The notes under the pieces are model-generated. The model had not been told where the DNA came from. It was given only the letters and a program-made list of their open reading frames with translations, and made no database searches. A stretch of 64,000 nucleotides of DNA, from IMG/VR virus record IMGVR_UViG_3300042397_002774, positions 1 to 64,000 of that record; one strand, 5' to 3'. Numbering within the stretch: the stretch's first letter is position 1; each line of letters begins with the position of its first letter. Source of the DNA: a virus. The position numbers were made by a program, and so were the translations under genes. This document shows positions 1 through 64,000 of this stretch, one piece after another.

Positions 1-52
1 CCGATCCTAAAATTTGAAATAATTCCATTTATTGTTTGTGTTTAAGTTTAAA

Positions 53-262
53 TTACTTTTTTGTAAATACTTCTTGCATTTTGTCCAAACCATACCTTAC
101 TCCAGAATGAAAAATGAACAACAAATCAGTGTCTCTCCTTAACTCAATTGAGATTTTCACCTGACCTGATTCATCCTCTTCCTGCAAAACAATGATTTGA
201 TCCCCTATTTCCTCTTGCAAATAAACAAGACGTTCTGCTTGAATATAAATTTCTGCTTTCAT
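53..262 (-). CDS. hypothetical early protein
   Basis: 69-aa ORF with A-rich leader (AAAAAGTTATG) and upstream promoter motif. Confidence 0.7.
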   Translation of the reverse strand: MKAEIYIQAERLVYLQEEIGDQIIVLQEEDESGQVKISIELRRDTDLLFIFHSGVRYGLDKMQEVFTKK

Positions 263-284
263 AACTTTTTAATTTTTATTGACG

Positions 285-316
285 TAAATGTACGAAGTGG
301 GTGTTGCCCCACCACA
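285..316 (-). promoter_or_regulatory. Bacteroidota sigma-A-type promoter
   Basis: minus strand TGTG-N20-TACATTTA. Confidence 0.65.
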
Positions 317-472
317 CTAGAATGAGATATAATCGATCGCTTTCTCACCTATCGACTTTCCATCTCTGGTGATCTCGTAATCAGGATCCATACCAGAAAT
401 CATGATGTGAGCAATCAAATCCCCAATACAGGTAAATTCGGCTCTGTAATAATCACATTTTAAACTATACAT
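317..472 (-). CDS. small hypothetical protein (51 aa, not in ORF track)
   Basis: MYSLKCDYYRAEFTCIGDL...KAIDYISF*; own promoter at 497-528. Confidence 0.65.
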   Translation of the reverse strand: MYSLKCDYYRAEFTCIGDLIAHIMISGMDPDYEITRDGKSIGEKAIDYISF

Positions 473-496
473 ACGTTTTTAATTTTTAGTACGTTG

Positions 497-528
497 TAAA
501 GGTACAAAAAAAACTGTGACCGAACAAA
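497..528 (-). promoter_or_regulatory. Bacteroidota sigma-A-type promoter
   Basis: TTTG-N20-TACCTTTA. Confidence 0.75.
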
Positions 529-530
529 AC

Positions 531-1181
531 CTATCGCCTATTTGTTTTCGGACGGCCGCGGCGACCTCCAGTGCGTGCCTTAACCAGTGCCTTTTGAGCC
601 GCGCGTGAGGAAATCATTTCACTAGTGAGTGAAGGACGTCCGCGCTTTCCTCCGGTGGAAGTTTTTGGTGTCTTTGGAGTGGCACCAGAAGCAGGCCTTC
701 CTCTACGGCCTCCACTTCTTTCGGCACGCGCGACCTTCTCAAGTTCACGTGCGGCCTTCACCTCTGGATCAAGTGCTGGACGTCCCCTACGGGTGCCCTC
801 GACCTTCTCCTTCTTCGGTTTCAAGCCACGTTGCAGATCACTGACGCGTTTGCGTTCAGCTTTCTCATCGCTGCGATTCATCATGTTAAGGGTGCGTCGG
901 TGCTTAATCACGGACGGGTGTAAAATAACCTGATCCAGATCAAAGCAACGACTAGCACCTCCCTCATCACGTACCTCATATCCACCACGTGGCCATCCTG
1001 GCTCACCTGGTTCGCGTTGTTTGATCAGTGAAAAAAACATACGCGTTTCATAAAAGTACGGTGCGGGTAAAACCCTATCACGTGGCTGAGGATTAGCTAG
1101 CTCAGGGAAAATATCAGCGTAGCGTTTCACAGTTCCTATTTGATCCTCACCAACCATAAACGGGGTTTCTATTATCTTCAT
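531..1181 (-). CDS. AT-hook-containing basic DNA-binding protein
   Basis: four (R/K)RGRP motifs in a K/R/G-rich C-terminal half. Confidence 0.75.
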   Translation of the reverse strand: MKIIETPFMVGEDQIGTVKRYADIFPELANPQPRDRVLPAPYFYETRMFFSLIKQREPGEPGWPRGGYEVRDEGGASRCFDLDQVILHPSVIKHRRTLNMMNRSDEKAERKRVSDLQRGLKPKKEKVEGTRRGRPALDPEVKAARELEKVARAERSGGRRGRPASGATPKTPKTSTGGKRGRPSLTSEMISSRAAQKALVKARTGGRRGRPKTNRR

Positions 1182-1200
1182 ATCTTAATTTTTATTGACG

Positions 1201-1373
1201 TAAATGTACGACAAAAACTCTGCCACAACAAAACCCTAAACAAAACTATTCAAAAAAAACAAAACACTTTTGGTATAAAGGTACGAAAAAACCTTGACAA
1301 AAACAAACCTACTTTGCGACAAAAACGTCACAAAAAACACCTAAAGGTACGAACACTTTGTGCAACAACCAAA
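1201..1373 (-). promoter_or_regulatory. three tandem sigma-A-type promoters
   Basis: TTTG-N20-TAC(A/C)TTTA at 1201-1232, 1276-1307 and 1342-1373, all with 20-nt spacers. Confidence 0.75.
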
Positions 1374-1450
1374 AAAAGTTGTGCAACAAAAAAGTGCAGT
1401 TGTGCGTCAAAAAAAGAATAAGGTTTGGGACAAAAAGTTCATAAAAAAAA
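1359..1450. repeat. short direct repeats (ttgtgcaacaa x2 plus variant) separated by A-tracts
   Basis: seen directly in the largest non-coding gap of the window. Confidence 0.55.
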
Positions 1451-1702
1451 GTTTGGATCGCGTGGAGAGAAAATGGGGTGGAATTCAACACCAAATCACC
1501 GTCACCAACCAACTCGTCACATACTATAACGAACCTAAACAAAACATTACGTGGACAAAAATCCGACTCGTTCCATACTATCCCTATTCCTCATCCATTA
1601 TACAACCTACGCTACAAAAAACAGCGCAAATTCAACGCAAAACCATCGCAAAAAACGGCGGCCTCTATACAACAATATCACTCACCGTCTCCGTATCTCT
1701 CG

Positions 1703-1948
1703 CTATTTAACCACATCTTCAGGATAACATTGTAACAAAAATTTCTTATTGTACACGGTATCCCATGCTCGTCCGTCCAACGTACTCACAGCAGCATAAT
1801 GAGCAGCCATCAAAGCCTTACGCACGTGCATTCTAGCAAACTCAGTCATCAACTCCTCCGTGTTCATTATACCACCGAGTTGCTTGATTAGTTCTTTCGC
1901 CGTCACGGTCTCCACCGTATGCTGAGTATCCATTATCCTATTCATCAT
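1703..1948 (-). CDS. hypothetical protein
   Basis: ORF in tightly packed minus-strand run. Confidence 0.6.
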   Translation of the reverse strand: MMNRIMDTQHTVETVTAKELIKQLGGIMNTEELMTEFARMHVRKALMAAHYAAVSTLDGRAWDTVYNKKFLLQCYPEDVVK

Positions 1949-1950
1949 CC

Positions 1951-2232
1951 TTATTCCCCATTTATCATTTTAACCCGTTGCTGTTGTAGCCGTTGAATCT
2001 CTAGTTTCAAGTCCTCGTTTCCCGAACGTGTTTTCAATTCGATTACCTTTTTAGCCATCGAATCCATTTTACCGTTCTTATGTTCCCTAACCATATGATC
2101 CAGTACGTCCTTAACCATATCAATACCGTGCTTGGTTTGTGTATCAATGTACCCTGGATACTCTACTGTGGCTTTTGAGTAGTTGCCCTCATCATCCACC
2201 AATTTAATTTCAATGTGTTTCAACTTGGTCAT
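1951..2232 (-). CDS. hypothetical protein
   Basis: ORF in packed run. Confidence 0.6.
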   Translation of the reverse strand: MTKLKHIEIKLVDDEGNYSKATVEYPGYIDTQTKHGIDMVKDVLDHMVREHKNGKMDSMAKKVIELKTRSGNEDLKLEIQRLQQQRVKMINGE

Positions 2233-2416
2233 GATTTTCTATTTTATATATAATTGTTCTGTCCACTGGATAACATGCTACAATAGCTCCATTGTGATCT
2301 TCAAACGCATACACACCATCAATTACCTTAAATTTAGCAGCACGACAGCTACACACGTATGTTCCACTAGCAAATGCTTTTGCTCCGGTAATTATTTGTA
2401 AATGATATGTTTTCAT
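2210..2416 (-). CDS. hypothetical protein
   Basis: start moved to MKTYHLQ to avoid overlap with upstream gene. Confidence 0.55.
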   Translation of the reverse strand: MKTYHLQIITGAKAFASGTYVCSCRAAKFKVIDGVYAFEDHNGAIVACYPVDRTIIYKIENHDQVETH

Positions 2417-2417
2417 C

Positions 2418-2630
2418 TCAATATTGTTTAATATGCTTGCTATATGCTTCTTCAATCGTTTGCTCAAGTTGTCTAGCTACGTTAAACACGATCACTGATA
2501 GTTCCTTTATATGCTCACTATACTCGTCATGTTTCTCATAGTTGATGCCCTTGATTATCTGCATCTTATACCATTCCAACATTTCGTTGTAGCGATCATA
2601 CATCGCCTTCATGTCTGCTATACTTAACAT
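2418..2630 (-). CDS. hypothetical protein
   Basis: ORF in packed run. Confidence 0.6.
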   Translation of the reverse strand: MLSIADMKAMYDRYNEMLEWYKMQIIKGINYEKHDEYSEHIKELSVIVFNVARQLEQTIEEAYSKHIKQY

Positions 2631-2786
2631 CTATTGCTTTCTAATCATTGCTTGATAATATCTTATCAACCCATCCTCTAAAGTAATACTAATTCCACCT
2701 TGTGGTATCCACCCCGCACTAATGTAGTGTGCTACTCGTTCTTCGAGGAATGATGTTGTGTCTGTACTTACTATTTTATATTGCAT
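2631..2786 (-). CDS. DUF1737-like small protein (51 aa, not in ORF track)
   Basis: MQYKIV...ERVAHYISAGWIPQGG...YYQAMI fits the GWxxxGG/YQA pattern of this family. Confidence 0.6.
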   Translation of the reverse strand: MQYKIVSTDTTSFLEERVAHYISAGWIPQGGISITLEDGLIRYYQAMIRKQ

Positions 2787-2849
2787 AACGAATCGTATAT
2801 ACGTATTTAAGTATTGTGGTGTGTGGCCACCAACTTTTGTGGCTTAATC

Positions 2850-3134
2850 TTAGGGTGCTATTTCTAGTTTCTGTATTTGTTCTAGTAATTTAGTTACATC
2901 TTCTTCACTTAGATATCCAACAACATCTCCGTTAGCAACAGGATTGTCATAATGAAGTTCTCCATTACTATCTAACACCGCTAATTCATATAGACCGTTT
3001 TTACCACCATATGACATTGGACCTTTAACTACACTTGCTCCATACCCGTTATCAAACGAAATACGACTGATTATACCTCCATATTCTGCTCCCATTGGGT
3101 GATCAATGAACTCTAGATCATTAAATGTTTTCAT
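2850..3134 (-). CDS. conserved phage hypothetical protein
   Basis: FDNGYGASVV...GLYELAVL...DVVGYL pattern recognisable from phage early genes. Confidence 0.7.
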   Translation of the reverse strand: MKTFNDLEFIDHPMGAEYGGIISRISFDNGYGASVVKGPMSYGGKNGLYELAVLDSNGELHYDNPVANGDVVGYLSEEDVTKLLEQIQKLEIAP

Positions 3135-3294
3135 ATCTGAATTGTTTTTTAGGATGAAACGCGGCTCTAGCCTCGTCCAATCGTTTTAGGAATTGTCTAT
3201 TCTTACTATCACCCTTGTCCCATAGTGTTGATACACCATGCTTACGAGCCCATTCTTCCAGTGTTAATTCGTTATTCGTCTTCATATTATGAAT

Positions 3295-4173
3295 TTACGC
3301 TACTTGTTCTGCCTGTCCAATGTATCTATTGTAGCGAGCCGTCTCATCAGCTTCTTGTCTCGCCTTATTATTTGTTTCCCAGGCATATACGCTTTCAATG
3401 AATGAGTCGAAATAGTCATATTTAACCTCAATATCACTCCATTGTTCATCACATGTTCTCTTAACCTGTAATGCTATTTTATTATACTTAGCAGGTCCAA
3501 CTACTCTATAGACGTTTACATTCGTGTAATCCCACTTACCGCGTCCTGTTTCTAATACGAGTGAATTTGGCGTTTCTACTAATTCATATTGGTTCGTATC
3601 GTAATTCATTTTACAATGTAGGTAAGGCGATATGGTATGTTCGAACCCTGGTACTTTATATTCTTCACGTTTAGCAACATGAATCTCTTGTTTAACTCTA
3701 TTTATTTCTTGTTCCAACCTATAAAGTTCACTATTCAATTCCCAATATGGTTTGTAGATTTCTTTGTATGCTGGTTTCCACTCGTTCTCTATATTATCAA
3801 TAATTAAAGCGGCATGCTGCGCTACTTTACCTAATGTAGTTAAGTAGTATAAGTTAGTGGAATTTACTTTGTTATGGCTACTTCTGTAGTCAATATCATA
3901 GTAATTATTCTCATCATCTCTATAGCTGTAATGCTTTCTAACATTGATCGCGCTAGGCCATCTACCGTCTTCTATTGGAACGATTTCCAATGTGTCACCT
4001 GTGTATTTGACATTGTATGGACTTACATTTAGAACACTGCTGAACCAATCATGAATAGATTGATTTAATTTAACTAGTGCAGGTTCGTACACTGTTGATT
4101 CGTATTGTACAAACTCGTTCTGCTTAACTGCGAACTGTGATGCGAGTGCATCTAAAATGATTTGCTTATTCAT
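3295..4173 (-). CDS. hypothetical protein with coiled coil
   Basis: start set at MNKQII, downstream of promoter at 4198. Confidence 0.7.
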   Translation of the reverse strand: MNKQIILDALASQFAVKQNEFVQYESTVYEPALVKLNQSIHDWFSSVLNVSPYNVKYTGDTLEIVPIEDGRWPSAINVRKHYSYRDDENNYYDIDYRSSHNKVNSTNLYYLTTLGKVAQHAALIIDNIENEWKPAYKEIYKPYWELNSELYRLEQEINRVKQEIHVAKREEYKVPGFEHTISPYLHCKMNYDTNQYELVETPNSLVLETGRGKWDYTNVNVYRVVGPAKYNKIALQVKRTCDEQWSDIEVKYDYFDSFIESVYAWETNNKARQEADETARYNRYIGQAEQVA

Positions 4174-4197
4174 AACCTTTAATTTTTTATTACGATG

Positions 4198-4228
4198 TGA
4201 ATATACGAACGGAACCCTGCCAACCAAT
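4198..4228 (-). promoter_or_regulatory. sigma-A-type promoter
   Basis: ATTG-N19-TATATTCA. Confidence 0.65.
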
Positions 4229-4238
4229 AAGAAAGCGC

Positions 4239-4814
4239 CTATTGGCGCTCCTTAATTAGTTTTAAAGCATTCGAGTCGAAACATAACTCACTAAACTCAC
4301 CTGCAGTGATGTTTTCAGTATCATTTACTGCTACCTTATAGCTTTCAATCTTACCTGTTTTAAGGTTAACTAATGCTACTTGGTTTGATACACGACCACC
4401 TATTAGGAGGTAACGATTACCATCTTCATGTTTATATCTGTTACCTACTTTATGAGTAGCGAAATACTCAGGGAATTGTAGTTTGATTTGCTCTTTTAAT
4501 TCTTTAAGAGCAGCAATCATTGATGCTGGTAGTTCCATACTATCTATTTTAAAATATTCTGTATTATTTTCTGTAGGGTATTCTTTTACATCTACAGGAA
4601 TGAAATATGAATGGAAGCTATCTACTGGTACAGCAATGTTAACTCCACGGCCTGATGCTTTTTCCATAACATAATAGCCTGTAAATTCATTTTCATCGTG
4701 TTCAGTACTCCATTTGAATTTTTGACCTGATCTGCAACGATCGTTATATTGGTCTGTAAATCCTTTGTAACATTCGTAAGTAACGCCTTGTTGTGGTTTG
4801 ATTTTTGTGCTCAT
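4239..4814 (-). CDS. hypothetical protein
   Basis: 191-aa ORF; -7 box CGTATATTTA at 4845-4854. Confidence 0.7.
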   Translation of the reverse strand: MSTKIKPQQGVTYECYKGFTDQYNDRCRSGQKFKWSTEHDENEFTGYYVMEKASGRGVNIAVPVDSFHSYFIPVDVKEYPTENNTEYFKIDSMELPASMIAALKELKEQIKLQFPEYFATHKVGNRYKHEDGNRYLLIGGRVSNQVALVNLKTGKIESYKVAVNDTENITAGEFSELCFDSNALKLIKERQ

Positions 4815-4858
4815 AACTTTTATTTTTTATTTATTTGTGTAATGTAAATATACGAACT

Positions 4859-5434
4859 TTACTCTGCCAAGTACAATCTATTGTAATTGTAGAGTGCGAC
4901 TGGGTTTTCATCAACTATCAATTCATAATTATCCATAACATGCTCATAAATGGCACTTAATGGTTCATTAATAACTTCACCCACTAATTGAGAGAAATAA
5001 TTGTTAGATAAATTTACTGTTTCTTGTAGTGTTCCTGGTAGTCCACAATACGCTGCTTCGCTTACCTCACTAATAAACATACCACTGTAGAACCCATTTA
5101 ACTGGTGTTCATTCATGAATTGATCAGCATTACACCATATTGCAATACATTCTTTGTCCTTTAACAATGATACTGTTGAGCTATCAATAGCATAAGCATA
5201 ATTAAATCGTTGTGGGTATATAGATGATTTAGCATCACTAAACATACCTACAGCAAATAATCCACTAGGCGAGCCATGTCCCATCATTATGATGCGATCA
5301 TGTTCCTTGATTAATTGTGTTAATTGATCTTTACTAACACCACCATTAACAATAATGGCATCGTTAATATTACTGTATATCGGCTTTAAAAAGTCCGTTG
5401 TTGGATCCGATGGGTGAATAATTAAATTTTTCAT
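4859..5434 (-). CDS. hypothetical protein, possible caspase/gingipain-like His-Cys fold
   Basis: MMGHGS and IWCNA motifs; fold is inference. Confidence 0.5.
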   Translation of the reverse strand: MKNLIIHPSDPTTDFLKPIYSNINDAIIVNGGVSKDQLTQLIKEHDRIIMMGHGSPSGLFAVGMFSDAKSSIYPQRFNYAYAIDSSTVSLLKDKECIAIWCNADQFMNEHQLNGFYSGMFISEVSEAAYCGLPGTLQETVNLSNNYFSQLVGEVINEPLSAIYEHVMDNYELIVDENPVALYNYNRLYLAE

Positions 5435-5471
5435 GACATAAAGATAGGCAAATTACTTTGCCCATCCACAT

Positions 5472-5621
5472 TTAATTCATTATTCCTATTATGTTTCGCC
5501 TCCACCACTTTGCAAAACGTGTGTTTGGGTTTTTAGTAGTTATTGATTCTCCAACTACTAACCCTATTGTAAACAGTGCTGATAGTAAACACAATAGTAT
5601 TAAAATTTGAAATAATTCCAT
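5472..5621 (-). CDS. small membrane protein (49 aa, not in ORF track)
   Basis: MELFQILILLCLLSALFTIGLVV...; same MELFQIL start as the truncated ORF beginning at nt 28. Confidence 0.55.
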   Translation of the reverse strand: MELFQILILLCLLSALFTIGLVVGESITTKNPNTRFAKWWRRNIIGIMN

Positions 5622-5630
5622 TACTATAGT

Positions 5631-5846
5631 TTAATAATTGTCATCATAATCATCATCATTATCCATAAAGTCTTCATCAAGTGAAGATTCAGAATAAATC
5701 AATTCCCCTAGATCATCTAGTTCTTCATAATATGATTCTAGAGTATAAATGAATTCTTCTAGATCAAAATTATCAGGATGGCCATTATGATTCAACTCAG
5801 TGTTTGCTGCTAGGATTAATTCCTTTAAGACATCTTTAATTTCCAT
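5631..5846 (-). CDS. acidic hypothetical protein
   Basis: very D/E-rich 71 aa. Confidence 0.6.
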   Translation of the reverse strand: MEIKDVLKELILAANTELNHNGHPDNFDLEEFIYTLESYYEELDDLGELIYSESSLDEDFMDNDDDYDDNY

Positions 5847-6282
5847 TTTTAATTTGTTTATTTTTGCTATAAATATGTTGATAAAATTCTAACAGTGTGC
5901 CATCAAATTGAAGCATTTCTTCTTCTAGCTCTTCTTTTTCCATTCTAAATTCAATCCAGAAATCTTTATACATTGCCTCTAGTATTTGAGCTTCTTCTCG
6001 TTCAAAATCAACAGTTAGTCTGCGTATACGTTCACTATGTAAACCTCTTAATTCATGTACTAGCGCTATATCTGTTACATCTTTGATTGCGTCGTTTTCT
6101 AATTTTTGCTCCCACATCAACCACCAATGATAATCACTTATTTCATAATCACCATTTTTAATTTTACTTTCAAGTGGTTGATATTTGTGAAGTGGACTCT
6201 TACTATTTTTAAAACGCCTCCACCAGTAATACGGATTGTATTTTGTTGGGGTGTAAGTTGCTATACGTTGACTTAATTCCAT
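5836..6282 (-). CDS. hypothetical protein
   Basis: ORF overlapping neighbours by a few nt. Confidence 0.65.
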   Translation of the reverse strand: MELSQRIATYTPTKYNPYYWWRRFKNSKSPLHKYQPLESKIKNGDYEISDYHWWLMWEQKLENDAIKDVTDIALVHELRGLHSERIRRLTVDFEREEAQILEAMYKDFWIEFRMEKEELEEEMLQFDGTLLEFYQHIYSKNKQIKNGN

Positions 6283-6632
6283 CCGTTATCAGTTTTTACT
6301 TTATCAATGTGTTTGCAAGTACGAGAATTACCTGACCAACCAAATGCAGGGCAAGTACAACTCCATCTATCATCTTCATTCTTAACTGTATACTTCTTAC
6401 CTTTACTACCATCCACTTCCTGTTCAAATGTATTTTTGAACGCTTCGTTTTTAGAGTTTTTATATTCCTTTTTGAAATATATAATATGTTTTTGACCTAA
6501 GTGGTTTGGTATTTCAGTCCATTTACCATCAGCAATAACATAGCGTTTATCTGGTTCTTGTATTGAATTAAATACAATTGGTGGAATGTAACTGTGGACA
6601 ATTACCTTGTCGCCTCCTACTATTACTGACAT
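6273..6632 (-). CDS. SWIM zinc-finger protein
   Basis: WSCTCPAF...CKH. Confidence 0.8.
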   Translation of the reverse strand: MSVIVGGDKVIVHSYIPPIVFNSIQEPDKRYVIADGKWTEIPNHLGQKHIIYFKKEYKNSKNEAFKNTFEQEVDGSKGKKYTVKNEDDRWSCTCPAFGWSGNSRTCKHIDKVKTDNGWN

Positions 6633-6670
6633 AACTTTTAATTTAGGTAAATATACGATCGGAACTCTGC

Positions 6671-7753
6671 CTATTCAAAGTCCCTAATTGCGATTACCTT
6701 TGGAAAGCGAGGGATGCCATCCTCAGTTAATTCAAAGTATTTAACTGTTGCTTGCTTACCAATCAAATCATTTCGTTGTAATAACTCAGCTAAGTATTCC
6801 CAATCACCATTAACAGCAGACTCAAACGGTTTACCATTAATTTCAAATTGCAATTTACCTACTTTACCTGTTAAATTACCTTTACCTTCAATCACACCTA
6901 ATATTGTAAACTCAGCGTCACTGAATGTTTTATGTTTTAGAAGTGATTTGCTACGCTTATTCTCGTATTTAGAGTCAGTTCTTAATATCTGTCCCTCATA
7001 ACCTAATTGCATGTAATCATGATAGTAAGCCAATAGATCATTTTCATTATCGATTTGATCAGTTTGTACTATAACACAGCACTCTGGTAGTTTTAATTTG
7101 AATAATGATTTGAATCGCTGAATGAATGTACCATCATTGCTTGGTAAATCATAAATGTGATATTGAATACAATCAGCACTTAATTTCAAATCATCTCTAG
7201 TTGGTTTTGTTTTGCGAACGCAAGATATAATTGTATTAAAATCAGCTACTGATTTATCAGCATACAATTCACCATCAAGAATTAGATCTGGATCTTGTTC
7301 GAACAATGATCTGAGTGAATAATAAATGTGAGGTGCTGAGATGATTGGTTTACCGTTTCGAGACCACATTCCATCTGCTCTGATGATACATCTTACACCG
7401 TCTAATTTTGGTTGACCAAAGATAGGAAATGTAATTTTATCTTTATAGTCCTCATAATCATGAGCCAACATTGGTTTGAAATATACTGGTGTATCTATTT
7501 TATTAATGTCTTCCCAATAACCTAGATCTTTACGTTTGATATACATTGCTTCCACTTCAGCATGAGCTTGTTGTTCGTCTGTAGTAGAATTTTTCTTACC
7601 TACGTTTTTAGCCTTACAACACGTCCATTCAGATGTTACCTTCTGGCCATCTGAGAATCCACTTATTGTTCTAAAGCAATTACCTTCGGTTTCGGCTTGC
7701 CATGTTGATACTTTTCCAGTAACGGAACGTTTGTATAGAATTGGATACATCAT
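6671..7753 (-). CDS. ATP-dependent DNA ligase
   Basis: PKLDGVR (motif I), LDGELY, EGQILR, KRSKSLLK, C-terminal PRFP. Confidence 0.92.
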   Translation of the reverse strand: MMYPILYKRSVTGKVSTWQAETEGNCFRTISGFSDGQKVTSEWTCCKAKNVGKKNSTTDEQQAHAEVEAMYIKRKDLGYWEDINKIDTPVYFKPMLAHDYEDYKDKITFPIFGQPKLDGVRCIIRADGMWSRNGKPIISAPHIYYSLRSLFEQDPDLILDGELYADKSVADFNTIISCVRKTKPTRDDLKLSADCIQYHIYDLPSNDGTFIQRFKSLFKLKLPECCVIVQTDQIDNENDLLAYYHDYMQLGYEGQILRTDSKYENKRSKSLLKHKTFSDAEFTILGVIEGKGNLTGKVGKLQFEINGKPFESAVNGDWEYLAELLQRNDLIGKQATVKYFELTEDGIPRFPKVIAIRDFE

Positions 7754-7783
7754 AACTTTTAATTTTAGAACGTCAATGTACGC

Positions 7784-8092
7784 TTAGAACTTTACCTCCC
7801 AAAACTGCCACCATTTTCTCTTCTTAGGAGTTTTAGGTTCAAATGGTTTTGTATTGTCATAACAATTGATAATACCCCCATAACGAGCAGCCATCATCTG
7901 TATCATTGTAGAATGCCATTCAGATGGAATCTTTTCGAAATCAGCTTTAATTTCAACAGTCAATTCAACCTGCTTATCTCTCCCTGTTAGTAATACTAAA
8001 TGATCATTCATTTGAACAATCTGAGAAGCCTTCATTGTTATTTGTTGGCCCTTACCTATGGATATTGATCCGTTATTTTCTAACTCCCACAT
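7784..8092 (-). CDS. hypothetical protein
   Basis: ends KKRKWWQFW. Confidence 0.6.
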   Translation of the reverse strand: MWELENNGSISIGKGQQITMKASQIVQMNDHLVLLTGRDKQVELTVEIKADFEKIPSEWHSTMIQMMAARYGGIINCYDNTKPFEPKTPKKRKWWQFWEVKF

Positions 8093-8093
8093 A

Positions 8094-8282
8094 TTATTTT
8101 TTCGGATTTACAATTATTTCTAAATTATTATCTTCAAATCTAAGTCCAACAACTTCACCACCATACTCTGCAGCTTCTACTGATTCTAAGAACTTCTTTA
8201 AATCAAATGCTCTTATAAAGAATCCACCTTTGGCTTCCCCATCGGTGAAATCTTCCTTCCAAAATACTTGTCCTTCAAACAT
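8094..8282 (-). CDS. hypothetical protein
   Basis: 62-aa ORF in packed run. Confidence 0.55.
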   Translation of the reverse strand: MFEGQVFWKEDFTDGEAKGGFFIRAFDLKKFLESVEAAEYGGEVVGLRFEDNNLEIIVNPKK

Positions 8283-8299
8283 TAGTATATTATTTAAGA

Positions 8300-9046
8300 T
8301 TAAAGATATGATTCTGCTAATTCAAACAATTGCTCGTTCAATTGAATATCCTTTTGAAAGTTCTTTACTGATCTAGCTTTACGACCACCAGATGTATATG
8401 AACCACCTAATATTTTCTCTTGAACACGATTGAATACAACCCACAAATCATTACCTTGATCCTCAGTACGTGTAGCACTAAGTACATCCATAATATTAAC
8501 TGTTTTCTTAGTTCTTAACTGAGATGCTTTGGCTGCAAAGTCATTCATTTCAACCTCAGTTAATGTTTTAGCTTTGAATACATTAATCTTATTTACCAAC
8601 CCTGGTAATTTAGCAATAATCTCATTAATCTTGGTTTGTAATGATTCGAATGTATAATTGGTATGTCTAATAGATACATTATTAAAATCAGCATCACTGA
8701 TTACCAACCCATTACTACATACTAATCTGAAGATACCAACTCTGAAATTGAAAGCGGCTTTACCATCATGAGAATTAGTTAATAGGATTTGAGGAAACGA
8801 ATCGTCTCCGTTTTCACCCTTAATCATAATATCAGGATTGCGGAACACAACTAAGTGTTTTTGGAAACCTTTGTACTTACGAGATTTAACCTCTTGTACT
8901 TTAGTTACTACCCAACCTAAATTCATTAAATCCTCTACTACACGTGATGTAGGAGTTTGTACATACTTGTCTGACAAGTGAGATGCTTTTTCAGTTGTAA
9001 ATACTGACGGTGCAATTACCTTGATGTTTTCTAAACTGTAGTTCAT
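8300..9046 (-). CDS. DUF932/DUF945 family protein
   Basis: LTNSHDG...GIFRLVCSNGL...LWVVFNRVQE. Confidence 0.85.
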   Translation of the reverse strand: MNYSLENIKVIAPSVFTTEKASHLSDKYVQTPTSRVVEDLMNLGWVVTKVQEVKSRKYKGFQKHLVVFRNPDIMIKGENGDDSFPQILLTNSHDGKAAFNFRVGIFRLVCSNGLVISDADFNNVSIRHTNYTFESLQTKINEIIAKLPGLVNKINVFKAKTLTEVEMNDFAAKASQLRTKKTVNIMDVLSATRTEDQGNDLWVVFNRVQEKILGGSYTSGGRKARSVKNFQKDIQLNEQLFELAESYL

Positions 9047-9113
9047 AACCTTTATATTTTAAATATTTATTTTTACGTTGTAAATATATGTTGACAGCCT
9101 TGCCCGGCCACCT

Positions 9114-9299
9114 TTAGTTTAATACTCCTAAGCGAGCATAAGCAATCGCTTCACTGTATGCTTCCATTTCATCTAGCGATTCAGGTTCATACATTTCATC
9201 AATCTTAGCTACGATTTCTTCTTTATCAACTCCTCTCAATGTGAGCGATCGGGTCCAGTTCTCTATCTCCAGACATTTAATCTGCAATTCTGCTATCAT
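9114..9299 (-). CDS. hypothetical protein
   Basis: ORF with promoter at 9324-9355. Confidence 0.6.
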   Translation of the reverse strand: MIAELQIKCLEIENWTRSLTLRGVDKEEIVAKIDEMYEPESLDEMEAYSEAIAYARLGVLN

Positions 9300-9323
9300 A
9301 ACCTTTAATTTTTAAGTACGATG

Positions 9324-9355
9324 TAAATGTAAGCGAGGGGCCCTGCCCACCCAAA
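9324..9355 (-). promoter_or_regulatory. sigma-A-type promoter
   Basis: TTTG-N20-TACATTTA. Confidence 0.75.
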
Positions 9356-9547
9356 CTACATTTCTCGCTCTTTCTGTTTGCGTCTCAATACGATCCACTG
9401 TTCTTGCTCAGCCAATGAAGCGCCTCGTCTGTTTAAATCATCCCAGCTCTCCTGGCTTAATGGCACTTGTTTCTTTTTCTTATTTAATACTCTGTCTAAC
9501 TTTTTACTTACTTTGTCTTGAGCTTCGTCTCGAGTTTGAAATGCCAT
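9356..9547 (-). CDS. basic hypothetical protein
   Basis: ORF with -7 box at 9564-9573. Confidence 0.6.
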   Translation of the reverse strand: MAFQTRDEAQDKVSKKLDRVLNKKKKQVPLSQESWDDLNRRGASLAEQEQWIVLRRKQKEREM

Positions 9548-9577
9548 ATTTTATTATTTGACGTAAATGTACGACTT

Positions 9578-9976
9578 TTATTTTGCCATCCACTTTCCAC
9601 TACTAATCAATTCAAATTCATCTGTATTTCTATCTATGAACTGCCATGTTGCTGATTGTAGAGTAAAATATTCATCAATGTGTCTTAATACTTGATCAGG
9701 AGTAAATTCAGAGCAACTGTATAAATCGAATTGGAACATAGGTAATTCTAAAGCATCCCATACATGAATCGAAGCATGTGATGTTGCTAAAGTTACAGTA
9801 CCTGTTATTCCTTCATTTCCAGGTTCATTAACATATATTGAGGTAGGACCAGCAACAACCACCATTCCTACTTTACTTACTAATTCTCGAAGCCAGTCAT
9901 TTAATAATTCTTCTGATTTGGGTGGGTTAGTGATGTAACCTTTCACTAATAGGTGTAAATGGTTGGGTACAAACAT
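9578..9976 (-). CDS. speD: S-adenosylmethionine decarboxylase proenzyme
   Basis: GITGTVTLATSHASIHVW self-cleavage motif; DLYSC. Confidence 0.85.
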   Translation of the reverse strand: MFVPNHLHLLVKGYITNPPKSEELLNDWLRELVSKVGMVVVAGPTSIYVNEPGNEGITGTVTLATSHASIHVWDALELPMFQFDLYSCSEFTPDQVLRHIDEYFTLQSATWQFIDRNTDEFELISSGKWMAK

Positions 9977-9992
9977 TATTCTTGATTATTTT

Positions 9993-10613
9993 TTATTGAT
10001 GATCAGATGGTGGACAAATCATTTCTAATTCACTCCACTTAAATTTAGGTTTTTCATTTAAGAATACATAGCATTTCCATTTCTTTTGTGTTTCGAAATA
10101 GATATGTTTCTGAAGATGTGAGGGGATTGCTGCGTTTGTAGGTATTCTTTTTACAGGATTATCAAAATGAACTGTAATTAATACTGTTAAATTTTCAGCA
10201 TCATCCCACTTTCTTTCTTGTTCCTCTAATAATCTCCATTCACCTCTATTAAGGTATTGGTCTTGTAGGATACAATTTAGGTAGGAAAATGTTTGCTTTA
10301 AATTTTCTTGATTATCAGAAAATGTAGCAGCTGGTGCTCCATGTCCTTTATCGTAGATGTTTGCTTTATAGTCATCCGCGTCTGATGTTTTGATGTTTGG
10401 TTCCTTGTAGAAATCCATTGAACCCCTATTTACATTCGTGGGGCGGTTTGTTGATCTATATTTAATCTTGAGAGGTTGTTCTAAACTTTGAGAATAAAGA
10501 ACTTCAAATACATTATTTTTGATTATAATGTTTTGTGTAATTGGTATTATACCTTGACTATAAGATACAACAGCTACTAATGTTAATAGTAGGGATATTA
10601 GGCATTTTTTCAT
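9993..10613 (-). CDS. secreted DNA/RNA non-specific endonuclease (NucA/EndA family)
   Basis: signal peptide; YDKGHGAPAA, LNRGEWRLLE. Confidence 0.85.
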   Translation of the reverse strand: MKKCLISLLLTLVAVVSYSQGIIPITQNIIIKNNVFEVLYSQSLEQPLKIKYRSTNRPTNVNRGSMDFYKEPNIKTSDADDYKANIYDKGHGAPAATFSDNQENLKQTFSYLNCILQDQYLNRGEWRLLEEQERKWDDAENLTVLITVHFDNPVKRIPTNAAIPSHLQKHIYFETQKKWKCYVFLNEKPKFKWSELEMICPPSDHQ

Positions 10614-10754
10614 GCCTATAAATATATACGATTAGCCTATTTTATTACCCAATCAGTTAATAATGATACTATAATGGTAATAACCATGCAGATCAAAGCA
10701 AACACAACAAATGAATTACTATCTTCTACCTGATTGTCTCTTTTACCTTGATTT

Positions 10755-10952
10755 CTATTCACTTAAGTGTTCTTTAATCGATTCATAATACTCTTCACGT
10801 AAACGCCTAACGGCTGCCTCAGCACTAGCTACACCCGCCTTAAACATTTGTTCCTGATCCCCGTACCCACGCTCATTAATTGCTTTAAATACTGCTTCGA
10901 ATACTTCAAATCCAAATAAATTGTTACCTAGCGCTTGATACTTATCGCTCAT
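10755..10952 (-). CDS. hypothetical protein
   Basis: ORF in packed run. Confidence 0.55.
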   Translation of the reverse strand: MSDKYQALGNNLFGFEVFEAVFKAINERGYGDQEQMFKAGVASAEAAVRRLREEYYESIKEHLSE

Positions 10953-10953
10953 A

Positions 10954-11238
10954 TTAGAATCGTTTTGATAAATTAATAATATATTCTTCTTCTTCTTTAG
11001 TTAGCTTCCACCCATTTCCAAACAATTTATGTAGTGCTAAATTAAAATCATCTGTACTTTCATCTAATGTTCTTCGTTCTACATGGGCTGCTGCTTTTAC
11101 ATGACCATCATTTGTAATAACACATGATTGAGAAATATAATCATTATCTTGCATTGCTTTAAAGAATGCTTTTCTATCATAGGTTCCCATCCCCCAGATA
11201 ATATCTTCAATGTCTATATCAATACTAATTGAGTTCAT
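10954..11238 (-). CDS. hypothetical protein
   Basis: ORF in packed run. Confidence 0.6.
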   Translation of the reverse strand: MNSISIDIDIEDIIWGMGTYDRKAFFKAMQDNDYISQSCVITNDGHVKAAAHVERRTLDESTDDFNLALHKLFGNGWKLTKEEEEYIINLSKRF

Positions 11239-11244
11239 AATTTA

Positions 11245-11436
11245 TTAGTTAAAATTGAAAAATTTTTGTTTTTGATTTAATGGTCTTTGTACTACTACTC
11301 GTTCTTTTGGTTTACGGCCTCTAGACTTAACGATACGATCTTCATCTTGACCCCAATTTGTTTCTCGTACTTGTTTATAGAAGCGTTCACGAACATGTTT
11401 CATATATTCCTCATCTAATCCAAATTCGTTTTCCAT
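11245..11436 (-). CDS. hypothetical protein
   Basis: contains AT-hook-like RGRKPK. Confidence 0.55.
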   Translation of the reverse strand: MENEFGLDEEYMKHVRERFYKQVRETNWGQDEDRIVKSRGRKPKERVVVQRPLNQKQKFFNFN

Positions 11437-11452
11437 AACTGTTTATTTAAAT

Positions 11453-11518
11453 AGGAAAGGTTGCCTACTAACACCTCACACCCGAATTGTAGGCAGGTCG
11501 GGTCGCTTAACCTTTCCT
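11453..11518 (-). other. intergenic structured element (stem enclosing a pseudoknot)
   Basis: AGGAAAGGTT/AACCTTTCCT enclosing interleaved ACCCGA/TCGGGT and GCCTAC/GTAGGC. Confidence 0.5.
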
Positions 11519-11722
11519 TTAATTTATATAATCTAAGACAAGTTCTTCGCCCCAACACATTCTTTGTAATGTTTTAAATTTAAGTTCATTATCTAGTGGT
11601 TTTGCTTCTTTATAATCACTACACCACACTGATTTTCCACCATATGCTAACCCACAAAAATATTCTAATTGTGAATTCATTACAATAAATTCTTTACGCT
11701 TCTCTTTTTTCTTTCCTGTCAT
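11519..11722 (-). CDS. hypothetical protein
   Basis: ORF. Confidence 0.55.
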   Translation of the reverse strand: MTGKKKEKRKEFIVMNSQLEYFCGLAYGGKSVWCSDYKEAKPLDNELKFKTLQRMCWGEELVLDYIN

Positions 11723-11862
11723 CTTGAATTAGTTGGGGATTAGTTTCTAGTATATTTGCTATTGAATGTACGATCTCTTCTGGACCAAAAGTTGTTTTCC
11801 AATCAAAGTCTTCTGATACTTTATTTACCCACTCCATATAAAGTTTATACAATTCGTCTCTA

Positions 11863-12156
11863 TTAATCTTCATAAATACAATTACTAAATTTTAAACCCC
11901 ACATAAGTGATATCATTCCCATTTCTCTCTCAGCCCACTGTTTATTATACCTGAATCTCTTTTTCATTTCCCTAATCCCCCATTCTTTCCAGGTATCATT
12001 TTGCTCCACAGTCATTGTCCATTGAGCATACCAATCATCTTTTCTATCTTTAATATCATCAAATGTAACAGTATGTCCTGCAATCTCAAACATTTTATTG
12101 ATTACATCCACAATAAAGATATCTTTTTTTTCCTGAAGTGTTAATCTTTTAGCCAT
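11863..12156 (-). CDS. hypothetical protein
   Basis: ORF. Confidence 0.6.
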   Translation of the reverse strand: MAKRLTLQEKKDIFIVDVINKMFEIAGHTVTFDDIKDRKDDWYAQWTMTVEQNDTWKEWGIREMKKRFRYNKQWAEREMGMISLMWGLKFSNCIYED

Positions 12157-12752
12157 TTTGATTTGAGTATTTTAGTATAGTAATCTGTTGTTACTGGTTC
12201 TTCATTATATCTGCTTGAAGTCCATGTTTGTGGAGCTTCTTTTCTACATTGTTCTATTCTCTCTCTCTTTGATTTGGTTTTATCAGTAGCATACTCATAA
12301 TATAACCATGGTTCCCAATAGTGGGAATGATATGGACTGTAAAATGTTAATGCAATTTGATATCCGAAAAATACGAACGACAATACTGGATTCCACTCAT
12401 GTCTAAAATCCTCAGATGACCATTTTGTTTTCCACCCTAACCCACAGTAACTAAATCCGACTTTAAGAGGTACTGGGAAAGTATAGTTTAATTTTTCATG
12501 AAATAATTCTCCAATTGATTTTATTTTACGTGCATGTTCGGGATTAAGTTTGTTCCATTTTTCTTGTTGTTCAATCTCCTCACTAGCTGCTTTATATGCT
12601 AGTTCTGGTGTTGCTTTTACCCATTTACGAGGTAGGAAGTATGGAGTACCCACCTGTGTTTTACCAGCGTATAATTTAACTTTGAATGGTTTGAATGGAC
12701 TATTCAACGCCTTTAGCCATCTCAAATCGGCAAGAATGTATTTTAGTTTCAT
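12141..12752 (-). CDS. hypothetical protein
   Basis: 203-aa aromatic-rich ORF. Confidence 0.65.
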   Translation of the reverse strand: MKLKYILADLRWLKALNSPFKPFKVKLYAGKTQVGTPYFLPRKWVKATPELAYKAASEEIEQQEKWNKLNPEHARKIKSIGELFHEKLNYTFPVPLKVGFSYCGLGWKTKWSSEDFRHEWNPVLSFVFFGYQIALTFYSPYHSHYWEPWLYYEYATDKTKSKRERIEQCRKEAPQTWTSSRYNEEPVTTDYYTKILKSKWLKD

Positions 12753-12757
12753 AACCT

Positions 12758-13498
12758 TTATTTTAATTCTCCTAAAGATACGTCTCCATCTTTGACAATC
12801 AAATATTGTCTTGGTATTGTGTCTATAAAATAATAACGACCACCAGTGGATTTACCTTCAATATCGATTTGTCTTTGACCTGTATGGCCTACTACTTGTC
12901 TAATCTTAGTACGTAATGTATCGTAATTAGCTTTCATTAATGATTTAGGTCGAATCCAAATTGGACCTTGGAATGTTTCATCACCATAACCTCCAGTACC
13001 ATACACTTGATCTCCAATTTGTTTATATGAACGATATCCTATTTTAAGGGGTTGATACTTGAATAAATCATTTAAGTACATAGCTAGATTAGGTACATCC
13101 CACATTACAATACTATCATTTAACCATTCACTACTTACACCAGCATGAGTAACTAAGAAATCATCAAACTGATAAGCTAGTTGTAAATGGTCTCTGTTAA
13201 TATCAATAATATGTTGAATTGTAGGTGCCATTCTAACTTGGTAACCCGAACAGCCATTTTCCCCAATTTCAGGGAAATAATGATAATCATGATTACCAAT
13301 CAACAGTATAACTTCCTTATCAGTTGTAGTTTTAAATTCAATAATATCTTGAAAATTCTGGCATTGGGTTAGACCAGGAATATCAAATGAATCAAAATAA
13401 TCACCTACAAAGATGAATCTATCTGCGTCTTGTTCTTGATTAATAATTTGTTTCCATGCATCACGACCATGGATGTCTCCGATTATCACTGTTTTCAT
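12758..13498 (-). CDS. calcineurin-like metallophosphoesterase
   Basis: GDIHG, GDYFD, GNHD, THAG, GHT motifs. Confidence 0.9.
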   Translation of the reverse strand: MKTVIIGDIHGRDAWKQIINQEQDADRFIFVGDYFDSFDIPGLTQCQNFQDIIEFKTTTDKEVILLIGNHDYHYFPEIGENGCSGYQVRMAPTIQHIIDINRDHLQLAYQFDDFLVTHAGVSSEWLNDSIVMWDVPNLAMYLNDLFKYQPLKIGYRSYKQIGDQVYGTGGYGDETFQGPIWIRPKSLMKANYDTLRTKIRQVVGHTGQRQIDIEGKSTGGRYYFIDTIPRQYLIVKDGDVSLGELK

Positions 13499-13527
13499 AA
13501 CTTGAATTTAATAACCTATTTTTGCCA

Positions 13528-13752
13528 CTACCAAATCTTCCACCAAGGTTTCTTAGTTTCGGGTTGTGATTTTGCTATTTTAAAAGGACGATTGAAAAAT
13601 AAATTAGCATTACGTACAATGATTAATCTTTCAGATGTATCTAATTTACTTATGTCAATATTAATTTGAACGTACGTTTCAACACCATGTGCTGTAAATG
13701 TTGTTGTAACAACACAATATTCTTTTCCTTTAATATTAATTGTACGTGTCAT
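13528..13752 (-). CDS. hypothetical protein
   Basis: ends KKPWWKIW; ATATTTAT upstream. Confidence 0.55.
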   Translation of the reverse strand: MTRTINIKGKEYCVVTTTFTAHGVETYVQINIDISKLDTSERLIIVRNANLFFNRPFKIAKSQPETKKPWWKIW

Positions 13753-13773
13753 AGCATATATAAATATATGCTC

Positions 13774-14208
13774 CTATTGTTTTATAGAAACCATGTCACT
13801 TGAGTTGTATATTTTATCTCCCAATCCATCAACAATTTTTATTCCTAAAGAATCACAAATCATTTTTTCAGGAATCTCATTTGCAAATCTATCTCCCCCC
13901 TTTGTAAAAATAATTTCAGACTCGGGATCTAGAGATTTAATTTTATTATAAAGTAACTGAATTGTTTTACAAACACTACTATCTTGATCAATTGATATTT
14001 TTACATGATCAACATATCTGATAGATTCAATAACGGTTTTACGGTATTGTTCATTCTGGAATGAAGGTATCCCACGTTTTAGTTCTGCTTGTTTATCATT
14101 ATTTACTATAACCCACAATTCATCAACAATTTCTTTAGATAACATTAAACATTCAATATGGCCTGGATGGATTGGATTTCCATACATTGAGGTTATTCCG
14201 TGTTTCAT
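13774..14208 (-). CDS. cytidylyltransferase-like (HxGH) nucleotidyltransferase
   Basis: NPIHPGH, FTKGGDR, C-terminal NSS. Confidence 0.85.
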   Translation of the reverse strand: MKHGITSMYGNPIHPGHIECLMLSKEIVDELWVIVNNDKQAELKRGIPSFQNEQYRKTVIESIRYVDHVKISIDQDSSVCKTIQLLYNKIKSLDPESEIIFTKGGDRFANEIPEKMICDSLGIKIVDGLGDKIYNSSDMVSIKQ

Positions 14209-14225
14209 ATCTAACCAGAAATATT

Positions 14226-14486
14226 TTATTCAGTCTCGTGGTTCATAAAATTTACAAACTGAAGAGCGGCATTTGGATTTACTTGTTGTAAATGATCTAA
14301 AGTTAACTCATACCTATCAAGTTGTACATGATTTATAAAATTTTCATCACGTAAACTATCTACAGTGGATTGTAATGTTTTTACTTCAACCTTAAATTGA
14401 TTAATTCTTTCGTTCTGAAAGTAAATGGTTGTTAATAGTGCTAACAGTGAACATGCTGTTAGTATTGGGTTTATATACTGTTTCAT
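14226..14486 (-). CDS. membrane-anchored coiled-coil protein
   Basis: N-terminal hydrophobic helix plus heptads. Confidence 0.55.
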   Translation of the reverse strand: MKQYINPILTACSLLALLTTIYFQNERINQFKVEVKTLQSTVDSLRDENFINHVQLDRYELTLDHLQQVNPNAALQFVNFMNHETE

Positions 14487-14629
14487 AATACATTATCTTT
14501 ATCTTCTTCATCGAATAAATCACATCCTTTATAATCAGGATGGTTTTCTTTCATAAAATCAATTCCTACCATCCATCTCCAAGCTATCAAAGCGGATGCT
14601 AATACTATACTGATTATTGCTATTGCCAT
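14483..14629 (-). CDS. small membrane protein
   Basis: MAIAIISIVL... single TM. Confidence 0.55.
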   Translation of the reverse strand: MAIAIISIVLASALIAWRWMVGIDFMKENHPDYKGCDLFDEEDKDNVL

Positions 14630-14648
14630 TTTATTGTTGTTTATATAA

Positions 14649-15167
14649 TTAATCCCACCATCTTTCAATATTTTCTTCTAAAATACTGAATAGTAATTTT
14701 TTTGCTCTTAAATGATTTATATGACTCATATTAATAGCGATTCCATCCTTAGTGTCTTTTGAGAATGGAGGATTATCCATTTTGTTTACCGCTACCCAAA
14801 TACGAGGATATTTTATAAAATAATCATCAAAATTTTCAGATATTTCTTTCAAATCCAATTCATAATTACCTGGATGGGTTGGACTTGGAGTAGTTATGAA
14901 TTCTGTTTGATGATAATTACTATATTCATGTAAATAATATTGTGATTGTATTTTTTCAATTAAACGAGTACATAACATCATTATCTCAGCATCACGTTTA
15001 GCACTGACGTGTCTATTGTGATAACCAATGTATTTAGATTGATTCTTTAATTTGAATTTTAATATTTCCCAAATGTAATGATCATCCCAATCTTGATCTT
15101 TCCAAATAATTGGAAACCAACGAATTAGGTTACGGATACGTTTAAAAAAGCGTTTGATCTTATACAT
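14649..15167 (-). CDS. conserved phage hypothetical protein
   Basis: WFPIIWKDQDWD...ERWWD; promoter at 15172-15203. Confidence 0.7.
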   Translation of the reverse strand: MYKIKRFFKRIRNLIRWFPIIWKDQDWDDHYIWEILKFKLKNQSKYIGYHNRHVSAKRDAEIMMLCTRLIEKIQSQYYLHEYSNYHQTEFITTPSPTHPGNYELDLKEISENFDDYFIKYPRIWVAVNKMDNPPFSKDTKDGIAINMSHINHLRAKKLLFSILEENIERWWD

Positions 15168-15171
15168 GACA

Positions 15172-15203
15172 TAAATGTAAAGCAGAAATTTGGCCCAACC
15201 AAA
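15172..15203 (-). promoter_or_regulatory. sigma-A-type promoter overlapping a hairpin
   Basis: TTTG-N20-TACATTTA; -33 region forms one arm of an inverted repeat at about 15189-15220. Confidence 0.7.
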
Positions 15204-15225
15204 TTAATGGTGGGGCCAAAATAAC

Positions 15226-15396
15226 TTACTTAGTTACAGTTGTATCATTAGGTGCGATACATTCTGTTGAATCTGTTGATACTACTGTAGAATCTGTTGA
15301 TACTGCTGTAGAATCAGTTGTAGCTTCAGTTGAAGTACCATTACCACCACATGCCGTCAAAGCTGCGATTGCGAAAATTGCGATTACTTTTTTCAT
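15226..15396 (-). CDS. small lipoprotein with TDST repeats (56 aa, not in ORF track)
   Basis: MKKVIAIFAIAALTAC lipobox; TDSTAVSTDSTVVSTDSTE; promoter at 15430-15461. Confidence 0.8.
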   Translation of the reverse strand: MKKVIAIFAIAALTACGGNGTSTEATTDSTAVSTDSTVVSTDSTECIAPNDTTVTK

Positions 15397-15463
15397 TTGT
15401 TTGTTTTTATTTAATAAATTTATTTGATGTAAATATACGATTGAGGTTTTGACCGAACCAATC

Positions 15464-16864
15464 TTATAATTGAAGTCTTGAACCTACTAGAAAGAAACTT
15501 AATATTGGAGAGCCGGGTACCGTTGATACACTAGCTTTATAATCAATGTTAAATCCAAATCTTTTGCTCAATTTAAGACTATATCCTGTGCCCACCAAAC
15601 TCATTACATTATAATTCCAAGTACTTCCTAACTTACTGTTGTATGTGTATGGAGAGGCCATTAAGAACACTCCTGGAGATAAGGTTGATTTTCTGCTTAT
15701 TTGATATGGTTTAGTCCAAAATGCTGTAGCTGAGGACATCATTGAGTATGAGTAATTATTTTCTGCTAATTTCAGTTTAATATTAATAATAGATAAGTTA
15801 TATCCATACGTTCCATATTTTGGATGAGGCACAACGTGTGTAAACCCACCAAAAGTCATATGTGTACCTGCTACGTAAGCAACGGTATATGAATAGGCAT
15901 CTATTGATTTGAGTGCTCCGTTTTTAAAATTCATCGTGCTTTTATTCGCAGATAAAGCGAATGATTTAAAATCCATCCAAATCATACTTGACACACCCCA
16001 ACTAGATTCACCTGTAGTTGATGCTTGAGACATACTTAGCGACATAACAGGTGTAAACCCACCAGTGGGGTTTTGAGCTACAGTTAAATCAGAACCCAAC
16101 ATTATTGGATTCATTTTAACTTGTTTCTTTTCTTCTTTTTTATCCTCTTTTTTTTCTTCTTTAGATTCTTCCTTTTTTTCTTCTTTCTTTTCCTCTTTAG
16201 TTTCTGATTTACTTTCTTCTTTTTTCTCCTCTGATTTAGACTCAGACTTAGATTCAGATTTACTCTCTGACTTTGATTCGCTGCTTGAACTGCTGCTTTC
16301 GCTTTTCTTTTCTCCACCAGAATTTGATGAAGAGGAAGACCCAGAGGAAGATGACGATTGGGAGGATGAAGATGAGGATGAAGAGGATGATGATTGGGTA
16401 GACGTACCACTCGAGGTAGCTGCTCCTGAACTTGCTGCTGACGCTCCTGTAGATGCGGCTCCTGAAGCTGCTCCACTTGCTGCTCCTGAGGCTGCGTTTG
16501 ATGCTGCTGAACTTGCTGCTGATGATGCTGCTGAGCTTGCTGCTTGAGATGCTGCTTGTGATACTGTATTTTGTACTGTTTGTGTTACTACGGGTGCTGC
16601 TACGGGACATGCTAATGAATTATAGTAAGCATAAGTTGTCTGGAGCCATATTTGTAATTCCCCACTTGCCACTTGTGCTGGAGTAAATGATCTTACCTGT
16701 CCATAAAATGATACTATTGAGTTGCCATTTACTATGGTTGTAGTAGCAATTTTAACTTGACCTGAACATTTATCAATAAAGGTTTGAGTAAAGATCTGCC
16801 CACTTGCTGTTTCAGCAAATAGGCAAAAAGTGATTAATAATAAACTTACTAACCATTTTTTCAT
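15464..16864 (-). CDS. exported protein: N-terminal domain, S/A- and E/K-rich linker, probable outer-membrane beta-barrel
   Basis: signal peptide; low-complexity linker; amphipathic beta strands ending FFLVGSRLQL. Confidence 0.65.
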   Translation of the reverse strand: MKKWLVSLLLITFCLFAETASGQIFTQTFIDKCSGQVKIATTTIVNGNSIVSFYGQVRSFTPAQVASGELQIWLQTTYAYYNSLACPVAAPVVTQTVQNTVSQAASQAASSAASSAASSAASNAASGAASGAASGAASTGASAASSGAATSSGTSTQSSSSSSSSSSSQSSSSSGSSSSSNSGGEKKSESSSSSSESKSESKSESKSESKSEEKKEESKSETKEEKKEEKKEESKEEKKEDKKEEKKQVKMNPIMLGSDLTVAQNPTGGFTPVMSLSMSQASTTGESSWGVSSMIWMDFKSFALSANKSTMNFKNGALKSIDAYSYTVAYVAGTHMTFGGFTHVVPHPKYGTYGYNLSIINIKLKLAENNYSYSMMSSATAFWTKPYQISRKSTLSPGVFLMASPYTYNSKLGSTWNYNVMSLVGTGYSLKLSKRFGFNIDYKASVSTVPGSPILSFFLVGSRLQL

Positions 16865-17580
16865 TAGTTTGGAAATATTCCTTTTTTAACCATTCTATCT
16901 AAAATTCTAGCACAAGCAATATCTAATGCTTTCTTTGTTGCTATAGAAATAGTTGATTGATTGAATTTCATTTCATCCACAGTTGCATCAGACAAGAATG
17001 TTAATTCTCTAGTTGTAGTTGCTTCACCTAAACCAGATGCTGCAAACACAACACCAGTCTCAGCATTAGTAAATCGAACTTGTAAACCAATACGAGTTAC
17101 CATCATGTTTTTAACTCCATCTTTTAAATTAATAGTTTCATCTTCTGATACTGAGTAATCATAACATTCGATTGTAACGAAGTATTCAGCTAGATTAATT
17201 TTACCTCTACCATCTAATTTATTTTCAGAAATACCTGCTTGTGATGCTTGGAATTGCTTAACCATTCTGTTTTTAATTTCTGTTTTATCTTCAGTAAATT
17301 TAAAACGATTAAGATTTTCTAAATATTCCATAGAGATATTAGCTACACCTAAACCAACTCTTTTTTCTTTTAATTCAGGATACATCTCATACATTTCATC
17401 AGATATACCTGCCTTTAAGATTTGAATTGGGATTTGTTTACCTTCATAATCCATAAAACGAGAAATATCAATCGCAGTTTCGAATGATGCTTTATATTGT
17501 TCAGTTTTTGTTGAACCTACGTTTTGGGCACTCACATTTATAGTCAGCAACAAACCCAATAATATTAATAAATTTTTCAT
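16864..17580 (-). CDS. CsgG/HfaB-like exported protein
   Basis: signal peptide; NRFKFTE; IGLQVRFTNAETGVVFAASGLG strand-turn motif; C-terminal helix. Confidence 0.7.
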   Translation of the reverse strand: MKNLLILLGLLLTINVSAQNVGSTKTEQYKASFETAIDISRFMDYEGKQIPIQILKAGISDEMYEMYPELKEKRVGLGVANISMEYLENLNRFKFTEDKTEIKNRMVKQFQASQAGISENKLDGRGKINLAEYFVTIECYDYSVSEDETINLKDGVKNMMVTRIGLQVRFTNAETGVVFAASGLGEATTTRELTFLSDATVDEMKFNQSTISIATKKALDIACARILDRMVKKGIFPN

Positions 17581-17595
17581 ATGTAAATTAAGTTT

Positions 17596-17618
17596 AAAAA
17601 GGGAACCTAAGTTCCCTC
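17596..17618 (-). terminator. intrinsic terminator
   Basis: GGGAAC-TTAG-GTTCCC followed by TTTTT. Confidence 0.75.
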
Positions 17619-17622
17619 TTAG

Positions 17623-17871
17623 TTAAGCTTCGGTTCCGTCTTTCTTTTTATGAGAGAATTTATCGAATGTATCTGCACCCATTCCTATACCTGTAATAAT
17701 CATTACAGCATTTACTAATTCAGCAGATGGAGCAAAATCAGCATGTGAAAATGAGTTTAACATCATTGTGATACACAAAAACATAGCTCCTACAAATGCA
17801 ATAACTGGTTTTACTGAAGTCGATCCTCTTTCATCTTTGAATAGATCGATAACCCATTGTTTGAAATTCAT
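17623..17871 (-). CDS. two-TM membrane protein (holin-like)
   Basis: two hydrophobic helices, basic C-terminal tail. Confidence 0.6.
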   Translation of the reverse strand: MNFKQWVIDLFKDERGSTSVKPVIAFVGAMFLCITMMLNSFSHADFAPSAELVNAVMIITGIGMGADTFDKFSHKKKDGTEA

Positions 17872-17889
17872 ACTTTTAATTTTTAATTG

Positions 17890-18498
17890 TTAGTGAGATT
17901 CATCGTAAGCATCTTTTAATAAACCACACTTTTGACACTCTAATTCACCGTCGTTATCTGAGTCACCCCAAACGTGTTCACAGTATCTATGTGCTTTCAT
18001 TTCATGCTCTAATTTTAATTTAGCCATTTCTTGCTCATGTTCTTGAGCATCTTTAGCCATTGCTTGATCATGTTCTTGTTGATCAGCTGCTAATTCATGG
18101 TTTTGTTTATTTTCAACTACAGCTAAATCTCTAGCTGCTGCTGCACCTGCTACAAATGCATCTGGAATTAATGGAGTGAATGGTTTGTTGCTTTCTTTAA
18201 TGTCATTAACACTACCCATACTAACACCATCTTCCTCATCCATTTTCTGAACTAACATCTTGTCCTTATCTGTATCTGAGAACCAGTAGTCAATAATCTT
18301 ACCATAAGAACCAATAAATGCACCTAATAATAACATTAATAGTTCTTTCCATGCTGCTGCCATTGGTGTTTGTCCCACAACAGCAGCAAAAATACCTGCT
18401 ATTATTAAAATAAACCCACCTAATACCATTGCTGTGATGTACCATCTTCTGGACATCATTTTATTTAATAATTCTTTAAATCCTGTGTTTGGTTGCAT
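17890..18498 (-). CDS. two-TM membrane protein with His-rich repeats and C-terminal Cys/His motif
   Basis: 2 TMs; QEH repeats; CEHVWGDSDNDGELECQKC. Confidence 0.65.
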   Translation of the reverse strand: MQPNTGFKELLNKMMSRRWYITAMVLGGFILIIAGIFAAVVGQTPMAAAWKELLMLLLGAFIGSYGKIIDYWFSDTDKDKMLVQKMDEEDGVSMGSVNDIKESNKPFTPLIPDAFVAGAAAARDLAVVENKQNHELAADQQEHDQAMAKDAQEHEQEMAKLKLEHEMKAHRYCEHVWGDSDNDGELECQKCGLLKDAYDESH

Positions 18499-18517
18499 AT
18501 CTAATTTTGTTTATAAA

Positions 18518-18838
18518 TTACCACTTTGGTGCTTCTTCTTTGAACTCGTCACCTTCTTTTTTCTTAACTGGAGCTGCTGGTTTAGCTGCTGCTGGCTTTT
18601 CAACAACTCTTTCTTTAATTATAGTAGTTCCACCTGCAGATTGTTGTTGTTGATTTGAGTTAGTAATGTTGATTACTGGAGCAGGTGCTGCAGCAGGAGC
18701 TGCTTCTTTATCACCACCTGTTAATTGAGTTACACCCCAAGTTCCTAAACCCATAACTGCTGTTGTAGCAACACCAATAATAGTCTTTTTTAATCCAGAC
18801 CAAGTACCATCATTGTTTTGTTCTAATTCTTCTGACAT
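18518..18838 (-). CDS. membrane-anchored low-complexity protein
   Basis: single hydrophobic segment followed by A/P/Q-rich tail. Confidence 0.65.
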   Translation of the reverse strand: MSEELEQNNDGTWSGLKKTIIGVATTAVMGLGTWGVTQLTGGDKEAAPAAAPAPVINITNSNQQQQSAGGTTIIKERVVEKPAAAKPAAPVKKKEGDEFKEEAPKW

Positions 18839-18849
18839 TTTATTTAAAT

Positions 18850-19218
18850 TTATAGTTTGTTAAAATCTGTTATTCCTAATTCAATACCTTTAGAATCGTA
18901 TAATCCAATTCTATAAGCAGATGAAGGCAATGCTGATGTATATACTTTAAGTAAGTTATCACCTGCTTTAACCACTACGGTTTCTTTTGATACAACTCTA
19001 TTGGAGATATCAAAAATCTTAATTGTAACGGATTGTGCTGTTTCTAACTTAACATTCATAGCAACTTCAGTTGTTACAAATGCTGATTCTAGTTTAAGTC
19101 CAACTGCATTTTGGATTTGCAATTCTTTTTTAACTTCAAAAACAGGTTCAATTAAATCATCTTTATAACATCCAGATAATCCAACTGCTAGTAATACTAC
19201 TACAAGTAATTTTTTCAT
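18850..19218 (-). CDS. lipoprotein with T9SS C-terminal-domain-like Ig fold
   Basis: LSGC lipobox; VTIKIFDISNRVV...GDN...LPSSAYRIGL. Confidence 0.65.
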   Translation of the reverse strand: MKKLLVVVLLAVGLSGCYKDDLIEPVFEVKKELQIQNAVGLKLESAFVTTEVAMNVKLETAQSVTIKIFDISNRVVSKETVVVKAGDNLLKVYTSALPSSAYRIGLYDSKGIELGITDFNKL

Positions 19219-19219
19219 T

Positions 19220-19564
19220 TTAATTAATTTTAATGGTTGTTTTAGCTATTTGAGTTCTAGACCCATCTTCTAATACTAAATATAAATATTGAGACTGTAT
19301 TGAACTCGTGTAAATTTTCTTTATATTTTCGCCCGTTTTACCAGTGAATCGTTCTCTACTAACAACTTGGTCATTTTTCTTATCAATCAGGGTTAATGTA
19401 TATACTCCTGGTGATGGTAAATCAAAATGTATAAATTGTCCATCAGTTACACTACTCTCAGATACATTAAATATCTTTTGAACAGGGGGTGGTGTTGGTT
19501 CTATTTCCATTTTAGTACACCCCACTAATAAGACCACAAATATTAGTAATATCTTTTTTATCAT
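19220..19564 (-). CDS. lipoprotein with T9SS-CTD-like Ig fold (probable paralog of 18850-19218)
   Basis: LVGC lipobox; YTLTLID...QVVSRE...GENIKKIYTS. Confidence 0.6.
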   Translation of the reverse strand: MIKKILLIFVVLLVGCTKMEIEPTPPPVQKIFNVSESSVTDGQFIHFDLPSPGVYTLTLIDKKNDQVVSRERFTGKTGENIKKIYTSSIQSQYLYLVLEDGSRTQIAKTTIKIN

Positions 19565-21837
19565 TTGATTTTTACTTTTAATTGTTTACCAGCTTTATTA
19601 ACAGCATCTGTTGTTGATATTGATGTCAACCCTAATATATCAGATATATTGCTAATCGGAGTAAATACAACTCGATATTCGGTTGTTTTATCTAATATAT
19701 CTCCATTTGTTATTAATGATCCTATGTTAATCAAATTACCTTTATCAACTCCAAAGTTAGTAGGATTACCTTTTGTTATAAATTCAACTTTTTCAAACTT
19801 TAATCTAGTATTATCATAATTTAATTGAAATTGTGTACCTACTAATTCTTGTTGTAGGGGATCTACTGACAATGTAATTATAACCTTATTATTTATAATT
19901 TCACCTATAGTTGATACATTTATTTCATTTATAATAGTATTAACCATTAAACTCATACTCCTAATTGAATTGCCACTAATATTAGTAACGCTTTGTTGGG
20001 ACGAGTGTGATTGATTTACATCACCCAACCAAGTTACATTTATGTTGTAAGTATTATTCATTCCGCTTAAAGTAAATGGAATCAAATTACGAGTTGAATT
20101 GAATTGAGTTCCCCAATTGCTCGTTGTTATAGCATCATAATCTGATTTATTGTATAGCTTTATTAAATTTGTTAGAGTAGTATTTTGGGTAAGTGATTGA
20201 GTACCTGTTAAATGTTGTAATAATTTGTATGTGTCATTTTCATTAAATACACCATTACCATCAACATCAGCATTCATATATTGAATACCATTTGTTAAGC
20301 CTAATCCACTTTGATTACCAAATATACCTCCATCTGCTAATTCCTTAAATGCTAGATAAACATCTGATACACCCACAATGTTATTATATAATGTATTCAA
20401 TTCAGTTTGATTAGTATGAGATAATTCTATCCCATGTTGTTTAAACATCATATTAGGTGTGAATGTAAATTCCGCTCTTAATCCCCAGAAAAATCCAGCT
20501 CGTCTTATACTAGATGTAAATGATGAGCCTGAGAAATTAAGTTCTGTTGGTGATGAAATCCAATAAGCTGCCCATGTTCCATCATCCCATTGATATGTTA
20601 CAGGCCCATTCCATAAATCAAATAACTGTAAACTTGTAACATTACTTGCTGAGGTGCCTTGTGGAAATTCTCTCTTATCAATTAAAATTTGGTATCGTTG
20701 ATTTTGAGGTTCATAATCATACACCACACACCACTCTACTTCTCCACCTGTTGTTGTTGCTCTTACTCCCCCACCACTTACTTTTACTGTATCTAAATCA
20801 TTTGTTAAATCTACTTTACCTAATCCACTTAATGCTCTTGATGTATTTGTTGTTACACCCCATGTATTATTTACAAACGTATTTGCTTTTGATGTAAATT
20901 TTGTTTCATCAACATTACCACCAAAATCAAAATTAAATCTTGCAGTTAATACATCTCCGTTTGTATGTGTTACTGAGTTAGTGTAGAATTCAGTGAATGT
21001 TGCATCATCTGGGTTGGTCCAAGTTCCATATTCAATTACATACGGATTTGAAAAATGATTTGGTAAATCGTTCCATTGAGAACCATTCCATTTAGTTACT
21101 GCATAATCTTCGTTACCACTATTGTTTGGTTCACCGGGTGCCCAGTTATTGTATTGGCCAGGAATGTTTCCATTTAATTGACCATTATTAATTTTAATTA
21201 AAGTTCCTGCTTCAGGTCCTGCATCAATTGTCCATCTAGCTTCACTTGCTTCATCAGTTAACGCAAACCAAATATTACTTTGAGGCACATTATTAAAAAT
21301 AAATGCATCTTCATCTGCTGAAGTGATTGTTACTAAATATCCTCTTTGTCCTTTAAATGTTGTATTTAATGATGCTGATCTTGCGTTTGTATAAGTTGCT
21401 CCGGTTGTTATTGGTCTATAAAAGTGTCCGTTTACACCATTGTAATAATATCCTACTGGATTGACTGTTGCTGCCACAGATAATGCAACATTACCTCTTA
21501 CCGAACCTGTATTTACTTTTAAAGATGCTAATGCCGTATTAATACTTACCATCGTTCCAGTAACTACTAATCGAGTTTTATTACCTGTTAAAGTGAATCC
21601 ACTTGCCGCTGTTAGACCTGTTGTTGTAGTTAAATTAAATGTTGTACCAGTTGGTGGATTAACTAAACTAATTGATGCTAATAAAGTTGCAGTAGAATTA
21701 AATCCACTTAATACAAACCCACTAGCATCTTGTCCTGATGTAGATTGTGTAAAAGATTTAGAGTCCGGAGCAGATACACTCTGTCCGAACCCTAAAAATG
21801 ATATAAATAAAAATAATGTAACTAATAGATATTTCAT
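19561..21837 (-). CDS. exported C-type lectin / dockerin-like / cohesin-like protein
   Basis: signal peptide; YLVTITSADE, WAPGEPNN, WNDL (CTLD); ADVDGNGVFNEND EF-hand-like loop; C-terminal GTQFQLNYD cohesin-like domain. Confidence 0.75.
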   Translation of the reverse strand: MKYLLVTLFLFISFLGFGQSVSAPDSKSFTQSTSGQDASGFVLSGFNSTATLLASISLVNPPTGTTFNLTTTTGLTAASGFTLTGNKTRLVVTGTMVSINTALASLKVNTGSVRGNVALSVAATVNPVGYYYNGVNGHFYRPITTGATYTNARSASLNTTFKGQRGYLVTITSADEDAFIFNNVPQSNIWFALTDEASEARWTIDAGPEAGTLIKINNGQLNGNIPGQYNNWAPGEPNNSGNEDYAVTKWNGSQWNDLPNHFSNPYVIEYGTWTNPDDATFTEFYTNSVTHTNGDVLTARFNFDFGGNVDETKFTSKANTFVNNTWGVTTNTSRALSGLGKVDLTNDLDTVKVSGGGVRATTTGGEVEWCVVYDYEPQNQRYQILIDKREFPQGTSASNVTSLQLFDLWNGPVTYQWDDGTWAAYWISSPTELNFSGSSFTSSIRRAGFFWGLRAEFTFTPNMMFKQHGIELSHTNQTELNTLYNNIVGVSDVYLAFKELADGGIFGNQSGLGLTNGIQYMNADVDGNGVFNENDTYKLLQHLTGTQSLTQNTTLTNLIKLYNKSDYDAITTSNWGTQFNSTRNLIPFTLSGMNNTYNINVTWLGDVNQSHSSQQSVTNISGNSIRSMSLMVNTIINEINVSTIGEIINNKVIITLSVDPLQQELVGTQFQLNYDNTRLKFEKVEFITKGNPTNFGVDKGNLINIGSLITNGDILDKTTEYRVVFTPISNISDILGLTSISTTDAVNKAGKQLKVKIK

Positions 21838-23492
21838 TATTCTATTATTAAGTCTATTTTATTTCCTTTAGCATCTACCGCATCTGATAATACAAAATAG
21901 AATAAACCTGCAGTATTTGTTAATTGTACTTTAGGGGTGAATATTAATTTATATGGTGTACCAATTTTGATTCTTGCTGTTTTTAATTGATCAATAGAAC
22001 CAAATGTTAATCTACCATCATTATGAGTTGAAAAGTTAGTAATAGTTGAACCTGAATCAAATATGATATTGTCTAATGTTAATTTAGATTCATCATAATT
22101 CATTATTACTTGCAATCCAGCTAATTCTGCTTTAGTTAAGGTTGTTGTTAATATTACTTTACCATTTTCTAAAGTAGATGTTACACTTAATTTAGCAGTT
22201 TCTACAGCTTCAGTTCTATATGCCATCACAGGTGTTGAACTCATTGATTTTTTCAAATTCACTTCACCATTAACTGAGTTGGTATACAACCCACTACTAA
22301 TTCTACTAGCGATTACAGCAGGATCTGATGAGTGTGACCAGTTTAAATCACCACCCCAAGCAAACACGGCGTGTACTTCTTTTATTGGAGTATCAATTAT
22401 TACTTTATTTTTTGTAACACCATCTAACCAACTCTGATTTAATAAACCACTTTGCCATCTTACTGATGTTGAGGTTGATGTTGGGATCATTGCTACTGAG
22501 CTCATATTTTGTCCCATTACGTGAGCAAACAATGCATATGAATCTGATTCGTTAAATGTATTATCATTTAACGTTATATTACCTACTTTGGTTTCTAAAT
22601 TAGGGTAAGTAAAGAAATTAGGTGTTCCACCAATATCAGTTTGAGAATGTCCTAAAAATGCTTTGTATGCATCTGATACTGTTACAATATTATTCATCCA
22701 AGATTTAGTCATTGATGGTCCTACAAACACACCTAATGAATCTCCTACTTTAACTTGTGTTGTAAATAATGCTTCACCACTAGCATCCAATGGTAATTGA
22801 GCAATAGGTTGTTGTGTCCAATCAATAGTACCACTACCATCAGTTTTCAATTTCATTAATTGAACATTATGATCAGTAATAGTATATCCTTGTGGGAATA
22901 AAACTTTTACTTTGAATTGAGATGTATTACCAGTTACATTTGTTAATGATAAATTGGTAGCATTGCGAGTAATTGGTGTAATATTAGCAGATGCATTGTT
23001 AACAGCGTAAGCTAAGTCTAATTTATGAATATCATTGTAAGTATTCTGATCTTTCAATATAAATTTTTGTGTTGCAATATCTCCATCAACTGAGGTATCT
23101 GTTCTTTGAACTGTTAATTGCCCAACATTCCAATCATTATTTACGGCATATCCCCAAGGAGTTGCTTGATATTGTCCAGATAAACTAGTTTCAGCAACAT
23201 TAGCTGCAGGAGTAAATCTGTAATTATTCCAACCTGTAAAGAATGTTTGAACTGATGTACCTTGTGAGAATACGGTACTATTTGGTACCATTGCTAATGC
23301 CTTGTTATTAAATGAATATCTCAACCAAAAATAACGAGGTGTTGTTGTACCTCTAGCTATTGTGTACTTTACAGTTAAAGTATCACCAACTTCATAAGGT
23401 GGTGCTGGAGTAACTGATTGAGACACAGTAATTTGACTAAATGATGTTAACGATGTTAGGAATATTCCTAAAAATAATAATAATTTTTTCAT
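21837..23492 (-). CDS. exported cohesin-like / dockerin-like / cohesin-like protein
   Basis: signal peptide; VGDTLTVKY..LRYSFNNKAL; VSDAY, FNESDSY; GLQVIMNYDESKL. Confidence 0.7.
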   Translation of the reverse strand: MKKLLLFLGIFLTSLTSFSQITVSQSVTPAPPYEVGDTLTVKYTIARGTTTPRYFWLRYSFNNKALAMVPNSTVFSQGTSVQTFFTGWNNYRFTPAANVAETSLSGQYQATPWGYAVNNDWNVGQLTVQRTDTSVDGDIATQKFILKDQNTYNDIHKLDLAYAVNNASANITPITRNATNLSLTNVTGNTSQFKVKVLFPQGYTITDHNVQLMKLKTDGSGTIDWTQQPIAQLPLDASGEALFTTQVKVGDSLGVFVGPSMTKSWMNNIVTVSDAYKAFLGHSQTDIGGTPNFFTYPNLETKVGNITLNDNTFNESDSYALFAHVMGQNMSSVAMIPTSTSTSVRWQSGLLNQSWLDGVTKNKVIIDTPIKEVHAVFAWGGDLNWSHSSDPAVIASRISSGLYTNSVNGEVNLKKSMSSTPVMAYRTEAVETAKLSVTSTLENGKVILTTTLTKAELAGLQVIMNYDESKLTLDNIIFDSGSTITNFSTHNDGRLTFGSIDQLKTARIKIGTPYKLIFTPKVQLTNTAGLFYFVLSDAVDAKGNKIDLIIE

Positions 23493-23497
23493 GGTTT

Positions 23498-24148
23498 TTA
23501 TTTTTCAAATAATTTTGTGACTAATTTATCACAACCTTTTTTGAGAGCATTACTTAATGAAGTTTGGTTAAATTTACCACCTTCATCCACAAGTAAAGTA
23601 GACATGGAAACTTCAGATGAAGATTCTTCAACAATAATTTCTTTTTCTTTTATACCGTCTTTATATAAGATTCCTTTTAAACGAATGATGACTTCTTCTT
23701 CACCTTTATGGAAAACTGAAATATTTTTCTTAGTAGTTAATACATCTAAATAAACAATTTCGACACGTAATTTGTTTGTAGCGTCTGATGATATATTATA
23801 GCCTTTATCTTGTAAAAATTCTTCTAATACATTTTTAACACCAAATTCTAGATTGCGATTACCTGCTAATTTACCAACAACTATTTTATTAGTAACTTTT
23901 TCAACATAGATATGTTCATCTGCGTTATACCAAATATTGCCTGGGGAATTTTTAAATGATCCGTCAATTTTATGACTAATTGCATTAGACATTTGTAGAT
24001 TTTCTTCGTGTGATTTGAAAATCTCACAATATACGAAATATAATTGTACTGCTAAGGCAGTCATTACAAGGGATCCTAGCAAATATAACACACCTTGCGC
24101 TAGTATATCACGCAGATTGGTGGCCAGGGTGATGGCTTTTTGTTTCAT
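23498..24148 (-). CDS. membrane-anchored CsgG/LptE-like protein
   Basis: N-terminal TM; shares FGVKNVLEEFL and KFNQTSLSNALKK with the 16864-17580 product. Confidence 0.55.
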   Translation of the reverse strand: MKQKAITLATNLRDILAQGVLYLLGSLVMTALAVQLYFVYCEIFKSHEENLQMSNAISHKIDGSFKNSPGNIWYNADEHIYVEKVTNKIVVGKLAGNRNLEFGVKNVLEEFLQDKGYNISSDATNKLRVEIVYLDVLTTKKNISVFHKGEEEVIIRLKGILYKDGIKEKEIIVEESSSEVSMSTLLVDEGGKFNQTSLSNALKKGCDKLVTKLFEK

Positions 24149-24175
24149 CTCTTTTAATTTTTAATGGGTTCAGAC

Positions 24176-24183
24176 ATAAATAT
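24176..24183 (-). promoter_or_regulatory. ATATTTAT motif, putative phage-specific (late/middle) promoter
   Basis: same octamer in at least 8 intergenic gaps just upstream of start codons. Confidence 0.55.
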
Positions 24184-24185
24184 GC

Positions 24186-24215
24186 AAAAAAAAGGCAACC
24201 ATTTCTGGTTGCCTT
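24186..24215 (-). terminator. intrinsic terminator after tmRNA
   Basis: AAGGCAACC-AGAAAT-GGTTGCCTT plus T-tract. Confidence 0.85.
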
Positions 24216-24223
24216 AAAAATTG

Positions 24224-24614
24224 TGGAGGTGAAGGGAGTCGAACCCTTGTCCAAATGCGGATTTAATAAATCTCGTTCACAAGCTTAGTTAGTTTTTCTT
24301 AACTAACAAAATATGAAGTTTGATGTATGTGGGAATCATACTTCCAAATTACCTGGTTGTGGAATTATTTTATGAGGGCTCCACCCTAAGACCCCCTTTG
24401 TAAACACTTCTGTTCCTAGGTTATATGTGCACCGACCCGAGTTGGACTAGGCAGCTACTGCGTAATCCGCACCAACGAATGCCATAGCATCTTCGAAGGT
24501 CATTGTAGATAATTCTACGTCATTTATTGTTCGATAGGTATTTACGGATTTCCATCTAACCCGGCTTGCATCAACTATACCAACTCATCGCACCTGTCAA
24601 AACCAGGCACCCCC
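24224..24614 (-). ncRNA. ssrA: tmRNA
   Basis: 5' GGGGGTGCCTGGTTTTGACAGG; 3' T-arm GGGTTCGACTCCC and CACCTCC-A with G3:U pair; internal tag ORF ending YAVAA*. Confidence 0.92.
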
Positions 24615-24619
24615 ATGTG

Positions 24620-24943
24620 TTAAATAACTTCTGCTTTTTTCTTTCGTTTTTTGCCTTCTAATATTTTTTGAATATCAGCACACAATTCATATTCTTCTAA
24701 TTTGATCAAATCATCCATACAATTACTTAACAATTCTTTGTATTGTGATTTCTCAATATTAAATATCATCCCACTTGTGTCTTTGAATGTAATATCAAAT
24801 ATATCTATTCGATCTTTACCTCGTTTATGAGCACTGAGAACACATCTAACCATTTTAAGTATTAAATCACTATCCCTATCCCTCATCATTTGAAGGAATT
24901 GCCGATTACTTTCTAACATTAATACCCAACAGGCCATATCCAT
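24620..24943 (-). CDS. hypothetical protein with C-terminal UVR-like motif
   Basis: LIKLEEYELCADIQKIL; start moved out of the tRNA; paralog of 27564-27863. Confidence 0.65.
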   Translation of the reverse strand: MDMACWVLMLESNRQFLQMMRDRDSDLILKMVRCVLSAHKRGKDRIDIFDITFKDTSGMIFNIEKSQYKELLSNCMDDLIKLEEYELCADIQKILEGKKRKKKAEVI

Positions 24944-24951
24944 AATTATTG

Positions 24952-25035
24952 TACCAGGAGCGGGAATCGAACCCGCACTCGCGTTGGCGAACAAGATTTT
25001 AAGTCTTGCGTGTCTACCTATTCCACCACCCCGGC
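24952..25035 (-). tRNA. tRNA-Leu(TAA)
   Basis: cloverleaf, anticodon loop CTTAAAA, long variable arm. Confidence 0.92.
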
Positions 25036-25150
25036 ATGTGCAACTTTTAAAATACCCTATGAGTTGCCAACATCGCCGACCTACGATTCGGAGAGTTTCA
25101 TGTTGCCAGAGGAGTTACTCTGTCTTCGTCGTTCCACGTTCGAACGATTG

Positions 25151-25309
25151 CTGTAGGGGAAGGATTCGAACCTCCACGCGGCGATTCAACAAATGACACT
25201 TTTGCTAGCTAGCCTGTGGTCAACCCATTATCATTTGTCTATCTCGAACTCCGCACCCTCGAGACGGGAGGGCATGTCTGCCAAGCGTACGCCTTTTCAC
25301 CACCCTACA
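25151..25309 (-). ncRNA. atypical tRNA-like RNA (159 nt) with D-loop insert and 80-nt variable arm
   Basis: acceptor TGTAGGG/CCCTACA+G; T-arm GGAGG-TTCGAAT-CCTTC; anticodon arm CCCTC-CCGTCTC-GAGGG. Confidence 0.75.
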
Positions 25310-25324
25310 ATTCCAGCTTAATAA

Positions 25325-25534
25325 CTATTGTTTGAAATGTCTTTCAAGCGCGGCAATTTTATCTTCAGCATCAACTAACATTGTAAGCGCTTCTTCAGCG
25401 TTGTTGTAGAAGTCTTTTGTTGAATGATCACCAATACCAGCGGCGTGATAAGACAATAGATCCAAAGTTAATAGAGCTTTTGTTTTGTCAGCTATTGCTG
25501 AAGCCATAAGCATGTCGTATAATTCTTTTTTCAT
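25325..25534 (-). CDS. conserved phage hypothetical protein
   Basis: AAGIGDHS motif in a helical hairpin. Confidence 0.7.
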   Translation of the reverse strand: MKKELYDMLMASAIADKTKALLTLDLLSYHAAGIGDHSTKDFYNNAEEALTMLVDAEDKIAALERHFKQ

Positions 25535-25612
25535 ATGTGGTTAATTTACAATTTTCTTTTTGCCCGTCCAACATTTTTTCTAAATTTCCTTATGTCAAAT
25601 AAACGTTGCACG

Positions 25613-25686
25613 TGGGCCTGGTAGGAATCGAACCTACTACCTTCACATTATGAGTGTGCCGCTCTAACCGATTGAGCTACAGGCCC
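25613..25686 (-). tRNA. tRNA CAT (probably Ile2/lysidine; Met not excluded)
   Basis: GGGCCTG acceptor, loop CTCATAA. Confidence 0.88.
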
Positions 25687-25692
25687 TTGTTG

Positions 25693-25764
25693 AGCTCCCA
25701 CTCGGAATCGAACCAAGTTATCATGATTACAAGTCATGCGCATCGCCTGCAATGCTTTAGGAGC
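25693..25764 (-). tRNA. tRNA-Thr(TGT)
   Basis: loop CTTGTAA, cloverleaf. Confidence 0.88.
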
Positions 25765-25773
25765 ATTAATATG

Positions 25774-25858
25774 CGGAAAGACAGGGATTCGAACCCCAGA
25801 TACCTTTCAGTATGCCGGTTTTCAAGACCGGTGCATTCAACCACTCTGCCATCTTTCC
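25774..25858 (-). tRNA. tRNA-Ser(TGA)
   Basis: loop CTTGAAA, long variable arm, G73. Confidence 0.92.
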
Positions 25859-25913
25859 TGGAGTGCAGTGGGAGCTAGCTTCCCTGTGGTTACTGCACAT
25901 TTTATCCACTTTG

Positions 25914-25985
25914 TACTCAGTACGGGATTCGAACCCGTATTACATCCGTGAAAGGGATGTGACCTAACCCTTAGTCGAACTGAGC
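25914..25985 (-). tRNA. tRNA-Glu(TTC)
   Basis: loop CTTTCAC, cloverleaf. Confidence 0.92.
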
Positions 25986-25991
25986 AGCTGT

Positions 25992-26219
25992 TTATTCAGC
26001 TTCTACAGAGTCTAGTAAAATTACCTCAGCAATTTTAGCTTCAGATGCTGATTTTACTTCAAATTCACCTTCTCCTCTGCTTACTAAATATTGTACTGTT
26101 CTAGCTTCTGCTTCAGTTACTGACTGCGCATCAACTAAATAATTTACATTTTGTTTTTTTACTTTACCTCTATCGTCTTCAGTTGTAAACTGAACTTTTA
26201 CTTGGAAAAACTGTGCCAT
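25992..26219 (-). CDS. DUF4494-like protein
   Basis: YLVDAQSVTEAEAR resembles the Bacteroidota DUF4494 pattern. Confidence 0.7.
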   Translation of the reverse strand: MAQFFQVKVQFTTEDDRGKVKKQNVNYLVDAQSVTEAEARTVQYLVSRGEGEFEVKSASEAKIAEVILLDSVEAE

Positions 26220-26225
26220 GTTATT

Positions 26226-26513
26226 TTATTTTTTTGTGTATACTGAATAATCGTAAATGTGTGCTCTATATTTGAATAGTGCTTTTTGAAATTTAGTGCG
26301 GTTTCTATAATCTTCTAATGACTCACTTTCTCTACGAGCAGGACCAATTCCTGAGTAATAATCAATCATGTTATTGTTTAATTTTACTTCATTAGCAAAG
26401 AACATCATTTTAGCCATATTTCTAGAGCCAAATGGTTGATAGCCAACTTTGTACATTTGATTTACTTCTTCTGGTAATTCAAAACCAGCGTATTGGTTGT
26501 GTAATCCTTCCAT
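26226..26513 (-). CDS. hypothetical protein
   Basis: ORF with -7 box at 26535-26544. Confidence 0.65.
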   Translation of the reverse strand: MEGLHNQYAGFELPEEVNQMYKVGYQPFGSRNMAKMMFFANEVKLNNNMIDYYSGIGPARRESESLEDYRNRTKFQKALFKYRAHIYDYSVYTKK

Positions 26514-26551
26514 ATTTTATAACTTTATTTAATGTGAATATACGACGGGCA

Positions 26552-27145
26552 TTATAGGATTCCAAGCGCTTTCATATTTTCTATTTGATCATCTGAAAGT
26601 TGGAAATCGGGTTCCTCTACTTTGAATTTGTTAGTGGTGAAACTCTCAATTTTATCCACTTGATCAGGGGTAAACACGTCACCTATGAATAGAAAATAGC
26701 AATTGTAACATAACAGTTCTAAATTCTCTAAACGATAATTGCGTTTATTATTATCTTTAAAATTAAGTAACAACGGTATCTTGTAATCAGTTACTCGACG
26801 CTCACAGAATCCACAATTAGCACAATCCTCAGATATTTTATTTTCATAAATCAATCTATTCTTAATCTTTTCAGGATTAAAGTGAGATGGATCCATCTGT
26901 CCATTTAATATCTGTTCTAAAGCAGGTTCTTTTTTAACTCCAACTAAATGTTTTGGAATGCCTTTACCAGACTGGTTGAAGTGGGTATCAAATAGAGTTT
27001 TACCAGTTTCATCATCTTTGTAGAGCTTAGCATATGCTTTGTAATGAGTGTAAGAACAATCTAAGTAACGAGCAGCGGCTCTATTACTACGAGTGTGTCT
27101 CATAGCCCTTAAGATATCATCTTTTGAAAACGGTTTTGGTTTCAT
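26552..27145 (-). CDS. HTH plus degenerate HNH zinc-finger protein
   Basis: SNRAAARYL; CANCG...LENLELLCYNC; catalytic His positions replaced. Confidence 0.65.
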   Translation of the reverse strand: MKPKPFSKDDILRAMRHTRSNRAAARYLDCSYTHYKAYAKLYKDDETGKTLFDTHFNQSGKGIPKHLVGVKKEPALEQILNGQMDPSHFNPEKIKNRLIYENKISEDCANCGFCERRVTDYKIPLLLNFKDNNKRNYRLENLELLCYNCYFLFIGDVFTPDQVDKIESFTTNKFKVEEPDFQLSDDQIENMKALGIL

Positions 27146-27147
27146 AA

Positions 27148-27561
27148 CTATTTTTTCTTCTTTTCATTCCCATTTATAACTTGTAATAACATCCACAAAT
27201 CATCAGGATTTTGCAAAAGTATTTCGTTACCATTAGGATCAACTAAAACTTGTATATTCCCTTCAGGATCAATTCGATCATATAAATAGAAAAATATTAA
27301 TTCAGATGCTTCTTTTCCAAAATGTAATATAATTAAATTATCAATAGCCTCATAAAATATATCATCGTATTTAGTAAGATCTAATTGAAAATCACCACTT
27401 AATAGAAAAGATCTTGTGTTTGCTTGTTCTAGATTAATTATAATTTTATTAAATAATTCTCTAGTAGCATCAGCTTGTGTCTTTTTTCTTCTTGTAAGTG
27501 TTGTATCAGAACCTAAAATTAAATCTATTGATTTTTTTGCGTCATCAACATTTCCTTCCAT
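27148..27561 (-). CDS. hypothetical protein
   Basis: ORF. Confidence 0.65.
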   Translation of the reverse strand: MEGNVDDAKKSIDLILGSDTTLTRRKKTQADATRELFNKIIINLEQANTRSFLLSGDFQLDLTKYDDIFYEAIDNLIILHFGKEASELIFFYLYDRIDPEGNIQVLVDPNGNEILLQNPDDLWMLLQVINGNEKKKK

Positions 27562-27563
27562 AA

Positions 27564-27863
27564 CTAAATTTGTTTTATTAAATCCCTTATCTCAATACAT
27601 CTATCATAGTCTTCGTTTTCTACATAGTGCTCTAATAGATTTTCAAGAGTTGGTTGCCATTTCTCTTTTTCTAATTCCAAATATGAAGTTGTACCTGCAA
27701 TTTGAAATAAAGAAATTGATTTTTTCTTCTTTTTAATTCCGTCTTTTATAGCAAATATTGTTTCCTCTATAACTGCTTTTCTAATTGCAGGATGTGTACT
27801 TACTTGTTCATAGGTTGCCCCATCACCAAGTGATATTTTAAACACTGGAATTCTCCTTTTCAT
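27564..27863 (-). CDS. hypothetical protein with UVR-like motif
   Basis: YVENEDYDRCIEIRDLI. Confidence 0.65.
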   Translation of the reverse strand: MKRRIPVFKISLGDGATYEQVSTHPAIRKAVIEETIFAIKDGIKKKKKSISLFQIAGTTSYLELEKEKWQPTLENLLEHYVENEDYDRCIEIRDLIKQI

Positions 27864-27884
27864 ATTATTCCTTTTTAACAGTGA

Positions 27885-28229
27885 TTACTCAGCTGTAACT
27901 TCTTCTTCTGGCGCTGCAGGGGCTTCTGTTGGAACTTCCTCTGCTGGTTGTTCTTCAGGCATAATTGCCTTTTTAATCATCAATCGGATATCCTGAATAG
28001 GAATTAGAAAACCAATAACATTATCAAAAGGAACATCTGTGTCCATATTTGCAGTCATATTAAATTGTTGCAAGCCTTGGTTTAATTTTGATTGTAGCTT
28101 TTGAGTCATAGCAGCTTTATCATCACCCACTAATGTTTGAGGTAATGCAAATTGTACCTTAATACCCTTTTTTGTTGGGTTATGGTTTACATCTACTTTA
28201 AGTTTTGGTTTTATGTTTAAATCTGCCAT
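27885..28229 (-). CDS. hypothetical protein
   Basis: ATATTTAT upstream; acidic P/E tail. Confidence 0.65.
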   Translation of the reverse strand: MADLNIKPKLKVDVNHNPTKKGIKVQFALPQTLVGDDKAAMTQKLQSKLNQGLQQFNMTANMDTDVPFDNVIGFLIPIQDIRLMIKKAIMPEEQPAEEVPTEAPAAPEEEVTAE

Positions 28230-28256
28230 TATAATATGTTTACATATAAATATTAA

Positions 28257-28799
28257 TTATTCTATGATCTCATCAACAAGACCATATTTTTGTGCTGTTC
28301 TAACATCAAAATACCACTCCGCTTGCCTGTCTCTGTGAGGTTGTAATATTTTTGGTGTTAGTTTTGTTTTAGAAATCAGATAAGTATCACATAATTTATC
28401 AATACGTTCTGTTTCTTTTAATTCTTGTTTATGAAATGCTACTTTACCATTAATTTCATATGCCGCTTCGTGATACATAAATGTCGAATATTTACTCGCA
28501 ATTCTGTGATGTCCCGCAGCATATACTATTAAAGCCATTGACATTGCTGTACCATGGCATATAGTATGGATTGGAGTCTGCGAATTATCAATTACATCAA
28601 TTAAAGCCAATCCACTGAACACTTCCCCACCAAATGAATTAATAATGAGTTTAATTGGTTCTACTGTTTGCTTTTTAGCGTCTTCATTGTTAATCTCATA
28701 TATATCTTGTATAATTTGATTAACAGTTTCACACTCAATATCCCCCAATGTTATGATCCGACTTAATGGGTCTAATTTGGAACGACGCTCTCTTGACAT
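28257..28799 (-). CDS. clpP: ClpP-family protease
   Basis: INSFGG, AMSMA (Ser), MYHE (His), YGLVDEI. Confidence 0.88.
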   Translation of the reverse strand: MSRERRSKLDPLSRIITLGDIECETVNQIIQDIYEINNEDAKKQTVEPIKLIINSFGGEVFSGLALIDVIDNSQTPIHTICHGTAMSMALIVYAAGHHRIASKYSTFMYHEAAYEINGKVAFHKQELKETERIDKLCDTYLISKTKLTPKILQPHRDRQAEWYFDVRTAQKYGLVDEIIE

Positions 28800-28834
28800 A
28801 ATTTATAATTTTCTCTTATAAATATAAGTCCAAA

Positions 28835-29617
28835 TTATTGCTTAAACAAAGGAGGACAGTTAGAATTTGTTTTTCCGTCTCGGTACCCATAGAAACCCCA
28901 TTTATATTTAAAATATTCATGGCATTCCCTCTCAATTAATCCTTTCTGATATGTTACTTCAGGTTCTACTTTTCTAGTACCTACTGAAACAAAATGATAA
29001 AAGTGAGTATTATATGTTCTTTTCATCTCCATCCCCATCATTTCACATTTCATAAAAAATTCCCAATCAACAACCCAGGGACCAGGATATGTTTCGTCCC
29101 AACCCCCAACTTGAAGATATTTAGTTTTATTCATGAATATAGGAAGTGTTGATCCACAATCATCAGATTCTTTTCTATTAATTGTTTCAGTATATTCCCA
29201 GAATTTATTAATATCAAATTCTTCTACTGTTCCTAAAGGATGAATTACAAACTGTTGAAATATTCCTGGATTAGGTTCTATTTGGTTAGGAGCCCAAACA
29301 ATATTTGGATTGTATATTTCTTCTAATTTAACATCCCAACCTTTATCAAACACATTATCATCATTTACAATTAATATTTTGTCTGATGATGCATTGTATA
29401 CTCCGAAATTTGTTGCTGTATTCAATCCTCTATTTTCAGGTAAATTAAGTACATCAATGTATTTAGAATATTTATCTAATACCTCTTTATTAATGTCGTA
29501 GAAACCATCTACAACAACTATAATTTGGTTTTTATTTGTTTGTCCTTCAATTGCTGATTTTAGACATACATCTAAAGCATGGGGTTCTTTATATGTTGGG
29601 ATTATTACGGATACCAT
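28835..29617 (-). CDS. GT2 glycosyltransferase
   Basis: VSVIIPTY, VVVDG, NDDN, GGWDE. Confidence 0.88.
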   Translation of the reverse strand: MVSVIIPTYKEPHALDVCLKSAIEGQTNKNQIIVVVDGFYDINKEVLDKYSKYIDVLNLPENRGLNTATNFGVYNASSDKILIVNDDNVFDKGWDVKLEEIYNPNIVWAPNQIEPNPGIFQQFVIHPLGTVEEFDINKFWEYTETINRKESDDCGSTLPIFMNKTKYLQVGGWDETYPGPWVVDWEFFMKCEMMGMEMKRTYNTHFYHFVSVGTRKVEPEVTYQKGLIERECHEYFKYKWGFYGYRDGKTNSNCPPLFKQ

Positions 29618-30162
29618 CTTAATGAGTTATATGTTGATAATACCTTAGAAATATACGACTTTGTTTTTGCTTTACCAAAACATTCTACAGCAAAATACCC
29701 ATCAGCATCATATTTTTCAATTTGAAAACGTGTATCACCTATAGTTTCTCTATCAACTATAAAATTATGACTATCAACTCTATGTAAGGCTATATTGTCT
29801 CCATTTAGTCTAAAAGTTCCATTTTGGTTTTCTTGATCAAATGAAATAAAGTTTTCATTTAGGTCTTTAATATTATTCCATAAATCATAATGAATAACAG
29901 TATCATCATCATTTGAATAAACATACCCTTCATTTATAAGAGAAATAGCATAATTTCTTTGAGCATGACCTGCTATACTTCCTTCTTCTTGATAATTATG
30001 AAACTCACAATTTTCAGGTAAAATATATTCACTTAATATAGATAAATCAGGAGCATCTAATACAACTATCCATCTATAATTTTCTTTAGGAATATTAATA
30101 CTTTTACTTATTGTCATTAGGTTTTGAGGCCTAGAACATGGTGTTATAATATTTAAAAACAT
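29605..30162 (-). CDS. GT-A fold glycosyltransferase
   Basis: IITPCSR, GHAQRNYA, NDDD. Confidence 0.75.
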   Translation of the reverse strand: MFLNIITPCSRPQNLMTISKSINIPKENYRWIVVLDAPDLSILSEYILPENCEFHNYQEEGSIAGHAQRNYAISLINEGYVYSNDDDTVIHYDLWNNIKDLNENFISFDQENQNGTFRLNGDNIALHRVDSHNFIVDRETIGDTRFQIEKYDADGYFAVECFGKAKTKSYISKVLSTYNSLRWYP

Positions 30163-30164
30163 AA

Positions 30165-30722
30165 TTATATTCTTTTAATCCAACTAGTATCAGAAAATGT
30201 TTGATCTATTTTTAACATTTCATTTATTCCATCAATTACACCTTGATGATTTGGATGATAATCATGTCCTGCTATAAATCCTCCTTTTTTTACTAAAGGG
30301 AGATAGTTTTCAATATCTTTTTTTATTTGATCGTAAGTGTGGAGACCATCAATATAGATAAAATCAAATGATTGAGTTTTTAAATCTTCAATAGCATCAT
30401 CTGATAGTTTCTGGATGTGTTTTATATTATTTTTATCTTCTATATTTAATAAAAATTGTTCATGAACTACTGATAAAGAAACATGTTTGCAAGCCTCGTC
30501 ATTTGGATCATAATCATCTAAAAAAGGATCTATTGTAATGACCTCCTTAAAATGATCAGCAAATACTAAAGTAGATTCACCTAAATAAGATCCTATTTCA
30601 ACCATTTTCATTTTTTTGGTGGAGGATATTTCATTTATATACTCAATAAGATCATATAATCCCTGAAGCATTTCAGGTTCTGTTCTCATATATCTAAAAT
30701 TATTCATTCTTTTTATTTCCAT
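30165..30722 (-). CDS. class I SAM methyltransferase (Methyltransf_24-like)
   Basis: VEIGSYLGES, FIYIDGLHTY, GGFIAGHDY. Confidence 0.88.
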   Translation of the reverse strand: MEIKRMNNFRYMRTEPEMLQGLYDLIEYINEISSTKKMKMVEIGSYLGESTLVFADHFKEVITIDPFLDDYDPNDEACKHVSLSVVHEQFLLNIEDKNNIKHIQKLSDDAIEDLKTQSFDFIYIDGLHTYDQIKKDIENYLPLVKKGGFIAGHDYHPNHQGVIDGINEMLKIDQTFSDTSWIKRI

Positions 30723-31348
30723 TTTAATACATTGGTTATTTCCGTATGGGGAAATGTAGAACCATTAGTATAATTATTAAAATTATGGAGGATTCTTTGG
30801 GGGTATTTTGATATGTAATTCTTATCTTTTATAAACACGGCTACATAATCATACCAAATATCTCTTTCTTTATCACTAGTATATTGTTCTAATACACCAC
30901 AATCATATCCATTTCTAGTTCCCCAATTAGATAATGAGTGTGCACTATCTGGAAAGAATCTCCAGTAGTCCATAGGATATCTATGAAATGCTCCTATAGA
31001 TGGAGCATTAATATAAAGAATTCCTGTTGGTTTTAATATCCTTATTGCTTCTAAGAATGTTAACCAGAAGAATTCAATATGTTCAAAACATGATGAACTT
31101 ACAATAAAATCTACAGAATTATCTTCAATGGGAAATTTATAAGGATCTTCTAATATTATATCTACTCCAGGCATTTTTTCTAAATCTATTCCTATATACT
31201 TAGAACCTGGTGGGGCTAATGAGCGGATGTTAAATTCTCTGCCATTTCCTCCTATTTGAGATCCTATTTCAGTTATAATTGGGTTTGAAACTTGATTAAC
31301 ATAAGTCCCAAAAAATCTTCTAGCGTTAGCTTCGGCAGTGGCGTGCAT
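30713..31348 (-). CDS. class I SAM methyltransferase (Methyltransf_11-like)
   Basis: EIGS, SSSCFEH, RILKPTG, HRYPMDYWRF. Confidence 0.85.
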   Translation of the reverse strand: MHATAEANARRFFGTYVNQVSNPIITEIGSQIGGNGREFNIRSLAPPGSKYIGIDLEKMPGVDIILEDPYKFPIEDNSVDFIVSSSCFEHIEFFWLTFLEAIRILKPTGILYINAPSIGAFHRYPMDYWRFFPDSAHSLSNWGTRNGYDCGVLEQYTSDKERDIWYDYVAVFIKDKNYISKYPQRILHNFNNYTNGSTFPHTEITNVLKWK

Positions 31349-31353
31349 TAGTC

Positions 31354-31779
31354 TTATTTAAAATATTCAATATAATTTAAAGCCTCCATATATGTGCTTC
31401 CAAAGTGTTGAATTGTTTTCATATCTGCTTTGTGAGTAGCACCTTCAGGGAATTTTGCTTTTTCTTCTTCAGTAATAGGAGTAGCTTTAACTCCAGCCCA
31501 CTGCCAAACATTATCGGCTAAATCAACAAATACCATTCCTTTAGTTGGGTGGTTAATTGTTGAGGGATACCAATAGTATCCGTTTTCATCTAATTTTTTA
31601 ATGGCTCTATATAATTCAGGCAATACTGATTCTGTTTGTTCTAAATCAATTTTTTCAATATGTTGATCTGAATTTGAAGCAAATCCACATCCAAAGCAAT
31701 GCCATAATTTCTTTTGCTCTTGTTCTACTTCATAACAGAAGTCTGAACTACAAATAGGGCAAGTGATTAATTTATCCAT
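31354..31779 (-). CDS. zinc-ribbon hypothetical protein
   Basis: CPIC...CFGCG. Confidence 0.65.
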   Translation of the reverse strand: MDKLITCPICSSDFCYEVEQEQKKLWHCFGCGFASNSDQHIEKIDLEQTESVLPELYRAIKKLDENGYYWYPSTINHPTKGMVFVDLADNVWQWAGVKATPITEEEKAKFPEGATHKADMKTIQHFGSTYMEALNYIEYFK

Positions 31780-32066
31780 TATTTTTTTAATTTATTTGTT
31801 GTTGTTGTAACCCAATTCCCACCTAAATCTTCTGCGTTGTAATGAAGACCTTCGTTTCCATTCTGTCCTATAATATCCATTCTACGTTCTAATTCTTCTT
31901 CATTCCAGCTTTCTTGGTCATGACCTGAACAAGGGGGTGTTTTAGAGGTATCATTTACTTCTCCCAATTTTTCTTTCAATGTATCCCATTGTTTTGGAGT
32001 AAGATTATACTCATGTACACCTTCTGTAAATCCCTTTAACCAAATTACAAATTCTTTACTTGTCAT
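31779..32066 (-). CDS. hypothetical protein
   Basis: ORF. Confidence 0.6.
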   Translation of the reverse strand: MTSKEFVIWLKGFTEGVHEYNLTPKQWDTLKEKLGEVNDTSKTPPCSGHDQESWNEEELERRMDIIGQNGNEGLHYNAEDLGGNWVTTTTNKLKK

Positions 32067-33360
32067 CTTCAGCTTTATTTAAGGTTGGTAATGTTGTTTT
32101 GCTTAGCTTAGGAAGAGGAATTTCTTTAGTAAAATTAGCATCTAATATTTCAACTAATTTTTCACCCATTTTTTCTAAACTAAAATCATTTCGACAAATG
32201 TACGACTGTCTCTTTGCTTTTTCAACATATTCATCATAATCTGCATAAACTGCTTTCAATGCTAATGAGGCTTGGTTATAGTCTGGAGTAAACCATTTTG
32301 ATTCTGCTATCAACATGTTTTCAACAACAGCACTCTTATCTATTGGTTTTATTTCACCACCAACAAACACACTAAATTCTTTACTTAAGAAATCAGTATG
32401 TCCACTCCATCCACTAACAACAATTGGTTTTTGTGCTTGGGTGAATTCAATTAATGGTCTACCATATCCTTCACCTTTAGTTAAGCTTAACATTGCTTTT
32501 ACTTTAGAATGATTATACAAACCATTCATTTCATCGTCTGTTAATTCTCCATGAAGTAAATAAATGTTTGGTAAATCACCATCAACCATTGATTTAACTT
32601 CTTCTATCTTAGCAATCATTTGGTCTCTATCCATAATTGAATAATTACCACCATTTACTTTTAAAATAAGTCCCGGTTTGATTTTTCTATTTTTAAAGGT
32701 TTCAAGAAATGCTTTAATGGTTCCACCCATGTTTTTTCTATCTTCTCCAAAACTACCTTGTAACCAATGACCAACAACTAAAAAATTGAAATGCTCAGGA
32801 ATACTTTTTAATATATCATCTAAAGTTTCATCAACTTTATTTGTTTTTTTATAAATTTGAGTATCAACTCCTTCAAACAATACTTCTACTGGTGCTGTTG
32901 TTTCAATTATCCCAACCACTTCTTCAGGATTATCTTTTTTACGTTGTTCATATTTTGAATTTAAGAATACCTTTTTAGAATGATTACATGAAGTTAATAC
33001 TAAATCCATTCTATTACACCCTTCAATCCAAGTAGTAGCACATAAATCTGTTTCAATACCAGCAGTAATACCAATATTATATTTACCTACTTTTTGAAAT
33101 TCATTAGGTACTGTAATTTGGATCCAAATATCAGGAACATTTTCTAATTTATTATTACTTAGTTGGATACAATCAATAATTTTTTTATGATCAGGATTTG
33201 ATGGTTTTAGAAATCCAAATGGAGTACTACCCCATCTTTGTGATAGGATTTTAACTTCATATTTTTCTGAGTTGATAAGTGCTTTAACTACATCTCTCGA
33301 TCTTGCTCCATATCCACTAAATGTATCTATTGGGCAACTAATTGCTATAACTGGTTTCAT
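32056..33360 (-). CDS. GT-B (GT4-like) glycosyltransferase
   Basis: SGYG, EDRKN, GEGYGRPLIE. Confidence 0.85.
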   Translation of the reverse strand: MKPVIAISCPIDTFSGYGARSRDVVKALINSEKYEVKILSQRWGSTPFGFLKPSNPDHKKIIDCIQLSNNKLENVPDIWIQITVPNEFQKVGKYNIGITAGIETDLCATTWIEGCNRMDLVLTSCNHSKKVFLNSKYEQRKKDNPEEVVGIIETTAPVEVLFEGVDTQIYKKTNKVDETLDDILKSIPEHFNFLVVGHWLQGSFGEDRKNMGGTIKAFLETFKNRKIKPGLILKVNGGNYSIMDRDQMIAKIEEVKSMVDGDLPNIYLLHGELTDDEMNGLYNHSKVKAMLSLTKGEGYGRPLIEFTQAQKPIVVSGWSGHTDFLSKEFSVFVGGEIKPIDKSAVVENMLIAESKWFTPDYNQASLALKAVYADYDEYVEKAKRQSYICRNDFSLEKMGEKLVEILDANFTKEIPLPKLSKTTLPTLNKAEDDK

Positions 33361-33362
33361 AA

Positions 33363-34817
33363 CTATTCTGCTATTAAATAAGGATTATAATGTTGTGGTT
33401 GATCAGGGGTTTCAATAGGAATCAATTCATATGTGTATCTTGGAGTCCATTTTTTAAATGTTTCTTCAATACCATCTATAACATTTTTAGACATCAATCT
33501 AGCTGACATCATTGATTCATCTGATGTTACCCATTTGTAAGCTGCTTGGCCTCTTTCTTTAAAGTTTTGAGGTGTTATTGTTTTAAGACCATATACTACT
33601 GAAATTTGTTTAGCAATATCAAATGGTTCAGCTCTATCATCAAATATGTAAGGTGTTGGTTGAGAACCTACTAAACTTAAATTGTTTGGAAATACGGGGA
33701 ATGCCCACCCACCACAGTTTTTATATTTACCTCTATGGTTGGAACCAAACTCTTCAGTGAATTTAATCCACTCACCTTTTTCATCTTCAAATCTCATTTG
33801 GTCTTGCATTCCACCTGTTACTGTAGCTATAATAGGTTTACCACACATCATAGATTCAGTTAAACTTAAACCCCATCCTTCATTACTACTAGGTAACACA
33901 GTTGCATCACAAGCATTGTAAAGTAAATTCATTACTTGTGCTGGTTGTTTGCCTTGAGAGAAGATAATGTTTCCACCTTCTTTTCCAAAGATCATATCTC
34001 GCACTGCTTCTAAATCAGTACCATGCTCATCTTTTACATGAGTATGCATTACCAAACAAGTTTTACTTGCTTGTTCTTTGGTTAATTGAGAACGAAATTT
34101 ATTCCATGCTAACATTAAATCAGGTACTGATTTGCGTCTTATGTTTCTAGCATTATATAATAATGTAAAATCATATTTTTTATCACCAAACAATTGTTTT
34201 TTAAACTCTTGTAAAGCTAAATATTCAGGTTTATCTTCAGTGATAGGGAAGAAAATATTTTCATTTATTCCATGAGGAACATATTTAATTACTTTTTCTT
34301 CAGCTGCCTCCCCTAATACAACCCTATTAATGTTTTCTGTTTGTTTACTAATTGCTAGTAAAGCATCACATGACTCGTAGTATGATTTATTATACATTGG
34401 GTAAGGAATACTATCCCAAATGTTTAAATAAATAAGAGGCATTTGTTTTCTTATCTCATGCTCATTTTGAAATAACCAAATCCAATAACGAGGATCTGTA
34501 AAGATCATCATTGCATCTGGTTTTTCATTTTTGATGATTTGGCGTACAAATTCTATAGTGCCGTATCCTTTTACAGGATAAATAAATACACTAGAATCTT
34601 CAATACCAGCGTGTTCGTTAGTACTAGCACAGATATCTAATTTTTTACCTTCTTCAGGGTGATTTACACCACCTCCTAAATTGATCCAATTAAAATGATG
34701 AGCGGTACCCACTACTATTTCTCTAGCCATAGTGGATATACCGCTCGTCATTCTAATATCATCACAAAGTAATAGGATTTTCTTTCTATCCTCTTGTTTA
34801 ATATAACCTTCTTTCAT
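33363..34817 (-). CDS. GT-B (GT4-like) glycosyltransferase
   Basis: RNIRRK, NEGWGLSLTESMMCG. Confidence 0.85.
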   Translation of the reverse strand: MKEGYIKQEDRKKILLLCDDIRMTSGISTMAREIVVGTAHHFNWINLGGGVNHPEEGKKLDICASTNEHAGIEDSSVFIYPVKGYGTIEFVRQIIKNEKPDAMMIFTDPRYWIWLFQNEHEIRKQMPLIYLNIWDSIPYPMYNKSYYESCDALLAISKQTENINRVVLGEAAEEKVIKYVPHGINENIFFPITEDKPEYLALQEFKKQLFGDKKYDFTLLYNARNIRRKSVPDLMLAWNKFRSQLTKEQASKTCLVMHTHVKDEHGTDLEAVRDMIFGKEGGNIIFSQGKQPAQVMNLLYNACDATVLPSSNEGWGLSLTESMMCGKPIIATVTGGMQDQMRFEDEKGEWIKFTEEFGSNHRGKYKNCGGWAFPVFPNNLSLVGSQPTPYIFDDRAEPFDIAKQISVVYGLKTITPQNFKERGQAAYKWVTSDESMMSARLMSKNVIDGIEETFKKWTPRYTYELIPIETPDQPQHYNPYLIAE

Positions 34818-34824
34818 AACGTAG

Positions 34825-35019
34825 TTAGTCTTCTTTTTTCAGTTGTGTATTTAATTGGTTGTGTACCGTTTTACGGAAGTCTTCATCAGTTAAATATAAA
34901 TACATTGCACGCTCTGTTAATTTTTGAATGCTGAATTTATGTTTAACGCAGGCTATTTTGAATTCTTCAAATAACGATTCAGGCACCTTTACACTTGTTA
35001 ATTGCATTTTTTCTGCCAT
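34825..35019 (-). CDS. ribbon-helix-helix-like DNA-binding protein
   Basis: LTSVKVPESLFEEFK strand-helix-helix pattern. Confidence 0.6.
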   Translation of the reverse strand: MAEKMQLTSVKVPESLFEEFKIACVKHKFSIQKLTERAMYLYLTDEDFRKTVHNQLNTQLKKED

Positions 35020-35061
35020 AGTTTGTAGTTTTTATATATTCGGATATAAATATATAAATTT

Positions 35062-36003
35062 TTAAGAGGCTGCAACTTTGTCGCAAAGTTCTGGTTTATC
35101 GTTGTAAGGGCACCATTTGCATGCGCTTTCGCCTACATTTTTAAGATACGACTTTATTTGGGGTTTACCAAATTCATCAAAACAATCTTTAAGAAAACTA
35201 TTAAAATTATCTGTTGCTTGTTTTCGTTTTATTTTACCACTAGCTGGTTTAAATGATTGGACTCTTGGGGTTGGGTATTCTGATTGTTCCCAAATTTTTC
35301 GTTTGACAATGAAGTATTCGACTTCAATTTTCTCAATATCGACCCCAAATTGTTTTGAAAAGTACTCCTTGTATAATAACACTTGAGCAATTTTACTATC
35401 GTCTTTCTTTTCTCTGTCTCCCCATCCTCGTGTTGATGTTTTGATATCATATATATAAATTTTATCTAAATCTTCATCATACAGTACAAAGTCAATAAAT
35501 CCTTTTAAAAATACATTATTAGCAACATTTGTTAATATTGGTATTTCAATACCTAATAATTTTACTCGACGAATACTAAATAATATATTTCTGTTTTTCT
35601 TGATCCATTTCATTATAGCAACAGCATCCTCATAAAATTCTCCCATTTCTTGAGGTGTAGTAAAATGAGATCCCATTTTCTTATATTCCTTAGAATATAC
35701 TTCTGAAAATTTGGCTTGGAATAATTCTTCCAGATCCATTCTATCTGCTGCAGCTCCACTTACATTATACATCGTTTCAAGATACGATTGTATAGTTTCA
35801 TGAAATGCTGTTCCAAACACAGTATGAATACTAGCTTGATAGGGTTGTTTGTTTTCTACGTAAGTTAAATACCACTTATAAGGGCAAGATGCCCACATTG
35901 TGTATTGAGAATAAGATACAGTTTTGTGAAATGCAGGATTAACCTCAGGTTGTTGGTAGTTTTTTATCTTAAGTTCAACCTCAGTTAATTTTTTCTTTCC
36001 CAC
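35062..36003 (-). CDS. PD-(D/E)XK nuclease (RecB/Cas4-like)
   Basis: SYSQ..CP, FGTAFHE, GFIDF, DIKTS, CKWCPY. Confidence 0.85.
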   Translation of the reverse strand: MGKKKLTEVELKIKNYQQPEVNPAFHKTVSYSQYTMWASCPYKWYLTYVENKQPYQASIHTVFGTAFHETIQSYLETMYNVSGAAADRMDLEELFQAKFSEVYSKEYKKMGSHFTTPQEMGEFYEDAVAIMKWIKKNRNILFSIRRVKLLGIEIPILTNVANNVFLKGFIDFVLYDEDLDKIYIYDIKTSTRGWGDREKKDDSKIAQVLLYKEYFSKQFGVDIEKIEVEYFIVKRKIWEQSEYPTPRVQSFKPASGKIKRKQATDNFNSFLKDCFDEFGKPQIKSYLKNVGESACKWCPYNDKPELCDKVAAS

Positions 36004-36235
36004 TAATTTCTTGTTTAATTTTTTCTAAATACAAGATAGCATCCATATGCTCTTGTTTAGCGTGCTCAATCCACTCAAGTAAAGATAAATCAGTACGGTC
36101 TAAAGTAACACCATATTTTTTCTTCCCCATAATAGCTCTTGTTGTAAACTGAGTAATAATTGAACTTACAACTGAGTCTATTTGGTGTAATTCTCCATTC
36201 TCATCTTCGGTATAATAGTATTCTTTACTTTCCAT
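35981..36235 (-). CDS. MazG-like/all-alpha NTP pyrophosphatase-like small protein
   Basis: KKYGVTLDR...EHAKQEHMDAILYL. Confidence 0.5.
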   Translation of the reverse strand: MESKEYYYTEDENGELHQIDSVVSSIITQFTTRAIMGKKKYGVTLDRTDLSLLEWIEHAKQEHMDAILYLEKIKQEISGKEKIN

Positions 36236-36599
36236 TGATTTGTGATATTATATTATTTAATTCGTCTTTAGGAAGCATTGAAATATATTCTTTAGCTTCC
36301 TTTTTACTTACTTCGAAATACAATGATACTGCTTCTACTTCGCCAGCATCATAATCTTTCTTATTTTTAGGCTTAATATATTTAAGATACTTGTATTGTT
36401 TGGGAATAAGATCCTTATACAAATTGTATAGGTGTTCGCCCTTCATTTGCCAAGTATTCTTTTGAACAACATTAACTACTTCACAATAATCAGGATCCAT
36501 ACTGAGGAAACGATTAATCATCCAGTTGTTCCAACCTTCATCTCCTAAGTATGCTCCTTTATTAGTTGTAATATTTTTAATATGGTCAAATATATTCAT
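36225..36599 (-). CDS. clamp loader small subunit (gp62-like)
   Basis: WMINRFLSM, YLKYIK, AKEYI; near large subunit. Confidence 0.7.
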   Translation of the reverse strand: MNIFDHIKNITTNKGAYLGDEGWNNWMINRFLSMDPDYCEVVNVVQKNTWQMKGEHLYNLYKDLIPKQYKYLKYIKPKNKKDYDAGEVEAVSLYFEVSKKEAKEYISMLPKDELNNIISQINGK

Positions 36600-36868
36600 T
36601 AGTATTGTCTTGTATTTTGTAATACGTCATTCTTCAATTTATCCATACGACTTGTAAAATGGCTATATTGAGATTTGATTTGTTTATCTAAATTATCATT
36701 AATTGCTCTTTGAAGATTTTCTGATCGTTCAAGTAGGGAATTAGTGTCATAGATTTGTTGACCTAAATCATTTATCTGGTCTTGGAGTTTATCCATTCTT
36801 TTAGTACTATAGTATACTGTAACTGCATTGGCAATTGCTACTATAAGTAATGCTATTGATGTTATCAT
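36599..36868 (-). CDS. membrane-anchored coiled-coil protein
   Basis: N-terminal TM plus heptads. Confidence 0.55.
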   Translation of the reverse strand: MITSIALLIVAIANAVTVYYSTKRMDKLQDQINDLGQQIYDTNSLLERSENLQRAINDNLDKQIKSQYSHFTSRMDKLKNDVLQNTRQY

Positions 36869-36871
36869 AAT

Positions 36872-37153
36872 TTAAAATTTAATAATTCTACCACCTTTTT
36901 CTTCTTCAGGTTCAGTGGGTTGTGATTGTGGTTGCTGTCTCATTTGTATTGGTAAGAATTCTTCATTCACACTTCCACAACTCATACAGGCAAACACTTG
37001 AATAGGAATCAAAGCATCTTGTGCTGTTCCTGTTAATAATCGAGATGCTTTTCTAAGCAATACTCCTTCTTGGAAAACTTGACTACCACACTTATCGCAG
37101 GATACTGGTGATGTCTTGTCTAAACCAATGTTTAGGTTCATTTGTTGATCCAT
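36872..37153 (-). CDS. zinc-ribbon protein
   Basis: CDKCG...CMSCG; start at MDQQ. Confidence 0.65.
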   Translation of the reverse strand: MDQQMNLNIGLDKTSPVSCDKCGSQVFQEGVLLRKASRLLTGTAQDALIPIQVFACMSCGSVNEEFLPIQMRQQPQSQPTEPEEEKGGRIIKF

Positions 37154-38073
37154 TATAATACTTGTTTTTTGATTGTTTCTAATACTTTGGCTATACAAGC
37201 AGCAAAGTTAATTTCTTTATCAGGCACTACGCCTGCTCTCCAGATAAAATCATCTAATATAACTGATAGTTGAGCATCATTTCCATAACTAAATTCGGCT
37301 AAATGCTCAAACATATAGCGATAAGCGGTTTGAAAGTCGTCTACTTGAGCATCAGCTACAAGTTGGCGTACTTGATACCAAGCATTTTTCTCGCGTTTAG
37401 ATAGTATTTGAACCAATTGTTTAGTCCAGTTATCATCTAAAGCGGTAACAACTAATTTACTTTCTTTAATATTAGATTGTAATACTTTAATTACAGAACG
37501 AATATCAGGATAAAACTCATTAATGACTTTAGCTACATCAACCATTTCATATATAATACCTTCAACATCTAAAATATTGATGCAGATATGTTTTGCAACA
37601 GCACCTTTAGTTGGTGGTTTGAGCATATGTAATTCACAACGTGATTGAAGTGGTTCAATTAAACGCTCAACATAGTTACAAGTCAATATAAAACGAGTAT
37701 ATGCTGAATATTCCTCAATTAGATTACGTAATGCTGCTTGAGCGGGTTGAGTTAGGAAATCTGCTTCATCCAATATTACAACCTTAATAGGTTGGAATGA
37801 TGCTGTTGAGGCAAATCCCTTAACTTTATCTCTAATTGTATCAATTCCATTCTCATCGCTAGCGTTGAGGTAAAGATAGTCGCATTGAATGTTTCCCACA
37901 ATTAGTTTAGCTAATGTAGTTTTACCTGTACCTGCGCTGCCAGCGAATATAAAATGGGGTATATCATTCTTAGCAATACAATCAGCAATACGATCTTTAA
38001 CAGCATCGTTACCAATGTATTGTTCTAAGGTCTGTGATCTGTATTTTTCTATCCAGAGTGTGTGTTGTTTCAT
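37153..38073 (-). CDS. clamp loader large subunit (RFC/gp44-like)
   Basis: WIEKYR, GSAGTGKT, NASDE, LDEAD, SRC. Confidence 0.93.
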   Translation of the reverse strand: MKQHTLWIEKYRSQTLEQYIGNDAVKDRIADCIAKNDIPHFIFAGSAGTGKTTLAKLIVGNIQCDYLYLNASDENGIDTIRDKVKGFASTASFQPIKVVILDEADFLTQPAQAALRNLIEEYSAYTRFILTCNYVERLIEPLQSRCELHMLKPPTKGAVAKHICINILDVEGIIYEMVDVAKVINEFYPDIRSVIKVLQSNIKESKLVVTALDDNWTKQLVQILSKREKNAWYQVRQLVADAQVDDFQTAYRYMFEHLAEFSYGNDAQLSVILDDFIWRAGVVPDKEINFAACIAKVLETIKKQVL

Positions 38074-38435
38074 AACTGATTTTGATGTTTAATTACATTG
38101 TTAATGTATGCTTCTATATTTGCCTTACCAACAGGATTTGCAGAATGACAATTCCATTTTGGATAAGGAGTATCGGTTAATAGACAATGTCGTCCTAACC
38201 ATACTGCCGCGTCATAACCACTTTTAGTTTCCTTCTTTTGCTCTCTTGCTTTACGTTTAGACATTCCTGCCTCTACTTTTTCTTTAGCAACATCTTCTCC
38301 CAAATCATGGTCGAATGATACTTCATCAGGAACACCATTTAATCTAATCCACGCTACGAAATCATCGTAGTTACGAACGATAACCCACCCCTCTGTTTGA
38401 GGGGTGCGGATATCGTCTAAGTATAACTTTTTCAT
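38070..38435 (-). CDS. cyclic-phosphate-processing receiver-like domain protein
   Basis: LYLDDIRTP, SFDHDLG, HSANPVG. Confidence 0.75.
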   Translation of the reverse strand: MKKLYLDDIRTPQTEGWVIVRNYDDFVAWIRLNGVPDEVSFDHDLGEDVAKEKVEAGMSKRKAREQKKETKSGYDAAVWLGRHCLLTDTPYPKWNCHSANPVGKANIEAYINNVIKHQNQL

Positions 38436-38444
38436 GCATTGAAT

Positions 38445-40064
38445 TTACATACCAAATCCTGACATTCCACCCATGTCATCTGCCTTCTTTTCATTAGGTT
38501 TTTCATGGATAACACATTCAGTCATTAGTAATGTAACCGCAGCGGATGCTGCATTTTCTAAGGCGCAACGTACCACCTTAGTAGGATCAATGATACCTGA
38601 TTCAAATGCATCTACTACTGTTTCACCAGTAATGTTTGGAACCATGGTTTTGGTGTTTATTAAGCGGTTATACCACACATTAACTTCTTCACCTGCATTT
38701 TTAAGAATTTGGGTAAATGGAGATTCACAAGCTTTAAATACAATAGAACCACCCATACCAAAATCATTAACACCACGTTTACTAATAGAATTTCTAGCAG
38801 TTAATAATGCTACTCCAGCTCCAGGTAAAATACCTTCTTCAAGTGCTGCCTTAGTTGCTTGAAGGGCATCATCAATACGATCTTTTTTCTCTTCAATCTC
38901 AATTTCATTACCACCACCAACATTGATAATAGCAACTCCACCAACCATTTTACCTAAACGCTCTTGATATTTTTCAATTTCATAAGGTGTAGTATCTGGT
39001 TTATCCATTTGAGTTTTAATACTTAAGATACGCTCTTCAATCTTATCAACATTACCTTTACCATCAACGATTGTAGTAGTATCTTTACCAATAGTAGCAA
39101 CTCTAGATTTACCTAACCAGTTGATATCTAGTTTAGCTAAAGTCATACCTTTTTCAGATGAAACTACTTGTCCACCAGTTAATGTAGCAATATCTTCCAA
39201 AATTGCTGTTCTACGATCCCCAAATTCAGGAGCTTTAACAGCACATACTTGCAATACACCTCTTGCTTTGTTCATTACTAGTGTAGCTAATGCTTCACCA
39301 TCAATGTCTTCAGCAATAATTAAAAGAGACTTACTTTCAGTAGAAACACGTTCAAGTAATGGAAGTAAATCCTTAACTGCACTAATACGCTTATCATAAA
39401 TTAAAATATAAGGGTCATTTAATGTAACTTGCATTGAATTGTTATCGGTTACAAAATAAGGTGATTTATAACCTCTATCAAATTGCAAACCTTCAACAAC
39501 TTCCAATGTTGTTTCACCTGTACGAGATTTCTCTACAGTTACTACTCCATCTCTACCTACTTTATCAATAGCTGTAGCTACAATATTACCAATTTCTTCA
39601 TCACCATTAGCTGATAATGTAGCAATTTGTTTAATTTGTGCTTCATCTGTAATATCTACAGACATTGCTTTTAATTCAACAACTACTTCCTTAACAGCCT
39701 GTTCAATACCACGTTTTACCTGAGTAGCATTAGTTGAAGAGTAAGCTGTTGCTTGCAACGCTTGAGTTGCAATTGAGCGAGCCAATACTGTTGATGTGGT
39801 TGTACCATCACCTGCTTGATCAACTGTCTTTGATGCTGCTTGTTTAATAACAGTTGCAGCCATGTTTTCAATTGGATCTTCCAATGTAATTGATTTAGCT
39901 ACAGTAACACCATCTTTAGTAGATGATACTTGACCATATTCTTTTTCAATTAACACATTACGTCCAAAGGGACCCATTGTTGTTGCTACAGCTTTGTAGA
40001 CCTTGTCTACACCTTCCTGTAGTTTTTCTTTTGCTTCGCGTTCGAAACTGATTATTTTACTCAT
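38445..40064 (-). CDS. groL: chaperonin GroEL
   Basis: GDGTTT, FDRGYKSPYF, GIIDPTKV, GGM tail. Confidence 0.96.
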   Translation of the reverse strand: MSKIISFEREAKEKLQEGVDKVYKAVATTMGPFGRNVLIEKEYGQVSSTKDGVTVAKSITLEDPIENMAATVIKQAASKTVDQAGDGTTTSTVLARSIATQALQATAYSSTNATQVKRGIEQAVKEVVVELKAMSVDITDEAQIKQIATLSANGDEEIGNIVATAIDKVGRDGVVTVEKSRTGETTLEVVEGLQFDRGYKSPYFVTDNNSMQVTLNDPYILIYDKRISAVKDLLPLLERVSTESKSLLIIAEDIDGEALATLVMNKARGVLQVCAVKAPEFGDRRTAILEDIATLTGGQVVSSEKGMTLAKLDINWLGKSRVATIGKDTTTIVDGKGNVDKIEERILSIKTQMDKPDTTPYEIEKYQERLGKMVGGVAIINVGGGNEIEIEEKKDRIDDALQATKAALEEGILPGAGVALLTARNSISKRGVNDFGMGGSIVFKACESPFTQILKNAGEEVNVWYNRLINTKTMVPNITGETVVDAFESGIIDPTKVVRCALENAASAAVTLLMTECVIHEKPNEKKADDMGGMSGFGM

Positions 40065-40067
40065 AGT

Positions 40068-40358
40068 TTATTTTTCTAATACAATTAACAAATCTGTTTC
40101 CTTCATAATAATATATTCCACATCATCAATAGTAACCTTGTTACCCCCAAATGAAGGAAATACCACAACGTCTCCTACTTTAAGTGTTGTTGGAACAAAA
40201 GCCCCTGTTTCTGTTGATCTACCAGGACCAATCTCTACAATTTCTCCTTGTAGTGGTTTTTCTTTACCTAAATCAGCAACAACAATGTTACCATACTTTT
40301 GTTCTTGATTTTCATCTTGTTTAATCACAACGTGATTATGTAATGCTTTTATTTTCAT
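40068..40358 (-). CDS. groS: co-chaperonin GroES
   Basis: GEIVEIGPG, LKVGDVV; adjacent to groL. Confidence 0.93.
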   Translation of the reverse strand: MKIKALHNHVVIKQDENQEQKYGNIVVADLGKEKPLQGEIVEIGPGRSTETGAFVPTTLKVGDVVVFPSFGGNKVTIDDVEYIIMKETDLLIVLEK

Positions 40359-40416
40359 TATTTTATTTATTTTATAACTAAAGTGAAGATACGACAGGCC
40401 TTTAAGGCTTCAAAAC

Positions 40417-40860
40417 TTATTTTTTCTTACTTGGTTTTTCTTCAAGTGGAGCATTAATCGAAATTTTCTTTGGTGCTCTTTCTTCTGATAAAGGAATATC
40501 AATAATTAACAAACCTTTATCCATAGAAGCAGTTAATTGAGCCAAGTCAAATTTCATTGCTACTTTGTAAGCTAAGTCAAAGGAACGGCGTGCTATACCT
40601 CTTTGGATATAGTTGCGTTCTACTTCTGTTGCTTTTCTGTCGTGTGTGATTCTAAGGGTATCTCCCTCTACTAGGATATCTAGGTCTTCTTGATTGAGAC
40701 CTACTACTGCTAATTCGAAACGTAAACCATTTTCTGTTTCGTAAATATCAACTGGGTAGTTGATTTTGTTTTCAATTGAACTGAAAGTTGAATTTGCATC
40801 TAGAAAATTTTTCCAAACGATGTCGAATGGGTCCATTGCCCAACGTTGTAATTGTGTCAT
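40417..40860 (-). CDS. small heat-shock protein Hsp20
   Basis: YPVDIYE, YIQRGIARRSF, DKGLLIIDIP. Confidence 0.9.
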   Translation of the reverse strand: MTQLQRWAMDPFDIVWKNFLDANSTFSSIENKINYPVDIYETENGLRFELAVVGLNQEDLDILVEGDTLRITHDRKATEVERNYIQRGIARRSFDLAYKVAMKFDLAQLTASMDKGLLIIDIPLSEERAPKKISINAPLEEKPSKKK

Positions 40861-40958
40861 TTTTTTACATTTTATGCTTCCCTAAGGTAAGCGGTTAAAC
40901 ATTAATTTAATATTTCATAACTGAGACCTGTCGTATCTCAAGTATAAATATGATGTTT

Positions 40959-41681
40959 TTAGATTTTTGCTAAAATTATATAAGAGGATTTTTGTCCATC
41001 TTCACTTTCAAAATCCAATTTCATAGCACCCTCATTACTTACCCACATAGTACCTGCTGCTCCATAATTAGCATCAAATATTGATTTTAAATATTCGGCA
41101 TTGAATTGTAATGCGGTATGAATTGTGTTTTTTGATTCTAATGGCACTTCCTCAAATTCAATTTTGTTTGAATGACCTTCGGGCTCACCTAAAGTAAAAT
41201 TAATCACATTACCTGTGTCTTTAGTTGTTAAATCAATAGTACAAAATTCACTACCTAATGCTTTTTTAGCTTTAATCCACTTACCAATAAATTCATTTGT
41301 AATACTAAATGAATAATCGCTTTCAAATTCCTCAACTGTAAAGTTTACTTGTGGTGCTAACATCAAATTAGCAAGCGCATACTCTAAGTTGTATTCATTG
41401 TCGGCTACTAATAGTTTAGTGGCGATGTTGCCTTGAAATTGTATATCCGTAGTAAGGAATTGGTTACATATACCAACAAGCTTTAGAAATTTACTTGTAT
41501 CAAATATAACAAACTCACTATCGACTAATTCAACAGCGCCTGTTACTACTCCTACCATATCTTTAGTAGCAGAGAATGTTTTGATAGTAGCTACACCATC
41601 TTTAACACTCCACCTTACTTTCTCACCTACCCCATTTAGGTAGTATTTGTCTATCAACGAAACGAATGATTGTTTTTCCAT
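40959..41681 (-). CDS. DNA sliding clamp (gp45-like)
   Basis: 240-aa acidic alpha/beta protein between PolB and clamp loader; FNAEYLKSI. Confidence 0.65.
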   Translation of the reverse strand: MEKQSFVSLIDKYYLNGVGEKVRWSVKDGVATIKTFSATKDMVGVVTGAVELVDSEFVIFDTSKFLKLVGICNQFLTTDIQFQGNIATKLLVADNEYNLEYALANLMLAPQVNFTVEEFESDYSFSITNEFIGKWIKAKKALGSEFCTIDLTTKDTGNVINFTLGEPEGHSNKIEFEEVPLESKNTIHTALQFNAEYLKSIFDANYGAAGTMWVSNEGAMKLDFESEDGQKSSYIILAKI

Positions 41682-41682
41682 A

Positions 41683-42021
41683 TTATTTCCAAAGTATTTG
41701 AATTGCTATAATTGTTAATCCTAATCCTATACACACTATTGTTTTTGGTGTAAATGGTTCTTTAAATAAGTAATGACTCATTATACTAAATACAACTATA
41801 CCTAAGCCAAATCCAATTAAACGGCTAGGCCATAATTGACCATTGAATGCTGCTATAAAATATTCTACTGATTTGATATAGAACCAACTTAAAGGTATGC
41901 TTATTAATAATACTAGCCAGAGGTATTTTTGGTACCATCCAAATTTCATTGCGCCTTGAAGCTGCATAAATGATCCTATTTGACCTAATAGGCCATATAT
42001 AATACCGTAAACTATTTTCAT
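41683..42021 (-). CDS. four-TM DMT/SMR-like membrane protein
   Basis: 4 hydrophobic helices, LFKEP motif before last TM. Confidence 0.6.
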   Translation of the reverse strand: MKIVYGIIYGLLGQIGSFMQLQGAMKFGWYQKYLWLVLLISIPLSWFYIKSVEYFIAAFNGQLWPSRLIGFGLGIVVFSIMSHYLFKEPFTPKTIVCIGLGLTIIAIQILWK

Positions 42022-42025
42022 AACG

Positions 42026-42057
42026 TGAATATACGATTAGTGTTTGGACTATCCAAA
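42026..42057 (-). promoter_or_regulatory. sigma-A-type promoter, probably leaderless transcript
   Basis: TTTG-N20-TATATTCA-CGTT-ATG. Confidence 0.7.
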
Positions 42058-44622
42058 CTTAAAGAATTTGCTTGCTTTCTCATGCATCGATGGAAAGTCC
42101 CAACCTAGATCCTCATAGATACCCACTAGTTTATTCATCAATGTTGCTTCAAATCCTTCATCTCTGTCGGCATACTGATCAATAAACTGCTCAATAAAAT
42201 CAGGGTCTTTACCTGTGAAACCAATTACATCAATTCTATATGGGTTATCCTTTAATTGGATATATTTCATTTTATCACCTTCAGTGAAACATGGATATTG
42301 CTTATCTAGTTTCTTGAATCGCAATAAATCATTGTACCATATTGCTGCTTTAGTATTGATGGGACATTTTAATTTTAATGTACTAAATATTTCACCAACA
42401 CCTGGTTTGCGATCAATATATGATGATACTTGCTTTACTCCTGTAGGTTTAGCTAACTCAGCAATAGGGATTGTTTTAACGTGTTTTTTAAAATCAATTA
42501 TTTGTTGGTCGATTTCTGCTTTAGGTTTACCAAACATAATATCTTGAATTAGTTTCTCACCAAATTTAGAATACATTGGAGTCATATTTGATTTCATCAA
42601 ATCAAGACCTTTCATATCTAATTCATCAACAGTAACACCTTCCTTATTTACAATATACATTGCATAACGACGTTTGCCTGCAAAGTAACCCCTTTCAATA
42701 ATCACTTCCTGTTTTAATTCGAAGTAATGTGGACGTTCTTTAACATTGAAATATTCTCTAGTTACTTTATCAATATTATCATTTGCTGCTTTTTGTATTT
42801 CGGTAGCAATCTCTAATACTGCTTTAATATATTCGTCCTTTGTTTTGGTTTCAGGGTAACGTTGCAATACTAAGTCCTTACACTCAATAAACAATGAATC
42901 AGTATCAGAAGTAACTACATAATCTTTATCTGTAGTACCTAATTCATTATTCATCCATTTATTTACAAACTTAATTGATTCTTGTGTTACACGCTGACCA
43001 GTTAATGTAATTGCTTTAGATATTAATTTATGGCCATCGGTATATCTCCAACCATTAATAGCATAACAACCATAAACGTCATTCAATTTAATTTTATAGG
43101 CGTGTTGGCGTCTATTATAAAATTCACCTTTAACAGCATCACCTGCTTTGTATGCTGTTTTCATTAGGTTTTTATATTCAACACGTTTATTAAACCAATC
43201 AGTTAATACATCACATACAACTGATGAGCGATCTGTTCTAAACATAGCACCTGATGCTGCAACTAATATATCTCCATCCTCAATAAATTTAATAATTTGA
43301 CCTACTGTAGCTTGAGATTGATTAGTTGTTTTATCATCTTTTAATCGCTCAATAGTAATCAATTGTTCAGGATTCATTCGCTTTAAATCACCTAATGTCC
43401 ATTGATTATCGTACTTATCATTATTAACTATTCGGCCAACATATGTTTCAATACCAATATTTAACGAGCGTATAATTGACGGATACAACGATGTAAAGTC
43501 AAGATCAATAACCCATTCATATAATCCAGGTACTGGATCTTTTAGGTATCCACCTGCATATTCTTCTTTAATGTCATATAATGAAGGACGAGTGGTAGTT
43601 GGTTTATTTGGTGAAACTATACCTTGACGTTTTAGGTATGTTAATATAGCTCCATCATTTAATGCTGTAGATAGATAAATCTGTTCATAAGGTACATGAC
43701 ACAAATGACAAATAGCAATTGTTAATTCAATAAATTTGAATTTCTTTTCTAATTCAATTAGAATCTCAACGTCACGAATATTGTACTCAATAAACTTATT
43801 TATATCCTCAGCAAATAATCTATCAAGATTACCTTCATATTCTATTTTAGATAATTTAGCATACTTTTCTCCAATATCACCTAATCTGTAAGATGGTTCT
43901 TGTTTAGCATTATATTTTTTAAATAACAACATATAATCTAAATGATTAACACCTGCTAATTCTACAGGAGAATCATTCACATATTGTCCAAATTTAACTT
44001 TCTTAAGTGGAGATAAACGATTTGCTTCATTAGTACCTAATTGATTTTCTATTCTGTAGTATAAGAATGGAACGTCAAAATATTCACTATTCCAACCAGT
44101 AATGATAGTTGGGTCTAATTGCTCCCATAAATTAAGGAATGCATGTAATAAATCATGCTCGTGAGAGAATGGAATAACAGCTCTATTTTCTTCATTAATA
44201 GTTTGGAGTTGCTTCTTCTCATCTAAGATTAAACAGTAATACTTTTTAGTAGTATTATCATAAACAGCAATAGAGGTAATTTTAGTTGGAGCACGTTTAA
44301 TAAGATCAGGTGTTAATGCACCTGCGATCTCACACTCAATATCAAAATAAACTATGTTTTGCCATTCAGGAGCATCATCACTATCTCTGTATTTATCAAT
44401 TAATACTGCTGTGTTAGCATCTAAATCAGATTCATATAATGAATTATCTTTCCAATCATACTTAGTAATTGGATTAGCTCGTTTACCATCTAAAGTAGGA
44501 AATTGACCATTTGGGTCAATAATAAAACGGGGGCGAGTGTATTTAAATTCACTCCACCCCTTTTTATCATCACGTAAGTGAAATGTGTAGGTTGACCTAT
44601 CGTAATAAATTGCTTGATACAT
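42049..44622 (-). CDS. family B DNA polymerase
   Basis: FDIE (ExoI), DFTSLYPS, KIKLNDVYG, SDTDS. Confidence 0.96.
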   Translation of the reverse strand: MYQAIYYDRSTYTFHLRDDKKGWSEFKYTRPRFIIDPNGQFPTLDGKRANPITKYDWKDNSLYESDLDANTAVLIDKYRDSDDAPEWQNIVYFDIECEIAGALTPDLIKRAPTKITSIAVYDNTTKKYYCLILDEKKQLQTINEENRAVIPFSHEHDLLHAFLNLWEQLDPTIITGWNSEYFDVPFLYYRIENQLGTNEANRLSPLKKVKFGQYVNDSPVELAGVNHLDYMLLFKKYNAKQEPSYRLGDIGEKYAKLSKIEYEGNLDRLFAEDINKFIEYNIRDVEILIELEKKFKFIELTIAICHLCHVPYEQIYLSTALNDGAILTYLKRQGIVSPNKPTTTRPSLYDIKEEYAGGYLKDPVPGLYEWVIDLDFTSLYPSIIRSLNIGIETYVGRIVNNDKYDNQWTLGDLKRMNPEQLITIERLKDDKTTNQSQATVGQIIKFIEDGDILVAASGAMFRTDRSSVVCDVLTDWFNKRVEYKNLMKTAYKAGDAVKGEFYNRRQHAYKIKLNDVYGCYAINGWRYTDGHKLISKAITLTGQRVTQESIKFVNKWMNNELGTTDKDYVVTSDTDSLFIECKDLVLQRYPETKTKDEYIKAVLEIATEIQKAANDNIDKVTREYFNVKERPHYFELKQEVIIERGYFAGKRRYAMYIVNKEGVTVDELDMKGLDLMKSNMTPMYSKFGEKLIQDIMFGKPKAEIDQQIIDFKKHVKTIPIAELAKPTGVKQVSSYIDRKPGVGEIFSTLKLKCPINTKAAIWYNDLLRFKKLDKQYPCFTEGDKMKYIQLKDNPYRIDVIGFTGKDPDFIEQFIDQYADRDEGFEATLMNKLVGIYEDLGWDFPSMHEKASKFFKFG

Positions 44623-44662
44623 AACTTAAATGTAAGATGGGGGTTTTGACACCCCCAATTAC

Positions 44663-45190
44663 TTATAATGAATTTCTTTGCTTATCGCCTTGCCACTGCC
44701 CATTATATTCTTCAGCAGCATCACATTCATGGAAATAAATTTGTGCTACACGAGCATCTTTTTCAATGAATATGGTTTCATGAACATATAACAATGTACC
44801 CATATTTTCAGTTTCAAATCCTGGATCAAATACAGGGCTATTAATAATTGCTCCGTTACGATATAATGATGATCGTTGTTTGATAAATGCTACTCTATTG
44901 TTAGGGATTTTACAACCTTCATTAAATGTAATGTCGTATACACCCTCATATAACAACCAACCTTCAGCACCATCTAATTTGATAGATTCAAATGGAGTAT
45001 ATGTGGTTAATTCAGTTTTGTCTTTTAGTACTTTACCAATTTTACCATCCGCTATAAAATTACCACCAATTTTATTACCAACTTTCTGTACTGCTTTAAG
45101 TGATAAGTCATAACCTACTTGAGCAGGTTTACCTTTAGTGTTTTCTAACTTAAGTAATCCTTGTTCAAGGATTTGTTCTGCGTTTAACAT
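44663..45190 (-). CDS. dUTPase/dCTP deaminase family protein
   Basis: GYDL, RSSLYRNG, FDPGF, RVAQI, YNGQWQ. Confidence 0.85.
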   Translation of the reverse strand: MLNAEQILEQGLLKLENTKGKPAQVGYDLSLKAVQKVGNKIGGNFIADGKIGKVLKDKTELTTYTPFESIKLDGAEGWLLYEGVYDITFNEGCKIPNNRVAFIKQRSSLYRNGAIINSPVFDPGFETENMGTLLYVHETIFIEKDARVAQIYFHECDAAEEYNGQWQGDKQRNSL

Positions 45191-45200
45191 AATTTATATT

Positions 45201-45362
45201 TTATAATTCTTCAATAATACCTAACATTTCAGCAAATGCAAAAGCAAAAGCTGCTTGTTGGATAAAACTGTATCCTAAAAGGACACAAGCTCCTAATCTA
45301 ATAACACTTTTAATCATACTAAGAATAAAGTGTGTGTTTGTTTTACTTTCCTTTGGCTGCAT
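45201..45362 (-). CDS. small membrane protein
   Basis: start at MQPKES; ends AEMLGIIEEL. Confidence 0.6.
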   Translation of the reverse strand: MQPKESKTNTHFILSMIKSVIRLGACVLLGYSFIQQAAFAFAFAEMLGIIEEL

Positions 45363-45756
45363 AATCTTGAATTGGTTTTGAATCTGCTCTTTCCCATGGA
45401 TATACAATCCAATCATCTCCCACTACTTCATAAAAAAATGTTGGTTGAACAGATGCTGTTAGTTTAGTATGAATTGTTGTAAATGGAATGCCATATTTCC
45501 AATAATTGTACATTGTTGTTCCTGAATCACAAATATCATCTACTACCAATGTTGTACTACTTATCACCATTCCTGGTGTAAATAAAGGAATATTTAATTT
45601 ATGAGATAGCATTACTGTAGGGATTAATCCTCCCCTAGGCATACCATAAACATGTTTAATCTGATGATCACTGGATAATATTTGAGCTGCTATATTTTCT
45701 ATAGCAGCATCAATATATTCCCAGGTAATAAATCTTTTATTAGAATTTTGCTCCAT
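45343..45756 (-). CDS. type I phosphoribosyltransferase (Gpt-like)
   Basis: PRGGL, LVVDDICDSGTT, WIVYPWE. Confidence 0.88.
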   Translation of the reverse strand: MEQNSNKRFITWEYIDAAIENIAAQILSSDHQIKHVYGMPRGGLIPTVMLSHKLNIPLFTPGMVISSTTLVVDDICDSGTTMYNYWKYGIPFTTIHTKLTASVQPTFFYEVVGDDWIVYPWERADSKPIQDYAAKGK

Positions 45757-46372
45757 TTACTTCAATTGCGTGTAAGAATTCTTCTCTAATTAAATTATCT
45801 TTTTCCATAAACACACCACTAAATTTGTTTGTAGTCATCACAGAACCATGTTTAATACCTCTATGTGAGCAACAAGTGTGTTTACAAGCAATACTAACTG
45901 CTACTGACCCACATTCCATCTTATCAGCAACATAATCATGGATTTGTGTTGTTAATGACTCTTGCATTTGTGGTCTACGTCCAAACCATTCAACAATACG
46001 ATTTAATTTACTTAAACCAATAACGTTTTCTGCTGGTACATAAGCTACTGTAGCATAACCTGTAAATGCTAAATTGTGGTGAGCACACATACTAACAATA
46101 GGAATACCTGATTGAATTACCAACCCATCATATCCTTCATCGTTAGGGAATACTGTAATGTTAGGTTCATCAGTAACAGAACCTACAATTAAATCCTTCA
46201 ACCATGCTTTAGCAACACGACGAGGTGTATCTACTGTTTGACGATCTGCTTTATAATCAAATCCAACTGCTGTGAGGAATTGGGCATATGCTTCAGAAGC
46301 ATTTTCGATCATTTGCTCAATTTCTTCTGGTGTGCGAGCTAGATTACCATTTGATTTTTCTAATAATTTCAT
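45740..46372 (-). CDS. folE: GTP cyclohydrolase I
   Basis: TPRRVAK, SMCAHH, GLSKLNR, QMQE, HTCCSHRG. Confidence 0.93.
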   Translation of the reverse strand: MKLLEKSNGNLARTPEEIEQMIENASEAYAQFLTAVGFDYKADRQTVDTPRRVAKAWLKDLIVGSVTDEPNITVFPNDEGYDGLVIQSGIPIVSMCAHHNLAFTGYATVAYVPAENVIGLSKLNRIVEWFGRRPQMQESLTTQIHDYVADKMECGSVAVSIACKHTCCSHRGIKHGSVMTTNKFSGVFMEKDNLIREEFLHAIEVNGAKF

Positions 46373-46397
46373 ATTTTTATTTTTATTTTGAATATAA

Positions 46398-46634
46398 TTA
46401 AAGAGATTTGACATCCCAATATAATTGTCTTACTTTTGCTCCTAACTCATTATTATTTGGAGTACCATTAATAATATATTCTGGTACTAATATGGATCTA
46501 TGAACACTGCCTCTATCATAACAACTAGGACATAATTGTCCAAACCCTTCAATATAACCCATTCTCATATCAATATGAGTATCTTTATCGTAAGCGGTCT
46601 CTACCTTACAAATCATGCAATGATCTTTTTCCAT
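46398..46634 (-). CDS. zinc-finger hypothetical protein
   Basis: CMIC...GQLCPSC. Confidence 0.65.
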   Translation of the reverse strand: MEKDHCMICKVETAYDKDTHIDMRMGYIEGFGQLCPSCYDRGSVHRSILVPEYIINGTPNNNELGAKVRQLYWDVKSL

Positions 46635-46732
46635 ATTATTTTAGTTTATTAATTTGTCTAATCATATTTACAGCACCGAATGCTGATAGTATAGCTATAA
46701 TGACATAACCCCAAATAATTAACTCTTCCATA

Positions 46733-47563
46733 TTATACATTTAGTGTTTTATTCCAAGCAGCAATATGCAATCTTGTTAAACCACGGAAACGATATTTTT
46801 TAGCCATTTCAAGACAGAATTGAGTACGTTCTTCAAATTCAGCAGCATCATCTAAACCAGGCATACAAACAACGTTTTTAAGTGGAATATTAAATGGTAC
46901 TACAAAGTCACGGAATAATTCTTGCACATCTTCTTCTGTGCTGATAACGAATTTAAATTGATAGTTCTTATGTTCCATAATACGCTTAATAGCAGCAGGA
47001 ACAATACGTTGCTTTTCAGTCATACCTGAATTAGCTAATTTAGGAGAGCAGTTAATTTGATCTAGTTGATTGAATAATTCGTCTCCAATATAGATTGTAC
47101 CATTTGTTTCAATCTCACTATATGGAGTAACTGAAGTATCTAATTTATACCAGTAATATAGAAAATTACAAATAGCTTCTTGATGCCCCTTAATTGTAGG
47201 TTCACCTCCAGTCCAAATAATATGAATATTACCATCTTTGATATCATCATAAATGTCCTGTTCTTTCCATCGATCGATTAGATATTGGAAATCTTTATCT
47301 TCACCTCTCCATAACCACTGGCTTGTAGAATCACAAGTCCAGGTTGCTTTACCTTCAGCATGAAGGTCACCAACGAATATTTCTCCATCTTCTAATGTTT
47401 GTTCTTTCATTAACTTGTTGGTAAACATTCTACTCATACCACAGGTAAGATTACAAACACCAAAACGTACGAAGTACGAAGGAACACCAGATGAAATACC
47501 TTCACCCTGCACACTGTAAAAATCACTACTGATTAGTAGTTTATTTGGATCAATTTTGCTCAT
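46733..47563 (-). CDS. queE: 7-carboxy-7-deazaguanine synthase (radical SAM)
   Basis: FYSVQGEG, CNLTC...CD with long insert, TGGEP, ETNGT, SPKL. Confidence 0.9.
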   Translation of the reverse strand: MSKIDPNKLLISSDFYSVQGEGISSGVPSYFVRFGVCNLTCGMSRMFTNKLMKEQTLEDGEIFVGDLHAEGKATWTCDSTSQWLWRGEDKDFQYLIDRWKEQDIYDDIKDGNIHIIWTGGEPTIKGHQEAICNFLYYWYKLDTSVTPYSEIETNGTIYIGDELFNQLDQINCSPKLANSGMTEKQRIVPAAIKRIMEHKNYQFKFVISTEEDVQELFRDFVVPFNIPLKNVVCMPGLDDAAEFEERTQFCLEMAKKYRFRGLTRLHIAAWNKTLNV

Positions 47564-47684
47564 TTAAATATTGTTTTTATATAATTGAATATAGGACTAA
47601 AATTATGCCATTCCAAAATAATGAACATAATGCTTGGATGTTTATCTCCGCAAAATCCTAATACGTGGATTATTTCATGCATGT

Positions 47685-48530
47685 TTAAAGTGAATTTATA
47701 TATTCTTGTAATCTATCTTTTGGTTCCCATACTAGCTTTTCTAATGCGGAATCGTTTTCACGTAAAGTTTCTCTGTAGTTTCCTTTTTGATCTGACATGT
47801 ATACTTTTACACAGTTAAATCTTTTAATAAACATATCTGCTACTTCGTTTATAGAATAGTTTTTACCTGTTCCCAATTCCCAAGCATCATTTTGTTTATG
47901 GTATGTTAAACCTATTTTATAAAGACCTTCTACTATATCATCTACATGAGTAAAATCTCTTTTCTGCTTACCATCACCAACAATTGTAATTGGATGATTT
48001 TTCTTAATCTGTCCTCTCCATCTACCTATAACTGCTGCCCAATCTCCTTCAGTAATTTCTTTAGGACCATAAACATTATAAAATCTAACTATTTCAACAT
48101 TTAATTCATAAACCTCTTTATACATTTTACAAATTTCTTCTCCGATGTATTTGTAACATGCATATGGGGATCTATGTGGGTTGTGCCATCGAGAAGATGA
48201 ACCAGCATATATTAATTTAGCACCTATCTGTTTTGCAAAATCACAAACAGCCTGAGTGCCCATTGTATTTACTCTAAAAGTTTCTGATGGATTCTCAAAT
48301 GAGGGTTGTATTCTACTAAGTGCTGCTAAATGGTAGATTATTTTAAAATCTTTATCCATTAATGATATTTGTTCAATATCACCTGAATGGTAATTACAAC
48401 CATTAATTTCGTTCTCTTTTGAGCCGCTATCGTAGTTATCTAAAGATACTACTGTGTGTCCTTCTTTAAGCAATCTTGCTATAAGATTTGAACCAATAAA
48501 TCCTGCTCCTCCAGTTACTAATATTTTCAT
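47685..48530 (-). CDS. NAD-dependent epimerase/dehydratase
   Basis: VTGGAGFIGS, YACYK (YxxxK), NVYGP, RDFTHVDD. Confidence 0.9.
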   Translation of the reverse strand: MKILVTGGAGFIGSNLIARLLKEGHTVVSLDNYDSGSKENEINGCNYHSGDIEQISLMDKDFKIIYHLAALSRIQPSFENPSETFRVNTMGTQAVCDFAKQIGAKLIYAGSSSRWHNPHRSPYACYKYIGEEICKMYKEVYELNVEIVRFYNVYGPKEITEGDWAAVIGRWRGQIKKNHPITIVGDGKQKRDFTHVDDIVEGLYKIGLTYHKQNDAWELGTGKNYSINEVADMFIKRFNCVKVYMSDQKGNYRETLRENDSALEKLVWEPKDRLQEYINSL

Positions 48531-48541
48531 AGTTTTAAAAT

Positions 48542-48579
48542 AAAAAACATCTCCCCCATCCATAGACGAGGGAGATGTT
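48542..48579 (-). terminator. intrinsic terminator
   Basis: AACATCTCCC...GGGAGATGTT plus T-tract. Confidence 0.75.
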
Positions 48580-48590
48580 GGGGTGGTGAA

Positions 48591-48827
48591 TTAAGCAGTT
48601 GCTAATTCTGTGTTTTTAACACGACGACGAGTTAAATTATACATTGCATTTGCAATTGGATTATTTACTCTACGTCTGAAGGCTGTAATGTTAGATAAAT
48701 GACTAACAGAATAACCTGTTTCTTCAGATAATCTTGTCAAATCACCAATACGTTGACGGTGAGTGAAGAATGACAATTTTGCTGTGCGGTTTAAGTAGTT
48801 CGCACGTACTTTAGTTTGATAACTCAT
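48591..48827 (-). CDS. small basic HTH-like DNA-binding protein
   Basis: LTRLSEETGYSVSHLSNI; Arg-rich. Confidence 0.6.
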   Translation of the reverse strand: MSYQTKVRANYLNRTAKLSFFTHRQRIGDLTRLSEETGYSVSHLSNITAFRRRVNNPIANAMYNLTRRRVKNTELATA

Positions 48828-48847
48828 AACTATATTTGATTTATTGT

Positions 48848-49735
48848 TTACGAATTGTGTTCAGCTAATACTTTTTCTACATGAGCCTTAGCTACTTCCC
48901 ATGTTACAGGACCTGTTTCGTCAGCATATGCTACAGGATCAGGACGTCCTAATCTAATGAATGCTTCAATACGCTCTACTGATGCTGCTGATTTATAATC
49001 AGAATACCATTCACCATATTCATCTCCTTGACAGTAGTAAATTGGTTTATAAGATGTATTAGTACGTCTATACACTTCATCAAAATCGAGATTCAAGATA
49101 CCACAAGATCTTTGCCCATCCTCTAAAATGTCAAATTTATTTAACTCAAGATATGGAGTATAATGGTATACTAATTCAGAATCCCAGTTACCAATTTTAA
49201 ACGCTTCAAAATCAACATCGCGGAACTCTTGTCTACAATCAGGATAAATTGCATGATCACCAGCATGAATCCCCATTGCGATTGCTACTGAATCTCCTAT
49301 AGCACAATCATCACCAATATTTTTAGTTGCAACTGATAATGCTACAGCTTGAATCAATGAAGCAAATATTTTATTACGATTAGGTACAACTGTTTCTTTC
49401 ATGTTGTCCTGCTCATAGTGCCCTTCTGGTACATCGGAACCACCAGTTACTAAAGCTGAGTTTAATAATTGCGATAAACCATCTAATTTAATAATTTGAA
49501 AGTTTACTTTTGGATAGAATTCTTCAAACCCGTTTGGAGCGTGATCATGATGAAATACTCTTAATGGATTAGAGTTAATGTACTCTACTAATGATGTAGC
49601 ACGCTCTAATTCTACTTTGTGTTTTTGACCATAATCAAAACCTAATGCTGTTACTTCATAGCCGCTAGCTAATAGGTGTAACAATAATGAACTACTGTCC
49701 ATACCACCTGATAATGATAAAACTGCTTTTTTCAT
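48848..49735 (-). CDS. queC: 7-cyano-7-deazaguanine synthase
   Basis: SGGMDS, FDYGQKH, VPNRN, YPDCR. Confidence 0.93.
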   Translation of the reverse strand: MKKAVLSLSGGMDSSSLLLHLLASGYEVTALGFDYGQKHKVELERATSLVEYINSNPLRVFHHDHAPNGFEEFYPKVNFQIIKLDGLSQLLNSALVTGGSDVPEGHYEQDNMKETVVPNRNKIFASLIQAVALSVATKNIGDDCAIGDSVAIAMGIHAGDHAIYPDCRQEFRDVDFEAFKIGNWDSELVYHYTPYLELNKFDILEDGQRSCGILNLDFDEVYRRTNTSYKPIYYCQGDEYGEWYSDYKSAASVERIEAFIRLGRPDPVAYADETGPVTWEVAKAHVEKVLAEHNS

Positions 49736-49787
49736 TCTAAATGAATTTATTTGGGATCGTATTTATTTATTAAACGCTTACTCCCGT

Positions 49788-50000
49788 TTAAGCGTTGTTG
49801 AATAATGCTTTAATCTTGAAAAACTGATCTAAAAACGGTTTTTCATAGGTAATAATAATGCCATTCTTAAATGGAGAATGAGCAACAATCTTAGTACCAC
49901 GTCTCGCGTTTACAATCTTAGAGAAGTCATGTACTTGTTTGCCCAAAGCAGAACCTGCTGGTTTGCCTAAATAATCATAAAGTGAAATCATTGTTATCAT
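49788..50000 (-). CDS. hypothetical protein
   Basis: SLYDYLGKPAGSALG. Confidence 0.6.
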   Translation of the reverse strand: MITMISLYDYLGKPAGSALGKQVHDFSKIVNARRGTKIVAHSPFKNGIIITYEKPFLDQFFKIKALFNNA

Positions 50001-50006
50001 AACTTT

Positions 50007-50792
50007 TTATTTTATAAATTTTCTGAATTGTTGTACGTTGAATGTAATATCTTCTATCTGCCCACTCAAGTCTTTCTCAAAGTAATGCTCTAGTTTTTCC
50101 TTTGGTTTCCATGTTAAACCACTATCAGTGTATCTTTGTCCTTCAGCACCAACTAAAATAGGATTGGACGTATCTACTGATTTAACAAATGTCCAATCTT
50201 TATATGACATAAACTCTTGTGGTAATGAACATCCTAACAAATGGTGGTAATGTGACTTTCTGATAGTATTAGATGCAACTAAACGTCTAATAAACTCCAT
50301 TCTACCATACATTGCTGCTTTTAAATGATCCATTCCTTCATATTCATATTGGTATGCAATGCTTGAATGATTAAATGCAATATGAGTATAACCTAAATCA
50401 ACTAATGTTTGATATGTTGTAATTAATTCACCCATGTCTTTACCTTGACATACAGCCATTAAATTAACTCCTTCAGGTAGATTTGGTTTATGATTAATCA
50501 TCCAACTTTTAGCATTAACTAATGTTGTTGTTGAATCGTTCCAGGCATCAGGTACAATGAATATATCAGGACGAACTAAATTAATCTTTTCTAATAAATC
50601 TTCTGTTGTATGCAATACACCTTCAAATAAACCATTATCCATGATAATGAAACGTTTATCTAAACGTGATTTTTGAAAGAATATTCTATATTGATCGTAC
50701 TGATCAATCAAGTGAGGTAAACAATAATCATAATCATTCCATTTATATGCATGATGCATTAATGCTAAAGGTAATTCATGACTAATCTTCAT
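50007..50792 (-). CDS. TGT/DpdA-like deazaguanine transglycosylase candidate
   Basis: IMDNGLFE, HHLLG and SVDTS parallel the TGT DSG, HLxG and SxDS motifs; lies among que genes. Confidence 0.65.
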   Translation of the reverse strand: MKISHELPLALMHHAYKWNDYDYCLPHLIDQYDQYRIFFQKSRLDKRFIIMDNGLFEGVLHTTEDLLEKINLVRPDIFIVPDAWNDSTTTLVNAKSWMINHKPNLPEGVNLMAVCQGKDMGELITTYQTLVDLGYTHIAFNHSSIAYQYEYEGMDHLKAAMYGRMEFIRRLVASNTIRKSHYHHLLGCSLPQEFMSYKDWTFVKSVDTSNPILVGAEGQRYTDSGLTWKPKEKLEHYFEKDLSGQIEDITFNVQQFRKFIK

Positions 50793-51069
50793 AGTGTTTT
50801 AATTTTTTCTTTAATCTATTAATTCTAATTTGACAATACCATTTACCCATATTACCAGATGCATTTTTATATCTTTCTTCCCAATACTTAATACCTTTGT
50901 TAGTTTTAGCATTTGCTTTTTCAAGATAATCAATGTCCCAATAACTGTTATTTTCCAACATAGCTTCTTCCCAATATCCTTCAGTATAATGGGGAGCTTG
51001 TTGTTCATACTCTTCGCGAAGAGCTTTGCGTCGTGCTTTTTCTAGATTTTTACCTAGTTTCTTATTCAT
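50782..51069 (-). CDS. hypothetical protein
   Basis: ORF. Confidence 0.55.
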   Translation of the reverse strand: MNKKLGKNLEKARRKALREEYEQQAPHYTEGYWEEAMLENNSYWDIDYLEKANAKTNKGIKYWEERYKNASGNMGKWYCQIRINRLKKKLKHYED

Positions 51070-51523
51070 ATATGGCGGTATTTTTGTTGTTTTCCATGAA
51101 TTCTACTCTTACAACACTAACCCTACCATTAGTTTCTTCTTGAACAAATGTATTTAATTTTTCAAAAACATATTTTGCGAACTGTTCTGCGCCAACAGCT
51201 GGTAATATTCTAAGTTGAATAATACCAAGTTCACCCATTGTTTTGAACCCACCCAATGCTGGGTCATCTTCAGTTATGATTGTGGTATGGTCAAACATAT
51301 AGTCCATCCATTCTTTAGGATTTTTACCATCAATATTCCCTTTAGCACGTTTCATACCACCAAAATCCCAAACCCAATTACGTTCATCTAATTCACCTTC
51401 AAACCATACTCTAAATGATACTCCATACCCATGGAGGAACCTGCAGTGAGTACCTTCTGCTTTCCATTGACGAAATACTGTACTGAAACCGTCAAACAAC
51501 TTTGTTGATTGAAACTTTGCCAT
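51062..51523 (-). CDS. queD: 6-carboxytetrahydropterin synthase
   Basis: CRFLHGY, DFG, FDHT, AEQFA. Confidence 0.88.
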   Translation of the reverse strand: MAKFQSTKLFDGFSTVFRQWKAEGTHCRFLHGYGVSFRVWFEGELDERNWVWDFGGMKRAKGNIDGKNPKEWMDYMFDHTTIITEDDPALGGFKTMGELGIIQLRILPAVGAEQFAKYVFEKLNTFVQEETNGRVSVVRVEFMENNKNTAIYE

Positions 51524-51524
51524 T

Positions 51525-51743
51525 TTATTTATCTTTTTTTATTGTAATATTTGATCTGAATAAGATTCCTGCTATTAAATTTAATCCACATGCTTCCCAA
51601 AAATTAATATATCTTAACCCAAAAATATTTGGCATTAGTTGGTTCCATAAAAATTGTAGAGGTAGACCAAATAGCAAAGCAGCTAAGGCTAATAATCCTA
51701 CAAGGTACAAGGCTTGTTCAATTGGTTTCATGTTGTTATTCAT
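51525..51743 (-). CDS. small two-TM membrane protein
   Basis: LWNQLMPNIFGL..INFWEA. Confidence 0.6.
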   Translation of the reverse strand: MNNNMKPIEQALYLVGLLALAALLFGLPLQFLWNQLMPNIFGLRYINFWEACGLNLIAGILFRSNITIKKDK

Positions 51744-51939
51744 TTTCTATTTCGTCGTTATTTAATTCGTCTAACTCTGTTTGATTTACTATTTTCCAGT
51801 TTTTATCATCATCAATAATACTGTAAACTTGATCCATAATTTCTTCCAACTCTTTAGTTAATGAAGTAACGTCAACATCGTCTTCTGTTAATTTGGTTTG
51901 GATTTGTTCTGCTTTATTTAGTAATTCTATTAAGTTCAT
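51736..51939 (-). CDS. acidic hypothetical protein
   Basis: ORF. Confidence 0.55.
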   Translation of the reverse strand: MNLIELLNKAEQIQTKLTEDDVDVTSLTKELEEIMDQVYSIIDDDKNWKIVNQTELDELNNDEIENE

Positions 51940-52145
51940 TTTTTCTTATTTGGAGTGAATTTAAGTATTTCCTCTGACAATACCACCCTTCCTTTAGTAT
52001 CTCTTGGTTCATAAGGGCAATGTCTGCAATGATCACCACAGCAACTACCTCTATTAATATGAGTGAGCGCAGTAAAAATCACGCGCTCACCCTCTATATA
52101 GTAATCAACTCCGTTTCTTAATTGCTTATCCTTCACAAGATACAC
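51936..52145 (-). CDS. DUF5522-like Cys-rich protein
   Basis: RGSCCGDHCRHCPY. Confidence 0.7.
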   Translation of the reverse strand: MYLVKDKQLRNGVDYYIEGERVIFTALTHINRGSCCGDHCRHCPYEPRDTKGRVVLSEEILKFTPNKKK

Positions 52146-53850
52146 ATTCAGATAAACGTTGTAAATTGTCTCCTCTCAATACTGATTCGGTACGTAAGTA
52201 GTATAATGTTTTAATACCTGCTTTATGTGCCTCTTTATGTACTTGAGATATCCATTTTGGAGTGTCATTTGGATCAAAACATAAATTTAATGAAATTGCT
52301 TGATCAATATATTGTTGTCTAATAGCGTTTTGTTTTACTATTTCTAATTGATTAATTTCTTTAAATGTTAAGAACACTGATTTTTCTTCATCAGTTAAAA
52401 TATAACTAGGAACATTAATTACTGATCCTTGATCTTTTAGAATTTGATCCCAAACACTATCAATATTATATCCTTTTTTATCTAGTAATTCTTCTAGAAT
52501 TTTATTTCGTTTAATGAATACGCCTTTTGCTGTTTTAAGGTTATATACATTCGCTGGAATTGGTTCAATAGATGGTGACACACCTCCCGAAATATGAGCA
52601 TTTGATACCGTTGGTGCAATTGCTAAATGATGGGAATGTCTTAATCCAGTACCTTTACACCATTCTGGCTCACCGTATAGTTCTGCTTGGTCGCGTGATG
52701 CTTTTAAAGTTTCTGTCTGAATAAATTCAGATATAACTCTAGTCAATGCTGATGATTGAATACTAGCAAATGGTATTCCTTTTGATTGTAGTAATGTATG
52801 CCATCCTAAAACACCAATTCCAATTGCTCTACCTTTAGTAGCAGAACGAACTGTGTTTTCCATGAATTTGATGTTCTTAGCTCTATCAATAAATTCTTGT
52901 AATACACCTTCTAAGAACCAACATGCTACTTCTGGTAATGTCATACCATTTTCGAATTTATAGTCTTTCCATTCATCCCAACGTGCTAAATTCAATGATG
53001 ATAAACAACAAATGAATGAATGTAATTCGTCTGTGTATAATGAAATCTCACTACAAATGTTTGTCATTGATACATGAAGATTTAACTTCTTATATCCTTC
53101 AGGATTTGCATTGTTAACATTATCTTCAAACATGATATAAGGTTCACCAGTTTCAAGACGTGTTTTTAATATATCACCCCACAAACGCATAGAACGTTCA
53201 TCTTTGTTTTCTAACTTATCCATAAATGTGTCATCAATAACAACACATTGGTGTAAGTTCAAACATTGACGATTAACATCACCTTTTGGTCTACGAATTT
53301 GCAAAAATTCTTCAATATCTGGGTGGTTGATGCTTAAGTTAACAGATGCTGCTCCTCTTCTAACTGATCCTTGATTTGTAGCAAGAATAGTTGAATCATA
53401 AATTTTACACCAAGGCACTACACCTTCAGACACACCATTATCTCTAATGGCTTTACCTCTACCTCTAATACGAGATACTCCAATACCAACTCCACCACCT
53501 TGAGATGATAATCTCATTAATTCAGAGTTTGCATCAGCAATACCTTCAATAGAATCACCAACATCAATACCAAAACATGAAATAGGCATTCCACGCTCAG
53601 TACCTAAATTTGATAATACTGGGGATGCTAAACATAGCCAGTTTTTTACTATTGCTTCATAGAATATTGGTTGTAAGTCTTTACGTCTTAATCTACGTGA
53701 AGAAGCTTTACTAACTCTTTTAAATGCACCAAATACATCTTCATCAGGCATTAAATATCCTTTAGAAATCATACTTAATGCTATTTCATCCATCCAAGAA
53801 GGAAAATCTTTACCTTTAACCCAGGTACTGGTGTCTACTTGTATACTCAT
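52126..53850 (-). CDS. nrdA: ribonucleotide reductase class I alpha subunit (no ATP cone)
   Basis: PISC, TNICSEI, AIAPT, KTLYY, C-terminal CVSCEG. Confidence 0.94.
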   Translation of the reverse strand: MSIQVDTSTWVKGKDFPSWMDEIALSMISKGYLMPDEDVFGAFKRVSKASSRRLRRKDLQPIFYEAIVKNWLCLASPVLSNLGTERGMPISCFGIDVGDSIEGIADANSELMRLSSQGGGVGIGVSRIRGRGKAIRDNGVSEGVVPWCKIYDSTILATNQGSVRRGAASVNLSINHPDIEEFLQIRRPKGDVNRQCLNLHQCVVIDDTFMDKLENKDERSMRLWGDILKTRLETGEPYIMFEDNVNNANPEGYKKLNLHVSMTNICSEISLYTDELHSFICCLSSLNLARWDEWKDYKFENGMTLPEVACWFLEGVLQEFIDRAKNIKFMENTVRSATKGRAIGIGVLGWHTLLQSKGIPFASIQSSALTRVISEFIQTETLKASRDQAELYGEPEWCKGTGLRHSHHLAIAPTVSNAHISGGVSPSIEPIPANVYNLKTAKGVFIKRNKILEELLDKKGYNIDSVWDQILKDQGSVINVPSYILTDEEKSVFLTFKEINQLEIVKQNAIRQQYIDQAISLNLCFDPNDTPKWISQVHKEAHKAGIKTLYYLRTESVLRGDNLQRLSECVSCEG

Positions 53851-53864
53851 CTTATAATTTAATT

Positions 53865-54815
53865 TTAAAGGTCTGACCAATCTGCGTTTGACTTTGAATA
53901 ACTAGTCACGCGTCCTGCAAAGAAATCTTGGTGTGTTTTTCCACTTGTTAAATGTCCAAACCATTCCATTTGTTTTAATAGGTTAGGATCAATATCATTG
54001 AAAATACCATTATAACCTAATTCAACCATTTTCTCATTTGCTCTTGCTTTGATAAATGTTTTTAGTTGAGGGATGTTTAAACCTTCAATATCTCCCATTT
54101 CAAATGCTTTATCAATAAAATCAAATTCTAACTGAACTGATAATCGACAAGCTTCTGCTACACCTGATCTCATTTCTGCTGTATTTAATTCAGGTTGTTC
54201 TTCTAACAATTTTTTAAATAACCAACATCCTGCTTTTGAGTGTAATGACTCATCTCTGACACTCCACTCTACAATCTGACCAGTTCCTTTCATTAAGTTT
54301 CTTAATTGAAAAGACATCAATATAGCAAATGAAGAAAATAAATTAACACCTTCAGTAAATGCTGAGAATATAGCTAATGATAATGCTTTTTCTTCAATGT
54401 TATCACCAGGTACTTCAATTAAGCGATCAATTTTTGCTTTTGATGCTTCGTCTTCTAAAAATGCTTGGAAGTTATCTAATCCTAATTCTTCATTTAATCG
54501 AGCATAAGCTTCAGCATGGATGCTTTCAAAATCAGCAAACACACGAGCCATAGCTTGAATTTCTGGTTTTGGGAACCATAATGATACTTTAGTAGACCAA
54601 TAATCATTAACGTGTACTTCTGTTTGAGCGAATGATTTTAGAATATTTCCTATCAAATTCTTTTCTGAATCGGTTAATTTTAATTTCCAATCGTTTAGAT
54701 CAGAAGCCAAAGGTACTTCATCAGCCAACCAATGTACTCTATGTTGGTCTTTATAAAAGTTGAATGCTTCTTGGTATTCAAATGGTTTGTAGAAAATACG
54801 TGGTTCAGTTATCAT
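53865..54815 (-). CDS. nrdB: ribonucleotide reductase beta subunit
   Basis: ESIHAEAY, EGVNLFSSF, RDESLH. Confidence 0.94.
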   Translation of the reverse strand: MITEPRIFYKPFEYQEAFNFYKDQHRVHWLADEVPLASDLNDWKLKLTDSEKNLIGNILKSFAQTEVHVNDYWSTKVSLWFPKPEIQAMARVFADFESIHAEAYARLNEELGLDNFQAFLEDEASKAKIDRLIEVPGDNIEEKALSLAIFSAFTEGVNLFSSFAILMSFQLRNLMKGTGQIVEWSVRDESLHSKAGCWLFKKLLEEQPELNTAEMRSGVAEACRLSVQLEFDFIDKAFEMGDIEGLNIPQLKTFIKARANEKMVELGYNGIFNDIDPNLLKQMEWFGHLTSGKTHQDFFAGRVTSYSKSNADWSDL

Positions 54816-55072
54816 TTTAATGAATTTAATAAGTTAATTAATGTTGGTTTTGATTGCATACCCAAGGTACGCTTTACTTCTTGCCCATCAACTTCTATTA
54901 CTAAAGTAGGAACTGAACGAATGTTATATTTTAATGTTAAATCTGGATTGCTGTCTACATCTATTGTTTCAAAATTAACATCTGTTAATTCTGATTGAAC
55001 TTGCGCTACTAAAGGAGCAAGTTGCTTACATGGGCCGCACCAAGCAGCCGTGAACCTTTTTACCGTTACCAT
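54812..55072 (-). CDS. trxA: thioredoxin
   Basis: WCGPC, IRSVPT. Confidence 0.93.
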   Translation of the reverse strand: MVTVKRFTAAWCGPCKQLAPLVAQVQSELTDVNFETIDVDSNPDLTLKYNIRSVPTLVIEVDGQEVKRTLGMQSKPTLINLLNSLK

Positions 55073-55107
55073 AATTTTTATTGTTGTAGTTATAAATATA
55101 GTATATA

Positions 55108-56490
55108 CTATTGGTTTTTACTAAGCTCAAAAAACTTCTGTTGAAGATAATCTCTGTCGTCATTATTAACGCTACTGTATTGATTTACAGGTTTAGAGTC
55201 ATCTTCATCATCATCGTCTAATGGTGTTTCGTATATATCTATTTTTCCGTTTGATGTATCTATTTTGGAACCAAATGTTAATCCGTCAGCACCATATCTA
55301 TTTTTCATGACGTGCCAACGTCCTGTTCCGTTTACTTTATCTTTTCTTCCTCTAGCTAGAGATAAAATAATATCTCCAATCATAATCTTTTCATACGATC
55401 CTGCTGCATTATCACCTTCAATAATACTACTTTTAGCAGCACCTCTATTTGCTTGTGAAGGGGATATAACTGGTATTCCTAGTTCCTTAGCTAATGCTTT
55501 AGCTCCAACATAAACATCATCAATTTCTTCCTTACGTTCTCCATTTCTAGAACGAGATGAACTCTTAACATAATCAAGATAATCAATAATGATTAAATCT
55601 GGTTTGAAACCATGTTGCATTTCTAATTGTTGGAGATGAGCCTGAATTGTATCGAATGATGCTCTTTTAGGTGGGTATTCTTTAATAACAACTTTACCTC
55701 TAACTTTACTAATAGTTTCTTCAACTTTAGCTCTATTTTTATCCAAAGTATCAACAGGAATACCTGTAAATACAGCATCATATCTTTTACCTACGTAACC
55801 TTCAGCTAATTCAAGTGAATAGTGTACTACATTATACCCCATAGCAGCAGCATAAGCTCCCATATCAATAACAGCCCATGATTTACCACCCCCAGGATTA
55901 CCAAATACTAGTACTAAATCACCTTTACCCATTCCCCCCTGAGTTAGACTATTGAATACAGGCCAAGGGAAAGGTATTGCATTTCTATCATCTATTCTGT
56001 ATCTTGATTCAATATCTTTATCATATTCATGACCAATATTTTTATCTTCACCTGCTTTTAGAGCATTATTCATTAGTGTTTTAATACTATCATAATCACC
56101 CATTCCAAGCAAGTCAACAGAAGTCATGATTGCTTTCTTTACTTGTTGGTTTTTACAAAAATTAGTAAATTCATTTTCTACCCACTCTAAATCATTGGCT
56201 TGGGATTCTTTATAAGCCTCTCTTAGCCCCTCAGTAATAGCAATTTTTAAAACATCATTATCAACTTTTTTTACTTCAGTAGATAGTACCTCCATTGTTG
56301 GTACTGTATGATACTTAGAAAAATATGATTGTATTTCTTTAATAACCCATTGATTGGCTTGATTTTCGAAATATTCTTTTTCTAAAGAATCAGACACATT
56401 TACTAAGAAATTTTTCTGTGTTAATAGTGCTCCAATTACTTTCGTTTGAAACTGAGGTCCGTATGCTTGTAATTTTTGTAATGTTGTCAT
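55108..56490 (-). CDS. replicative DnaB-like helicase (gp41-like)
   Basis: GNPGGGKS, SLE, IIIDYLD, SQANR, KNRYG. Confidence 0.92.
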   Translation of the reverse strand: MTTLQKLQAYGPQFQTKVIGALLTQKNFLVNVSDSLEKEYFENQANQWVIKEIQSYFSKYHTVPTMEVLSTEVKKVDNDVLKIAITEGLREAYKESQANDLEWVENEFTNFCKNQQVKKAIMTSVDLLGMGDYDSIKTLMNNALKAGEDKNIGHEYDKDIESRYRIDDRNAIPFPWPVFNSLTQGGMGKGDLVLVFGNPGGGKSWAVIDMGAYAAAMGYNVVHYSLELAEGYVGKRYDAVFTGIPVDTLDKNRAKVEETISKVRGKVVIKEYPPKRASFDTIQAHLQQLEMQHGFKPDLIIIDYLDYVKSSSRSRNGERKEEIDDVYVGAKALAKELGIPVISPSQANRGAAKSSIIEGDNAAGSYEKIMIGDIILSLARGRKDKVNGTGRWHVMKNRYGADGLTFGSKIDTSNGKIDIYETPLDDDDEDDSKPVNQYSSVNNDDRDYLQQKFFELSKNQ

Positions 56491-56502
56491 AACTTTTTAA
56501 AT

Positions 56503-57531
56503 TTAATTAAGAGAATTTAAGTAACCAAAAACTTCTGTAAGCCAATTATCTACATTCGGTATTGATTCTCCCAATTTATCATTTACATATATTTGGTGAA
56601 ATAGATACTTATTTAATTCATATGAATCGTTAAAAGCATCTTTTACCAATTGTTTATTTTCAGGTGATAAGAAACTTCCATCTAGAGACATTAATTTTCT
56701 ATTAATTTCTAGTTGATGTCTTCTTTCTACTACTGATAGATATAATTTGTTTTCATCTATTTTATTAGCAGATGACTCAATAATATCATTTAATTCAATT
56801 TTATTCTCACTGATTAATTCAGGGAATAATTTAAGTAACTTAACAGGCCCTAAACCAGTAATCCCAGGAATATTATCAGATTGATCACCCATCAATATCT
56901 TGTAGTTAAGAAAATTATAACTACTAACACCGAATTCTTCTAATACATCTTTTGGTTTGTATACTTTCTTTTTAACTGGAGAATATACTTGTACTTTGTT
57001 TGAGATTAATTGTAAGAAATCTTTGTCCGCAGACATGATTGTTACACTTGTTGTCTCATTATACGCCTGGAATTTATTTGATAAATAACCAATAATATCA
57101 TCTGCTTCCAAACCATCAATACTAATAACAGTAACTGGAAGGCATTTAAGATACTGAATCAATCTTGCCATCTGATTGTTTATACTCTCTGTTTCTTCTT
57201 CTTTTGAAGAGAAAATAGAATAATTTGTCATGCGATTAACATGACGATTTGCTTTATACTCAGGGTATAAGTTTCTTCTAGCATTCGAACCACCAACACC
57301 ATCAAATACAATTATCACTTTGGTTGGATTAAGCATTTTGATTGCATAACCAATTGATTTTAAAAACCCAGTTAGACCACCAATGTGGTGGCCATTTGGG
57401 TTAATGTGATTAATCATAGTAAACGACCTCAAGAATGTATTGAGGCCGTCTATGATTAAAATTGAGTCTAATTGTGTCCTAGTGTCTGGTTGAATACTTG
57501 AGATTAGATCAAAGTATTTATTCTTGGACAT
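56503..57531 (-). CDS. 5'-3' exonuclease / RNase H (FEN-like)
   Basis: IDGLN, YKANR, EADDIIG, SADKDFLQL, GDQSDNIPG. Confidence 0.92.
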   Translation of the reverse strand: MSKNKYFDLISSIQPDTRTQLDSILIIDGLNTFLRSFTMINHINPNGHHIGGLTGFLKSIGYAIKMLNPTKVIIVFDGVGGSNARRNLYPEYKANRHVNRMTNYSIFSSKEEETESINNQMARLIQYLKCLPVTVISIDGLEADDIIGYLSNKFQAYNETTSVTIMSADKDFLQLISNKVQVYSPVKKKVYKPKDVLEEFGVSSYNFLNYKILMGDQSDNIPGITGLGPVKLLKLFPELISENKIELNDIIESSANKIDENKLYLSVVERRHQLEINRKLMSLDGSFLSPENKQLVKDAFNDSYELNKYLFHQIYVNDKLGESIPNVDNWLTEVFGYLNSLN

Positions 57532-58609
57532 CTACTAAGTTTATTTCTTTAAAATTTTCTTCCATTTCATCCTCTTCAACAATATCAAAATCAGCTGATC
57601 CTAGAATTTGGAGCCATTCATTTGAATGTTCTTTTTTATAGTTATCAATTGCTTTTTTATCATCAGGGATGAAACCATGAACTGTCATTGTAACAGTACC
57701 CTTTGTTTGCACTCCAGTAACGTGATTTTTATCAGCAGATATCTTAGTACGTTTAGCAAATTCAACGTCTTTACCATCTTTAGTTGCTTTAATTTTGCTA
57801 GTACCACTGTTTGATACATTACCAAAAGTAATTACAAAAGATGAATCAAAGAACATTGTATCACCACCTTTATTTTTCAACTTAGGTTGTTCCATAGGTG
57901 AATTTGGTTTTGCAACCCACACCTTATTAACTGCTACAAATGTATTTGTATACGGTTGATTTTCTTTACGAGATAAGATAATCTTTTGGTTGATAAAGTT
58001 ACCAAATGTTTGAGACATTGCTCCAGCATTCCACTCATTGTTATTTTTATTTGATTCAACAGATAATCTACAAGGAATTGATCCTACTGAGTCCCACAGG
58101 AATAGTAGATCAAATGGTAATTTTCCTGCTGCTTGTTCACTTAACAAATCAGCTACGAAAGCACCTACATCTTCAATTGTGTTTAATGAACCTCTATCTA
58201 CATAAAGGAAAAAACCTTTATAATCAATAACTTCACCTGTTTCAGGATCAGCTACAGATGTTAGTTCAAAACCCATTTGTACAGCATGTTCCCAATTCCA
58301 TTTCATCTCTGTGATGATGAAAACTGGTAGTACGCCCATTTTTTGTGCAGATACTGCTGCTTCAAGCATTGCCGTTGTTTTACCTGTATCTGAATGGCCA
58401 CGTAACAGGGTTATATGGCCCATTGGAATACCAGGAATAGATAATACGTCTTGGAATGCTTTTGAAAGCGGGATCCACCTTTGTGGTTTAAATTTAACAG
58501 ATTGATCTAAGAATTTAGATTTCTTAAACGCATCAATGTTAAATGATTTCTTTAACGATTCGGATACAACCGTCGTTAAACTGTCTTTACTTTTAGCCAT
58601 TTTAGCCAT
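57518..58609 (-). CDS. RecA/UvsX-like recombinase
   Basis: GHSDTGKT, WDSVGS, KGG. Confidence 0.88.
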   Translation of the reverse strand: MAKMAKSKDSLTTVVSESLKKSFNIDAFKKSKFLDQSVKFKPQRWIPLSKAFQDVLSIPGIPMGHITLLRGHSDTGKTTAMLEAAVSAQKMGVLPVFIITEMKWNWEHAVQMGFELTSVADPETGEVIDYKGFFLYVDRGSLNTIEDVGAFVADLLSEQAAGKLPFDLLFLWDSVGSIPCRLSVESNKNNNEWNAGAMSQTFGNFINQKIILSRKENQPYTNTFVAVNKVWVAKPNSPMEQPKLKNKGGDTMFFDSSFVITFGNVSNSGTSKIKATKDGKDVEFAKRTKISADKNHVTGVQTKGTVTMTVHGFIPDDKKAIDNYKKEHSNEWLQILGSADFDIVEEDEMEENFKEINLVDVQE

Positions 58610-58615
58610 TATTTA

Positions 58616-59434
58616 TTAATCATTAAATAGTGAATCAAACTTATCAGTTGCTGTTGCTCTTGGTTTTACATCCAAAGAGTAAGGTTGGATTGGAGAATTG
58701 AGTTCTTTCAAGAAATCATCTTCCTCATCCACAATTGATGTTGGAGTTGCTTCCGGAGTTGATTCATCTTCAGGAGATAGCCACTTCTGCAATATATCTT
58801 TTAATGCATCATAAGTGTACTTTCGATTAATAGATAAGATGTCGGGTTGTTCTTCTAATGATTTAGTTACAAGTGCAGCATCATCAGAAATCGGGGTGGA
58901 TTTTGGTTTTGGTCTTAAAGTACATTTAATACCTTTTCTACCAGCAATTACATCTTCAATTGCTTCAACTGTAAAATCACGACCATCTGTAATGTCTGTA
59001 AAATCACCGTAATCTTCATCACTAGCAATACCCATTAATTGGTCATTAACTAATTTACCAACTTCCCATAGACGTACACCTTGACTCTCTTCACCGCGAA
59101 CGATTACTGGAGCAAAATAGCGTGTTTTAGGAGAAATTTTGTTGGCTAGAGTCCAATCATCTTTATCAGATGATTTACGTAGTTTCTTAGCAAAATCTGT
59201 GATTGGGTCTTCTTCACCCCAGTTACTTAGTGCTAAGATTGGTCCTTTTGAAAAACCATAGTGCATTTGAACTTCGCGCAATGGCCACTCTTTTCTAAAA
59301 GTGTTTGGGACGATTCTGATCTGGTGTTTACCTGCTTTTGGTTTCCAGAAAATTTTAGTGTAGTCGATTTTTTCACGACCTGCGCCTTTGTTGGCGTTCG
59401 CTTCAAGCTTTTGCTTGACAAAACTTAAATCCAT
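58616..59434 (-). CDS. single-stranded DNA-binding protein (gp32-like)
   Basis: FWKP, IRIVP, DITDGRDF, acidic tail ending FDSLFND. Confidence 0.82.
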   Translation of the reverse strand: MDLSFVKQKLEANANKGAGREKIDYTKIFWKPKAGKHQIRIVPNTFRKEWPLREVQMHYGFSKGPILALSNWGEEDPITDFAKKLRKSSDKDDWTLANKISPKTRYFAPVIVRGEESQGVRLWEVGKLVNDQLMGIASDEDYGDFTDITDGRDFTVEAIEDVIAGRKGIKCTLRPKPKSTPISDDAALVTKSLEEQPDILSINRKYTYDALKDILQKWLSPEDESTPEATPTSIVDEEDDFLKELNSPIQPYSLDVKPRATATDKFDSLFND

Positions 59435-59481
59435 ATTGTTTTTGTTTTAATTGTAAGTCGTTCTATGAACGGAATATATTG

Positions 59482-59513
59482 TGAATCTATGATTCTAAAT
59501 TTGGCCCTCCAAA
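59482..59513 (-). promoter_or_regulatory. sigma-A-type promoter
   Basis: TTTG-N20-TAGATTCA. Confidence 0.65.
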
Positions 59514-59930
59514 CTATTTGTTGAAGTCTATTATCCTATGGATTGCTGTATCTAATCTACGTAGGTCAGGACCATCCGTTAATAAAATACAATTTTTATA
59601 GTCATTCCAATTTACGATAAAGTTCTTGTCCATCACACCATTATTTAAAGTTCTTATTAAAGTATTAAGAGCATTAATGGTGTATAATGTATTTGATTCT
59701 TTTTTACGATGTAATAAGATAGTATTGGCCATCGGTGCATCTTGTACGTTGCCCGAGTCAATATTATAAGTACACATCAATTCTTCGCTTTGTGGAGATT
59801 CAAGAATGAATATCTTATTGAAAAGAATAGCGTAACGACGATTGATTGTGTTAACTGTATTTTCCAAATCCAATGGAGTTGTAAATGTACAGAATAATTT
59901 GTTCAAGTCTAATTCGTTTAATTGTTCCAT
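59514..59930 (-). CDS. conserved phage hypothetical protein
   Basis: LHRKKESNTLYTINALN. Confidence 0.7.
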   Translation of the reverse strand: MEQLNELDLNKLFCTFTTPLDLENTVNTINRRYAILFNKIFILESPQSEELMCTYNIDSGNVQDAPMANTILLHRKKESNTLYTINALNTLIRTLNNGVMDKNFIVNWNDYKNCILLTDGPDLRRLDTAIHRIIDFNK

Positions 59931-59939
59931 AATAAATAT

Positions 59940-61229
59940 TTATATTTTCCCCAAACCGTGGTACGATTGGCCTTGTTTAATGGTTACCGGATATTTTAAT
60001 GTATTTATTATATCCGAAATTAATTCTTTATCTTCTTCACTATAATCAAATAAGAAAGCATCATAAGTATACAATACTAATTTTGTTTTTTTACCTTCTA
60101 ATTTACTTAATACTAATCTTAGTAATTCAACATTAGTTGATGTTTCTTTACTTTGAACTATGTAATTAAATAACTTTGATCGAGTCATATCAGCGTCAGG
60201 CATAAATATCTTATTATCTGTCGCTAAGTATTTTCCATATTGGTAAGTATCCCACATACCATCTATGTAAGATAATACTTTTTCAAAAAATGGTTTTGAT
60301 TGATATTCAGACCAAACACCACCATATAATTGCTTAAATGTTAGTTCTTTAGCTTCTTGTTGTGTTACACCTAATATTTCACCTAGATATTCATATGTGT
60401 TTCTATCTTTAGGAAAATTAAATCCAACTAATTCACCAATTAATCGTGGATGATAACCCTGGAAATCAATTTCAATGAATTTATCATTTTCTGATTTAAA
60501 ACAGGCGCGTTCACCATCATCTTTATTTAATGCTGCGAAATTAATGCTATTAAATGTATTAGATGGGCGTGAAGTTGTGGTATATAGATTATATTGAGTG
60601 TATATTCTACTGCGATTTAAATTAAATTGTGGGTTGGTTAATTTCCCATTGTAATAATCAATAAAGCAGTTTTTATCGACCATTATGCCGTTTTTTTCAA
60701 TATGATAAAATACATCTGATGTGTAGAAATTTTGGAATTGGAATGGTGTATCACCTAGTGTGGGTTGTTTAATGATAGGTAATACCATATCAAATATAGT
60801 TTCACACATTTCATAATGTTTACTAATTGGTATTAGGCAGTTAACATTAGGTAATGAATAGTATTTACTATAATAATAATTAATACAGGTATTGTCCAAT
60901 GACTTGATATCAACTTGTTCAATAAAGTTTACATCATATAATTTATCAGACAATGGATATAAGTAATGTAATGCTTTTTTCTTATCTAATGTCCATAACT
61001 TATCAGTGTTGTTTAATAACCAATCAGTTAGTTCTGGTTTGTCTATACCAAATGATTCATTGTGATTTAAACAAAATATGTATCCCTTTTTATCCTTAAG
61101 TGGCCTAAGATATATTAAACTTAACTCAGTAAGAGATGGATGGAAATTGTCATTGAATGGGATGAACCGAATGAAGCAATCTCCAAATGCGCGAGGCAAT
61201 TGCGATGATTTTTCAACAATATAAAACAT
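59940..61229 (-). CDS. miniature family A DNA polymerase-like protein
   Basis: motif A IDFQGYHPRL, motif B AKELTFKQLYG, motif C YTYDAFLFD; TTTSRPS. Confidence 0.75.
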   Translation of the reverse strand: MFYIVEKSSQLPRAFGDCFIRFIPFNDNFHPSLTELSLIYLRPLKDKKGYIFCLNHNESFGIDKPELTDWLLNNTDKLWTLDKKKALHYLYPLSDKLYDVNFIEQVDIKSLDNTCINYYYSKYYSLPNVNCLIPISKHYEMCETIFDMVLPIIKQPTLGDTPFQFQNFYTSDVFYHIEKNGIMVDKNCFIDYYNGKLTNPQFNLNRSRIYTQYNLYTTTSRPSNTFNSINFAALNKDDGERACFKSENDKFIEIDFQGYHPRLIGELVGFNFPKDRNTYEYLGEILGVTQQEAKELTFKQLYGGVWSEYQSKPFFEKVLSYIDGMWDTYQYGKYLATDNKIFMPDADMTRSKLFNYIVQSKETSTNVELLRLVLSKLEGKKTKLVLYTYDAFLFDYSEEDKELISDIINTLKYPVTIKQGQSYHGLGKI

Positions 61230-61272
61230 AACCTTTTTTTTGTAGACTTAAATGTAATATAAAAACTTTGAC

Positions 61273-61767
61273 TTAAAAAGTTTCTTCTTGAAGATAAAGT
61301 TTTATTCCAGGCATTTTTTTATCGGCCTGTTCTACTTCATCTATGTTAAAAGTTCCCCCTTTTCTAAAACCTCCTGTTACATCACAATTTAATACTACTG
61401 TTTGGTATAAAGGATTATTTTTAACAGAATTATAAGTATCAATATTTATTTCTTTTATATAAACAGGAATAGTATGGATGTATTTAATAAAATATCTTAA
61501 CACAAACTTTTCATCAGTTGATATATTCCCTTCTTCATTTTCTTCAGAAATAACATCATTTAAATTAAAATAATATCCATTTATTTTATTATTTTCAACT
61601 AAACTAGATGCTAGTATTAACTGTTTTGATCTTCCTGTATATACTTTTCCAGGATATGCTTTGCCCTTCACTTCACAATAATATCCTGTATAGGGATTAT
61701 AATTAGAATCTAAATATTTTTCCCCTGATGTATAATTTACTTTTGCTATATTTTTAGGTGCTCTCAT
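61273..61767 (-). CDS. hypothetical protein
   Basis: ORF coupled to upstream large gene. Confidence 0.6.
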   Translation of the reverse strand: MRAPKNIAKVNYTSGEKYLDSNYNPYTGYYCEVKGKAYPGKVYTGRSKQLILASSLVENNKINGYYFNLNDVISEENEEGNISTDEKFVLRYFIKYIHTIPVYIKEINIDTYNSVKNNPLYQTVVLNCDVTGGFRKGGTFNIDEVEQADKKMPGIKLYLQEETF

Positions 61768-64000
61768 TATAAATTTTTAAGTATATAATCTTTAATTGTT
61801 TTACCTTCATTAGCAGCTTTATCAGTTGAAAGTTCACCATGTCCGAAAATTTGGTTCTTTTTAAATCCTAAAAATTGTATAAGACGAGCGGCTGCTATTA
61901 CTTGAACAGGTAGTACATCTGCATCATTCTTTGCTACTACCTCTACTCCTATTGATTTACCGTTATAGTTTCCAGCATGCCATCCTTTAGCTCCATCTGG
62001 CATAAATCTATAAATTCCTCCATTCCTTCCAATTACATATTGTGCTGGTAAGCCTCTGTCATAGAAAGTTCTATATGTGTGTATTGAGCCTTCACGTCCG
62101 TCTCTTCCATCACCACCTGCTGTATGGTGAACAACAAATATTGTTGGAGGAGAGGAAATAGTACCTAAATTAAATCTATTTAATTTTGTATCATCAATAA
62201 TTCCCGCTTCTGTCAATATTGGGATTTTTTGTTTTGATAAATCTATATCTGATGTTCCTTTTGTAAAGGTGTATTTTGGATAGTATTTAGAGAAATTTTG
62301 AGTTGATACTGCTTCTCCTACTTTAACTAAAGTCCCTCCTTCTGCATTTTTTACATTTTCTTTCCATGTTCCAGTACCATCTGTGTAGTTAGAACTTCTT
62401 AATCCCCCACCACCATTTCTAACTTTAGCAGTAGCACTAGTAACTCTACTTCCTTGTAAAGTAACATCAAATAAATCTACTTCTTCACCATCTGGGTCTT
62501 CTAGAATAATTGTTTGTCCCTCTAATTTAGTTGTCCAACCACTGTCATTAATTGTATGTCCTATACCTGTTAAAATATATCCTAATCTTCTACCAACTTC
62601 ACCATCAGTTTTATATCCTTTAGGAAGTAAATCTGGGTGGATATTAAACATATGTCCTATAATTAGATTTGATATACCATCTATTTCTAATGATAGTTTT
62701 GTTGGGATAATTGCTTTAAATTTAATTGGATTTGCAGACAATGCTCTAAAAATTGCTATAACATCTCTAAGAGCACCTTCATATTTAGATGCTTCAGTTA
62801 CTTCAAAATCTGCTTCAAAATCACCAATCCAGCTTTTACCCATCCAACTAATAAATTCATATATAGGTAATAAATTAGTTAATAAATTTTCTAATTGAAT
62901 AGCAGTGCTATCATCAGCACTTGTTGTATTCATAGCATTTATTTTTTTCTTTAAACGGTCTTTTACACCTTGGTTAAAACCAACCATAGTATCATTTTCT
63001 AAGCCTAATTGACCACCCCCTGTTTGGGCTCCTATTGCTACGATAGAAGATTGTTCAGAAAATATTTGTGATTCTAATGAATAATTTCTTACAGTAGACC
63101 ACAAACCATTATATTTTCCTGTTGGTTTACCATCTTCTGAATAGAATGTAAATGCATTATTATAAGCATCTGCTTTATTTTGTGTATCTACAAAGTTGAT
63201 GTCTATAATTCTAGCTATATTATCTACAGGATCAACGTGTATATCAAAATTATTTACATTTCCTGTCGCAGTAGATATATCTGCTAGCATTTTCTTTAGA
63301 AAATCATACAGATTAATAGTATTTTTTTCAGTTTTATCTCCTCCTTCTAATCCAGGGTCTTTACTTATTTTTAACAAATAACGTAAACTAACATATATAT
63401 TTCCTATTTGACCTAAACCTGCTTTACAAGCGGCATCGGGAGTGCCACTATCATCAGCTACAGAAAATGGTTTTAAATTATCCATAAATGCAAGAGCATT
63501 TGCGGCACCTTTTTGAGCATCTTTTACTTCTTTTGTTTTTCGCTCTAATTCAATTTGAGCTGTAATTGTTGCTTTTTTAGTTTTAATTATACCTAAATCT
63601 GTTCCTTTTAAATTCTTTAAACCTAAAGAAATACCTTCTATCTCTGATTCTAGAAAAGATGCATCTAGAAAATCATAAAATTGTTCAAATTGATAATAAC
63701 CTTTTCCACCTGTAGATACTTGTGGGGTAATAAACCCATCCTTTTTTTCAACCTTTACTGCTAATTCATATTGTCTTTGCAATTCACGAGCAGCCGAATC
63801 TACATCAATGCCTGCTTTATTACAAGCATCAAAATATCTTGTAAGAGAATCTGCAATAGTTTTTTCATCACTATTATCCTTCACACCCTCAGGTATTACT
63901 GTGTTATTTATTACTATACTAGCAGCAACTTCTACTGTAATTTTGGAGCCTAAAAAATCCATAGTTTTACTTGTACCATCACTATTCTTAACTTGAGGTC
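61767..64000 (-). CDS. large probable structural (baseplate hub/tail) protein with C-terminal N-acetylmuramoyl-L-alanine amidase; 5' end outside window
   Basis: frame open to window edge; VVHHTAG, WHAG..N..SIGVE, GHGE amidase motifs; IGHTINDSGWTTKLEG hub-like motif. Confidence 0.75.
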   Translation of the reverse strand, partial: PQVKNSDGTSKTMDFLGSKITVEVAASIVINNTVIPEGVKDNSDEKTIADSLTRYFDACNKAGIDVDSAARELQRQYELAVKVEKKDGFITPQVSTGGKGYYQFEQFYDFLDASFLESEIEGISLGLKNLKGTDLGIIKTKKATITAQIELERKTKEVKDAQKGAANALAFMDNLKPFSVADDSGTPDAACKAGLGQIGNIYVSLRYLLKISKDPGLEGGDKTEKNTINLYDFLKKMLADISTATGNVNNFDIHVDPVDNIARIIDINFVDTQNKADAYNNAFTFYSEDGKPTGKYNGLWSTVRNYSLESQIFSEQSSIVAIGAQTGGGQLGLENDTMVGFNQGVKDRLKKKINAMNTTSADDSTAIQLENLLTNLLPIYEFISWMGKSWIGDFEADFEVTEASKYEGALRDVIAIFRALSANPIKFKAIIPTKLSLEIDGISNLIIGHMFNIHPDLLPKGYKTDGEVGRRLGYILTGIGHTINDSGWTTKLEGQTIILEDPDGEEVDLFDVTLQGSRVTSATAKVRNGGGGLRSSNYTDGTGTWKENVKNAEGGTLVKVGEAVSTQNFSKYYPKYTFTKGTSDIDLSKQKIPILTEAGIIDDTKLNRFNLGTISSPPTIFVVHHTAGGDGRDGREGSIHTYRTFYDRGLPAQYVIGRNGGIYRFMPDGAKGWHAGNYNGKSIGVEVVAKNDADVLPVQVIAAARLIQFLGFKKNQIFGHGELSTDKAANEGKTIKDYILKNL

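Follow-up and report, generated by a model that had tools for sequence, protein, structure and literature searches.

Lytic phages place single proteins in the envelope of their hosts, for exclusion or for lysis, and we know of no characterized, conserved multi-protein envelope assembly that includes a lectin and cohesin/dockerin-like connectors. Pelagimyophages carry a CsgG/CsgF ‘curli-related’ (type VIII secretion) cluster, for which its authors propose a role in host aggregation (‘sibling capture’) (Zaragoza-Solas et al. 2020, PMC7029224). This cluster is the nearest published case to the locus described here: both belong to T4-like aquatic myophages, both contain CsgG-family genes together with small unknown proteins in an operon, and both lie between replication and structural modules. 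A sequence-only reading of the locus had stated that no phage system of this composition was known to it. That statement needs qualifying, given the pelagimyophage cluster and a reduced version of the block in the cultured Flavobacterium phage immuto, where the genes are annotated only as ‘lectin’ and ‘cohesin’ proteins, although the composition seen here does differ.

Layout and spread of the gene block

The window, a 64,000-nucleotide stretch of DNA, is part of the 160,926-bp (161-kb) genome of an uncultured phage with 195 ORFs, whose hosts we infer to be Bacteroidota, Flavobacterium-type bacteria. It was rightly recognized as a large phage, with a T4-like PolB, RNR, GroEL, a tmRNA and tRNAs, and with every gene on the same strand. 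Positions 15226–24148 are occupied by 11 consecutive minus-strand ORFs spanning 8.9 kb (A to K; Table 1); these are co-oriented and encode exported or membrane proteins, as the sequence-only reading had it, but they number 11 rather than ten. The abutting and overlapping genes it listed are also present: I and J share base 16864, C and D overlap at 19561–19564, and B and C share base 21837. The block does start after the tmRNA terminator at a ATATTTAT motif, immediately upstream of gene A. Judged by its sequence, the stretch comprising terminator and ATATTTAT (24176–24215, minus strand) probably marks where the transcription unit begins; across the window, the octamer shows no enrichment (16 matches versus 17.6 expected). 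The block is located amid replication and nucleotide-metabolism genes, in the replication/early region and far from the structural genes. Several glycosyltransferase genes are present 5–10 kb upstream of the block, and the phage’s own GH19 enzyme is encoded at 155703–156302, amid tail-like genes and ~25 kb off on the circular map.

Table 1. Features of the gene block and its upstream region
Feature	Position	Strand	Length (aa)	Description
A	23498–24148	(-)	216	N-terminal TM anchor and YajG-like alpha/beta domain
B	21837–23492	(-)	551	Signal peptide, dockerin-like segment, cohesin-like C-terminal domain
C	19561–21837	(-)	758	Signal peptide, C-type lectin, dockerin-like loop, cohesin-like C-terminus
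D	19220–19564	(-)	114	Lipoprotein, T9SS-CTD-like / DUF3244-like beta-sandwich
E	18850–19218	(-)	122	Lipoprotein paralogous to D, same beta-sandwich
F	18518–18838	(-)	106	Small membrane protein, weak TM segment
G	17890–18498	(-)	202	Inner-membrane protein
H	17623–17871	(-)	82	Small membrane protein, holin-like in size and layout only
I	16864–17580	(-)	238	Signal peptide and CsgG-superfamily alpha/beta domain
J	15464–16864	(-)	466	Signal peptide, N-terminal domain, linkers, C-terminal outer-membrane barrel
K	15226–15396	(-)	56	Lipoprotein, repeat-built mature part
tmRNA	24223–24614	(-)		Upstream of gene A
Terminator of tmRNA	24215–24192	(-)		Strong; precedes motif ATATTTAT
Octamer ATATTTAT	24176–24183	(-)		28 nt ahead of the ATG of A

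Comparison of relatives, which the sequence-only reading had proposed as a check, reveals that the genes are strongly co-conserved. About 100 IMG/VR contigs are collinear for the order A-B-C-D-E-F-G-(H)-I-J, and among 159 loci A is present in 116, B in 114, C in 117, I in 116 and J in 130, whereas the genes flanking the block are present in only 10–22; H occurs in 44 loci and K in only 21. One phage keeps the module at 50–81% identity with a terminase that is only 31% identical and a PolB that is not homologous. B has 89 relatives at 59–95% identity, and I, the most conserved protein of the block, belongs to a family with more than 6000 90%-identity clusters in a 5.8-billion-protein database of public metagenomes. 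No homolog of I was found in isolate genomes, and across 185,579 species the only matches were 6 MAG contigs. A family that is very common, confined to phages, and kept across lineages differing in terminase type and polymerase argues for an important function linked to the envelope of aquatic Flavobacteria-type hosts, the bacteria that drive algal polysaccharide turnover.

Export signals were scored with our own heuristic, by which all 11 products carry a Sec, lipoprotein or membrane signal that fits Bacteroidota rules, in agreement with the earlier claim of a signal peptide, lipobox or TM helix on every gene. First, B, C, I and J have a Sec/SPase-I-type signal peptide followed by Gln, a residue that never varies in the alignments of B, C and I and is shared by 68 of 86 J family members, which fits the Bacteroidetes Q-rule of a Gln after the signal peptide (PMC5837995). 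Second, the lipobox is kept in 60/69 orthologs of D, 62/65 of E and 8/8 of K. Third, TM segments are identified in A, G and H, and a weaker one in F, scored in 39 of 73 orthologs. Signal-peptide-like N-termini are found on 10 of the 195 ORFs of the genome, and seven of these lie inside the block, which makes up 5% of the genome (~1e-7 by our own binomial estimate); similarly, the interval from 14.2 to 24.1 kb holds 11 of the genome’s 21 ORFs with a TM-like segment. Phage fibers commonly bear adhesive domains of the lectin and Ig-like kinds, and core genes are typically well conserved, so block proteins could in principle be virion or fiber components, or assembly factors for such. However, the virion proteins of tailed phages do not feature cleavable signal peptides, lipoboxes or an outer-membrane barrel, the block lies in the replication region both here and in immuto, and it has no PHROG structural family match; we therefore consider a virion role highly improbable.

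Lectin, scaffold-like proteins and small envelope proteins

C consists of a signal peptide, Gln, an N-terminal domain, a lectin domain (residues 136–270), a variable middle, a dockerin-like loop (524–535) and a cohesin-like C-terminus (~640–758). The lectin suggested earlier passes the cut-off of Pfam Lectin_C (PF00059; 28.2 bits versus 22.6), and Lectin_C is found in 26 of 28 orthologs (best 5.8e-11). The domain matches mannose-binding proteins in the PDB, and its EPN (E236-P237-N238) and WND (W255-N256-D257) motifs are invariant among 28 sequences. These features mark it as a Ca-type C-type lectin domain of the mannose/glucose/GlcNAc type. Canonical animal CTLDs carry conserved disulfide-forming cysteines; residues 136–270 of C contain no Cys and so lack them.

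B consists of a signal peptide, Gln, an N-terminal half without a known family, a degenerate dockerin-like segment (~266–327) and a cohesin-like domain (~425–551), with a W-GD-N-SHS motif between the latter two. The earlier description of B and C as cohesin/dockerin-like scaffolds finds weak support, and this through orthologs only, whereas the window’s own B and C give no score against Pfam Cohesin or Dockerin. Pfam Cohesin (PF00963) is detected in 16/28 orthologs of C (best 25.0 bits versus a cut-off of 24.1, mostly below it) and in 9/26 orthologs of B (best 2.7e-5), in both cases at the expected C-terminal position, about 643–746. Dockerin_1 (PF00404) is detected in 12/28 orthologs of C, all sub-threshold (14–16 bits versus 22.9). 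PDB profile searches with B and C return no cohesin; the ESM Atlas neighbors of C carry both Dockerin_1 and Cohesin. One canonical dockerin-type Ca loop, DVDGNGVFNEND, is present in C at 524–535, its first repeat being without a loop, and in B the loop has lost positions 1 and 3. Residues 262–551 of B are homologous to residues 480–758 of C (hhalign 99.5%), and by these sequence criteria the shared ~280-aa C-terminal unit looks like one dockerin-type Ca loop followed by a cohesin-type beta-sandwich. LCCL inserts are present in 4 of the 28 orthologs of C.

Neither B nor C has a detectable T9SS tail, a lipobox, or similarity to D and E. Thus, no route across the outer membrane is visible for them, and both may be periplasmic rather than surface-exposed. 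In immuto, the lectin and the cohesin are on separate proteins, and the cohesin protein (gp015) ends in what reads by eye as a T9SS-type CTD-like tail, which points to surface export in that phage. D and E are paralogs in which the same T9SS-tail-like beta-sandwich makes up the whole mature lipoprotein, rather than a tail on a cargo. Within their family, DUF3244 is matched in 21/42 members (best 7.7e-5) and Por_Secre_tail (PF18962 / TIGR04183) in 20/42 (best 0.0031), all sub-threshold. The mature part of K is built from repeats of S-T-D-S-T-[AV]-V, which we take to match the Bacteroidota O-glycosylation sequon D-[ST]-[AILVMT].

The remaining small proteins have few recognizable features. F has a Pro/Ala-rich stretch and a charged tail, with gp016 as its ortholog in immuto, and yields no family match. 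G has a TM segment at 23–41 and another hydrophobic stretch, and its C-terminal half is charged, rich in His and Glu, and includes a Cys cluster; it matches no holin or other PHROG family. The sole match of H is a very weak one to holin_phiLC3 (E 0.033; 14.4 bits versus a cut-off of 39.7). It is conceivable that the block, or at least its center (D–H plus A, I and J), forms a lysis-linked trans-envelope complex, in which holin/antiholin-like small membrane proteins, together with inner-membrane, lipoprotein and outer-membrane components standing in for a spanin, would control or carry out the disruption of a Bacteroidota envelope. The holin-like size and topology of G and H, the small outer-membrane lipoproteins D, E and K, and the inner-membrane anchor of A are in line with this, and in some relatives an enzyme gene lies between the H-like gene and I: a PG_binding_1+GH19 endolysin in L065 and a class-3 lipase in L019 and L027. 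Such insertions would also fit a lysis- or membrane-related job, as would a pair of lipid-remodeling genes that some relatives carry within the block. However, the endolysin occurs in only one of the 19 relatives inspected, no holin or spanin PHROG is matched among 44 members of the F, G and H families, and the phage’s own GH19 gene lies far from the block. Known lysis systems likewise offer no place for a lectin of 758 aa, a cohesin-like protein of 551 aa or an autotransporter-like barrel, and we regard this explanation as unlikely.

The outer-membrane barrel and the CsgG-type fold

The beta-barrel predicted from the sequence is found in J, which consists of a signal peptide, Gln, a two-Cys N-terminal domain (~23–88), a Gln/Ala/Ser helix followed by Ser-rich and Glu/Lys-rich linkers (~90–250), and a C-terminal, 12-stranded barrel (254–466; AF2 pLDDT ~85). 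By VIA, the barrel is closest to the NalP translocator (Z 24.4, rmsd 3.0, 233 residues), followed by EspP (21.7), KdgM (21.0), EstA (20.9), FapF (20.5) and AIDA-I (19.8). KdgM, NanC and FapF are within a few Z of NalP, so this barrel class is shared and not unique to autotransporters, and J has no match to Pfam Autotransporter. Helix 91–134, a candidate pore-filling linker helix, is modeled at pLDDT <56. The architecture is kept across 35 family members. As modeled, J is built like a type Va autotransporter, its 12-stranded barrel being preceded by a small head and a long stalk of Ser/Ala and Glu/Lys sequence; the head could be either outside or in the periplasm, as in FapF.

The AF2 model of I (pLDDT 74, pTM 0.71) has CsgG as its best Foldseek match (E 2e-6). 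By VIA, I aligns with nearly the whole CsgG chain (Z 11.5–11.7, rmsd 3.6–3.8 Å, 168–169 residues), and CsgG outscores Cj1090c, PelC and LptE by about 1 Z (LptE/PelC fold group, Z 8.7–9.5); TraT is a distant fold neighbor (Z 6.9). Neither I nor A directly matches Pfam CsgG (PF03783), but remote relatives reached via the I profile pass its cut-off (P0211, 43.9 bits; P0273, 45.8; P0259, 32.5). A matches Pfam Lipoprotein_16 (PF03923, YajG-like; 27.2 bits versus a cut-off of 25) and has its TM segment at ~15–44. It shares a C-terminal KFNQ[ST] helix with I, of which it is a distant paralog; gp019 of immuto matches both, and some relatives encode the N-terminal 70 aa of A as a separate small gene directly before I. 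I, and more distantly A, belong to the CsgG/LptE/PelC fold group.

The fold and the remote relatives thus uphold the earlier designation of these proteins as CsgG-like, but the secretion pore that this name implies does not follow. CsgG, ~262 residues when mature, contributes two membrane-spanning beta-hairpins per subunit to a 36-stranded pore. Mature I is ~219 residues, about 43 shorter; ~48 CsgG residues are left unaligned to it, and its long hairpins have charged tips (SEDE...KDG), so that I probably lacks the membrane hairpins in its modeled form. I also has no lipobox, its SPase-I-type signal (..VSA, then QN) containing no Cys, and A has a TM anchor without a lipobox. A curli-type CsgG pore made of I or A is therefore unlikely, with the lipid anchor missing, the membrane hairpins probably missing, I shorter and its hairpin tips charged. 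In line with the earlier observation that curlin is absent, no CsgA/B, CsgE or CsgF Pfam family is found among the 10 block proteins or their orthologs.

The block could instead be a machine for glycan export and anchoring. In it, I would work with the barrel of J, either exporting a polysaccharide or glycolipid that the phage’s own glycosyltransferases produce or keeping it in place, with the lectin and cohesin-like proteins tying the glycan to the cell. The CsgG-like HfaB system, which anchors the Caulobacter holdfast, would be an analogy. In LptDE and PelBC, proteins with the fold of I team up with outer-membrane barrels, and here the genes for I and J share one base. The upstream glycosyltransferases would also suit such a machine, as would a GT2 and metallophosphoesterase gene pair, which separates I from J in 4 of the 19 relatives inspected. 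However, for polysaccharide export a barrel of 12 strands is small, Wza-, PelB- and LptD-like proteins are absent, and the block contains no polymerase or flippase; we judge this reading quite improbable.

Proposed role and known systems

We estimate at about even probability that the block is a phage-specific, horizontally shared cassette, whose products reach the infected cell’s envelope by export and there assemble a sugar-binding scaffold that is neither a virion part nor a curli system. In this scaffold, J would anchor the assembly in the outer membrane, while B and C would attach to each other or to the anchor via their dockerin/cohesin-like unit and present the lectin. By analogy to LptE for LptD and PelC for PelB, I and A may partner the barrel from the periplasm, as ring components or adaptors. 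The most likely role would be to bind or cover a conserved host surface glycan, which could block superinfection and keep progeny from re-adsorbing to debris. Alternatively, it could stick infected cells to neighbors or particles. The sequence-only reading had listed aggregation and exclusion among the possible roles, and avoidance of grazing as a third.

A bolder proposal, which we put forward only tentatively, is that Bacteroidota phages build a modular organelle of their own on the infected cell, made of an autotransporter-like stalk and CsgG-fold ring parts, with exchangeable lectin heads linked by cohesin-dockerin contacts. The cassette would then be passed among phage lineages that are unrelated, since it would be adapted to the host envelope and not to the phage. 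If true, this organelle would represent a new class of phage-encoded host-surface machine, for receptor masking, ‘sibling capture’ or glycan anchoring. The question is directly testable, since a reduced version is carried by a cultured pair, phage immuto and Flavobacterium sp. LMO8.

Like cellulosomal and non-cellulosomal cohesin-dockerin assemblies, the block encodes exported modular proteins with a putative cohesin-type beta-sandwich and a putative Ca-loop dockerin-type segment, and its ‘head’ appears swappable (a lectin or LCCL inserts, or, in immuto, a lectin and a cohesin on different proteins). In contrast to those assemblies, sequence support is marginal, there is one canonical Ca loop instead of two, both modules are in one polypeptide, and the proteins are encoded by a phage of a diderm host and include no enzymes. 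In J, as in the amyloid-secretion barrel FapF and in NalP, EspP and AIDA-I, which are type Va autotransporters, an N-terminal domain and a long linker precede a 12-stranded barrel at the C-terminus, but the passenger of J is only ~65 residues, its linker is low-complexity Ser/Ala and Glu/Lys, and Pfam does not class it with the autotransporters. The LptE-LptD and PelC-PelB pairs resemble I and J in fold group and in that the gene for I abuts that of an outer-membrane barrel; unlike LptE and PelC, I is not a lipoprotein, and the partner barrels have 26 strands in LptD and 16 in PelB versus 12 in J.

Superinfection-exclusion proteins (T5 Llp, phi80/N15 Cor and plasmid TraT) are likewise phage- or plasmid-encoded and exported into the host envelope, but they are single small lipoproteins that block one receptor, whereas the block described here would be an 11-gene, multi-domain assembly. 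The pelagimyophage genes, in phages of SAR11, are clear CsgG/CsgF homologs close to alphaproteobacterial ones. In the present phage of Bacteroidota, the CsgG-like proteins have diverged widely: they do not match Pfam CsgG directly, have no lipobox and are not accompanied by CsgF. Their neighbors are instead a lectin, proteins that are cohesin/dockerin-like, CTD-like lipoproteins and a barrel of autotransporter-like type.

Genome setting and a gene block with export signals

The source is a large tailed phage. Its record, an uncultured virus of 160,926 bp (estimated 94% complete) of which the window forms the first 64 kb, has a G+C content of ~32% and carries 192 of its 195 ORFs on a single strand. 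It encodes a T4-type PolB with 36% identity to that of Microcystis phage Mel-JY01, together with RNR, a DnaB-like helicase, a UvsX-like recombinase, ligase, GroEL and glycosyltransferases; genes for a tmRNA and five tRNAs are present as well. A megablast search of cultured phages returned no matches.

Eleven tightly packed minus-strand ORFs, designated A (upstream-most) to K, lie between the tmRNA terminator and position 15226 (Table). A sequence-only reading had proposed a phage-encoded envelope display system here, and the gene overlaps that it listed are real. The ATATTTAT octamer that it placed at the start of the block is present but shows no enrichment in the window; with overall enrichment absent, it was dropped as a promoter motif. 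Signal-peptide-like starts occur in 10 of the 195 ORFs genome-wide, and seven of those ten are inside the block, a clustering far beyond chance. Glutamine is invariant just after the predicted cleavage site in alignments of B, C and I, and by pattern count 68 of the 86 members of the J family have it there too. Such a residue is what the Bacteroidetes Q-rule expects of substrates of signal peptidase I (PMC5837995), and it supports both genuine export and a Bacteroidota host.

Just beyond the downstream end of the block are two small overlapping membrane ORFs, kept in only 15–22 loci; the larger begins with a hydrophobic segment and continues into a coiled-coil-like stretch. A nuclease of PHROG 14168 (2.9e-21) carries a signal peptide that ends in ..SYSQ and is probably exported. 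In the cultured Flavobacterium phage vB_FspM_immuto, which carries a reduced form of the module, an exported NUC1-type nuclease (gp012) immediately precedes the lectin gene; the nuclease may thus belong functionally with the module.

Table. Block genes and other features discussed. Coordinates refer to the source genome unless a relative locus (L-number) is named. Export calls are from a simple scan for N-terminal hydrophobicity and lipoboxes; locus counts are from tblastn over 159 fetched loci.
Feature	Coordinates (strand)	Length (aa)	Export call	Loci with gene (n = 159)
tmRNA terminator	24215-24192			
Block A-K	15226-24148 (-)			
A		216	membrane anchor	116
B		551	cleavable Sec signal	114
C		758	cleavable Sec signal	117
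D		114	lipobox	100
E		122	lipobox	100
F		106	weak membrane anchor	107
G		202	membrane anchor	108
H		82	membrane anchor	44
I		238	cleavable Sec signal	116
J		466	cleavable Sec signal	130
K	15226-15396 (-)	56	lipobox	
Overlapping membrane ORFs	14226-14668 (-)	86 and 61		
Nuclease	9993-10613 (-)	206		
ORF with TM-like segments	41683-42021 (-)	112		
GH19 enzyme	155703-156302			
Extra gene between C and D	L009:4649-5539	297		
GT2 and phosphoesterase pair	L047:16904-18419			
Endolysin	L065:16889-17716			

Domain families of the block proteins

The C-type lectin domain of C scores above its Pfam cut-off, and the EPN and WND motifs in it are invariant. In the PDB, C best matches mannose-binding proteins, and the C profile finds nothing but lectins there. 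Canonical animal CTLDs have conserved cysteines, which are missing from this domain. The adhesive 'head' part of C is modular, since an LCCL domain is inserted at about residues 390–450 in 4 of 28 C orthologues (L050, L061, L068 and one more).

B and C have homologous C-terminal halves (hhalign 99.5%). Among orthologues, this shared unit matches Pfam Cohesin at about residues 643–746 in 16 of 28 C-type and 9 of 26 B-type proteins (best score 25.0 bits; cut-off 24.1), and Dockerin_1 at about 487–545, every one of the latter matches being below cut-off. A single textbook Ca loop, DVDGNGVFNEND, is present in C, and its counterpart in B is degenerate. The unit's neighbours in the ESM Atlas are viral proteins of 265 aa, with Dockerin_1 in 46% and Cohesin in 35%. 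On the orthologue matches and these neighbours the cohesin/dockerin assignment of the sequence-only reading is reasonable, though marginal. A complex prediction pairing the cohesin-like region of B (420–551) with the dockerin-like region of C (478–560) scored 0.04 against a mark of 0.32, which speaks neither for nor against binding. The B profile found nothing meaningful in the PDB. A T9SS tail at the ends of B and C had been considered but was dropped, as D and E show no similarity to the B C-terminus.

The model of I is an alpha/beta domain (pLDDT 74) whose best match is CsgG (Foldseek 2e-6; by VIA, Z 11.7 and rmsd 3.6 Å over 168 residues), followed by Cj1090c, PelC and LptE. Remote relatives found by the I profile pass the Pfam CsgG cut-off, and some of these are fused to caspase (Peptidase_C14) or kinase domains; the unplaced remote relatives P0217, P0228, P0231, P0259 and P0273 show such fusions of the CsgG-like domain, to a caspase or a Ser/Thr kinase domain. 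A scores above the cut-off of Lipoprotein_16 (YajG), a family related to CsgG. The relation between A and I rests on a C-terminal KFNQ[ST] helix common to both, on the immuto protein gp019, which matches both, and on their shared fold group; hhalign aligns the two over the shared C-terminal helix only (probability 33%). Neither profile found anything meaningful in the PDB, and an ESM Atlas search with A returned its own viral clusters only. Both proteins lack a lipobox, since I carries a site for signal peptidase I and A a TM anchor; I also falls ~43 residues short of mature CsgG, and its hairpin tips are charged. On these grounds a CsgG-type pore is unlikely.

The model of J starts with a small N-terminal domain and a helix of low confidence, continues through a disordered linker rich in Ser and in Glu/Lys, and ends in a 12-stranded barrel modeled with confidence. 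The best matches of the barrel are NalP (Z 24.4) and EspP, both autotransporter translocators; KdgM, FapF and NanC follow closely. D and E are paralogous single-domain lipoproteins whose domain gives repeated sub-threshold matches to DUF3244 and the T9SS sorting domain, and their profile found nothing meaningful in the PDB. The mature lipoprotein K is made up nearly throughout of STDST[AV]V repeats, which we take to fit the Bacteroidota O-glycosylation sequon D-[ST]-[AILVMT]; K could carry glycans and even serve as a ligand of the lectin. No function emerged from PHROGs for any block protein, and NCBIfam yielded nothing above its cut-offs.

Conservation and possible exchange of the cassette

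IMG/VR holds 89 relatives of B and more than 145 of the J barrel, on contigs of 4 to 334 kb. Block-flanking genes are found in only 10–22 of the 159 loci in which the block genes were counted (Table). The order A-B-C-D-E-F-G-(H)-I-J is retained, with J at times relocated to directly after E. The I family comprises more than 6000 clusters at 90% identity in a collection of 5.8 billion proteins, all of ~240 aa, and no Pfam domain was found in any of them. Since only six contigs, all from metagenome bins, match I among 185,579 prokaryotic species (one genome each), the family is phage-specific.

A close cousin of 171 kb with terminal repeats shares 96% identity in PolB and 98% in terminase. The 202,894 bp record containing locus L051 has a terminase just 31% identical to that of the source phage and no homologous PolB, and its module proteins are 50–81% identical (B 67%, C 66%, I 81%, J 58%). 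Because the module is retained despite this divergence, the cassette either has been exchanged between distant phage lineages or is far more constrained than hallmark genes; the comparison points to exchange, and it fits the DNA-polymerase swapping reported for this phage group. Immuto (160 kb; host Flavobacterium sp. LMO8) has its reduced module directly after RNR and nuclease genes. The products are a lectin protein, one with a GDVNGTG loop at its end, a 243-aa protein annotated as cohesin whose terminus resembles a T9SS tail, a protein similar to F, an I orthologue (52% identity), a 474-aa protein at J's position with a barrel-like ending, and an A-like protein.

The block also varies in content. 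Of 19 inspected loci, 15 (L009 and 14 others) carry a second J-like barrel gene between C and D; it has a weak 23–24% identity to the J barrel and is absent from the source genome. In some relatives, the N-terminal membrane segment of A occurs as a free-standing copy right before I. Occasional inserts include a PG-binding GH19 endolysin, a class-3 lipase, a GT2 and metallophosphoesterase pair and DUF2589. The pair, with a calcineurin-like phosphoesterase, lies between I and J in L047, L053, L059 and L071, and the L065 endolysin (PG_binding_1 plus GH19) between an H-like gene and I.

A putative envelope assembly and its precedents

The lysis or lipid genes inserted in some relatives, along with the small membrane proteins of the block, suggest a rival reading, a lysis-linked trans-envelope complex. 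No block protein matches a holin or spanin family, and the phage's own lysozyme is located elsewhere: its GH19 enzyme, an orthologue of the L065 endolysin (83% identical) without the PG-binding domain, is far from the block, among tail/baseplate-like genes. Separately, an ORF with three TM-like segments adjoining the DNA polymerase gene is a possible holin outside the block. The block itself has a non-structural genomic position, and its products are unlikely to be virion parts.

The evidence best supports a phage-specific envelope assembly in which the lectin is presented or used on cohesin/dockerin-like connectors. J would serve as an autotransporter-like anchor, and I and A as periplasmic partners of its barrel, for which LptE–LptD and PelC–PelB provide a model. 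The data show the export signals, the domain families and the co-conservation of the genes; the location at the cell surface and the binding partners are inferred, and the assembly may act in glycan or receptor masking or in adhesion, the roles that we favor. A glycan export or anchor machine is a further rival reading.

Literature searches found no paper describing the module. It may be placed with known phage envelope modification and with non-cellulosomal cohesin-dockerin assemblies, and there is a fair chance that it represents a truly novel kind of host-surface machine built by phages. Among published systems, the closest precedent is the pelagimyophage CsgG/CsgF cluster, whose function is unknown (PMC7029224). 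Unlike that cluster, the module described here lacks CsgF, its CsgG-like proteins are far more diverged, and it adds lectin, cohesin/dockerin-like, lipoprotein and barrel parts.

Follow-up and report, generated by a model that had tools for sequence, protein, structure and literature searches.

The window analysed here, a stretch of 64,000 nucleotides, is the opening part of a phage record (IMG/VR) of 160.9 kb, with a G+C content of about 32% and an estimated completeness of 94%, which encodes a DNA polymerase, DnaB, a ribonucleotide reductase, a ligase and a GroEL-like chaperonin. One member of its minus-strand RNA-gene cluster (Table 1) is a tRNA-like RNA whose variable arm is, to our knowledge, three to five times longer than that of any known tRNA. 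No second copy of this RNA and no tRNA-Asp was found in the 160.9-kb record, and the record encodes no class IIb synthetase, asparagine synthase or GatB, so that any partners of the RNA must come from the host.

Table 1. Coordinates, within the window, of the RNA-gene cluster and of the parts of the tRNA-like RNA.
Feature	Position	Strand	Remarks
Phage RNA-gene cluster	24223..25985	minus	tRNA-Glu, Ser, Thr, Met, 69-aa ORF, tRNA-like RNA, tRNA-Leu, tmRNA (ARAGORN and Rfam)
Terminator-like hairpin	24215-24192		terminator scan; beside the RNA-gene cluster
Whole tRNA-like RNA gene, position 1 to discriminator G73	25151..25309	minus	159 nt; sequence read
Acceptor 5' strand TGTAGGG (U1, G2 ...)	25303..25309	minus	pairs with CCCTACA, 25158-25152 (7 bp)
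U8 G9 and class II (Leu-type) D arm	25274..25302	minus	3-bp stem GTG/CAT; loop with A14 and GGCAGA
D-loop hairpin insert AGGCGTACGCTT (RNA form AGGCGUACGCUU), variable expansion	25283..25294	minus	predicted by folding
Anticodon-type arm, 5-bp CCCTC/GAGGG	25256..25272	minus	loop CCGUCUC at 25267-25261
Variable arm, exactly 80 nt	25176..25255	minus	three helices, all covarying
Apical motif GGGUUGACCAC, invariant, inside the variable arm	25216..25226	minus	11 nt
T arm GGAGG / UUCGAAU / CCUUC and acceptor 3' strand CCCTACA	25152..25175	minus	T-stem covariation
Discriminator G73 (25151) and encoded C74	25150..25151	minus	CCA not encoded; next bases AA

The RNA folds into a full cloverleaf, in which all of the features that an earlier note had described from the letters of this stretch are present. 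The D loop of this copy is 21 nt long and runs from A14 through the 12-nt hairpin to GGCAGA, and the loop of the anticodon-type arm places G34, U35 and C36 at 25265-25263, with C33 before them and U37 and C38 after. The variable arm is made up of a base stem, (U)GCGG/CCGC(G), a 3-bp helix, CGA/TCG, an internal loop, GAUAGA / GAA, and then a helix, ACAAAUGA/UCAUUUGU, which is capped by an apical loop holding a small hairpin, and across the family the internal loop is conserved; the pairing GACAAATGA/TCATTTGTT, proposed beside the GCGG/CCGC base stem, is confirmed.

Default ARAGORN and the tRNA model of Rfam 15 make no call on the window RNA, even at E <= 10, as the earlier note had expected, and none of the Rfam families matches it; short bacterial forms of the RNA, described below, are likewise missed by ARAGORN and by Rfam RF00005. 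When ARAGORN is run with introns permitted, its output is a tRNA-Ala (AGC) interrupted by a 67-nt intron. We reject this call: the anticodon stem that it proposes has a G.A mismatch, and it discards the best-conserved, covarying CCCUC/GAGGG stem together with the GUCUC loop. Nor was evidence seen for splicing of either the D-loop insert or the arm, a possibility that had been raised previously; the arm covaries and carries an invariant 11-nt motif. Since the folding energy of the single sequence is not unusual (z = -0.91), the case for a real RNA rests on comparison.

When viral contigs were searched for exact matches to the T arm together with the 3' strand of the acceptor, seven loci with four distinct variants came out. 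In these variants, found through the T arm alone, the arms covary, several blocks are identical and GGGUUGACCAC is always present. A pattern of three internal blocks matched 108 viral contigs, and the same pattern without its GTCTC block added only three true members, each of which nonetheless has GUC; the viral homologs amount in total to about 110 contigs. Among GenBank phages, no homolog was found by blastn with three different family members as queries. RNAalifold, applied to 65 distinct aligned sequences, gave a structure that comprises the cloverleaf and the arm, with compensatory changes in 25 of its 33 pairs. A covariance model built from the homologs (R1), the kind of check that the earlier note had suggested, scores the window copy at 153.6 bits (E 5e-44, model positions 1-149), with the window sequence being part of the seed alignment, and independent members of the family at 107-157 bits; it returns one full-length match per phage source in 100 sources and 118 bacterial matches.

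Across 80 distinct phage rows, standard pairs occupy 97.6% of the cells, as against 76.8% in shuffled and 43-59% in slid controls, and 26 of the 33 pairs change on both sides. Six of the seven acceptor pairs covary in these rows, as do four of the five pairs in the anticodon-type stem and four of five in the T stem, and the pair N10:N25 of the D stem appears as GC (33 rows), AU (29), GU (6), UA (4) and CG (2). On this comparative evidence the window RNA is neither a product of chance nor a pseudogene, because it has homologs both in viral contigs and in Bacteroidota chromosomes, with compensatory changes in 26 of the 33 pairs; the view that it is a conserved, structured tRNA look-alike and not a decayed gene is supported.

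All of the family invariants (U1-A72, G2-C71, G73, C74, U8, G9, G34-C38 and GGGUUGACCAC) are present in the window copy. At the acceptor end, the first pair is UA in 79 of the 79 phage rows with letters there and in every bacterial member, and G2-C71 occurs in all bacterial members and in 76 of 79 phage rows, the other three having A-U. The discriminator is G in each of the 79 phage rows that have a letter (one row is cut off) and in 109 of 109 bacterial rows, and the unpaired C74 is kept to the same extent (79/79 and 109/109); positions 75-76 vary, as they do in the ordinary tRNA genes of the same phages. U8, G9, U11 and G12 are invariant, but for one bacterial row without G9 (108 of 109), and the D arm has an invariant U11-A24 pair. 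In the T loop U54 U55 C56 and A58 are invariant, and the core nucleotides U8, A14, G18 G19, U54 U55 C56 and A58 are present along with the acceptor, D, anticodon and T arms.

The odd anticodon-type loop to which the earlier note drew attention in one copy is real and extends to the whole family. G34, U35, C36, U37 and C38 are each found in 80 of 80 phage members; in the bacterial rows U35, C36 and C38 each stand at 109/109 and U37 at 107/109, the other two rows having C37, and G34 is invariant across all long forms. Position 37 is U or C in all family members except one (L112). Nearly all members have pyrimidines at positions 32-33, with U33 dominant in bacteria and C33 in 33 of the 80 phage members, and the consensus of the loop is YYGUCUC. 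The hairpin in the D loop fared differently: it is present in the window copy as had been described and yet is not a feature of the family, the D loop being enlarged in 33 of 80 phage members versus about 2 of 104 bacterial ones, with a sequence that differs between lineages, so that it is best regarded as a variable expansion found almost only in phage copies. The total length across the family is 107-212 nt. The motif GGGUUGACCAC, or a near variant of it, also occurs in bacterial members that were found by the model and not by the pattern, and is lacking in the short forms.

Several readings of single elements were tried and set aside. A pairing of the 5' part with the arm motif, GUGGU(8-12)/ACCAC, is rejected since position 10 covaries with position 25 and not with the invariant motif; TTGACC in the arm is not a -35 promoter box, there being no conserved -10 box after it; and a mini-ORF in the apical loop, AUG-GGU-UGA, fails since its AUG is not conserved. 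The geometry would allow the GAC of the arm motif to pair with the GUC loop; each of the two is invariant, and the short forms keep GUC without the motif.

The scaffold of the RNA resembles that of a class II tRNA of the Leu type (RF00005), with a 7/5 acceptor/T geometry, U8, a 3-bp D stem and a GGYAGA D loop like that of the neighbouring phage tRNA-Leu, and it shares with class II tRNAs a base-paired variable arm, a canonical T loop and a C74 encoded without CCA. It departs from class II tRNAs, in which the arm is at most about 25 nt, in having an arm of 30-130 nt, U37, often C33, and a G73 joined to a GUC loop. The U11-A24 pair, and with it the D arm, we take to be of the Leu type rather than the Ser type, and this tells against serine as the amino acid that the RNA accepts, as do the 7/5 geometry, with covariation in both stems, in place of 8/4 or 9/3, and an arm that is interrupted by internal loops after 5 bp. 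Moreover SerRS does not read the anticodon loop, which leaves the invariance of positions 34-38 unexplained. The earlier note had read the long arm and G73 as serine identity; the conserved nucleotides fit aspartate instead, whose strong determinants are G73, G34, U35, C36 and C38, with G2-C71 as a minor one (review, PMC9976931). All five strong determinants and the minor pair are present in the giant-armed RNA.

A serine-accepting tRNA, charged by SerRS through the long arm and G73 and serving either in missense (serine at aspartate codons) or in regulation, would agree with the long base-paired arm, with G73 and with G2-C71, and long-armed allo-tRNAs do frequently carry a GUC anticodon (PMC5389517); in view of the geometry and the loop we nevertheless judge it very unlikely. 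The allo-tRNAs, which have been proposed to be missense suppressors or regulatory RNAs (PMC5389517), are like the present RNA in being irregular, in their long variable arm, in often having GUC and in occurring in bacteria and phages. They differ from it in their 8/4 or 9/3 geometry and serine identity, the giant-armed RNA being 7/5, with a much longer arm and an invariant anticodon loop.

Fit to aspartate is itself not complete, as a U1-A72 pair, a class II body, a U37 where a purine would stand and the giant arm all set the RNA apart from tRNA-Asp. G1-C72 is strictly conserved in bacterial tRNA-Asp, where it helps to place the 3' end in AspRS (PMC9976931), and U1-A72 may for this reason weaken aspartylation. 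The same pair is a determinant for amidation by GatCAB, for which G1-C72 and an extra D-loop nucleotide (U20A) are antideterminants (PMC1635274). U1-A72 and G73 are thus shared with the tRNA-Asn of the indirect pathway (non-discriminating AspRS with GatCAB), and the hosts have GatB; unlike tRNA-Asn, the RNA has the anticodon GUC and not GUU, its D loop is enlarged and GatB does not track it. At the level of its sequence, then, the giant-armed RNA joins aspartate determinants to a first pair of the tRNA-Asn type and to a decoding-unfriendly U37.

At least 120 species-representative bacterial genomes carry the RNA, and every title listed is from the Bacteroidota. Among the matches listed, the carriers include Pedobacter, Chitinophaga, Saprospiraceae, Cyclobacteriaceae, Cytophagaceae, Flammeovirga and others, and by taxonomy they fall into the orders Chitinophagales, Sphingobacteriales, Cytophagales and Saprospirales. 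In 151 genomes sampled across the Bacteroidota, model R1 found the RNA in 14, and a fifteenth copy, cut by a contig end, came to light later. In bacteria the copies stand apart from other tRNA genes, many have terminator-like hairpins on their 3' side and they are often repeated, with five tandem copies in one genome; in Pedobacter and the Cyclobacteriaceae, many loci combine a long form with a short one (107-118 nt, without the apical motif) just upstream of it. As this distribution indicates, the family is a bacterial chromosomal gene first, and the window copy is a phage-borne copy of it.

Divergently upstream of the RNA, in 88 of the 120 bacterial loci among the matches listed, lies a gene for a 157-aa protein of the Lrp/AsnC family, whose best NCBIfam match is AsnC at 167 bits (the cut-off of 227 is not reached) as against 47 bits for Lrp. 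With orthologs defined by E <= 1e-30, this regulator was present in 17 of 17 carriers versus 1 of 16 apparent non-carriers. In that single genome (G047) the RNA adjoins the regulator and is cut by a contig end, and the final count is 18 of 18 carriers against 0 of 15 non-carriers, a co-occurrence that is confounded by the shared ancestry of the carrier orders. The back-to-back arrangement of RNA and regulator, which is kept across four orders, is harder to dismiss than the count. The phage copies come without the AsnC-like regulator.

These observations bear directly on the proposal, made in the earlier note, that the RNA is a decoy for anticodon nucleases. A nuclease of the colicin-E5 type recognises YGUN, and the YGUC loop could bait such an enzyme, or the RNA could titrate AspRS or another tRNA-binding protein, and so protect the real tRNAs during infection. 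Y33 G34 U35 is conserved even where U33 becomes C, and the RNA is phage-borne and adjoins tRNAs and a tmRNA. A family that is primarily chromosomal in Bacteroidota, with at least 120 bacterial genomes carrying it and with a terminator and a linked AsnC-like regulator of its own, is however poorly accounted for in this way, and the invariance of C36, U37, C38, G73, C74 and U1-A72, together with the conserved arm, is left without explanation. As the primary role we hold a decoy to be very unlikely. Of the non-decoding tRNA mimic that the note envisaged, the mimic with its preserved fold is partly supported, serine identity gives way to aspartate as the better fit, and the two other roles that the note named, aminoacyl donor and protein scaffold, may yet apply.

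In a tree of 166 rows, the labels phage and bacterium change 5 times, versus about 55 times in shuffles, a pattern which points to few captures by phages and then to long retention under selection inside tRNA clusters. No conserved protein partner was found next to the phage copies in the phage neighbourhoods, where the genes around the RNA are small ORFs of various kinds along with terminase, exonucleases and an RNase H-like protein; because no conserved phage protein accompanies the RNA, the partners of the phage copies are presumably host proteins. Within the phage copies the acceptor end, positions 34-38 and GGGUUGACCAC stay fixed and U33 and the D loop drift, which would fit recognition by proteins (a synthetase and a partner that binds the arm) better than the reading of codons.

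The explanation that we favour, and to which we give about half of our confidence, takes the RNA for a tRNA look-alike of host origin, captured by phages, that can be aspartylated and does not decode. Such an RNA would be cut out and given its CCA in the manner of a tRNA, and the host aspartyl-tRNA synthetase would recognise it through G73, G34, U35, C36 and C38. It is probably not an ordinary decoder, given U37, the frequency of C33, an arm of 30-130 nt and the hairpins in the D loop. The variable arm, with its invariant GGGUUGACCAC loop, would be a handle for a host partner, and the phage copy would supply the RNA during infection free of the AsnC-type control of the host. Candidate tasks for the RNA, whether charged or not, are those of carrier, donor, sensor and sponge.

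A serious rival, though the less likely one, is that the RNA is a working elongator, a tRNA-Asp isoacceptor that reads GAY and in which the giant arm and the D-loop insert are expansion segments tolerated by the ribosome. It would perhaps be used under specific conditions set by the AsnC-like regulator, and its presence in the phage would be that of any other phage tRNA. The scaffold of a tRNA is complete, with the core tertiary nucleotides and with invariant GUC, G73 and C74, which is all that is needed except a purine at position 37; the RNA sits within phage tRNA clusters; tandem bacterial copies, as in the genome with five, recall the multi-copy habit of tRNA genes; and this phage, which makes heavy use of the codon GAT, has no ordinary tRNA-Asp. 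Against decoding stand, in the RNA itself, the invariant U37 and frequent C33, a U1-A72 pair where bacterial tRNA-Asp strictly conserves G1-C72 (PMC9976931), the hairpins at the elbow in the D loops of 33 of 80 phage members, and an arm several times longer than in known decoders, with a loop motif whose invariance decoding does not explain. A dedicated regulator of the amino-acid type would also be unusual for a tRNA gene. The carriers, moreover, keep their normal tRNA-Asp, with 2-4 matches that are 83-91% identical to phage tRNA-Asp(GUC) in each of the four genomes tested (4/4). Of 69 phage loci with tRNA genes, 16 have a normal tRNA-Asp(GUC) beside the RNA; this frequency is about the same as that of any other tRNA and no lower, so that the RNA is not a stand-in for tRNA-Asp.

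More specific versions of the look-alike that we favour give it a defined task away from the ribosome. One, which we regard as unlikely, makes the RNA a dedicated, non-decoding aminoacyl carrier that is charged with aspartate by the ordinary AspRS and held by a partner which grips the GGGUUGACCAC arm and transforms or delivers the amino acid, with amidation by GatCAB as its concrete version. On this view the RNA would be kept off the ribosome by its giant arm, by U37 and by a first pair that is weak; it would be under the control of the AsnC-like regulator, and phages would have taken it over in order to reprogramme the pathway.

A carrier of asparagine in particular, on which AspRS loads aspartate, GatCAB amidates it by way of U1-A72 and the asparagine is released or handed on, appears to us quite improbable. 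The regulator would here set expression in the host, and the phage copy would raise the supply of asparagine for an AT-rich, asparagine-rich proteome. What recommends the idea is an invariant U1-A72, the pair being a GatCAB determinant (PMC1635274), an intact aspartate identity set, a co-occurring regulator that is closest to AsnC and, among the carriers, GatB in 14 of 14 and AsnRS in 18 of 18, without AsnA; asparagine also makes up 6.5% of the phage proteome versus 5.5% in bacterial flanking genes, which is weak evidence. GatB, however, is found in 126 of the 151 sampled Bacteroidota and the RNA in about 15, so that the one does not track the other; GatB did not lie close to the RNA in any of the genomes compared, and the conserved neighbours include no gat gene. 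An AsnB-type asparagine synthetase scores above the curated cut-off in 11 of 14 carriers, and there is no extra AspRS, the number of class IIb enzymes being three both with and without the RNA. The enlarged class II D loop may tell against amidation as well, an extra D-loop nucleotide being a GatCAB antideterminant (PMC1635274), and phage copies add their hairpin there; the regulator, too, falls below the NCBIfam cut-off for AsnC (167 vs 227 bits). AsnA is absent from carriers and non-carriers alike, and none of GatB, AsnB, AsnA, AsnRS or the number of class IIb synthetases separates the two groups. We found no specific support for the asparagine carrier.

Among phage RNAs, the closest in setting to the look-alike are perhaps the species 1 and 2 RNAs of T4 (rnaC and rnaD), stable RNAs of about 120-140 nt and of unknown function from a phage tRNA cluster, of which rnaC ends in a T-arm-like hairpin. 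Inspected by eye, the T4 RNAs lack both a full cloverleaf and a GUC loop and have no motifs in common with the giant-armed RNA, and kinship is rejected for lack of blastn similarity. The tmRNA, YrlA, the tRNA-Other of B. cereus and the cell-wall tRNA-Gly of S. aureus are tRNA-derived RNAs with a partial tRNA fold, some of them aminoacylated, that do work other than ordinary decoding. The giant-armed RNA differs from these in having four intact arms, with the extra domain at the position of the variable arm.

A full-text search of the literature found no description of a giant-armed family of tRNA-like RNAs. The candidate DNAVirus_1850 of Fremin et al. 2023 (PMC10690425) has 27 IMG/VR sites, one of them called as tRNA-Asp, and could be this family. 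We conclude that the giant-armed tRNA-like RNA is an uncatalogued family of the Bacteroidota and their phages, and it marks a blind spot of tRNA finders in the genomes of both. Few tRNA-shaped RNAs have tasks other than ordinary decoding, and tmRNA, YrlA and the cell-wall tRNAs each opened a field. The present family is notable for its occurrence in at least 120 bacterial species of four orders and in about 110 phage contigs, with strong conservation; it combines the signals of three types of tRNA, is tied to a regulator of the amino-acid type and has been kept repeatedly by phages. Its role, once understood, could bring to light a use of aminoacylation not seen before, or a new means by which phages tune the translation or metabolism of their hosts.

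In three carrier genomes of the Bacteroidota (G001, G002 and G011) asnS is found only 6-10 kb from the tRNA-like RNA gene, and in a fourth (G075) a class IIb synthetase gene, LysRS-like by size only, directly abuts it. This nearness may be no more than chance synteny, since the synthetase and RNA genes are far apart in other carriers. At 22 bacterial loci the RNA gene is followed downstream, on its own strand, by a gene for a FadD-type acyl-CoA ligase, and at 15 by the one for TrmB, the tRNA m7G46 methyltransferase. The sufBC genes are located on the far side of the divergent, AsnC-like regulator.

At the bacterial loci a short form of the RNA (107-118 nt), which lacks the GGGUUGACCAC loop, often stands directly upstream of a long form, and a few of these short forms carry A34 or U34. 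Five long copies are arranged in tandem in Flammeovirga pacifica, with a spacing of approximately 197 nt.

In the phage, a spacer of 115 nt separates the tRNA-like RNA from tRNA-Leu; the greater part of it is absent from the related locus L004. A conserved ORF of approximately 79 aa, for which no match was found in Pfam or PHROG, terminates just upstream of the tRNA-like RNA in 29 phage loci, and in the window its position is taken by an unrelated ORF of 69 aa. The phage also encodes a GroEL-like chaperonin, two glycosyltransferases and a tmRNA with an unusually long tag, DVELSTMTFEDAMAFVGADYAVAA, and closely related tags occur in some 17 related phage loci, where they adjoin the tRNA cluster.

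Coordinates of features in the window and of example loci (L, loci with members of the RNA family)
Feature	Position	Strand	Remarks
tmRNA gene	window 24223-24614	-	Rfam, 103.5 bits
Spacer, tRNA-like RNA to tRNA-Leu	window 25036-25150	-	
69-aa ORF	window 25325-25534		phrog_1811
Glycosyltransferases	window 32056-34817		
GroEL-like chaperonin	window 38445-40064	-	phrog_5725, E 2e-148
~79-aa ORF, example copy	L006:2568-2807	+	
Bacterial multi-copy locus, example	L135:5234-5341 and 5417-5561		
Bacterial multi-copy locus, example	L240 (G003:C1:4115688-4116630)		
Downstream neighbour (FadD-type ligase or TrmB), example	L128:5516-7201		similar loci exist
Downstream neighbour (FadD-type ligase or TrmB), example	L152:1706-2428		similar loci exist
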